Shown here: positions 1-18,223 of the stretch, piece after piece
How the letters are laid out: each line of letters starts with the position of its first letter
Position numbering within the stretch: position 1 is the first letter of the stretch
Source: a virus
Taxonomy: Duplodnaviria; Heunggongvirae; Uroviricota; Caudoviricetes
Direction: 5' to 3' (one strand)
Length of the DNA: 18,223 nt
Virus record (IMG/VR): IMGVR_UViG_3300029875_000034
Location: 1 to 18,223 of that record
Program-made: the position numbers and the translations under genes
The notes under the pieces: model-generated
The model's input: the letters and a program-made list of their open reading frames with translations, nothing else
Database searches by the model: none
What the model was told of the DNA's origin: nothing

Positions 1-69
<69 letters not shown>

Positions 70-72
70 TAT

Positions 73-147
<75 letters not shown>

Positions 148-153
148 GTTAGA

Positions 154-199
154 GTCTTTCAGTCTGCGATGATGGGAAATCCCGGAGTGACTGAAAGAC
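154..199 (+). repeat. Perfect 11-bp inverted repeat (GTCTTTCAGTC / GACTGAAAGAC) around a 24-nt loop, immediately downstream of tRNA-Gly
   Basis: Arms at 154-164 and 189-199 are exact reverse complements; the loop holds a GGG-AAAT-CCC mini-hairpin. No clean U-tract follows. Confidence 0.6.
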
Positions 200-206
200 G
201 TTTAAG

Positions 207-278
207 TTATGAATGATCGCTTTTTTTGCAAAATTGCTGTGCAGAAATACTAACCTTCGGGCAGGCGATCATTCATAA
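207..278 (+). repeat. Perfect 14-bp inverted repeat (TTATGAATGATCGC / GCGATCATTCATAA) separated by a 44-bp T/A-rich spacer
   Basis: Arms at 207-220 and 265-278 are exact reverse complements. Function unknown; could be a protein operator or an RNA stem. Confidence 0.6.
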
Positions 279-353
279 GCACTCTGCTTTTATTCCGATT
301 AACTGTGGGTGGTTTGTTGGATAGAGTGCTTCCCTTACTGTATATATCGTTTC

Positions 354-378
354 GCCCGCTTTTGCGGGTTTTTCTTTT
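354..378 (+). terminator. Intrinsic terminator upstream of the lysis cassette (possible tR'-equivalent late terminator)
   Basis: Stem CCCGC (355-359), loop TTTT, stem GCGGG (364-368), then T-rich tract TTTTTCTTTT (369-378); about 60 nt upstream of the holin start. Confidence 0.6.
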
Positions 379-438
379 CAAATCCCTTTCATTTCTCAGT
401 GTAAAACTACGCCATCCGTTATTTGCGGAGGTGAGGCT

Positions 439-654
439 ATGAAATCCATGGACAAAATTTCAACGGGCATTGCCTACGGCACCTCCGCAGGCAGTGCTGG
501 CTACTGGTTTTTACAGTGGCTTGATCAGGTCAGTCCGTCACAGTGGGCTGCGATTGGTGTACTGGGGAGTCTGGTTCTGGGCTTCCTGACTTATCTGACA
601 AATCTGTACTTCAAAATCAGAGAAGACAAGCGTAAGGCTGCACGGGGAGAGTAA
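439..654 (+). CDS. S: Class II pinholin, phage 21 S-type, with dual-start motif (Met1/Met4, antiholin/holin)
   Basis: 71 aa beginning MKSMDK; two hydrophobic helices ([19 protein letters not shown] and [18 protein letters not shown]) and a charged C-terminus ([13 protein letters not shown]). RBS GGAGGTGA at 427-434. Close to the S21 / DLP12 essD sequence as I recall it. Confidence 0.85.
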
Positions 655-658
655 TTCA

Positions 659-1009
659 ATGACTCAAAACTATGAACTGATTGTGAAAGGGATCCGCAAT
701 TTTGAGAATAAAGTTACGGTAACTTTAGCGTTACGGGACAAAAAACGCTTTGACGGCGAAATTTTTGACCTGGACATCTCGCTGGACCGTGTTGAAGGTG
801 CCGCGCTGGAGTTTTATGAGGCAGCAGCCAGAAGGAGCATCAGACAGGTCTTCCTGGATGTTGCTGCCGGGTTATGTGAAGGGGATGAGCAGTCGCCGGA
901 AAAGCGCCCCGTAATTTTAGAGGCGCAGAATGTGTGGATAACCTACAAAGGAAAGCTACCAGGAAGAATTACTGGTTCTCTGAAGACTCCTCCGGAATCA
1001 CAACCTTAA
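659..1009 (+). CDS. Hypothetical 116-aa protein inserted between holin and endolysin
   Basis: ORF with RBS GGAGAG 7 nt upstream of the ATG and 4 nt after the holin stop. No signal peptide or TM segment. It occupies the same position as ydfR-type (DUF1327) genes in some E. coli prophages, but I cannot confirm homology without a search. Confidence 0.55.
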   Translation: MTQNYELIVKGIRNFENKVTVTLALRDKKRFDGEIFDLDISLDRVEGAALEFYEAAARRSIRQVFLDVAAGLCEGDEQSPEKRPVILEAQNVWITYKGKLPGRITGSLKTPPESQP

Positions 1010-1072
1010 GTCACTGACCGGAACAGATAAACCTGTCCGTGGGCAGAAACCGATAAATCCTGATAAATATCC

Positions 1073-1606
1073 ATGAACGCAAAAATCAGATACGGCCTGT
1101 CGGCTGCCGTTCTGGCACTGATTGCCGTCGGTGCGCCCGCGCCTGATATTCTCGACCAGTTTCTGGATGAAAAAGAAGGTAACCACACAACGGCATACCG
1201 CGATGGTTCCGGCATCTGGACCATCTGTCGGGGTGCCACGATGGTGGATGGAAAACCCGTTTTTCCCGGTATGAAACTGTCGAAGGAAAAATGCGACCAG
1301 GTCAACGCCATTGAGCGTGATAAGGCGCTGGCATGGGTGGAGCGCAATATTAAAGTACCACTGACCGAACCACAAAAAGCGGGTATCGCGTCATTTTGTC
1401 CCTATAACATTGGCCCCGGTAAGTGTTTTCCATCGACGTTTTATAAGCGGCTGAATGCTGGTGATCGTAAGGGCGCATGCGAGGCGATTCGCTGGTGGAT
1501 AAAAGATGGTGGGCGCGATTGCCGCATACGTTCAAATAACTGCTATGGACAGGTTATTCGTCGTGACCAGGAAAGCGCATTAGCCTGTTGGGGAATAGAT
1601 CAGTGA
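1073..1606 (+). CDS. SAR endolysin (GH24 phage lysozyme with N-terminal signal-anchor-release domain)
   Basis: N-terminal Gly/Ala-rich weakly hydrophobic segment [16 protein letters not shown]; catalytic E-x8-D-x5-T triad in [16 protein letters not shown]; size 177 aa. The RBS is weak. Confidence 0.8.
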
Positions 1607-2070
1607 GCAGAGTCGCCGCGATTATTTATGCTCTGGTTATCTGCATCATCGTCTGCCTGTCGTGGGCGGTCAATCATTACCGTGATAACGCCATCACCTA
1701 CAAAGAACAGCGTGATAAAAAAGTCAGTGAGCTGAAGCAGCTGACCGCCACCATCGCTGACATGCAGCAGCGTCAGCGTGATGTTGCTGCGCTCGATGCA
1801 AAGTACTCGAGAGAATTAGCCAATGCGAAAGCTGAAAATGAAACTCTGCGCGCTGATGTTGCCGCTGGTCGTAAGCGCCTGCGGGTCAATGCCAGTTGCT
1901 CCGCAGCCGTGCGTGAAGCCACCGGACCCACCAGCGTGGATAATGCAACCAGCCCCAGACTGGCAGACACCGCTGAACGGGATTATTTCACCCTCAGAGA
2001 ACGGTTGATGACGATGCAGAAGCAACTGGAAGGGGCACAGCTATACATTCGTGAGCAATGTCTCAGATAA
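1603..2070 (+). CDS. Rz: Rz inner-membrane spanin (i-spanin)
   Basis: N-terminal [32 protein letters not shown] and a coiled-coil body, very close to lambda Rz as recalled. Likely start is GTG 1603 overlapping the endolysin stop (GTGA); the ORF track's TTG at 1588 is the alternative. Confidence 0.85.
1823..2008 (+). CDS. Rz1: Rz1 outer-membrane lipoprotein spanin (o-spanin), embedded in the +1 frame of Rz
   Basis: 61 aa with lipobox LVVSAC, proline-rich [32 protein letters not shown]; nearly the same as lambda Rz1 as recalled and fully embedded within Rz. Confidence 0.85.
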
Positions 2071-2124
2071 AAACCGGCCAAGGATAATCCGCTAAAGATT
2101 CGCCGGTGGCGAAAGAGAGCCAAG

Positions 2125-2154
2125 GTGTCAACCTACGCTATTACTTATGATAAT
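2125..2154 (+). promoter_or_regulatory. Candidate sigma70 promoter for the 88-aa ORF (-35 GTGTCA, 18-bp spacer, -10 GATAAT)
   Basis: Hexamers read by eye at 2125-2130 and 2149-2154; not validated. Confidence 0.25.
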
Positions 2155-2225
2155 GCAACAGACGAAGCGGGACATATTGGCGCATAACAAATCAGTGCAG
2201 GCTAACTGCAGGAAGAACTTAGGGC

Positions 2226-2492
2226 GTGAACGTAGAAAACCTAAGTAACGCACATTACATCTATAACGAGATGAAAGAGCTACAGCGACAGAAAGGTATA
2301 CTGGAAAGTGGTGCAGGGCTTGGTGTGACAATCCAGTCTGCCTATCAATATAGTGCTTTTCTTGAGGCCATACGCCCGCATGCAGTTGCTGAACTTAACA
2401 GCCGTATTGAGGAAAAGAAATCCGCGCTGGTTAATTTGGGTGCTTCCTTCTCTATATACGAGCATAATAAGGCGGGTTGGAAACCCGCCTAA
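2226..2492 (+). CDS. Hypothetical 88-aa protein in the AT-rich island (GTG start; alternative ATG at 2270)
   Basis: ORF with AGGAAG 10 nt upstream of GTG 2226. Convergent with the YfbU-like gene; its last codons overlap the shared hairpin. No recognisable family, so coding status is uncertain. Confidence 0.4.
   Translation: MNVENLSNAHYIYNEMKELQRQKGILESGAGLGVTIQSAYQYSAFLEAIRPHAVAELNSRIEEKKSALVNLGASFSIYEHNKAGWKPA
2471..2489. terminator. GC-rich hairpin between the convergent genes (GGCGGGT-TGGAA-ACCCGCC), likely terminator for the minus-strand gene
   Basis: 7-bp perfect stem with 5-nt loop; on the minus strand it is followed by TTATTATG. It sits 9 nt downstream of the minus-strand stop. Confidence 0.5.
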
Positions 2493-2497
2493 AGCAC

Positions 2498-3037
2498 TTA
2501 GAAACTGCGTGGAGCTGTGGAAAGAATGGATGCCAGTTCTTCCTTCGATAAATCCCAGCTTCGATTTACAGCGTCAATTTTCTTAAACTCATCAAGCATT
2601 GCGTTATAGAGATGTTCTGTACGTGAATGAGTATTGGCAATGGGCTGTTTCTGTTCGGGGAAGCGATCAATTTTCTGATATGCCTCAATGATACTGAAGT
2701 AATCGCATTCATTATTACCGTCGAAACCTGGGAGCTGAATTGCCCCATCATGTATTTTTAGATGATGGTCACGGACTAATTCTTTTTGCTCGTCATCACT
2801 AAGTTTCCTGAAAGCATTGGAAAGTCCGCGATACATATTCAAGACAGCAGTAACAAAATCACGATCTTCTTTACTTGGTTCATCAACATCCAAATGTGAA
2901 TATTCGGCCTTCATAACCCAACCATTACCAGATGACACAGCATATTTAACAAGCTGTGGATCAATATCAGTTTCGATACCTAGGTGGATGGCAATGTCAC
3001 ATAACAAAATGGTATTGATTTTATCTTTAATATCCAT
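2498..3037 (-). CDS. YfbU-family (UPF0304)-like protein, accessory (moron) gene on the opposite strand
   Basis: 179 aa. Segments NMYRGL, LPGFDGNNECDYFSIIEAYQ, THSRTEHLYNAMLDEF and C-terminal LSKEELASILS line up with my recollection of E. coli YfbU ([58 protein letters not shown]). Local GC about 35-42% versus about 50-55% in flanking genes, by eye. RBS GAGGG upstream on the minus strand. Confidence 0.55.
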   Translation of the reverse strand: MDIKDKINTILLCDIAIHLGIETDIDPQLVKYAVSSGNGWVMKAEYSHLDVDEPSKEDRDFVTAVLNMYRGLSNAFRKLSDDEQKELVRDHHLKIHDGAIQLPGFDGNNECDYFSIIEAYQKIDRFPEQKQPIANTHSRTEHLYNAMLDEFKKIDAVNRSWDLSKEELASILSTAPRSF

Positions 3038-3175
3038 GAGTTAACCCTCTGAAGTAAAAAGTAATATCTACACCCGTTAGCTCATGAAGTCTATTGATCT
3101 GGCTCATATCAGCGGCAAATCTATTTCATGGAGATACTCAATGCAGGTCACTTTTGATTTATATAAGGGCGAAAC

Positions 3176-3526
3176 ATGCCAGCACTAATCCCACGAGCCT
3201 GCCGTAAACGTGGATGTGCAGGTACAACCACAGACAGTTCTGGTTACTGCGATAAACATCGTGGCGAAGGATGGGTACAGCATCAGCGCGGACTGAGTCG
3301 CCACCAGCGTGGCTATGGCTCGAAATGGGATGCCATACGTGCGCGCATACTGAAGCGTGATAATGATCTGTGTCAGAACTGCCTGCGCAATGGGAGAGCC
3401 GTTGAAGCCAGAACTGTGGACCACATCATTCCGAAAGCTCATGGTGGCTCGGATGCAGACAGTAACCTGCAGAGTCTGTGCTGGCCCTGCCATAAAGCAA
3501 AAACAGCGCGCGAACGCATCAATTGA
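3176..3526 (+). CDS. HNH endonuclease (terminase-associated, HK97-type packaging module)
   Basis: HNH motif DHIIPKAHGG...NLQSLCWPCHKAKT with flanking Cys pairs (CRKRGC, CQNC, CWPCH); positioned immediately upstream of the small terminase. Confidence 0.85.
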   Translation: MPALIPRACRKRGCAGTTTDSSGYCDKHRGEGWVQHQRGLSRHQRGYGSKWDAIRARILKRDNDLCQNCLRNGRAVEARTVDHIIPKAHGGSDADSNLQSLCWPCHKAKTARERIN

Positions 3527-3673
3527 TAACAGTTCCCATCTGTAGGGGAGGGGTGGGTCAAATCCCTGCAGCCCTGGCTGCTCAGTACCGCCGCCTGACC
3601 CTTCCTCACATCGCCGCAGGTTCGAAAACTTTTTTTTGGAATGTGATTAAATGATTGATAGGTAAAACCGATT

Positions 3674-4156
3674 ATGTCAGGACCCCCGAAAACCCCGCCA
3701 CGCCTGCATTTGATACGAGGCAACCCCTCAAAGCGCCCCGTTAAAGACCCCAAAAAAACCGCTAAAAAGGATGAAAAAGGTCTCCCTAAAATTCCGCAAC
3801 ATTTAGGGGCACAGGGGAAGTACTGGTTCAGGCGAATGGCGGAAGAGTTGAATGCGGAAGGGATCATTTCTCAGCTCGATGCACGTGCGCTCGAGTTACT
3901 GGTGGAAGCCTACACCGAATACCGGCATCACTGCGAAATACTCGATGTTGAGGGTTATACCTACCGCACGGAAACGCAGAATGGCGATGTGCTGATCAAG
4001 GCACACCCGGCTGCTGCGATGAAGGCTGATGCCTGGAAGCGGATCCGGGCGATGCTTGCAGAGTTTGGTATGTCGCCGGCAAGCCGGGCGAAAGTAAATA
4101 CCGCCGGACCGGATGATGTTGATCCGCTGGCAGAGCTTTTAAAAGCGAGAGACTGA
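3674..4156 (+). CDS. Terminase small subunit (P27 family)
   Basis: 160 aa with basic N-terminus PPKTPPRLHLIRGNPSKRP and the typical P27-family body; stop overlaps the large-terminase ATG (TGATG). Confidence 0.8.
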   Translation: MSGPPKTPPRLHLIRGNPSKRPVKDPKKTAKKDEKGLPKIPQHLGAQGKYWFRRMAEELNAEGIISQLDARALELLVEAYTEYRHHCEILDVEGYTYRTETQNGDVLIKAHPAAAMKADAWKRIRAMLAEFGMSPASRAKVNTAGPDDVDPLAELLKARD

Positions 4157-5913
4157 TGGCAAAAGTGGCTGACGGGATCCGCTACGCCGAACGCGTTGTT
4201 GCAGGAGAAATTGTTGCTGGCGAATTTGTCCGTCTGGCTTGCCAGCGTTTTCTTGATGATCTGAAGTACGGCGAAGAGCGGGGGATTTATTTCAGTGAAC
4301 CCCGTGCGCAGCACATCCTGAATTTCTACAAATTTGTGCCTCATGTAAAAGGGGCGCTGGCAGGTCAGCCCATTGAACTGATGGACTGGCATGTTTTTAT
4401 CCTCATTAATATTTTTGGTTTTGTCATTCCGCTGGTGAATGAAGAGACCGGGGAAGTTGTCATGCGCAGCGATGGCAGCGGACGCCCGGTGATGGTGCGC
4501 CGTTTCCGGACAGCGTACAACGAAGTCGCCCGTAAAAACGCAAAATCAACCCTGTCATCGGGTATCGGCCTGTATATGACGGGGGCAGATGGTGAAGGCG
4601 GTGCTGAGGTGTATTCAGCCGCAACCACGCGTGACCAGGCCAGAATCGTGTTTGAAGACGCCAAAAATATGGTCAGAAAAGCCCGGTCGACACTCGGGCG
4701 GTTGTTTGATTTCAACAAGCTGGCGATTTACCAGGAGCAGAGCGCATCAAAATTTGAACCGCTTTCCTCGGATGCAAACAACCTGGACGGTCTGAACATC
4801 CACTGCGCCATTATTGATGAGCTGCATGCTCATAAAACCCGTGACGTGTGGGACGTTCTGGAAACGGCAACCGGTGCCCGTCTGCAGTCCCTTTTATTTG
4901 GCATCACCACGGCTGGCTTTAACAAGGAAGGGATTTGTTACGAGCAACGCGATTATGCCATCAAGGTATTGCGAGGCTATAACAGCGACGTGGAGGGCGC
5001 GGTAAAAGACGACTCCTACTTTGCAATTATTTACACGCTCGATGAGGGAGATGATCCGTTTGATGAAACGGTCTGGCAGAAAGCGAATCCCGGCCTGGGC
5101 ATCTGTAAACGCTGGGATGATCTGCGTCGTCTGGCGAAAAAGGCGAAGGAGCAGGTCTCGGCGCGGGTGAATTTTTTCACGAAACACATGAATGTGTGGG
5201 TCACTGCCGAATCTGCCTGGATGGACATGATTAAGTGGGAGAAGTGCGAATACATTGCTCCACAGCATGAGCTGAAAACATATCCCATGTGGGTCGGCGT
5301 CGACCTTGCTCATAAGATTGATATCTGTGCGGCGGCAAAACTCTGGCGAACCGATAACGGACATGTTCATGCCGATTTTAAATTCTGGCTTCCGGAAGGA
5401 CGGCTGGAACGATGCTCGCGGCAGCAGGCAGAACTTTACCGGAAGTGGGCAGAGATGGGAAAGCTCATCCTGACGGATGGTGATGTTATCGATCATGCTC
5501 AGATAAAAAGTGACTTACTGGAATGGATTGGCGGTGAAAACCTGAGGGAACTGGGATTTGACCCGTGGAGCGCAATGCAGTTCAGTCTGGCGCTGGCTGA
5601 AGAAGGGATACCGCTGGTGGAAGTTCCGCAGACGGTCCGCAATCTGTCAGAGGCTATGAAGGAAACGGAATCACTGGTTTATGCCGGACGTTTCCACCAC
5701 AGCAATCATCCGGTCATGAACTGGATGATGTCTAACGTTACGGTAAAACCGGACAAAAACGACAATATCTTCCCGAATAAATCCACGCCTGAAGCCAAAA
5801 TCGACGGCCCTGTTGCGATGTTTACAGCAATGAGCCGCATGCTGGTCAATGGCGGTGAACCGGAGCCGGATCTGTCTGAACATCTGGTCAGCGTGGGTAT
5901 CCGTTCGCTTTAA
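4156..5913 (+). CDS. Terminase large subunit (ATPase + nuclease)
   Basis: 585 aa; Walker-type ATPase region and C-terminal nuclease-like region; located between terS and portal. Confidence 0.9.
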
Positions 5914-5924
5914 CCGAGGGCATT

Positions 5925-6107
5925 ATGTTTCTGATAATTCTCACGCCACTGGTGGGCGTGCTGGGGGCGCTTTTGCTGTCGTATGGCACATGGCTGATTT
6001 ATCCCCCGGCAGGTTTTGTTGTTGCAGGGGCGCTGTGCCTGTTCTGGTCGTGGCTGGTTGCTCGTTATCTCGATCGCGGTCAGCGGGTCGCCTCCGGAGG
6101 TGAGTAA
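5925..6107 (+). CDS. Small hypothetical membrane protein (60 aa, two predicted TM helices)
   Basis: Hydrophobic segments [24 protein letters not shown] and [17 protein letters not shown]; RBS GAGGG at 5915-5919; stop overlaps the portal ATG (TAATG). Confidence 0.45.
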
Positions 6108-7348
6108 TGTTTTTCCAGGGGCTTTTTCAGCGCAAAAATAACACTCCCGTCACAACGCCCGGGATGCTTGCGGAAGAACTGGGATTGTCATACGACACCT
6201 ATACCGGAAAGCGGATCAGCAGTCAGCGGGCCATGCGGCTGACGGCGGTGTATTCCTGCGTCAGAGTGCTGGCGGAGTCTGTTGGTATGCTGCCCTGTAG
6301 CCTCTACAAAATCACCGGCACCCTTAAAACACGGGCGGTGGATGAACGACTGCATAAGCTAATTTCGGCAAAACCCAATGGCTACATGACACCGCAGGAA
6401 TTCTGGGAGCTGGTTATCGTCTGCCTGTGTCTGCGGGGTAATTTTTACGCTTACAAGGTGAAGGCGCTGGGAGAAGTGGTGGAGCTTCTTCCGATAGATC
6501 CGGGTTGTGTGGAGCCGAAGCTGAACTGTCAGTGGCAGCCGGTTTATCAGGTGACGTTTCCGGATGGTTCCGTGGATGTGCTGACCCAGGATGAAATCTG
6601 GCATGTGCGTACTCTGACGCTGGACGGACTGGTCGGGCTGAATCCCATTGCGTATGCGCGTGAGGCCATTTCACTGGCAGCGGCAACTGAGGAGCACGGC
6701 GCCAGGCTGTTTGGTAACGGCGCTGTGACATCCGGTGTGTTGCGTACGGAACAAAAGCTCACGCCGGATGCTTATGAGCGCATGAAGAGGGATTTTGAGG
6801 AGCGTCATCTTGGGCTGGGTAATGCGCACCGTCCGATGATTCTGGAAATGGGGCTGGACTGGAAGCCGGTGGCACTGAATGCCGAGGACAGTCAGTTCCT
6901 GGAAACCCGCAAGTTTCAGTTGGAAGAAATCTGTCGTCTTTTCCGCGTGCCACTGCATATGGTGCAGAACACTGACCGCGCCACCTTCAACAATATTGAA
7001 GAACTGGGGCTTGGCTTCATTAACTATTCCCTTGTGCCGTATCTGACCCGTATTGAACAGCGGATCAATACAGGGCTGGTGAGGGAGAGTAAAAAGGGAA
7101 AATTTTACGCCAAATTTAATGCCGGGGCGTTGTTGCGTGGTGACATGAAATCCCGCTTTGAAGCGTATGCCACGGGGATTAACTGGGGGATTTATTCCCC
7201 TAATGACTGCCGTGATCTGGAAGATATGAACCCTCGCCCGGGCGGTGATGTGTATCTGACACCGATGAACATGACCACCAGTCCCTCTGCTGGCGATGAC
7301 AACGGTAAGAAAAAGGAGAGTGGAGATGCAGACAAAACAGCGTCTTGA
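6107..7348 (+). CDS. Portal protein (HK97 family)
   Basis: 413 aa; RBS GGAGGTGA upstream; typical HK97-family portal length and position after terL. Confidence 0.85.
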   Translation: MFFQGLFQRKNNTPVTTPGMLAEELGLSYDTYTGKRISSQRAMRLTAVYSCVRVLAESVGMLPCSLYKITGTLKTRAVDERLHKLISAKPNGYMTPQEFWELVIVCLCLRGNFYAYKVKALGEVVELLPIDPGCVEPKLNCQWQPVYQVTFPDGSVDVLTQDEIWHVRTLTLDGLVGLNPIAYAREAISLAAATEEHGARLFGNGAVTSGVLRTEQKLTPDAYERMKRDFEERHLGLGNAHRPMILEMGLDWKPVALNAEDSQFLETRKFQLEEICRLFRVPLHMVQNTDRATFNNIEELGLGFINYSLVPYLTRIEQRINTGLVRESKKGKFYAKFNAGALLRGDMKSRFEAYATGINWGIYSPNDCRDLEDMNPRPGGDVYLTPMNMTTSPSAGDDNGKKKESGDADKTAS

Positions 7349-7976
7349 TATACCGCTGAACCTGAAATCCGTCAGTGATTCCGGGGAATTTGAAGGTTAC
7401 GGTTCTGTTTTTGGTGTTAAGGACAGCCACGATGATGTGGTGGTCCCCGGAGCCTTTACCACAACACTCCAGAAATGGAGCGAAAAAAAGGCGCTGCCTG
7501 CGTTGCTCTGGCAGCACCGTATGGATGAGCCTATCGGTGTGTACACCGAAATGAAAGAAGATGATGTCGGGCTTTATGTCAGGGGGCGATTACTCGTTGA
7601 TGATGATCCCCTGGCAAAACGTGCACATGCCCATATGAAGGCCGGTTCTTTAACCGGCCTTTCTATTGGCTACATCCTGAAAGACTGGGAGTACGACCGG
7701 GAAAAAGGGGTATTCCTGCTGAAAGAGATCGACCTGTGGGAGGTCAGTCTGGTGACGTTCCCTTCCAATGATGAGGCACGCATCAGCGATGTGAAAAATG
7801 CGCTGGCGCGTGGGGAGATCCCTGATCAGAAAATTATTGAGCGGGTCCTGCGCGATGTTGGACTTTCGCGAACCCAGGCCAAAGCATTCATGGCCGGGGG
7901 ATATGGCGCTTTATCCCTGCGTGATGCTGAGGATGTGGATGCCGCACTGAATGCACTGAAAAATCTTACTTTTTAA
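7326..7976 (+). CDS. Prohead maturation protease (HK97 gp4 family, S78)
   Basis: Start ATG 7326 preferred (RBS AAGGAGAGTGGAG at 7312-7324) over the ORF-track start 7296 in the same frame; motif GYGSVFGVKDSHDDVVVPGAF; sits between portal and capsid. Confidence 0.8.
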   Translation: MQTKQRLDIPLNLKSVSDSGEFEGYGSVFGVKDSHDDVVVPGAFTTTLQKWSEKKALPALLWQHRMDEPIGVYTEMKEDDVGLYVRGRLLVDDDPLAKRAHAHMKAGSLTGLSIGYILKDWEYDREKGVFLLKEIDLWEVSLVTFPSNDEARISDVKNALARGEIPDQKIIERVLRDVGLSRTQAKAFMAGGYGALSLRDAEDVDAALNALKNLTF

Positions 7977-7989
7977 TCAGGAGTAAATA

Positions 7990-9216
7990 ATGGCTGTTGA
8001 TATTAAAGACGTGGAACAGGTCGCGCAGGATTTGCAGCAGAAGTTTGACGATTTTAAGGCAAAAAACGACAAACGTATCGACGCGATCGAGCAGGAAAAG
8101 GGAAAACTTGCCGGTGAAGTGGAAACTCTCAACGAAAAACTGACTGAGCTGGAAAATCTCAAAAACGATCTTGAGGCTGAACTGGCTGAAGTCAAGCGTC
8201 CGGCAGGTGGCACGCAAAATAAAGTTGCCAGTGAGCATAAAGACGCGTTTATCGGATTTATGCGCAAGGGGCGTGAAGACGGTCTGCGTGAGCTTGAGCG
8301 TAAGGCACTGCAGGTGGGCAATGATGAAGATGGTGGTTATGCCATTCCGGAAGAACTGGATCGCACCATTCTGACGCTGCTGAAAGATGAGGTGGTGATG
8401 CGCCAGGAAGCCACTGTGATCACCCTCGGTGGCTCGGATTATAAAAAACTGGTGAATCTGGGCGGCACTAAGTCCGGATGGGTGGGGGAAACGGATACGC
8501 GTCCGGAAACCGCCACCTCAAAACTGGGGCTGATTGAACCCTTTATGGGGGAAATCTACGGCAACCCGCAGGCTACCCAGAAAATGCTCGATGATGCTTT
8601 TTTCAATGTGGAAGACTGGATCAACAGTGAGCTGGCGCTGGAATTTGCCGAACAGGAAGAAATTGCCTTTACCAGTGGCGACGGCAGCAAAAAACCAAAA
8701 GGGTTCCTTGCTTATGAGTCCACCGATGAAGATGACAAGACCCGTGCGTTTGGCAAACTTCAGCACATCGCTTCCGGCGCGGCTTCCGGCGTGACCGCTG
8801 ATGCGATCATTAAACTGATTTACACCCTGCGCAAGGCGCACCGCAGCGGCGCGAAGTTCATGATGAACAACAGCAGCCTGTTTGCCATTCGTCTGTTGAA
8901 GGATAACGACGGAAATTATCTGTGGCGTCCGGGCATTGAGCTGGGGCAGCCTTCTTCTCTGGCAGGGTATGGCATCGTTGAGAATGAGCAGATGCCGGAT
9001 ATTGCCGCCGATGCAAAAGCCATTGCGTTTGGTAACTTCAAACGCGGCTATACCATCGTTGATCGCATCGGTACCCGTATCCTGCGTGACCCGTACACCA
9101 ACAAACCGTTTGTGGGCTTTTATACCACCAAACGAACTGGCGGTATGCTGGTGGATTCTCAGGCGATTAAGCTGATGAAGATCGGCGCTGCGGTCCGCCA
9201 GAAAGCCGCTGCGTAA
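7990..9216 (+). CDS. Major capsid protein (HK97 fold) with N-terminal coiled-coil delta/scaffold domain
   Basis: 408 aa; N-terminal about 100 residues coiled-coil (QDLQQKFDDFKAKNDKRIDAIEQEKGKLAGEVETLNEKLTELENLKNDLEAELAEV); RBS AGGAG upstream. Confidence 0.85.
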   Translation: MAVDIKDVEQVAQDLQQKFDDFKAKNDKRIDAIEQEKGKLAGEVETLNEKLTELENLKNDLEAELAEVKRPAGGTQNKVASEHKDAFIGFMRKGREDGLRELERKALQVGNDEDGGYAIPEELDRTILTLLKDEVVMRQEATVITLGGSDYKKLVNLGGTKSGWVGETDTRPETATSKLGLIEPFMGEIYGNPQATQKMLDDAFFNVEDWINSELALEFAEQEEIAFTSGDGSKKPKGFLAYESTDEDDKTRAFGKLQHIASGAASGVTADAIIKLIYTLRKAHRSGAKFMMNNSSLFAIRLLKDNDGNYLWRPGIELGQPSSLAGYGIVENEQMPDIAADAKAIAFGNFKRGYTIVDRIGTRILRDPYTNKPFVGFYTTKRTGGMLVDSQAIKLMKIGAAVRQKAAA

Positions 9217-9229
9217 TGCAGTTTTTTAT

Positions 9230-9249
9230 GCCCGCACAGTGTTGCGGGC
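9230..9249 (+). other. Perfect 7-bp hairpin (GCCCGCA-CAGTGT-TGCGGGC) right after the capsid gene; possible attenuator or RNA-stability element
   Basis: Exact reverse-complement arms read from sequence; T6 precedes the stem and no U-tract follows, so it is not a classical terminator. Confidence 0.4.
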
Positions 9250-9260
9250 AGGAGTTTCTG

Positions 9261-9578
9261 ATGGCAGCAATAGTGGAAAAACTCAGGGCGCAGTGCCGTA
9301 TTGATACAGATGATGCAACTGATGATGAGTTACTGATGCTGTATTTCCGGGCTGCCTGCCGCAAGGCAGAAAATTTTATCAACCGTAAGCTTTATGAGGA
9401 GACGGTGCCGGAGGGGGATCCAGAAGGGGTGCTTATAACTGATGATGTTTTGCTGGCGCTTATGTTGCTGGTCGGGCACTGGTACGAAAACCGGGAAAAT
9501 TCCTCAGATGTCAGCAAGGCACCAATCCCGTTTGGTTTTTCTTCTCTGCTGGAGCCTTATCGTTTTATTCCTGTGTAG
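9261..9578 (+). CDS. Head-tail connector protein (phage gp6-like)
   Basis: Start ATG 9261 preferred (RBS AGGAG at 9250-9254); the ORF-track start 9216 would overlap the hairpin. Position after the capsid gene. Confidence 0.6.
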   Translation: MAAIVEKLRAQCRIDTDDATDDELLMLYFRAACRKAENFINRKLYEETVPEGDPEGVLITDDVLLALMLLVGHWYENRENSSDVSKAPIPFGFSSLLEPYRFIPV

Positions 9579-9586
9579 GAGGAAGC

Positions 9587-9925
9587 ATGCAGGCGGGCAG
9601 ATTACGTGATCGCGTAATTATTCTGAATGTCACCACCGCCCGCTCTCCGTCAGGGCATCCGGTGGAGACGGTGACGGAGGGAGCTACCGTATGGGCAGAA
9701 GTTAAGGGTATCAGCGGGAGGGAGATAATCTCAGGCGGAGCAGAAACCGCTCAGGCTACGGTCAGAGTCTGGATGAGATTCCGACGCGATGTGACAGCGA
9801 CTTCTCGTCTGAAAGTGCTGACCGGTGCATTTAAAGGGGCCATTCTGGGTATAGAAGGTCCACCAATACCGGATGCACGCGCTACCCGGCTTGAAATACT
9901 CTGCAGCCTGAAGGGGAATGTGTGA
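9587..9925 (+). CDS. Head-tail adaptor / head closure protein
   Basis: 112 aa; RBS GGAGGAAG upstream; size and position typical of HK97-like modules. Confidence 0.6.
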   Translation: MQAGRLRDRVIILNVTTARSPSGHPVETVTEGATVWAEVKGISGREIISGGAETAQATVRVWMRFRRDVTATSRLKVLTGAFKGAILGIEGPPIPDARATRLEILCSLKGNV

Positions 9926-10371
9926 TGGATTTCAGTCTTGATTTTTCCGGCCTGGCGGATATTGCACGGGATCTGGAGACGCTCAGCAGGGCAGAAAACA
10001 ATAAGGTTCTGCGCGATGCCACCCGTGCCGGTGCTGAAGTTATGCGGGATGCAGTTGTTGAACGTGCGCCGGAGCGAACCGGGAAACTGAAGAAAAATGT
10101 GGTTGTTCTCACGCAGCGTTCAAAGCGTCGGGGAGAAATTATCTCGGGTGTCCACATTCGCGGACGGAACCTGCGAACCGGAAACAGTGATAACAGCATG
10201 AAAGCCAGCGATCCCCGAAATGCGTTTTACTGGCGCTTTGTGGAGCTGGGAACGATAAACATGCCCGCGCATCCATTCATTCGCCCGGCTTTCGATACGA
10301 CAGAGGAGCTGGCGGCGCAGGTTGCCATACAGCGAATGAATCAGGCTATTGATGAGGTCTTAAGTAAATGA
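9925..10371 (+). CDS. HK97 gp10-family neck/tail-component protein
   Basis: About 148 aa; C-terminal motif AHPFIRPAF typical of the gp10 family; start overlaps the upstream stop (TGATG). Confidence 0.6.
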   Translation: MDFSLDFSGLADIARDLETLSRAENNKVLRDATRAGAEVMRDAVVERAPERTGKLKKNVVVLTQRSKRRGEIISGVHIRGRNLRTGNSDNSMKASDPRNAFYWRFVELGTINMPAHPFIRPAFDTTEELAAQVAIQRMNQAIDEVLSK

Positions 10372-10712
10372 GGGAGGCCACACTGTATTCCCTGCTGTCT
10401 CAGCTGGCCGGAGGACAGGTATATCCTTATGTGGTCCCGCTGACGGAGGGAAAGCCTGCGGTATCTCCGCCGTGGCTGGTGTTTTCTGTGGTGTCTGACA
10501 CGGCGTCTGATGTGCTTGATGGTCAGGCTGAATCCAGAATTGTCGTGCAGATCGATGTCTGGGCAACAGTACCTGATGACGCAGATGATATTCGTGAGCA
10601 GGCGCTTGATGCAGTAAGGAAACTGGCACCCTCCGTTATTTCTAAAACGCAGGGGTATGATCCTGACTCCCGTCTGAGCAGAGCCACGCTTGAATTTCAG
10701 GTAATAGCCTGA
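10368..10712 (+). CDS. Tail completion / tail terminator-like protein (DUF3168-like)
   Basis: 114 aa; ATGA start-stop overlap with the upstream gene; last gene before the tail tube. Confidence 0.5.
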   Translation: MREATLYSLLSQLAGGQVYPYVVPLTEGKPAVSPPWLVFSVVSDTASDVLDGQAESRIVVQIDVWATVPDDADDIREQALDAVRKLAPSVISKTQGYDPDSRLSRATLEFQVIA

Positions 10713-10733
10713 GGTCGTTAATGATTTTACCCA

Positions 10734-10759
10734 CCCGCCGCTGGCGGGGTTTTTTTTTT
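10734..10759 (+). terminator. Intrinsic terminator upstream of the major tail gene
   Basis: Stem CCCGCC (10734-10739) / GGCGGG (10743-10748) followed by T9 (10751-10759); RBS AGGAG and ATG 10772 follow directly. Confidence 0.65.
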
Positions 10760-10771
10760 CAGGAGACGAGT

Positions 10772-11476
10772 ATGTCCTCTAATTTTGAGCGTTCGCAACT
10801 GACGAAAATTATGATTTCGTCTGCACCGGTAACAGCAGAAACCCTGGATTCTGCCAGCTATCTTGGCCTGAGCTGTACAATCAAAGAGGTGCAGTTTACC
10901 GCAGGACAAAAGCAGGATATTGATGTCACCACGCTGTGTTCTGTTGAGCAGGAAAATATTAACGGTCTTGGTGCCGCGTCAGAGATTTCCATGTCAGGCA
11001 ACTTTTACCTCAATGCTGCCCAGAACGCGTTGCGCAGTGCCTATGACAATGACACCACGTATGGCTTTAAAGTTATTTTTCCGTCAGGAAACGGATTTAC
11101 CTTTATGGCAGAGGTGCGTCAGCATACCTGGTCTGCAGGAACCAATGGTGTTGTGGCTGCAACGTTTTCCCTGCGCCTGAAAGGTAAACCTGTGCTGACG
11201 ACAGAGCCGCTGAAAGTGAAGGTCGATTTAAACAGCACGCTGCAGGTTTCTGCCGGAGCGAAACTCGAAATGGTGGTTGAGGCTGCCGGTGGTGTGCCGC
11301 CTTATTCTTATGTCTGGAAGAAAGGTAGTTCTCCTGTTTCCGGACAGACGGCGGCAACGTTCAGTAAGGCATCAGCAGCATCTGGTGATGCCGGTGCGTA
11401 TACCTGCGAGATTTCTGATTCAGCAAGCCCGGTTAACAAAGTGACCTCCACTTCCTGCACTGTAACCGTCAGTTAA
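10772..11476 (+). CDS. Major tail tube protein with C-terminal Ig-like domain
   Basis: Start ATG 10772 (RBS AGGAG at 10761-10765); C-terminal region with GAYTCEISDS...TVTVS resembles an Ig-like domain with a Y-x-C motif. Confidence 0.75.
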   Translation: MSSNFERSQLTKIMISSAPVTAETLDSASYLGLSCTIKEVQFTAGQKQDIDVTTLCSVEQENINGLGAASEISMSGNFYLNAAQNALRSAYDNDTTYGFKVIFPSGNGFTFMAEVRQHTWSAGTNGVVAATFSLRLKGKPVLTTEPLKVKVDLNSTLQVSAGAKLEMVVEAAGGVPPYSYVWKKGSSPVSGQTAATFSKASAASGDAGAYTCEISDSASPVNKVTSTSCTVTVS

Positions 11477-11490
11477 TGAGGATGGATGTG

Positions 11491-11862
11491 ATGACTAAAA
11501 ATATCCGTAATCTGGCACTGGCAACGATGTCGGGGTTTCGCCATAAAACCGTTGATGTGCCTGAATGGGAGGGAGCAACGGTTGTATTACGGGAACCTTC
11601 TGCAGAAGCCTGGTTGCGCTGGCAGGAGATCGTTAAAGCAAAAGATGATGAGACACCGTTATCCGTTGCGGAGCGCGCCCGCCGAAATCTGGAAGCGGAT
11701 GTTGAACTGTTCATCGATGTTCTGTGTGATACCGGACTGCAACCTGTATTTTCAGAGGATGATCGTGAACAGGTGATTGCCGTGTATGGCCCGGTGCATG
11801 CGCGGCTTCTTCGGCAGTCTCTGGAACTGATCAGTGATGCCGGAGAGGTTAAAAAAAAGTAG
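11491..11862 (+). CDS. Tail assembly chaperone (gpG-like)
   Basis: Start ATG 11491 preferred (RBS GAGGA at 11479-11483); ends ...EVKKK with the slippery site in its last codons. Confidence 0.7.
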   Translation: MTKNIRNLALATMSGFRHKTVDVPEWEGATVVLREPSAEAWLRWQEIVKAKDDETPLSVAERARRNLEADVELFIDVLCDTGLQPVFSEDDREQVIAVYGPVHARLLRQSLELISDAGEVKKK

Positions 11863-12164
11863 CGCTTCCGGGGATGCGTTTTCTGATGATGCTGGCGCTC
11901 AGGATGGGGCGCACATTGTCAGAGTTACGCCGGGAAATGTCCGCATCAGAAATCATGATGTGGGCAGAATTTGACAGGTTCAGCCCGCTGGGAGACGAAC
12001 GGGCTGATATCCGGGCTGCCCAGATTGTTTCAGCTGTTTACGGTGCGCAGGGGGTCAAAGTGCCACTGAATGATGCGCTTCTTCAGTGGGAGAAGGAGCA
12101 GACAGAAGGCGCTTCAGATCCATTTGCCGGACTGGAAAACGCGCTTTTAATAGTGTCTCAGTGA
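11491..12164 (+). CDS. Tail assembly chaperone G-T fusion product made by -1 frameshift at 11853-11859
   Basis: The downstream ORF (11874..12164) is in the -1 frame relative to G and has no credible independent RBS; the conserved G/GT arrangement of long-tailed phages. Confidence 0.65.
11853..11859 (+). other. Programmed -1 ribosomal frameshift slippery heptamer A AAA AAG
   Basis: Heptamer in X XXY YYZ register at the end of the G-like ORF; the -1 frame is open from here through 12164. Confidence 0.7.
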
Positions 12165-12172
12165 GTCAACAT

Positions 12173-12194
12173 AACCGCTTCGGCGGTTTTTTTT
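12173..12194 (+). terminator. Intrinsic terminator-like hairpin between G-T and the tape measure gene
   Basis: Stem AACCGC (12173-12178), loop TTCG, stem GCGGTT, then a T8 run (12187-12194). Confidence 0.55.
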
Positions 12195-12204
12195 CGTCCG
12201 GAGA

Positions 12205-15200
12205 ATGAGTGTGGCGACATTACGTGAACTGATTATTAAAATCTCGGCAAACTCCCGGTCATTCCAGTCAGAGATCTCCCGGGCTTCGCGTATGGGGCAG
12301 GATTACTACCGCACCATGCAGAACGGAGGCCAACAGTTTGCTGCTGCCTCCCGTGAAATGCGGCGTGCACTGGCAGAAGTGACGGATCAGATAAATACAG
12401 CTAAATCTTCGGCACTGAATATGGCGGGGGCATTTGCCGGGGCTTTTGCTACCGGTCATCTTATTTCTCTCGCCGATGAGTGGAATTCAGTAAATGCCCG
12501 TCTGAAGCAGGCCTCACAGTCCAGTGATGATTTTCAGGCATCACAGCGTGAATTAATGGCGATCAGCCAGAGAACGGGGACGGCGTTTTCTGATAACGCC
12601 AGCCTTTTTGCCCGTTCTGCAGCTTCCATGCGGGAGTATGGTTACAGTTCTGAGGAGGTACTGAAAGTCACCGAGGCGATCTCCACGGGCCTGAAATTAT
12701 CCGGTGCCAGTACAGCAGAAGCCAGTTCGGTGATCACGCAGTTCAGTCAGGCACTGGCGCAGGGAGTGCTGCGCGGTGAAGAGTTTAACTCGGTGAATGA
12801 GAACGGCGATCGTGTTATTCGTGCGCTGGCTGCGGGAATGGGGGTTGCCCGTAAGGATCTGAAGGCCATGGCGGATAACGGAAAACTGACCGCCGATAAG
12901 GTTGTTCCTGCACTGATTAGTCAGCTTGGGGCATTACGTGATGAATATGCGGCAATGCCTGATACGGTTTCATCCTCTGCAACCAAAGTTGAAAACGCCT
13001 TTATGGCCTGGGTTGGTGGTGCGAATGAGGCAAGCGGAGTGACGAAGACGCTCTCCGGTGTGCTGAATGGTATTGCAGGCAATATTGACACTGTGGCAAC
13101 CGCTGCCGGTGCTCTGGTTGCCGTCGGGGTAGCCCGATATTTTGGCAATATGGCGTCTTCTGCTGGATCTGCAACTGCCGGATTAATTACTGCAGCCAGA
13201 AACGAAGTGGCTCTTGCGGAAGCGCAGCTCCGGGGGACACAGATAGCAACAGCCAGGGCGCGTGCGGCGGTTTATCGTGCGCAACAGGCGGTTGTTGCTG
13301 CTCGCGGTACCGAAAGGCAGGCAGCCGCAGAAGCGAAACTGGCTGCTGCCCAGGCATCACTTACCCGTAATATTGCGGCCAGAACAGCAGCACAGACAAC
13401 GCTGAATACTGTCACGTCAGTGGGAAGTCGTCTGTTAAGTGGAGCACTGGGACTGGTTGGTGGGGTGCCGGGGCTTGTCATGCTGGGGGCCGCGGCCTGG
13501 TACACGATGTATCAGAATCAGGAGCAGGCCAGAGAATCTGCACGCCAGTATGCCGCAACAATCGACGAAATTCGCCAGAAAACGTCGGCAATGTCGCTTC
13601 CTGAAGCGTCAGATAATGAGGAAAAGACGCGGCAGGCACTTGATGAGCAAAACAGGTTAATTGACGAGCAGAAAAGTAAGATTAAATCCTTACAGGAAAA
13701 AATTGCTGGCTATCAGTATGTGCTGGCAAACCCGGGCTGGACAACCGATAACGGTTTTATGATTAACCACATGACGTCGGTAAAAACTGTCACAGAAGGG
13801 CTTGCAGAAGCAACAAATCAACTGGCAGTTGAACAGTCTCGCCTCACTCAAATGCAGGGCAAAGCGCAATCCATTCAGGATGTGCTTGCCGGGCTGGAGG
13901 AGCGACGGGTGGCGTTGATCCGTCAACAGGCGGCGGAACAAAATAAAGCGTATCAGTCCCTGTTGATCATGAATGGGCAGCATACCGAGTTTAATCGCCT
14001 TCTCGGGCTTGGTAATGAATTACTTCAGCAGCGACAGGGGCTGGTGAATGTACCGTTACGGCTACCACAGGCAACTCTGGATGATAAACAGCAGACCGCA
14101 CTGAATAACAGCAAGCGCGAACTGGCTCTGTCCCGCCTGAAGGGGGAAGCGCGTGAGCGTGCCCGACTGGGCTATGCTGCGGATGATCTCGGCTTTGTGG
14201 GGGAGGCGTATCAGACAGCCAGACAGAATTATATCAATAACTCACTGGATGCCTGGCGAAATAACCAGGCAAATAAACCCAAAACGCATAAAAAGACCGA
14301 AGCGGAAAAAACAGAAGATATTTATAAACGGCTGATTAAACAGCAAAAAGAACAGATAGCACTGGCAGGGCAGAATACTGAACTGGCTAAGATGAAATAT
14401 CAGGTCAGTCAGGGCGAATTATCAACCCTGTCAGAAGCGCAGAAAAAAACGCTTTTGCAGAATGCAGCACTCATCGACCAGAAAAAGATTCGTGAGCAGC
14501 TTGCCGCGTATGAAAGCAGTCTGGCGGACAGTAATGCCAGTGCCCGGGCATCTGACGACGCGCAGTTGCTGGGATATGGTGAAGGCTCACGGATGCGTGA
14601 ACGACTCCAGGAAATGTGGAGTATCCGGCAGGCGTTTGAGCAGAAAAATAACGAGCTACTGAGACAGTATCAGGCCGGAGAAATTGAAGAAGCCCTGTGG
14701 AAACAGGAAAAATCGCTGAATGAAAAATATCTGGAAGAGCGTCTCAGCGATCAGCAGGATTATTATGCAAAGGCTGATGCTTTACGCAGTGACTGGAATG
14801 CCGGCCTCCAGGAGGGACTGACCAACTGGGCAGACAGTGCCACCGATTATGCTTCGCAGGCGGCAGATGCTGTCGTTTCCACTATGGACGGGCTGGTATC
14901 AAATATTTCCGATGCACTGGCCGGAAATGTTGTGGACTGGCGAAACTGGGGGAGTTCAATTCTCCAGGAAGTTTCAAAAATTCTGATGAACGCTGCCATC
15001 GTTAACGGGCTGAAGTCACTTTCCAAAAGCATGTCCGGTGCCGGAGGATGGCTTGGTACGGTCGGCGACTGGCTTTCCGGTGCAGTGGCAAACGCAAAAG
15101 GTGGTGTTTATACATCTGCAAATCTGAGTGCTTACAGTAACACCATTGTGGATACCCCGACGTATTTTGCTTTTGCGAAAGGTGCCGGGCTGATGGGCGA

Positions 15201-15450
15201 GGCCGGGCCTGAAGCTATCATGCCACTGACCCGGGCAGCGGACGGCTCTCTTGGAGTCAGAGCCATTGGCAATGTGAATGGTGGCGGGGGATTTGTTTAT
15301 TCTCCCGTGTATCACATCAGTATTCAGAATAAAGGGAGCAATGGCGAGATAGATACGCAGTCAGCCAGGGGGCTGGTGGATCTGATCGACAGCAGGGTTG
15401 TGTCAATTATGCAGTCATCACGTCGGGACGGAGGATTATACAGTGCCTGA
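12205..15450 (+). CDS. Tail tape measure protein (lambda gpH family)
   Basis: 1081 aa, Ala/Gln-rich coiled-coil with hydrophobic segments; the C-terminal region resembles the lambda gpH C-terminus as recalled. Confidence 0.85.
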   Translation: MSVATLRELIIKISANSRSFQSEISRASRMGQDYYRTMQNGGQQFAAASREMRRALAEVTDQINTAKSSALNMAGAFAGAFATGHLISLADEWNSVNARLKQASQSSDDFQASQRELMAISQRTGTAFSDNASLFARSAASMREYGYSSEEVLKVTEAISTGLKLSGASTAEASSVITQFSQALAQGVLRGEEFNSVNENGDRVIRALAAGMGVARKDLKAMADNGKLTADKVVPALISQLGALRDEYAAMPDTVSSSATKVENAFMAWVGGANEASGVTKTLSGVLNGIAGNIDTVATAAGALVAVGVARYFGNMASSAGSATAGLITAARNEVALAEAQLRGTQIATARARAAVYRAQQAVVAARGTERQAAAEAKLAAAQASLTRNIAARTAAQTTLNTVTSVGSRLLSGALGLVGGVPGLVMLGAAAWYTMYQNQEQARESARQYAATIDEIRQKTSAMSLPEASDNEEKTRQALDEQNRLIDEQKSKIKSLQEKIAGYQYVLANPGWTTDNGFMINHMTSVKTVTEGLAEATNQLAVEQSRLTQMQGKAQSIQDVLAGLEERRVALIRQQAAEQNKAYQSLLIMNGQHTEFNRLLGLGNELLQQRQGLVNVPLRLPQATLDDKQQTALNNSKRELALSRLKGEARERARLGYAADDLGFVGEAYQTARQNYINNSLDAWRNNQANKPKTHKKTEAEKTEDIYKRLIKQQKEQIALAGQNTELAKMKYQVSQGELSTLSEAQKKTLLQNAALIDQKKIREQLAAYESSLADSNASARASDDAQLLGYGEGSRMRERLQEMWSIRQAFEQKNNELLRQYQAGEIEEALWKQEKSLNEKYLEERLSDQQDYYAKADALRSDWNAGLQEGLTNWADSATDYASQAADAVVSTMDGLVSNISDALAGNVVDWRNWGSSILQEVSKILMNAAIVNGLKSLSKSMSGAGGWLGTVGDWLSGAVANAKGGVYTSANLSAYSNTIVDTPTYFAFAKGAGLMGEAGPEAIMPLTRAADGSLGVRAIGNVNGGGGFVYSPVYHISIQNKGSNGEIDTQSARGLVDLIDSRVVSIMQSSRRDGGLYSA

Positions 15451-15784
15451 GCCTGAAGTTTTTAACTGGATCCCCCGCGAGGGGATGGAGACGACACGAA
15501 AGCCATCTGTTATTACGGTAAAGTTCGGTGACGGATATGAACAGCGGCGGGCTGGTGGTCTGAATGCGGATCTGAAAACGTTTAAACCGGTGTTTCGTGT
15601 CACAGATGAATATTCCCGTGCTGCGCTGGACAGTTTTTTATCCCGTCATGCCGGGATACGTGCTTTTTTGTGGCGTCCGCCAAAACACAACAGAACCGTC
15701 CGGGTTGTCTGCAGGGAGTGGAGTATTTCGGATAATGCCATGTATACCGATTTTAACTGTACCTTTGAAGAGGTCACTCACTGA
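15443..15784 (+). CDS. M: Minor tail protein M
   Basis: VKFGDGYEQRRAGGLNADLKTF matches lambda gpM VRFGDGYSQRAPAGLNANLKTY as recalled; start GTG 15443 with RBS GGAGGA at 15430-15435, overlapping the tape-measure stop. Confidence 0.8.
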   Translation: MPEPEVFNWIPREGMETTRKPSVITVKFGDGYEQRRAGGLNADLKTFKPVFRVTDEYSRAALDSFLSRHAGIRAFLWRPPKHNRTVRVVCREWSISDNAMYTDFNCTFEEVTH

Positions 15785-16482
15785 TGCAGGATATACAGCA
15801 GGAAACACTGAATGAGTGTACAAAAGCGGAGCAATCCGCGCTGGTCGTGCTCTGGGAAGTCGATCTGACAGAAGTCGGCGGAGAGCGTTATTTTTTCTGT
15901 AATGAGCAGAACGAAAAAGGTGAGTCAGTCACCTGGCAGGGGCGACAGTATCAGGCGTACCCTATTCAGGGAAGCGGCTTTGAGATGAACGGCAAAGGAG
16001 CCAGTGCAAGACCAACGCTGAAAGTCTCTAACCTGCACGGCATGGTCACCGGGATGGCGGAAGACCTGCAAAGTCTGGTCGGCGGAACGGTGGTCAGGCG
16101 TAAGGTTTACGCCCGTTTTCTGGATGCGGTGAACTTCGTCAACGGAAACAGTGACGCCGATCCGGAGCAGGAGGTGATCAGCCGCTGGCGCATCGAGCAG
16201 TGCAGCGAACTGAGCGCGGTCAGTGCCTCCTTTGTGTTGTCCACACCGACGGAAACGGATGGTGCCGTTTTTCCGGGGCGCACCATGCTGGCCAACACCT
16301 GCACCTGGACCTATCGCGGTGATGAGTGCGGTTATAATGGTCCGGCTGTCGCGGATGAATATGACCAGCCGACGTCCGATATCACGAAGGATAAATGTAG
16401 CAAATGCCTGAGTGGCTGTAAGTTTCGCAATAACGTCGGCAACTTTGGCGGCTTCCTTTCCATTAACAAACTTTCGCAGTAA
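15784..16482 (+). CDS. L: Minor tail protein L
   Basis: 232 aa, near-identical along its length to lambda gpL as recalled (MQDIQQETLNECT...GGFLSINKLSQ); ATGA start-stop overlap with M. Confidence 0.9.
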   Translation: MQDIQQETLNECTKAEQSALVVLWEVDLTEVGGERYFFCNEQNEKGESVTWQGRQYQAYPIQGSGFEMNGKGASARPTLKVSNLHGMVTGMAEDLQSLVGGTVVRRKVYARFLDAVNFVNGNSDADPEQEVISRWRIEQCSELSAVSASFVLSTPTETDGAVFPGRTMLANTCTWTYRGDECGYNGPAVADEYDQPTSDITKDKCSKCLSGCKFRNNVGNFGGFLSINKLSQ

Positions 16483-16487
16483 ATGTA

Positions 16488-16499
16488 ATGAACGCATCC
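16488..16499 (+). repeat. Left sub-terminal inverted repeat of the IS (ATGAACGCATCC)
   Basis: Exact reverse complement of 17909-17920. Confidence 0.7.
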
Positions 16500-16629
16500 C
16501 CAATCATCAAATCCGGAGCACTGTGATGGATGGGGAGAATATCGGGAAGGTGTGGAACCTGGCAGATTTCCGGCATCATAGTGCCCAATACGGGATGCAG
16601 AAAGCTCCCTCAGACTGGAGACTCCACAA

Positions 16630-18223: not shown

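Follow-up and report, generated by a model that had tools for sequence, protein, structure and literature searches.

A conserved three-hairpin RNA domain predicted in the 3' trailer of a tRNA operon of lambdoid prophages

Two long perfect inverted repeats lie between the tRNA genes and the lysis genes of a lambdoid phage, and the question is whether they are DNA sites, transcription signals or parts of an RNA. The stretch of DNA analysed (the window, 18,223 nt) has the same sequence as an induced lambdoid prophage, Escherichia phage vB_EcoS-689R5 (ON470583), whose numbering is given below as L001. An inverted-repeat search recovered both repeats with the arms, loop and spacer that the initial annotation had described for 154-199 and 207-278: arms of 11 nt separated by a 24-nt gap and arms of 14 nt separated by a 44-nt gap, in both cases 100% complementary. 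Across the whole window, no other perfect inverted repeats were found whose arms reach 11 bp and whose loop is no longer than 60 nt. The accompanying statement that they are longer than chance palindromes was borne out by 100 dinucleotide-preserving shuffles, in which the mean count of arms of at least 11 bp was 0.14 and arms of at least 14 bp occurred in none (0/100). A third adjacent hairpin (279-331), itself an inverted repeat, and a kink-turn-like loop in the first hairpin had not been noted before.

The three hairpins, SL1, SL2 and SL3, were each predicted to be more stable than shuffled sequences when folded singly (z = -4.95, -5.37 and -3.89, respectively). Folding of 145-380 gave -83.2 kcal/mol on the + strand (z = -5.56), 18 kcal/mol better than the -65.1 kcal/mol of the - strand. 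The fold and the comparisons below indicate that the two repeats are SL1 and SL2 of a conserved three-hairpin RNA domain of ~180 nt (154-331, + strand), hereafter the element. Its parts and surroundings are listed in Table 1. A277 and A278 have alternative partners in U330 and U331, and the G/U-rich 3' side and loop of SL3, GUGGGUGGUUUGUUGGA (305-321), is nearly invariant among homologues.

Table 1. Features of the window around the element (window coordinates unless marked L001)
Feature	Position	Strand	Details and basis
tRNA-Thr(UGU), third gene of the array	1..69	+	5' end cut by window edge; Rfam tRNA 54.8 bits
tRNA-Gly(UCC), last gene of the array	73..147	+	CCA 6 nt before SL1; ARAGORN; Rfam tRNA 64.9 bits
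A/U-rich linker GUUAGA	148..153	+	CCA end to SL1; sequence
SL1	154..199	+	11-bp perfect stem 154-164/189-199; inverted repeat and fold
SL1 internal pairs	G166-U188, C167-G187	+	U165 bulge; fold
SL1 kink-turn-like loop	G168 A169 U170 bulge; G171-A186, A172-G185 (sheared); U173-G184	+	
SL1 top	174-176/181-183	+	GGG/CCC, loop AAAU; fold
SL2	207..278	+	14-bp perfect outer stem 207-220/265-278 closing a three-way junction
SL2 inner helix P2a	223-230/240-247	+	UUUUUGCA / UGUGCAGA
SL2 small hairpin	254-255/259-260	+	fold
SL3	279..331	+	outer stem 279-286/322-329; inverted repeat and fold
SL3 inner helices	294-298/317-321 and 301-304/311-314	+	fold
A/U-rich variable spacer, SL3 to terminator	332..351	+	20 nt; divergence among relatives
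Intrinsic terminator	352..375	+	stem GCCCGC/GCGGGU, loop UUUU, U tract; terminator scan (L001 7354-7369) and fold
Holin S, first lysis gene downstream	439..654	+	64 nt past terminator; ORF list; phrog_9876, phrog_20; annotation

Pairing was compared across homologues in two alignments, A1 (23 diverse SL2+SL3 sequences, aligned with MAFFT) and A2 (17 diverse SL1 sequences). Standard pairs occupied 96.7% of the cells in A1, compared to 33-51% when the partners were slid, and 95.2% in A2, compared to 39-53%. Both partners had changed in ten pairs of A1 (the SL2 outer stem contributing five, the SL3 outer stem four and an SL3 inner helix one) and in four pairs of A2. In the SL3 outer stem, these changes included swaps of UA/CG (12:8), CG/UA (13:9) and CG/UA (15:7). 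Support for the inner helices of SL2 and SL3 came mainly from one-sided changes, and the SL2 inner helix varied on one side only in A1. The SL2 loop served as the search pattern, which biases its apparent invariance in A1; at locus L167, which was found via another pattern, P2a is replaced by UUUUUAU/AUAAAAA with the helix kept (by eye). G-U outnumbered A-C cells by 117:12 in A1 and by 41:3 in A2, an excess which indicates that the folded molecule is the + strand RNA, in the sense of the tRNAs and late genes. A small structured RNA was one of the possibilities raised in the initial annotation, and it is the one favoured here: in homologous phages, where a lack of conservation had been named as refuting, the hairpins persist through compensatory changes and show a + strand G-U excess.

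At the level of DNA, the repeats might be an operator or another palindrome bound by a protein, a site for recombination or packaging, or the ends of a miniature transposable element (MITE). Such roles would be in keeping with the perfect arms in the window, and SL2, at 72 bp with 14-bp terminal inverted repeats, has the size of a very small MITE. The same G-U excess argues against them, since pairing is kept only as + strand RNA; the arms covary and present no fixed recognition sequence, and spacers of 24 and 44 nt are unlike those of operators. The operator suggested earlier is disfavoured, as many pairs are G-U, which the opposite strand, or a cruciform formed by the DNA, would have as A-C mismatches. 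A MITE was rejected because each genome has only 1-3 copies, none of them on a plasmid or outside this prophage context. We regard a DNA-level role as most improbable.

Kink-turns comprise a canonical stem ending in C-G, a 3-nt bulge and tandem sheared G-A/A-G pairs, with GA on both strands. At the sequence level, positions 166-176/181-188 of SL1 fit this consensus (GC/GAU/GA-UGGG ... CCCG-GA/GU). The kink-turn positions G171, A172 and A186 were present in 17/17 diverse homologues and G185 in 16/17, and this invariance is no artefact of selection because the homologues were gathered via the SL2 pattern. The stems flanking the internal loop covary, and the apical loop varies freely. The SL1 internal loop is thus a predicted kink-turn, which is a motif (found in Kt-7, the U4 snRNA 5' stem-loop and box C/D RNAs) and not a family. 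Its strands AUGAUGG and CGGA (CUGA at L087 and L111) resemble box C and box D, respectively; there are no guide regions, so this is not a box C/D guide RNA.

Among 39 close relatives, per-site divergence was 0.007 in SL1 and 0.006 in SL3, compared to 0.003-0.005 in the tRNAs and 0.113 in the spacer 332-351. These values indicate that the element is under purifying selection, and the tRNA-like conservation, together with the covarying fold and the predicted kink-turn, points to a selected function.

The initial annotation had located the repeats in the late promoter and Q-utilisation region. Gene Q (L001 5954-6643 in ON470583) lies upstream of the window. A promoter-like site, TTGCAA-17-TATATT (L001 6627-6655), overlaps its end, and a strong terminator hairpin (~L001 6706-6730) follows ~50 nt past that site. 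Judged by sequence, this is the usual late promoter/terminator layout, and it precedes the tRNAs and falls outside the window. The repeats therefore do not lie in the late promoter and Q-utilisation region. A second, sigma-70-like site, TTGCAA-17-TATTAT (L001 6800-6828), ends 10 nt before the first of four tRNA genes with anticodons CAU, UUU, UGU and UCC. The window starts within the third, which is annotated as tRNA-Thr-TGT in ON470583 and placed by ARAGORN at L001 6994-7069. In most loci whose array begins with tRNA-Met(CAT), a sigma-70-like promoter ends 10-11 nt (usually 10) ahead of the first tRNA, diverged variants included; it reads TTGCAA-17-TATTAT, TTGCGT-17-TATCAT or TTTGCA-18-TATTAT. 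HK639 has no recognisable tRNA promoter, so the element there may be transcribed from the late promoter only.

By a strict scan, 40 of the 62 unique variants have a terminator beyond SL3; the remaining 22, inspected by eye, mostly had a weakened copy of the GCCCGC hairpin, which brings the total to ~55/62. By eye, the terminators that follow the element are of several hairpin types. The conserved succession of promoter, tRNAs, element and terminator suggests an autonomous moron with its own transcription unit, which is a putative tRNA operon inserted between the Q/late-promoter region and the lysis genes. In the window, tRNA-Gly ends at 147, the element occupies 154-331 and the terminator 352-375, the position of a 3' trailer. 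From this arrangement we infer that the element is the 3' trailer of the tRNA operon and belongs to a single transcription unit. The hairpin at 352-375, previously taken to be the late terminator, is better read as the predicted end of this separate operon, with its conserved promoter, and of the RNA.

Could the region nevertheless be part of the late promoter, Q-utilisation site or late terminator, or encode a small protein? It does sit between Q and S, and a hypothetical protein of 43 codons is annotated on the - strand in two phage records (window 250-381; L001 7250-7381), spanning SL2, SL3 and the terminator. The late signals are accounted for upstream of the tRNAs, as described above. Q-utilisation sites are specific to one Q, and four Q families (phrog_304, 943, 753 and 127) accompany the element, which argues against such a site. 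Homologues have indels and wholly different terminators inside the minus-strand frame, and these, with the covariation, indicate that it is a spurious ORF; a short + strand ORF, MMGNPGVTERRLSYE, becomes MMGSPE in HK639 through an indel (by eye). Both parts of this explanation seem scarcely credible. The locus merits annotation as an RNA, where two phage records at present have a hypothetical protein on the opposite strand.

The element was found in 536 of 5,426 complete E. coli genomes (~10%), in 1-3 copies each, on the chromosome only and never annotated. A scan of one genome per species was positive for E. coli, Shigella flexneri, Citrobacter sedlakii and Phytobacter ursingii. About a tenth of complete E. 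coli genomes, together with some Shigella, Citrobacter and Phytobacter prophages, would thus carry an unannotated RNA beside tRNAs and before lysis genes. No model strain for which RNA-seq or RIL-seq data exist was found to carry it. Only six phage records contain the element. Homologues occur in HK639 and in four induced E. coli prophages, and a scan of viral contigs yielded ~100 loci with ~30 variants that share less than 95% identity. The neighbouring genes vary, with the four Q families and different holins and endolysins, and the element is always downstream of Q and upstream of the lysis genes. The HK639 homologue (~77% identity) lies in the Q-to-lysis leader, downstream of the first terminator annotated by the depositors. 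Its tRNA array (L002 4900-5055) is reduced to remnants, a 3' part resembling Asn(GUU) and a tRNA-Gly without its 5' half, and the element is intact. PGAP continues to annotate tRNA-Gly at this type of decayed site in some E. coli genomes.

The full element also occurs without an upstream tRNA at L004, L078 and L153, and at L078, L117 and L153, as in Fels-1, it follows a protein-coding moron with no tRNAs. Single hairpins were found as well: SL2 alone in Fels-1, SL3 alone at L144, downstream of Rz, with its apical sequence kept and a different outer stem, and SL1 at L262 with a different long downstream hairpin. Given these single occurrences, independent modules, for instance signals for processing or stability, fit at least as well as one integrated RNA. 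In some prophages (L153 7480-7612 and L038), a small hydrophobic ORF (…IQVALIGVICVVVSLCGTVFLVRSILFNSF) has its stop codon inside the SL2 5' arm. Small genes annotated as DUF3927 fill the same slot in EPEC E2348/69 prophages (L295 and L297).

Does the element belong to a described RNA family? In a search of window positions 1-1200 against Rfam at E values up to 10, only tRNAs passed and the element was unmatched, and eight related loci gave no match on the element at Rfam gathering thresholds. Rfam models for STnc100, AgvB, AsxR, Esr41, isrB, isrI, GOLLD, ROOL, riboswitches and ribozymes gave none at threshold. HK639 5040-5300 returned sub-threshold matches only, to istR (26 bits, threshold 45) and isrB (22.5 bits, threshold 35); the weak istR, isrB and rsmX matches were carried by the terminator hairpin and were rejected. 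SL2 (72 nt) was detected as tRNA-like neither by ARAGORN nor by the Rfam tRNA model. A 9-mer shared with GcvB, GUCUGCGAU, and a UUUGCAA-like stretch are not collinear, and the Rfam GcvB model did not match; we consider this likeness to be chance. IpeX of the K-12 prophage DLP12 was also discarded, as nmpC is on the other strand and the element-search model R1 had no match in 572,000-580,000. A literature search that covered the conserved 14-mers as text, HK639, prophage external transcribed spacers and late-promoter sRNAs found no description of this RNA. With respect to Rfam 15 and the searchable literature, the element is an undescribed family of a known kind, the prophage structured small RNA.

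RNAs of this kind have been reported from the same position. Two reports describe late-leader sRNAs of lambdoid prophages that are encoded after antiterminator Q and before the holin/lysozyme genes and that end in intrinsic terminators (10.64898/2026.05.13.724894; PMC7547250). The element has this genomic slot in common with STnc100 (RF02076), PasD, PasA/PasC, StxS, AgvB, AsxR and Esr41. The EPEC Pas sRNAs adjoin the holin as the element does, and the PasA and PasD1 sequences, taken from the supplement of PMC8550237 and from E2348/69, are unrelated to it. Identity with Pas was rejected, PasA being on the opposite strand and R1 having no match in the late regions of E2348/69 PP2, PP4 and PP5. 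Copies of STnc100 lie between Q and the holin in Fels-1 (L296 1272-1485, 1686-1808 and 2809-3027) and also at L078, L060, L110 and L153, and the L110 leader contains isrI, isrK and C4 in addition; the occurrence of all these in the same leaders marks a region rich in small RNAs. In Fels-1, a copy of STnc100 takes the place of SL3 before the same terminator and holin leader.

Transcription control was considered in two forms, a put-like antiterminator and a riboswitch-like attenuator that gates read-through of the tRNA operon into the holin gene. Kink-turns and three-way junctions also occur in riboswitch aptamers, and the element is located directly 5' of an intrinsic terminator and the lysis genes. 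HK639, a carrier of the element, is known to use put-type RNAs in its early operons and has both kinds, which are alike in being structured lambdoid RNAs of adjacent stem-loops. In size, shape and position the two differ, put RNAs being ~70 nt, V-shaped two-hairpin structures with a triplex, which follow early promoters and bind the beta' zinc-binding domain (PMC9378689), whereas the element is a three-hairpin tRNA trailer of ~180 nt directly before a terminator. When the A1 (SL2+SL3) and A2 (SL1) profiles were run with nhmmer over 18.7 kb of HK022 (22,000-40,751), which includes the replication genes and the Q-holin interval and should span early promoters and put sites, only chance-level matches were obtained (E of 3 or more). 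The terminators after the element differ in sequence and in distance and SL3 is constant, which rules out a conserved alternative pairing that involves the terminator. A constitutive tRNA promoter that read into the holin and endolysin genes would mean death of the lysogen. Control of transcription is thus very improbable, in either form.

The reading that we prefer, with a probability of about 0.55, is that the element is part of a stable trailer RNA that acts in trans by binding protein or RNA; from the sequence features we infer its processing, stability, action and partner. The tRNA operon would be transcribed in lysogens from its own sigma-70-type promoter and, during lytic growth, would also be read through from the late promoter. 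The A/U-rich linker just past the CCA of tRNA-Gly, which has GUUUAA or GUAAAA at the same place in homologues, is a likely site of endonucleolytic 3' processing, by analogy with tRNA 3' maturation in E. coli. The connection to tRNA 3' processing that the initial annotation had listed is plausible on this analogy. Cleavage there would free an RNA of ~225-230 nt, with SL1 shielding its 5' end and the terminator hairpin its 3' end. The freed RNA may then work in trans through recognition of its invariant parts, the SL1 kink-turn serving as an architectural motif or one that binds protein, and the top of SL3, rich in G and U, as a surface for binding RNA or protein. E. coli is not known to have an L7Ae-type kink-turn-binding protein, which counts against this reading. 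An Hfq-dependent base-pairing sRNA would have an intrinsic terminator with a U tail, an A/U-rich stretch ahead of it and a conserved single-stranded seed. The region has a terminator with a U5CU4 tail and the A/U-rich spacer 332-351; in its best-conserved candidate seed, the G/U-rich stretch 305-321, most bases are paired in the consensus fold, an unusual state for a seed.

In kind, the RNAs nearest to the one proposed are the late-leader sRNAs described above, 3'ETS-leuZ and two stable RNAs of phage T4. 3'ETS-leuZ is the 3' external transcribed spacer of E. coli glyW-cysT-leuZ, carries an intrinsic terminator and is freed by tRNA 3' processing; it is a chromosomal, Hfq-bound sponge of ~50 nt with one terminator hairpin. 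The biogenesis that we propose is of the 3'ETS-leuZ type, whereas the element belongs to a prophage trailer of ~230 nt with three hairpins and a predicted kink-turn, and its sequence is unrelated. In the virulent phage T4, the stable RNAs species 1 and 2 (rnaC and rnaD) are structured and are co-transcribed and processed with the tRNA cluster; the element differs in occurring in temperate lambdoid prophages at the 3' end of an operon, before the terminator. GOLLD and ROOL, which are in Rfam, are prophage RNAs of 500-800 nt near tRNA genes, mainly in Firmicutes and other phyla. Like them, the element, at ~180 nt, is a structured prophage noncoding RNA adjoining tRNA genes. If a stable RNA is indeed produced, it would be a new family among the late-leader RNAs that rewire host regulation (StxS, AgvB, AsxR, Pas and STnc100) and a second, much larger functional trailer of a tRNA operon.

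The explanation that competes most directly with a trans-acting RNA is a module for processing, stability or insulation in cis, in which the hairpins act singly and the freed RNA has no function. In lytic growth, tRNA excision would cut the Q-dependent read-through transcript and SL1 would block 5'-end-dependent RNase E decay of the lysis and structural mRNA. In lysogens, the hairpins and terminator would keep transcription of the tRNA operon from reaching the lysis genes, which are lethal. It is established that 5' stem-loops are protective in E. coli, SL1 starts 6 nt past the tRNA-Gly CCA, and the hairpins are found as separate modules in other prophages. Moreover, the element always lies between Q and the lysis genes, nearly always with a terminator next. 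Simple protective hairpins, however, would not need an invariant kink-turn core and SL3 apex, and the loci with a full element but no upstream tRNA are not explained by tRNA excision. Other genes or terminators may also intervene before the lysis genes, namely two more terminators in HK639 and a DNA methyltransferase gene at L017. Taken together, these points leave a role in cis unlikely, if still a serious contender.

A further possibility is that the RNA is a protein-binding partner delivered with the phage tRNAs, the kink-turn and SL3 apex recruiting or sequestering a protein. Candidate partners would be a defence nuclease that targets tRNAs, an enzyme of tRNA maturation or modification, or a ribosomal protein. 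If this possibility were correct, the complex would be a kink-turn ribonucleoprotein new to E. coli and its phages. We hold it to be improbable.

Among ~60 related loci, the second gene of the array (L001 6915-6991) differs, and is called by ARAGORN as Lys(UUU), Arg(UCU), Phe(AAA), 'Stop(UUA)' or a tRNA whose anticodon loop is odd; it carries no annotation in ON470583. The gene may be in decay, or it may be tRNA-like and deliberately kept variable. The first gene, tRNA-Met(CAU) (L001 6838-6913), probably resembles the ileX-type tRNA-Ile2 of E. coli. If so, the array would decode the A-ending codons AUA, AAA or AGA, ACA and GGA.

Two further features of the window were observed downstream. The Shine-Dalgarno sequence of holin S and its start codon lie between the arms of a perfect 10-bp inverted repeat (424-433/480-489, TGCGGAGGTG / CACCTCCGCA), which recalls the dual-start control structure of lambda S. 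An annotated HNH homing-endonuclease gene (3176-3526) lies directly upstream of the small terminase subunit gene, in the arrangement of HK97-like cos phages.

Follow-up and report, generated by a model that had tools for sequence, protein, structure and literature searches.

The closest described relative of the gene analysed here is ydfR (b1555) of the Qin prophage of Escherichia coli K-12, which lies between a holin gene and an endolysin gene in the order essQ-ydfR-rrrQ. A fragment comprising the first 72 codons of K-12 ydfR was recovered by two-hybrid with RNase G as the bait, and gave a higher signal with RNase E constructs than with this paralogous bait (Gopel et al., RNA Biol 2026; PMC13232886). 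The full-length K-12 protein interacts with RNase E 1–597, and Strep-YdfR co-purifies RNase E 1–598 together with DNase-resistant nucleic acid, with the authors' reservation that a contaminant could have carried the RNA that co-purified with YdfR (PMC13232886). K-12 YdfR is a stable protein that binds a defined partner, and its overexpression does not slow growth and changes few transcripts (PMC13232886). Phage effectors of RNase E include T4 Srd, which binds and stimulates the catalytic N-terminal half of the enzyme, phiKZ Dip and T7 gp0.7 (PMC4980113). The literature on ydfR/DUF1327 and its cassette neighbours yielded nothing on function besides the RNase E paper.

A ydfR-family gene in a phage-21-type lysis cassette

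The window, which is the whole stretch of phage DNA that was analysed (18,223 nt), carries a four-gene lysis cassette into which a further open reading frame (ORF) of 116 codons is set. The features are as follows.

439..654, + strand: phage-21-type class II holin gene (pinholin-type), 71 aa
644..651, + strand: Shine-Dalgarno sequence GGGGAGAG of the 116-aa ORF, sitting in the last codons of the holin gene
659..1009, + strand: ydfR-family gene (DUF1327), ATG start, 116 aa, predicted cytoplasmic product of pI 5.5
659..880, + strand: DUF1327 core, aa 1–74, with predicted strands 5–14, 18–27 and 34–43 and a predicted helix 50–74
881..1009, + strand: variable C-terminal module, aa 75–116, EKRPVILEAQNVWITYKGKLPGRITGSLKTPPESQP, one of several alternative tails in the family
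1010..1072, + strand: spacer of 63 nt upstream of the endolysin gene, lacking a Shine-Dalgarno sequence
1073..1606, + strand: endolysin gene (lysozyme family), 177 aa
1603..2070, + strand: Rz spanin gene
1823..2008, + strand: Rz1, embedded in Rz in another frame

The cassette has every element of the phage-21 type. The holin matches PF04971, 'Bacteriophage P21 holin S' (E 1.4e-35), and PHROG holin families, and begins with MKSM, so that Met1 and Met4 offer two possible starts. The endolysin matches the lysozyme family PF00959 (E 1.4e-24) and has a weakly hydrophobic N-terminus, as found in signal-anchor-release (SAR) endolysins, with a Kyte-Doolittle maximum of 1.87 at residue 9. The spanin pair is represented by Rz (PF03245, E 1.4e-49) and the embedded Rz1 (PF06085, E 1.4e-18). 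Both family matches and hydropathy thus agree with an earlier note on this DNA, which had described the neighbours of the ORF as a pinholin and a SAR endolysin.

Some further features flank the cassette. A terminator-like hairpin followed by a T run is found at 351–369, about 70 nt 5′ of the holin start, and is probably the tR′ terminator read through by Q. Two tRNA genes lie 5′ of the lysis genes, one at 1–66, which is cut by the window edge and is a tRNA-Thr in an identical phage record, and a tRNA-Gly(TCC) at 73–147; the identical record has a tRNA-Met further upstream, after gene Q. On the other side of the cassette, an 88-aa ORF (2226–2492, + strand) without a family match is located between Rz and an HNH endonuclease gene, and a 179-aa ORF with a YfbU domain (2498–3037, − strand; PF03887, E 1.4e-12) runs convergent to it, the two making up another accessory pair. 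The HNH endonuclease gene (3176–3526), which matches the HNH models of PADLOC weakly, is directly 5′ of the gene for the small terminase subunit.

The holin gene ends with a TAA at 652–654, and four bases (655–658) separate it from the ATG of the 116-aa ORF at 659. The ORF terminates at 1007–1009, and a gap of 63 nt precedes the endolysin ATG at 1073. These positions, together with the good ribosome-binding site (RBS), are exactly those of the earlier note. The G+C content of the ORF is 47.6%, compared with 50.5% for the holin gene (S), 51.9% for the endolysin gene (R) and 51.4% for the window. The protein reaches a maximum 19-residue Kyte-Doolittle mean of 0.69 (holin, 1.72; endolysin N-terminus, 1.87), and scanning with these 19-residue windows detected no hydrophobic or membrane segment and no segment resembling a signal peptide, in line with the soluble character that the earlier note had ascribed to it. 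Between positions 439 and 1072 no promoter-like or terminator-like site was found, which argues that the gene is expressed within the late transcript.

In pairwise comparisons of the window gene with six homologues, the dN/dS of the core ranges from 0.23 to 0.41; that of the tail module (aa 75–116) ranges from 0.15 to 0.51, at low dS. As judged from these ratios, and from the annotation of the same protein in hundreds of genomes, the ORF is a real gene under purifying selection. An ORF that is untranslated or unconserved at the protein level, which the earlier note had named as grounds for abandoning its proposal, is at odds with the constraint on the core.

The identity of the product is practically certain. 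It matches DUF1327 (PF07041) with an E-value of 7.5e-43 and a score of 145.1 bits (gathering cut-off 25) across residues 1–112, and the PHROG families of unknown function phrog_406 and phrog_2091; sequence searches of NCBIfam, PADLOC and the PDB returned no matches, and no homologue of a known lysis regulator appeared in any of these five resources. The search for DUF1327/YdfR-type proteins that the earlier note had proposed is therefore positive, and its description of the gene as unassigned is contradicted both by the Pfam match and by existing RefSeq and GenBank names. Positions 400–2100, which hold the whole cassette, match Escherichia phage vB_EcoS-689R5 at 100% identity; the ORF is called 'putative YdfR family protein' there, and ON470583 and many E. 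coli genomes list a protein of 100% identity as 'YdfR family protein'. The late region of vB_EcoS-689R5 is HK97/lambda-like, with Q, tRNAs, lysis genes, an HNH endonuclease, terminase, portal, protease, capsid and tail genes. DNA matching the ORF is present in 4,302 of the 5,426 complete E. coli genomes, at up to 8 places per genome. Annotations in thousands of genomes already cover the gene, the family name and the place in the cassette.

The window gene is closely comparable to K-12 Qin ydfR. The two belong to the same family, occupy the same slot, 4 nt after the holin stop in both cases, and are followed by endolysin genes of the same type, both of 177 codons. Across residues 1–74 the proteins are 81% identical. 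The tails, by contrast, differ: K-12 YdfR has 103 aa and ends in KLSEKVESYLQHQYSFKIENPANKHERPHHKYI, whereas the 116-aa window protein carries the EKRPVILEAQ...TPPESQP module, and the K-12 ydfR stop overlaps the endolysin start where the window has its 63-nt gap.

A conserved unit of about 72–74 aa, consisting of three strands and a helix, recurs throughout the family, and residues 1–74 of the window protein are the only part common to all members. Tyr53 and Glu54, at the start of the helix, are invariant in an alignment of 21 sequences that extends down to 24% identity. An AlphaFold2 model computed with the divergent family alignment gives the core a mean pLDDT of 85.5, with the fold confidently predicted. 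Residues 72–116 are modelled with low confidence, at a pLDDT below 50. Among Escherichia members, what follows the core is a mosaic, with totals of 103 aa (K-12), 104 aa (mEp460) and 114 or 116 aa (the window type), variants of 176 or 183 aa with a coiled-coil-like extension, a 268-aa form in Stx2 phage 86 and the bare 72-aa core in phage Evi. The functional unit would accordingly be the 72–74-aa core, and the C-terminal tail an exchangeable add-on. The family is very small, since an exhaustive profile search of 1.84 billion representative proteins retrieved only 87 clusters.

Two proteins of 170–176 aa, P0188 and P0192, contain tandem double DUF1327 cores. A seemingly stand-alone 72-aa core from E. 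coli (P0144) was rejected as a separate form, because it is the first half of a frameshifted gene of the 176-aa type, which has a different holin family upstream. The ydfR copy of L016 (3001–3517) is broken by a frameshift near codon 65 into ORFs of 72 and 107 aa, and several short YdfR entries in the databases are probably artefacts or pseudogenes of this kind.

The junction between the holin and endolysin genes

In phage-21-type cassettes S is normally followed directly by R, according to the earlier note. This describes about three quarters of the phage records: 438 deposited records encode a holin of this type and 101, or about a quarter, a YdfR homologue (tblastn). It does not describe the complete E. 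coli genomes, of which 2,136 of 5,426 were hit by a holin|ydfR junction probe and 900 by a probe for the 933W-type junction of holin and endolysin, both counts being megablast lower bounds, obtained with 201-nt probes at ≥80% coverage. In E. coli prophages, the ydfR-containing junction is at least as usual as the direct S-R arrangement.

Synteny provides the counterpart without the inserted gene. In 933W and Lambda_ev203, R comes directly after S with no gene between them. All four lysis genes of the window have counterparts of the same families in the same order in 933W, where R starts 4 nt after the S stop, in the position that ydfR occupies in the window. In 933W a different gene, ant, is inserted between R and Rz. 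When the junctions of the window, 933W and K-12 Qin are aligned, the S genes share a conserved 3′ end, GCGTAAGGCxGCxxGxGGAGAGTAA, and the ATG that follows at equal distance, with the same RBS element and 4-nt spacer, belongs to R in 933W and to ydfR in the window and Qin. The conserved S terminus and the equally spaced start codons imply that ydfR took over the ribosome-binding site embedded in the holin gene. On the proposed mechanism, the Q-dependent late transcript would include the gene, and its translation would start from the Shine-Dalgarno sequence within the holin 3′ end.

Where ydfR is inserted, the endolysin gene is not preceded by any recognisable Shine-Dalgarno sequence. The 15 nt preceding its ATG (1058–1072) are conserved in K-12 Qin, where they form the last ydfR codons. 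An RNA element in the 63-nt spacer (1010–1072) was considered and rejected, as the spacer shows no significant RNA structure (fold z-score −0.23) and the tRNAs are the sole Rfam matches.

The loss by the endolysin gene of the holin-embedded Shine-Dalgarno sequence, with no recognisable one of its own, is what would be expected if the inserted ORF had no function as a protein and were a decaying passenger, or a translated spacer that sets the ratio of holin to endolysin expression. The frameshifted copies, such as that of L016, and the many truncated or odd-length database entries point in the same direction. We nevertheless regard this reading as very improbable, since dN/dS stays at 0.23–0.41 across divergent copies, the core is kept down to 25–30% identity in other genera with Tyr53 and Glu54 invariant and a confidently predicted fold, and the K-12 protein is stable and has a defined binding partner (PMC13232886).

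Slots of the relatives and their convergent neighbours

Contigs of nine divergent family members were examined, eight of them encoding stand-alone proteins of 72–94 aa and the ninth the tandem-core protein P0188. Their locations are as follows.

Citrobacter P0190: after the tape measure gene
Serratia P0189: between the tail assembly chaperone and tape measure genes
Sodalis P0185: immediately 5′ of tail gene L
Metagenomic P0172: between L and K
P0167 and P0193: between M and L
P0180: before J
P0188 (L031:3501–4031), two tandem cores: 5′ of a PF16080 holin gene, not after it
P0171: contig too short to place

Seven of the informative distant homologues are thus in tail modules and one is upstream of a holin gene, with none in the holin|endolysin slot. 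A role of the distant homologues in the virion or in tail assembly was rejected because the slot differs from phage to phage. The lysis neighbours also vary in E. coli itself. In E. coli L016, the frameshifted ydfR copy follows a PF16080 holin, which belongs to a different holin family. In phiSTEC1575-Stx2k (L023:1281–3299), a phage-21-type holin gene and ydfR are followed by two convergent small ORFs and then by a second lysis set in which two holin genes are accompanied by an M15 peptidase in place of the lysozyme; this looks like a recombinant cassette that has kept the holin-ydfR pair. An obligatory pairing with one holin or one endolysin fails on the PF16080 holin, the M15 cassette, the tail modules and the absence of ydfR from 933W. 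The gene always lies on the late strand, in many slots and beside varied lysis genes, which argues for a mobile accessory gene and against a dedicated partner of one holin or endolysin. That the ydfR-family gene is an accessory gene and no part of the lysis machinery appears probable.

The same observations bear on a role in lysis timing, which the earlier note had offered as one option and for which no positive support emerged. As a lysis-timing regulator, YdfR would be a cytoplasmic factor acting on the synthesis, stability or triggering of the pinholin or of the membrane-tethered endolysin. In every Escherichia case inspected a holin gene immediately precedes ydfR and the two are translationally linked, with a spacer of 3–4 nt in the window, K-12 Qin, Stx2 phage 86, phiSTEC1575, mEp460, PhiR12 and Evi, as such a role would predict. 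In addition, the ydfR deletion of the Keio collection was a hit for envelope leakiness in a genome-wide screen, where it is an entry in a supplementary list without discussion in the main text (PMC3879167). This unvalidated phenotype could stem from polarity of the kanamycin cassette on rrrQ, the endolysin gene that follows. Evidence against a role in lysis timing is that neither a membrane segment nor a signal peptide is present in the protein, that overexpression of K-12 YdfR leaves growth unaffected, that many cassettes of this type do without the gene, that it also accompanies another holin family and a different endolysin type, and that its distant homologues on informative contigs lie outside the holin|endolysin slot. 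Membrane or periplasmic targeting, homology to a known regulator and obligatory co-occurrence with a holin or endolysin, by which an antiholin or regulator might be recognised, are all missing. A regulator of lysis timing is accordingly an unlikely identity for the protein.

Lambdoid phages have morons in comparable places: bor is next to the lysis genes, and lom and HK97 gene 15 belong to tail modules. A classic moron brings its own promoter and terminator, is expressed from the prophage and in many cases codes for an envelope protein. The ydfR family resembles them in interrupting gene pairs that are contiguous in related phages, and in occupying varied slots of the late operon. The window copy differs from classic morons in lacking a promoter and terminator of its own, in being co-oriented with and coupled to the late genes, and in encoding a cytoplasmic product; among its relatives, a hairpin often follows the DUF1327 gene. 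Of the suggestions in the earlier note, that of an inserted moron co-expressed at late times is favoured by the use of the holin RBS, the lack of a promoter and the varied slots, but the name does not apply in its strict sense, as the insertion between otherwise adjacent genes comes without its own promoter and terminator. The gene would best be described as a moron in the wide sense, a mobile gene inserted at the holin|endolysin junction that stands outside the holin-endolysin-spanin machinery.

In eight of the nine distant copies, DUF1327 is directly followed by a small ORF on the opposite strand, and a small convergent ORF is likewise found 3′ of the gene in Evi, PhiR12, Stx2 phage 86 and phiSTEC1575. 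A GC-rich hairpin often separates the stop codons of the two genes. Loci with such convergent partners are L026:1501–2040, L028:446–992, L029:3501–3986, L031:3501–4311, L003:4001–4553, L007:4001–4519 and L025:1501–2218. At least four clusters can be distinguished among the partner ORFs; sequence similarity between the clusters is not significant, and none of them matched a known function.

Partner cluster phrog_10490: Citrobacter and Serratia (E 7e-14)
Partner cluster phrog_2572: L016, PhiR12 and L020
Partner cluster of Evi and L028 (E 7e-43)
Partner cluster of L029 and L031 (E 1e-29)

Each cluster is represented in different slots, so DUF1327 and its partner seem to move as a unit, which suggests a mobile two-gene cassette. 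Given how varied the partners are, a specific functional pairing is uncertain.

No partner accompanies the gene in the window, K-12 Qin, mEp460 or the Sodalis locus. The window gene might be an orphaned half of a two-gene mobile cassette, in which DUF1327 normally works with the convergent ORF, for example as a late-expressed partner or antagonist of the opposite-strand protein, the window copy having lost its companion. The frequency of the arrangement (eight of nine distant copies and four E. coli phages, often with the hairpin between the stops) and the joint travel of partner clusters with DUF1327 from slot to slot, at the E-values given above, agree with this proposal. It is less easily reconciled with the mutual dissimilarity of the partner clusters and their want of a known function, or with the intact and constrained state of the partnerless genes in the window, K-12 Qin, mEp460 and Sodalis, and the association could also reflect a shared insertion hot spot. 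We consider an orphaned state of the window gene improbable.

RNase E and the possible activity of the window protein

The explanation that accommodates these results best, with a probability of roughly 0.55, is that the ORF encodes a small cytoplasmic accessory protein of the YdfR/DUF1327 family of lambdoid prophages, carried as a mobile insertion, with binding to RNase E or RNA as its most likely activity. The analysis shows family membership, the slot, co-transcription with the late genes, purifying selection and mobility between slots. By analogy with the K-12 orthologue, we infer that the window copy would share RNase E binding and RNA co-purification, and that this activity would matter during lytic growth.

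The existence of phage effectors of RNase E makes a role of this kind plausible for a late phage protein. Like T4 Srd, K-12 YdfR is a small phage protein that binds the N-terminal half of RNase E (PMC13232886, PMC4980113). RapZ is another binder of this half. The region of K-12 YdfR that binds RNase E corresponds to the conserved core (81% identical in the window protein), which makes RNase E or RNA binding the most likely activity of the window protein. In the proposed mechanism, YdfR-family proteins would bind the catalytic N-terminal half of RNase E, RNA, or both, and thereby alter the processing or decay of late RNA. That this binding is the physiological activity is a tentative proposal, transferred from the orthologue of K-12 Qin. 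Somewhat more speculative is the idea that the family might be the temperate-phage counterpart of T4 Srd and phiKZ Dip, reshaping RNA decay during lytic growth by means of a mobile gene that often comes with a partner and is present in about 80% of E. coli genomes.

The finding itself changes little. Its residual value lies in a testable lead to the activity of one of the commonest prophage genes of E. coli; if the RNase E lead is true, the family would represent a widespread route by which temperate phages influence host RNA decay. The movement of the family between late-operon slots, often with a convergent partner, supplies concrete constructs that can be tested. The other literature results for ydfR are a 3-fold streptomycin MIC hit from a screen of overexpressed genes and a slight change on a lambda-lysogen array.

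What the first reader, a model, noticed from the sequence alone, without database searches (positions are those of the whole stretch)
2071..3175. AT-rich accessory island between Rz/Rz1 and the HNH/terminase genes, carrying a YfbU-family-like gene and a convergent 88-aa ORF
This is the classic moron slot of lambdoid phages (where lambda carries bor). The island is visibly lower in GC than the flanking phage genes. It holds a minus-strand 179-aa YfbU-like (UPF0304) gene with its own upstream region and a terminator hairpin, plus a convergent 88-aa ORF whose 3' end overlaps that hairpin. YfbU-family proteins are poorly characterised, so a prophage-borne copy here is a candidate lysogen-expressed function such as superinfection exclusion, anti-phage defence or a toxin-like module. 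I do not know of a described defence system built on this family.
Basis: partly seen in the sequence, partly recalled or inferred. Interest (0 to 1): 0.7.

Follow-up and report, generated by a model that had tools for sequence, protein, structure and literature searches.

The report
Prophage YfbU-family cargo gene
An E. coli prophage carries, between its lysis and DNA-packaging genes, a backwards-facing AT-rich accessory gene of the poorly understood YfbU family; a Lactococcus member of that family (Kamadhenu) was recently shown to block phage infection, so this gene is a plausible but untested phage-defence gene, not a new kind of system.

Summary

Three corrections:
1. The 88-aa ORF is not cargo. 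It is a conserved 76-aa phage gene (PHROG 5415) that lost its stop codon and now reads into the hairpin.
2. The variable segment is about 2454-3147. In related phages the same slot is empty or holds at least 14 other AT-rich gene sets. A sibling prophage lacks the whole of 2041-3175.
3. A defence system built on this family is already published: Kamadhenu, a single 180-aa YfbU-fold abortive-infection protein on a Lactococcus plasmid. Phages escape it by mutating their single-strand annealing protein.

YfbU relatives down to 29% identity sit in this lysis/packaging slot, antisense, in 66 of 67 assessable viral contigs, across several unrelated packaging modules. The gene is under strong purifying selection (dN/dS 0.07-0.13).

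Best reading: a lysogen-expressed, single-gene, Kamadhenu-like anti-phage moron. Function and expression were not tested. I rate it a new member of a known kind, of moderate interest.

The parts
2041..3175 (.). Whole presence/absence block relative to a sibling E. coli prophage. It spans the last ~10 codons of Rz, a spacer, the PHROG 5415 gene, the hairpin, yfbU and the yfbU upstream region.
   Evidence: megablast of the window against NZ_CP098841 (L181): 1-2040 at 98.5%, then homology resumes at 3176. In L181, Rz ends at 2067 and HNH starts at 2110.
2226..2492 (+). The 88-aa ORF, a conserved small phage gene of PHROG 5415. Its ancestral length is 76 aa (2226-2453). Codons 77-88 (2454-2489) are read-through after loss of the stop codon. 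It flanks the cargo and is not cargo itself.
   Evidence: PHROG 5415 E=2e-38, matching residues 1-76 of a 76-position profile. There are 276 homologues, mostly 76 aa, in Citrobacter, Salmonella and Klebsiella. The stop-codon change is visible in the DNA alignment. dN/dS is 0.19-0.32. AF2 predicts a helical hairpin at pLDDT 76 with no PDB match.
2454..3147 (.). The variable cargo segment proper, the part that other gene sets replace in related phages. GC over 2454-3175 is 0.395.
   Evidence: blastn breakpoints against 16 loci that carry the PHROG 5415 gene but no YfbU: left homology ends at window 2418-2453 and right homology resumes at 3148-3176 or later. The GC is the lowest of 701 windows of that size.
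2470..2490 (.). GC-rich hairpin between the convergent genes (AGGCGGGTT-GGA-AACCCGCCT). It is a likely bidirectional terminator and sits 7 nt after the yfbU stop codon.
   Evidence: RNA folds on both strands, z about -2.9. A compensatory T-A to G-C stem change is seen in Klebsiella and other copies. It has a weak U-tract and was not called by the consensus scan.
2498..3037 (-). yfbU-like gene, 179 aa. It is a Pfam PF03887 member of a phage-borne clade carrying the motifs LLCDI, W40, MY, PGFDGNNE, (N)TH and Y144.
3038..3175 (-). yfbU upstream region. It holds the RBS GAGGG (3045-3049, 7 nt before the ATG) and a weak candidate sigma-70 promoter, TAGACT (3088-3093), 19 nt, GATATT (3063-3068).
   Evidence: Read from the sequence. 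Custom promoter scan and comparison of upstream regions. The elements are conserved within the close clade. The stricter tool scan found no site on this strand. This is a candidate only.
3176..3526 (+). HNH endonuclease gene, the conserved right-hand anchor of the slot. P27-type TerS (3674-4156) and TerL (4156-5913) follow.
   Evidence: Pfam HNH E=2.3e-16, Terminase_4 E=1.9e-25. RefSeq annotation.

Best explanation
The segment is a moron: a self-contained, horizontally exchanged cargo gene parked in the hypervariable slot between the end of the late lysis region and the HNH/terminase packaging genes of an HK97-like lambdoid E. coli prophage. The cargo is one gene, a 179-aa YfbU-fold protein. 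It is transcribed against the late operon, probably from its own weak promoter, and ends at a hairpin shared with the convergent upstream gene. I infer that the lysogen expresses it and that it acts as a single-protein anti-phage (abortive-infection or superinfection-exclusion) factor of the Kamadhenu type. On that model it is idle in the uninfected cell, is triggered by an incoming phage's recombination machinery (for Kamadhenu, a Sak-like single-strand annealing protein), and then blocks a late step of infection at the cost of the infected cell.

Shown here: family and fold membership, slot position, orientation, compositional foreignness, presence/absence polymorphism, purifying selection, and solitary (single-gene) distribution.

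Inferred: expression in the lysogen, the defence function, the trigger and the effector step.

For: Same architecture as Kamadhenu: a single gene, 179 against 180 aa, on a mobile element.

Cargo behaviour: the block is absent from a 98.5%-identical sibling prophage. The slot after the PHROG 5415 gene runs from 243 bp (empty) to 3.5 kb and holds at least 14 different gene sets at GC 0.33-0.50. GC of 0.395 is the window's minimum. The island is in 224 of 5426 complete E. coli genomes.

Recurrent position and orientation: YfbU relatives at 29-99% identity are antisense and lie between the lysis and packaging genes in 66 of 67 assessable IMG/VR loci. Pfam-annotated contigs show the same with four different packaging modules: P27 TerS+HNH, lambda GpA/DUF1441, Terminase_6/Terminase_2 and Terminase_4.

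Real, selected gene: dN/dS is 0.07-0.13, with invariant GFD..N..H..Y motifs across both phage clades.

Own signals: an RBS, a conserved upstream region and a hairpin with a compensatory stem change.

Precedent for function: Kamadhenu gives resistance with an Abi phenotype, does not affect phage DNA replication, transcription or translation, and escape mutants map to Sak-like SSAP G22. Chromosomal yfbU is required for cell death after DNA damage (PMC2646832).
Against: There is no expression or phenotype data for this gene.

PADLOC-DB 2023 has no model that matches it. That library predates Kamadhenu, so this is weak evidence.

I could not compare the protein directly with the Kamadhenu sequence, which I could not retrieve. 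The two may be no closer than common Pfam membership. Identity to E. coli YfbU is only 17%, and to an Enterococcus plasmid YfbU 24.6% at a non-significant tblastn E-value of 1.

The promoter match is weak and was not found by the stricter scan, and the terminator has a poor U-tract.

No other cargo in the same slot matches a known defence family, so the slot is not demonstrably a defence hotspot.

One locus (L096) has the gene co-oriented with HNH/TerL.

The Kamadhenu result came from constitutive expression from a high-copy vector, and how the fold produces an Abi phenotype is unknown.
Confidence: 0.45

Rival explanations
1. Lysogenic-conversion factor acting on host physiology rather than on phages. 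On this view the prophage YfbU paralogue plugs into or interferes with the host pathway in which chromosomal YfbU acts, namely death after DNA damage downstream of MazF. For example, it could co-assemble with the host YfbU oligomer and so tune host survival or the outcome of SOS-driven prophage induction.
For: Chromosomal yfbU is a 'death gene' needed for killing after DNA damage, and MazF increases its synthesis (PMC2646832). The fold is the same, and YfbU crystallises as a large assembly of 16 chains per entry, so mixed oligomers are conceivable. The moron features (antisense, own signals) fit any lysogen-expressed function equally well.
Against: Identity to host YfbU is only 17%. The NCBIfam YfbU equivalog scores 35.5 bits against a cut-off of 90. 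The phage/plasmid-type His137 aligns to Gln in E. coli YfbU, which makes co-assembly less likely. The only tested mobile-element YfbU protein has an anti-phage phenotype.
Confidence: 0.2
2. A phage lytic-cycle accessory, for example a counter-defence factor or a modulator of late events such as packaging or lysis timing. It would serve the phage during its own replication rather than in the lysogen.
For: The gene sits at the junction of the lysis and packaging modules and travels with the HNH/terminase block between E. coli and Klebsiella at about 93% DNA identity while the lysis genes differ. Phage-borne genes in variable slots are often anti-defence genes (general knowledge).
Against: It is antisense to the late operon in 66 of 67 loci, so late read-through transcription would oppose its expression rather than drive it. 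A near-identical sibling prophage lacks it, and it is split by IS5 in some copies. Only 3 isolated phages among 50,697 phage records carry it, whereas it is common in prophages.
Confidence: 0.12
3. A two-gene module, toxin-antitoxin-like or sensor-effector, formed by the convergent 88-aa ORF and the YfbU-like gene.
For: The two genes are adjacent, converge on one hairpin, and are found together in E. coli and Klebsiella prophages. Both are absent from the sibling prophage.
Against: Their distributions are independent. Only 32 of 80 loci with the small gene have YfbU, and none of the 44 YfbU loci at 82% identity or less has the small gene. They are convergent and so not an operon. The overlap with the hairpin comes from a lineage-specific stop-codon loss. 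Kamadhenu works as a single gene.
Confidence: 0.04

Closest known systems
Kamadhenu antiphage system (Lactococcus plasmid gene pUCCL624_130; Grafakou et al. 2024, PMC11381338; Mosterd et al. 2025, PMC12184496)
   Different: Host and vehicle differ: a Gram-positive conjugative-type plasmid against a Gram-negative lambdoid prophage. Phenotype, trigger (Sak-like SSAP) and Abi behaviour are shown only for Kamadhenu.
Chromosomal E. coli YfbU (UPF0304; PDB 1WPB, 4LR3)
   Same: The same two-domain all-helical fold (154 residues aligned, rmsd 3.4 A). GFD, E110 and Y144 are conserved in the profile alignment.
   Different: 17% identity. It fails the NCBIfam equivalog cut-off (35.5 against 90 bits). The N-terminal ~37 residues fall outside the Pfam match. 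The phage/plasmid clade has GFDGNNE and an invariant His137 where E. coli YfbU has GFDAATE and Gln. It is accessory, AT-rich and prophage-borne rather than a core chromosomal gene.
Lambda bor-type morons (genes expressed from the prophage, located between Rz/Rz1 and the packaging genes)
   Same: Same genomic slot, opposite orientation to the late operon, own upstream region and terminator-like hairpin, deviant base composition, and presence/absence among relatives.
   Different: The protein is unrelated: bor is a lipoprotein that confers serum resistance (from my own knowledge). Here the slot has conserved anchors, the PHROG 5415 gene on the left and HNH on the right.
Prophage and satellite hotspots of antiviral systems (P2/P4; Rousset et al. 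2022, PMC9122126)
   Same: A fixed position bounded by conserved genes in which many alternative, mostly AT-rich cargo sets replace one another.
   Different: The phage group (HK97-like/lambdoid) and the anchors differ. None of the cargoes sampled here matches a known defence family, so the defence character of this slot is unproven.

Membership tests
Pfam PF03887 YfbU / UPF0304 | Whole-protein HMM score above Pfam's gathering threshold | tested here: met
   48.4 bits against a cut-off of 25, E=1.4e-12, residues 38-172 on profile positions 38-164 of 166. A profile of the clade hits the 1wpb/4lr3 sequences at E=1.2e-7.
Pfam PF03887 YfbU / UPF0304 | YfbU fold (two-domain helical protein as in PDB 1WPB/4LR3) | tested here: met
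Chromosomal YfbU orthologue (NCBIfam NF003936 equivalog) | Score above the curated equivalog cut-off | tested here: not met
   35.5 bits against a cut-off of 90. It is a family member but not the orthologue of E. coli yfbU.
Kamadhenu antiphage system | Single-gene system encoding a ~180-aa PF03887 / YfbU-fold protein on a mobile element | tested here: met
   179 aa, PF03887, prophage-borne. The neighbours vary, so it stands alone.
Kamadhenu antiphage system | Direct sequence homology to pUCCL624_130 | not testable with these tools
   The paper has no supplement held as text. No Lactococcus protein is among the listed hits. The paper names a Klebsiella pneumoniae protein as a top HMMER hit of Kamadhenu, which is only a hint.
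Kamadhenu antiphage system | Confers phage resistance with an abortive-infection phenotype; escape through SSAP mutations | not testable with these tools
   Needs plaque and liquid-infection assays and selection of escape mutants.
Prophage moron (lambda bor type) | Located between functional modules, in opposite orientation to the late operon | tested here: met
   It lies between Rz/Rz1 plus the PHROG 5415 gene and HNH/TerS/TerL, on the minus strand. The same holds in 66 of 67 related loci.
Prophage moron (lambda bor type) | Own promoter and terminator | tested here: inconclusive
   A hairpin is present and covaries but has a weak U-tract. There is an RBS and a weak TAGACT-19-GATATT candidate conserved in close relatives. 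The stricter consensus scan finds nothing on this strand.
Prophage moron (lambda bor type) | Deviant composition and presence/absence among close relatives | tested here: met
   GC 0.395, the lowest of 701 windows, and GC3 0.33. Absent from a 98.5%-identical sibling prophage. Replaced by other cargo in related phages.
Prophage moron (lambda bor type) | Expressed from the repressed prophage | not testable with these tools
   Needs a lysogen transcriptome or proteome.
Type II toxin-antitoxin pair (88-aa ORF + YfbU) | Obligate co-occurrence and co-transcription of the two genes | tested here: not met
   YfbU is present in only 32 of 80 loci with the small gene. The small gene is absent from all 44 YfbU loci at 82% identity or less. 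The genes are convergent.

The most novel reading that the evidence does not exclude
The slot bounded by the PHROG 5415 gene and the HNH/terminase genes (and more generally the lysis/packaging junction of lambdoid enterobacterial prophages) may be an unmined hotspot of single-gene abortive-infection factors. On this reading the phage-borne YfbU clade (GFDGNNE...H...Y) is a widespread sensor-effector that detects foreign phage recombination proteins, and chromosomal YfbU, the 'death gene', is a domesticated relative. That would give the YfbU fold its first mechanism in a tractable E. coli system with a solved paralogue structure.
Probability: 0.2. Interest if true: 0.7.

Novelty: new member of a known kind. 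Interest (0 to 1): 0.42.

Why it matters
Structures of YfbU have been in the PDB since 2004, but the family still has no biochemical function. Its only phenotypes are a role in cell death after DNA damage in E. coli and, since 2024, abortive-infection defence by Kamadhenu in Lactococcus.

If the prophage copy is also a defence gene, three things follow. The YfbU fold would be established as a cross-phylum anti-phage module. It could be studied in E. coli, with standard phage panels, genetics and a solved paralogue. And it would draw attention to a well-delimited cargo slot holding at least 14 other uncharacterised gene sets.

If it is not a defence gene, the finding remains an ordinary, already-annotated prophage moron.

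Tried and rejected
- **Retrieving the Kamadhenu sequence for a direct comparison failed.** The paper has no supplement held as text. tblastn of the window protein and of an Enterococcus plasmid YfbU against PLSDB listed no Lactococcus record. A profile search of 5.8 billion proteins showed none among the 120 listed hits. The GTDB scan found none.
- **PADLOC-DB gave no match** for either protein. This says little, because the library dates from 2023, before Kamadhenu.
- **The toxin-antitoxin or two-gene reading was rejected** on distribution.
- **Remote homology for the 88-aa protein led nowhere.** There is no Pfam, NCBIfam or PDB sequence hit. AF2 gives a helical hairpin, and the best Foldseek PDB match is E=1.3. 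Its function remains unknown.
- **The consensus promoter/terminator scan** found nothing convincing for yfbU. My looser scan gives only a weak candidate.
- **Rfam** finds only the two tRNAs at the start of the window.
- **Pfam and PADLOC scans of ten alternative cargo proteins** from the same slot gave no secure family.
- Counts without names or genomic context would not have changed the verdict.

Full report
**What is in the sequence**

The window is the late region of an HK97-like lambdoid E. coli prophage. The segment 2071-3175 is 100% identical to E. coli W46 (NZ_CP163115) and 99.5% identical to the E. coli phage vB_EcoS-689R5.

The gene order is:
- tRNA-Thr (partial) and tRNA-Gly
- class II holin, 439-654
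- DUF1327/YdfR, 659-1009
- lysozyme, 1073-1606
- Rz, 1588-2070, with embedded Rz1, 1823-2008
- the 88-aa ORF, 2226-2492 (+)
- the 179-aa ORF, 2498-3037 (-)
- HNH endonuclease, 3176-3526
- P27-type small terminase, 3674-4156
- large terminase, 4156-5913
- then portal, protease, capsid and tail genes

**The 179-aa protein is a YfbU-family protein but not the chromosomal YfbU**

- It scores 48.4 bits on Pfam PF03887 against a cut-off of 25.
- It scores only 35.5 bits on the NCBIfam YfbU equivalog, whose cut-off is 90.
- It matches PHROG 6084, of unknown function, end to end at E=4e-82.
- An AlphaFold2 model built on 28 homologues has mean pLDDT 88.

RefSeq already names the gene 'YfbU family protein', so the family assignment is correct but not new.

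**The compositional shift and the island bounds are real**

- GC falls to 0.395 over 2454-3175. That is the lowest of 701 windows of this size in the 18-kb window (mean 0.514, sd 0.028).
- GC3 of the gene is 0.33, against 0.51-0.57 in the lysozyme, Rz and TerL genes.
- A prophage in E. coli CUVET18-1475 is 98.5% identical over window 1-2040. There Rz runs into HNH after about 70 bp, and homology resumes exactly at 3176.

The island covers at least 80% of its length in 224 of 5426 complete E. coli genomes, always on the chromosome.

**The 88-aa ORF is a conserved phage gene, not cargo**

- It matches PHROG 5415 over residues 1-76 of a 76-position profile.
- It has 276 homologues, nearly all 76 aa long, in Citrobacter, Salmonella, Klebsiella and E. 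coli prophages.
- DNA alignment with the Klebsiella and other copies shows the ancestral stop codon (TCT TAA TGC) changed to TCT ATA TAC in the E. coli lineage. The frame now runs 12 codons further, through the hairpin, to the next stop.
- dN/dS against six relatives is 0.19-0.32, so it is a real gene.
- Its model is a helical hairpin at pLDDT 76 with no significant PDB match. Its function stays unknown.

**The small gene marks the left edge of a hypervariable slot**

- Among 80 IMG/VR contigs that carry the small gene, only 32 also carry YfbU.
- The distance from its end to the HNH start ranges from 243 bp (empty) to 3.5 kb.
- The slot holds at least 14 different gene sets, with GC from 0.33 to 0.50. 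Most are single genes of unknown function and several are antisense.
- blastn places the left breakpoint at window 2418-2453. The right breakpoint is at 3148-3176 in nine of the 16 loci compared; in the other seven detectable homology resumes only inside the HNH gene.

The cargo proper is therefore about 2454-3147: the hairpin, yfbU and its upstream region. None of ten alternative cargo proteins has a secure Pfam or PADLOC family. By eye, three of them carry Rx4H (HEPN-like) motifs.

**The YfbU gene returns to this position again and again**

- Of 78 IMG/VR loci encoding relatives at 29-99% identity, 67 have flanking genes recognisable by similarity to the window's proteins.
- In 66 of those 67, the YfbU gene lies between the lysis genes and the HNH/terminase genes and is antisense to them. 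The one exception is L096.
- Pfam-annotated contigs for homologues at 54-62% identity show the same arrangement next to unrelated packaging modules: lambda GpA/DUF1441, Terminase_6/Terminase_2 and Terminase_4. Other accessory genes sit beside them, including KilA-N, GlgS and a Ser/Thr kinase with a PP2C phosphatase.
- Relatives at 82% identity or less never have the PHROG 5415 gene beside them. The gene is therefore a solitary unit.
- It is under strong purifying selection: dN/dS is 0.07-0.13 in the three comparisons with unsaturated synonymous sites.
- Across the 179-aa clade and a second ~183-aa phage clade, these residues are invariant: K6, L12, G104-F105-D106, N108, H137 and L172. W40, N109, E110 and Y144 are nearly so.
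- GFD, E110 and Y144 also align to E. coli YfbU, whereas His137 aligns to Gln there.
- Only three isolated phages among 50,697 phage records encode a relative. The gene is mainly a prophage feature.

**Expression signals**

- The hairpin at 2470-2490 has a 9-bp stem and a 3-nt loop. It lies 7 nt past the yfbU stop and folds on both strands.
- It shows a compensatory T-A to G-C exchange in other copies.
- Its U-tract is poor, and the consensus scan did not call it.
- Upstream of yfbU there is a good RBS (GAGGG, 7 nt from the ATG) and a weak promoter candidate, TAGACT-19-GATATT. The candidate is conserved among close relatives.

Expression from the repressed prophage is therefore inferred from orientation and layout. 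It is not shown.

**What is known about the family**

- Chromosomal yfbU is required for E. coli death after DNA damage, downstream of MazF. No biochemical role is known (PMC2646832).
- Phages escape Kamadhenu through a mutation at G22 of a Sak-like single-strand annealing protein (PMC12184496).
- Kamadhenu does not affect phage DNA replication, transcription or translation (PMC13064643).
- In the searchable library, 'YfbU' appears in 30 papers and 'Kamadhenu' together with 'phage' in 4. None of the abstracts or passages I read concerns an E. coli or prophage-borne YfbU defence gene.

**Interpretation**

The best-supported reading is a lysogen-expressed, single-gene moron that protects the lysogen against other phages in the manner of Kamadhenu.

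- The moron part is well supported.
- The defence part rests on one precedent in a distant host and on the general tendency of such slots to hold exclusion genes.
- The trigger and effector steps are pure analogy.

Three rivals remain:
- a conversion factor acting on the host's own YfbU/MazF death pathway;
- a lytic-cycle or counter-defence accessory, disfavoured by the antisense orientation, its dispensability and the IS5-disrupted copies;
- a two-gene module with the 88-aa ORF, rejected on distribution.

I could not obtain the Kamadhenu sequence, so membership of that specific system is untested beyond shared family, fold, size and single-gene architecture.

**Verdict**

This is a new, prophage-borne, Gram-negative member of a known kind: a YfbU-family accessory gene, with Kamadhenu as precedent. 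Interest is moderate. The value lies in a tractable E. coli entry point to the function of the YfbU fold and in a cleanly delimited cargo slot worth surveying, not in a new type of system.

Noticed in passing
L126-L178 (IMG/VR loci), region between the PHROG 5415 gene (ends ~5228) and HNH; equivalent to window 2454-3175: The slot holds at least 14 alternative cargo sets, from 243 bp (empty) to 3.5 kb, at GC 0.33-0.50. Most are unknown single genes. Three cargo proteins (187, 204 and 226 aa) carry Rx4H motifs (LRNAFLH, MRNDLAH, ARNSAHH) that suggest HEPN-like RNases. One of them has a weak PADLOC CARF_HEPN hit at E=0.004.
   Followed up: partly
window 16630-17649 (+): An IS110-family transposase (Pfam Transposase_20 and DEDD_Tnp_IS110) sits between the minor tail protein L gene and the C40 peptidase (tail K) gene. 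It is also present in E. coli CUVET18-1475. It may be polar on the distal tail genes and so impair the prophage.
   Followed up: partly
L131 4316-6055 (same contig as L067): In this copy an IS5-family transposase (326 aa) splits the yfbU gene after about residue 87. This probably also explains the truncated 143-156-aa database variants (P0029, P0033, P0034, P0038). The gene is dispensable, or there may be selection to inactivate it.
   Followed up: partly
window 2454-2492: Loss of the stop codon in the PHROG 5415 gene (TAA -> ATA) in the E. coli lineage adds 12 residues (IYEHNKAGWKPA), part of which the terminator hairpin itself encodes.
   Followed up: yes
L072-L098 (IMG/VR), e.g. L072 459-1007: A second phage-borne YfbU clade of about 183 aa (MKYTQ.EKLQ..LC.I ... 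FPGFDGNNE ... NSH ... YRRML), 29-39% identical to the window protein, occupies the same antisense lysis/packaging slot in other enterobacterial phages.
   Followed up: partly
L180 (E. faecium Aus0085 plasmid p3) 3998-5035; At least 146 Enterococcus plasmids carry a YfbU-family gene (172 aa). It aligns to the window protein at 24.6% identity but at a non-significant tblastn E-value of 1. A co-oriented 170-aa gene with no Pfam family follows immediately, among IS elements and near a Fic gene. This may be a two-gene variant.
   Followed up: no
L012 7990-9488; L017 603-2680; L021 1303-2526; L004 15645-16540: Other accessory slots in the same prophage families hold defence-like genes. A Ser/Thr kinase with a PP2C phosphatase lies next to the YfbU homologue. 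HicAB, RelA_SpoT with NA37, and an nSTAND1 NTPase lie between the Q antiterminator and the holin. An AAA_15/AAA_21 ATPase lies further upstream.
   Followed up: no
window 1-147: tRNA-Thr (5'-truncated by the window edge) and tRNA-Gly(UCC) lie just upstream of the lysis cassette. In the full prophage they belong to a four-tRNA cluster (Ile, Lys, Thr, Gly) downstream of the antiterminator gene.
   Followed up: yes
L181 2038-2109 versus window 2041-3175: The sibling prophage that lacks the island also diverges across HNH to the capsid gene (88% identity over 3176-9182, against 96-98% elsewhere). The island may therefore have arrived together with a different packaging/head module by recombination, not by a simple insertion.
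   Followed up: no

Follow-up and report, generated by a model that had tools for sequence, protein, structure and literature searches.

A Predicted Membrane Hairpin Gene of the YmfR/PHROG 502 Family Is Linked to the Portal Gene in a Tailed Phage and Its Relatives

INTRODUCTION

The closest described relatives of the gene studied here belong to the YmfR family. In Escherichia coli K-12, ymfR (b1150) lies in the e14 prophage, where the decayed terL and portal genes, ymfN and beeE, stand on either side of it. RefSeq names the family "IPR020297 domain-containing protein YmfR," and phage copies are recorded in phiP27 ("putative integral membrane protein"), ST64B (Sb3), SfI, SfII, SfIV, and phiKO2 (Gp3); the homologues in phiP27, ST64B, and SfI bear a membrane-protein annotation. 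A second group of small proteins, DUF1056 (PF06341), consists of two-helix hydrophobic proteins of 63 to 72 amino acids (aa), whose genes sit between terL and a PF04860 portal gene and overlap both. ORF4 of Lactococcus phage BK5-T (69 aa) is a DUF1056 hairpin. Our literature search found no functional study for ymfR, Sb3, DUF1056, or membrane proteins encoded between terminase and portal.

A physical link between a portal protein and the membrane is described for phage T4, in which the membrane-bound portal initiator gp20 contacts YidC and depends for its assembly at the inner membrane on the membrane-associated factor gp40 (PMC9958956). Here, we report a computational analysis of a small open reading frame (ORF) between terL and the portal gene of a virus of the class Caudoviricetes (IMG/VR record IMGVR_UViG_3300029875_000034). 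The whole stretch of 18,223 nucleotides that was analyzed is called the window below. We describe the identity and predicted topology of the gene product, the linkage of the gene to its neighbors, and the functions that might account for its position.

RESULTS AND DISCUSSION

Identity of the small ORF

The PHROG family phrog_502, labeled "membrane protein," gave a full-length match to the small ORF with an E value of 1.6e-25 (residues 1 to 54 on positions 3 to 56 of the 58-position profile), while no Pfam or NCBIfam model matched it (Pfam E values up to 1). YmfR of the e14 prophage and the window protein are identical at 48 of 60 residues (80%) in an ungapped alignment (E value, 8e-27). The two proteins have the same length, the same two-helix hydropathy, and the same IYPPAG turn, and the ymfR gene shows the same overlap with its downstream neighbor as the window gene; the tails differ, that of YmfR reading RTQSSVGGGK. 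The phage copies named above are 76 to 85% identical to the window protein. A tblastn search placed the gene in 43 phage records, among which were phiP27, ST64B, SfI, SfII, SfIV, PY54, phiKO2, Klebsiella prophages, Azospirillum phage Cd, and Marinobacter phage AS1. In a large protein database, the hairpin family formed 143 clusters at 90% identity, found on thousands of Enterobacterales contigs. A single-sequence scan of genome contigs returned only 4 loci, and the alignment-based scans of viral contigs used below were far richer. The gene is thus already known as a catalogued family member (PHROG 502, K-12 YmfR, RefSeq "membrane protein"), of which the window holds one more copy, and for this window the finding is an ordinary one.

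Some GenBank records call the ORF "head-tail joining protein W" (e.g., ON470580 and PQ793804) or leave it uncalled. The gpW name is a positional annotation error, as no gpW Pfam match was obtained at E values up to 1 and the grand average of hydropathy (GRAVY) of the product is 1.09, the highest among the 108 window ORFs of at least 50 aa.

As a member of the YmfR/PHROG 502 family, the ORF is genuine and conserved. All 86 copies compared (the window and 85 related loci) were intact, and every one started with ATG behind a ribosome site of the GAGG type. When 51 distinct nucleotide versions were compared in pairs, dN/dS was 0.40 in the ORF's own frame, whereas the other two frames gave 0.90 and 1.46. 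A chance ORF is ruled out by the PHROG 502 match, by the intact state of all copies, and by this purifying selection in the gene's own frame; the out-of-frame values likewise rule out an overlapping alternative frame of 84 aa (5849 to 6103). The constraint was distributed unevenly along the protein, with dN/dS values of 0.013 for residues 25 to 31 (the turn), 0.21 for residues 32 to 48 (helix 2), and 0.72 for residues 49 to 60 (the tail).

Junctions with terL and the portal gene

The features of the region are collected in Table 1. The terL stop codon occupies positions 5911 to 5913, leaving a gap of 11 nucleotides (nt) to the ATG of the small ORF, and the GAGG core in front of this ATG is kept among the related loci. 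At the other end, the stop codon of the ORF shares one base with the portal start codon, and a stop/start overlap of this kind (TAATG, TAGTG, or TGATG) was present in 83 of the 86 close copies. The portal ribosome site falls within the last codons of the hairpin gene and encodes the C-terminal GG[ED/K] of the hairpin, which is conserved for this reason. A fusion of hairpin and portal by a -1 frameshift is ruled out, since a TGA at 6101 to 6103 closes the portal frame before the portal ATG. The nearest solved structure to the window portal is the HK97 portal (8cez). The first-pass annotation, made from the letters alone, had described a strongly hydrophobic 60-aa ORF, coupled in translation between terL and portal, and had asked whether close relatives lack it or carry it with a disrupted frame. 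The ORF and its coupling to the portal gene were both confirmed, and the 86 intact copies establish that the gene is real. Its further claim, a small protein with two transmembrane (TM) segments, holds as a prediction, as described in the next section.

TABLE 1 Coordinates of features in and around the hairpin gene (positions in the window)
Feature	Position	Strand	Basis or remark
Lysis cassette	439-2070 (holin, 439-654; endolysin, 1073-1606; Rz spanin, 1588-2070)		About 4 kb upstream of the hairpin gene
terL, upstream neighbor	4156-5913	+	PF03354 TerL_ATPase; PF20441 TerL_nuclease; phrog_9, E value 2e-191
Shine-Dalgarno site of the small ORF, GAGGG	5916-5920	+	Direct sequence reading; 4 nt 5' of the ATG
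Small ORF (YmfR/PHROG 502 family membrane hairpin gene)	5925-6107	+	60 codons; ATG start, TAA stop; 60-aa product
Predicted TM helix 1, residues 2-24	5928-5996	+	Hydropathy, AlphaFold2; glycine-rich, with conserved G11, G14, and G21
Turn IYPPAG, residues 25-30, predicted on the periplasmic side	5997-6014	+	Most conserved part of the protein; dN/dS
Predicted TM helix 2, residues 31-46	6015-6062	+	Hydropathy, AlphaFold2, dN/dS
Charged C-terminal tail, residues 47-60, predicted cytoplasmic	6063-6104	+	R47, D50, R51, R54, and E60; weakly constrained
Shine-Dalgarno site of the portal gene, GGAGG	6096-6100	+	Direct sequence reading; inside the final codons of the small ORF
Stop/start overlap, TAATG	6105-6109	+	TAA of the small ORF, 6105-6107; portal ATG, 6107-6109; one base in common
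Portal gene, downstream partner	6107-7348	+	PF04860 (HK97 family), E value 1.4e-108; hydrophobic N terminus MFFQGLF

This arrangement raises the question of whether the ORF is chiefly a translational-coupling leader, the translation of which would bring ribosomes to the start of the portal gene and fix the amount of portal made, with little function for the peptide itself; in an extended form, membrane insertion of the nascent hairpin might also pull the late mRNA to the membrane. The portal Shine-Dalgarno site inside the ORF and the stop/start overlap in nearly all loci are what a leader would be expected to show, as is a GG[ED] terminus whose residues follow from the portal ribosome site, in the unrelated DUF1056 proteins too. 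Nevertheless, we regard this explanation as improbable. The peptide is strongly constrained, above all in the turn, and the turn consensus recurs in relatives from several bacterial phyla. Besides, the portal start is not occluded by RNA structure beyond shuffled controls (folding energies at the two ORF junctions were no different from those of the controls, with z values of 0.05 and 0.52), and HK97 couples portal translation directly to terL with no leader ORF at all.

Predicted membrane topology

The hydropathy profile of the protein has two hydrophobic stretches with the IYPPAG turn between them. Residues 1 to 46 contain no charged residue at all, and every charge of the protein sits in the C-terminal tail (Table 1). 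An AlphaFold2 model built on a 21-sequence alignment comprised helices at residues 2 to 25 and 27 to 57, with a mean pLDDT of 79. Within the turn, P27, P28, and G30 were invariant, and Y26 and A29 were invariant in one of two alignments. We infer from these data that the protein forms a hairpin in the cytoplasmic membrane, with both termini inside (N-in/C-in) and the conserved W-x-I-Y-P-P-A-G turn at the outer face. The charged tail is placed in the cytoplasm on the basis of the positive-inside rule, and the hairpin shape then puts the N terminus in the cytoplasm and the turn outside. The arginine-rich N-terminal extensions of some distant relatives agree with an N-in topology.

The AlphaFold2 model gave no Foldseek match in the PDB. 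When the sequence profile was compared with solved structures, the only matches were nonsignificant ones to glycophorin A TM peptides (E values, 0.6 to 0.9), and this profile search found no hairpin relative in any solved virion or portal structure.

Linkage to the portal gene rather than to terL

At each of the 85 close loci, the end of terL precedes the hairpin gene by about 14 nt and the portal gene starts at the hairpin stop. The two neighbors nevertheless differ in how closely they follow the hairpin. Across 80 loci, the identity of the hairpin protein correlated better with that of the portal (r = 0.81) than with that of terL (r = 0.44). Two classes of terL occur at the related loci, one sharing about 99% identity with the window terL and the other about 36%; hairpin and portal covary across both, and the hairpin has been kept through the terL swap. 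Furthermore, a mosaic junction lies at the 3' end of terL. E. coli phages with 97 to 99% identical terL genes match the window until about position 5856 and then carry a portal of 28% identity, preceded by a different hairpin of 53 aa (phrog_7105). The DNA similarity of ST64B begins at about window position 5895, just 5' of the small ORF.

The same association was found at greater distance. A profile of distant family members recovered 80 further viral contigs, 78 of which had enough downstream DNA for analysis. In all 78, an ORF (410 to 466 aa where complete) starts between -24 and +19 nt from the hairpin stop, with an overlap value of 0 or -3 nt between hairpin and portal in 72 of them. All 43 distinct proteins encoded downstream of the distant hairpins were PF04860 portals, some of them only 27 to 33% identical to one another. 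The gene upstream was terL in 28 of 33 distant loci. Among the exceptions are two loci (L101 and L112) in which an extra gene of 190 to 230 aa without a Pfam match stands between terL and the hairpin gene, which still overlaps the portal start. Taken together, these data tie the hairpin gene to the portal gene and not to terL.

The first-pass annotation had held that a membrane protein is not a standard component at this position and that the gene may be a moron. The first of these views is not supported, as the gene is intact in all 85 close and 78 distant loci examined and makes up an old, invariable element of head modules in a large subset of those with PF04860 portals. A moron would be an accessory gene, independently acquired and expressed, that benefits the lysogen, for instance by encoding an exclusion peptide. 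Indeed, the PHROGs category of phrog_502 is "moron, auxiliary metabolic gene and host takeover," and ymfR is still intact in the decayed e14 prophage of K-12. That category label is, however, a generic bin for "membrane protein," and the locus itself has none of the marks of a moron that were looked for here. The 11 nt that separate the ATG from the terL stop could not accommodate a promoter. The counts of promoter-like and terminator-like matches around the ORF were not above those in shuffled controls, and the sole promoter-like match (9/12) has its -10 box inside the ORF, so that the gene has neither a promoter nor a terminator of its own. The G+C content of the ORF (0.556) is ordinary beside that of terL and portal (about 0.51 to 0.58). 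Besides, the gene is never sporadic, being found in every relative and exchanged only when the portal module as a whole is exchanged. In K-12, ymfR RNA rose by a log2 fold change of 4.5, along with ymfL, ymfM, ymfQ, and tfaP, under an SOS-inducing compound (PMC10012262); this coinduction with e14 lytic genes implies that ymfR behaves as part of a lytic operon. The moron claim is thus not supported, and we give this origin almost no credence.

Distribution of portal-upstream hairpins

When 1.84 billion representative proteins were searched with a profile, 490 hairpin-family clusters at 50% identity were obtained. The best 150 of these 490 clusters were 26 to 122 aa long except for one 1,523-aa protein, which looks spurious, its match consisting of short repeated stretches; among the same best 150, no fusion to portal or terL was found. 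Three tandem double hairpins occurred among these best 150 (P0262, P0283, and P0347), which hints at self-association. The core of the distant members reads approximately S-Y-G-A-W-L-I-Y-x-P-A-G-[FY]-I-V-x-G, in which the turn consensus Y-x-P-A-G-[FY]-I persists. Family members were found in phages of Proteobacteria and Actinobacteria, including Azospirillum, Marinobacter, Burkholderia, and Mycobacterium phages.

Of 14 diverse phages with PF04860 portals, taken as a spread sample, 5 had a small hydrophobic hairpin ORF directly upstream of the portal gene and 9 had none. Hairpins upstream of the portal gene were seen in Mycobacterium phage NihilNomen (phrog_502; E value, 3e-17), in Burkholderia phage vB_RY3 as an unannotated ORF (phrog_502; E value, 2e-14), in Vibrio K322 as a hydrophobic hairpin ORF, in Pseudomonas D14C (phrog_4810), and in Enterococcus SHEF2 (phrog_8943). 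In the BK5-T portal clade of Firmicutes phages, 72 of 80 loci had a nonhomologous hairpin (DUF1056 and others) immediately before the portal gene. HK97 is without a hairpin gene, and its portal clade had one in none of 80 loci. The hairpin is therefore no general requirement of PF04860 portals, given the empty HK97 clade and the 9 of 14 diverse phages without it.

Possible function of the hairpin

We consider a membrane-embedded accessory factor for the assembly of PF04860-type portals or proheads to be the best explanation of the hairpin, and we hold it tentatively, with a probability of roughly 0.4. An assembly role is favored because the genes of interacting phage proteins tend to stay adjacent and because T4 gp20 and gp40 offer a precedent. 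Under the proposed mechanism, the hairpin gene would be transcribed within the late (head) operon, and the hairpin would be translated just ahead of the portal, so that synthesis of the two proteins coincides in time and location. The hairpin would probably self-associate via its glycine-rich helices, and the resulting site in the membrane would receive or chaperone newly made portal subunits. The contact may be the short hydrophobic N terminus of the portal. The hairpin would improve or localize assembly without being universally required, as HK97 and many other phages with PF04860 portals do without it.

The portal N termini provide a comparison that bears on the putative contact. At least one Phe was present in portal residues 2 to 9 in 46 of 49 hairpin-partnered portals, versus 4 of 10 unpartnered ones, a difference that is confounded by phylogeny and drawn from only 10 negatives. 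Nearly all partnered portals start with a short hydrophobic stretch that includes Phe, such as MFFQGLF, MxGLFGS, MFLPSMF, or VSFFSRIF. The Phe-containing portal N terminus is a new, modest observation that fits a model of portal contact.

Several observations stand against an assembly role. The tail exposed to the cytoplasm is tiny and poorly conserved (dN/dS, 0.72), and the best-conserved part of the protein is predicted to point away from the cytoplasm, which would be odd for a tether that binds portal. The best 150 clusters contained none of the fusions to portal or terL that were looked for. Tight linkage, moreover, could come from translational coupling alone.

The location of the conserved residues bears equally on a second explanation, namely, that the hairpin is a membrane-acting late protein with a target other than the portal, its position reflecting shared expression only. 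Candidate roles would be exclusion of superinfecting DNA in the course of the lytic cycle, modulation of a host inner-membrane protein, depolarization, or control of lysis timing. Conservation is strongest in the outward turn and the membrane helices and not in the cytoplasmic tail, which is what such a protein would show, and many phages with PF04860 portals build heads without a hairpin. The predicted topology, with two TM segments, N-in/C-in orientation, about 60 aa, and a charged C-terminal tail, is also shared by class II holins and certain small exclusion proteins. On the other hand, no holin family was found among Pfam, PHROG, and NCBIfam hits at E values up to 1, the PADLOC defense-system models gave no family at E values up to 1, and a full lysis cassette is present elsewhere in the window. 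For a class II holin or pinholin in particular, no profile matched, and the gene lies outside that cassette. A target other than portal would also leave unexplained why unrelated hairpins hold the identical position, with the overlap, across three bacterial phyla and why the hairpin stays with portal when genes are inserted upstream. We judge this explanation rather unlikely.

The place of the gene inside the structural module, adjoining portal, would also suit a virion-associated or ejected protein that would be carried at the portal vertex and would enter the cytoplasmic membrane of the recipient to aid DNA entry, and the varied tail types and hosts of the carriers (e.g., HK97-like myo- and siphoviruses and the telomere phages PY54 and phiKO2) would be compatible with such a role. 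However, a protein whose residues 1 to 46 are uncharged would partition into the membrane of the producer cell. In addition, the profile search gave no relative among solved virion and portal structures, and our literature search found no virion proteomics naming the hairpin. A virion protein is, in our view, quite improbable.

The assembly factor that we favor would have consequences beyond this window. At the family level, the gene is attached to portal across at least two bacterial phyla, and unrelated hairpins hold its place in a third. It is conceivable, though doubtful, that portal-upstream hairpins in general, i.e., the YmfR/PHROG 502 family together with the unrelated DUF1056 proteins, form a widespread and overlooked class of head assembly factors that oligomerize in the cytoplasmic membrane and capture the hydrophobic N termini of nascent PF04860 portals. 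If the hairpin is a membrane-bound portal assembly factor, the textbook view of HK97-like heads assembling free in the cytoplasm would change, many HK97-like phages would start their proheads at the membrane as T4 does, and thousands of proteins now recorded as hypothetical would acquire a function. The function of the family could easily be tested with the K-12 e14 copy and inducible E. coli lysogens.

Comparison with known systems

Among small proteins of comparable position or shape, the nearest to the window protein after the YmfR family itself are the phrog_7105 and phrog_4810 hairpins, such as the 53-aa ORF of Escherichia phage vB_EcoS-689R5 and the 54-aa ORF of Pseudomonas phage vB_PaeS-D14C. 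They resemble it in size, in their two hydrophobic helices, and in the overlap with the portal start, and phrog_7105 has a weak but significant profile similarity to phrog_502 (E value, 1.7e-6); however, they are without the YPPAG turn, and their portals are only about 28% identical to the window portal. The DUF1056 proteins end in KGGD, which is the portal ribosome site read as protein, as is the GG[DE] of the YmfR family. They differ from the window protein in an N-terminal amphipathic extension and in their Firmicutes hosts. No homology between the two families was detectable (hhalign probability, 0.6%; no Pfam hit at E values up to 1), and DUF1056 is therefore a positional and topological analogue only.

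Class II holins, the pinholin S21, HK97 gp15, and T4 Imm are small inner-membrane proteins of comparable size and N-in/C-in two-helix topology. HK97 gene 15 is a free-standing moron, unlike the hairpin gene of the window. Lambda gpW is a soluble protein, and its likeness to the hairpin is limited to small size and the position between terL and portal.

As a functional model for the hairpin, we look to T4 gp40, a likeness that concerns possible function and not family membership. The T4 portal belongs to another portal family than PF04860, and gp40 is not translationally coupled to gene 20. To our knowledge, membrane-associated prohead assembly has been described for T4-type phages only, and the hairpin might be a counterpart of gp40 in phages with PF04860 portals.

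Portal N terminus and the possible functional unit of the hairpin

We compared the portal starts of the window and of viral loci L092-L164, L334-L336, L001, and L091, and found that a short, hydrophobic, Phe-containing N terminus is nearly always present in portals with the membrane hairpin encoded upstream (e.g., MFFQGLF, MxGLFGS, MFLPSMF, and VSFFSRIF). At least one Phe occurred in residues 2 to 9 of 46 of the 49 hairpin-preceded portals versus 4 of the 10 portals without a hairpin, a comparison with few negatives and confounded by phylogeny. Besides, three representatives from the family profile search, P0262 (122 aa), P0283 (102 aa), and P0347 (108 aa), are natural tandem duplications of the hairpin, in which a single chain holds two YGAW...PPAGY units. 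This arrangement suggests that the hairpin functions as a dimer or a larger assembly.

Variation between terL and portal

In some marine viral contigs, an additional gene of 187 to 226 aa separates terL from the hairpin gene. No Pfam match was found for these inserted genes in the distant relatives L101 and L112, and the hairpin-portal overlap is kept in both contigs despite the insertion. Within the window itself, the 3' end of terL holds a junction produced by mosaic recombination. Up to about 5856, the DNA of one E. coli phage group is 96 to 97% identical to the window, and these phages then carry a different portal module; similarity to the ST64B-type head module starts at about 5895.

Coordinates of the features described in this part
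Feature	Position	Remarks
Gene within lysis cassette	window 659-1009	116 aa; phrog_406/phrog_2091
Region from lysis cassette to HNH endonuclease gene	window 2071-3175	ORFs 2226-2492 (+) and 2498-3037 (-)
Mosaic junction	window about 5856-5895	3' end of terL
Portal N terminus	window 6107-6130	MFFQGLF
Inserted gene, L101	L101:2933-3496	between terL and hairpin gene
Inserted gene, L112	L112:2764-3444	between terL and hairpin gene
PHROG 502 member, Burkholderia phage vB_RY3 (PQ789826)	L336:693-878	61-aa ORF; E = 1.9e-14

Annotation of homologues in public records

The ORF of Burkholderia phage vB_RY3 is unannotated and sits in a 187-nt terL-portal "gap," an example of how easily annotation pipelines miss such a gene. 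In some GenBank records, homologues bear the label "head-tail joining protein W," and in Pseudomonas phage D14C the hairpin, 54 aa long, is called "Phage portal protein"; these labels are positional misannotations (ON470580, ON470603, ON470584, PQ793804, and BK061477; database hits H1, H3, H8, and H12 and locus L338). Furthermore, OR844959.1, "Enterococcus phage Efm 3-10" (1,764 bp; hits H11 and H115), contains a 78%-identical copy of the enterobacterial hairpin together with a portal start that is 74% identical, and this record is probably a mislabeled or contaminating fragment.

Other regions of the window

The gene flanked by holin and endolysin is assigned to the YdfR family by annotation in a related phage. 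On its opposite strand, the short region downstream of the lysis cassette includes an ORF of 179 aa, which is recorded in phage vB_EcoS-689R5 (97% identical) as a "hypothetical protein." Judged by its orientation, this ORF makes a stronger candidate for a moron than the hairpin does.
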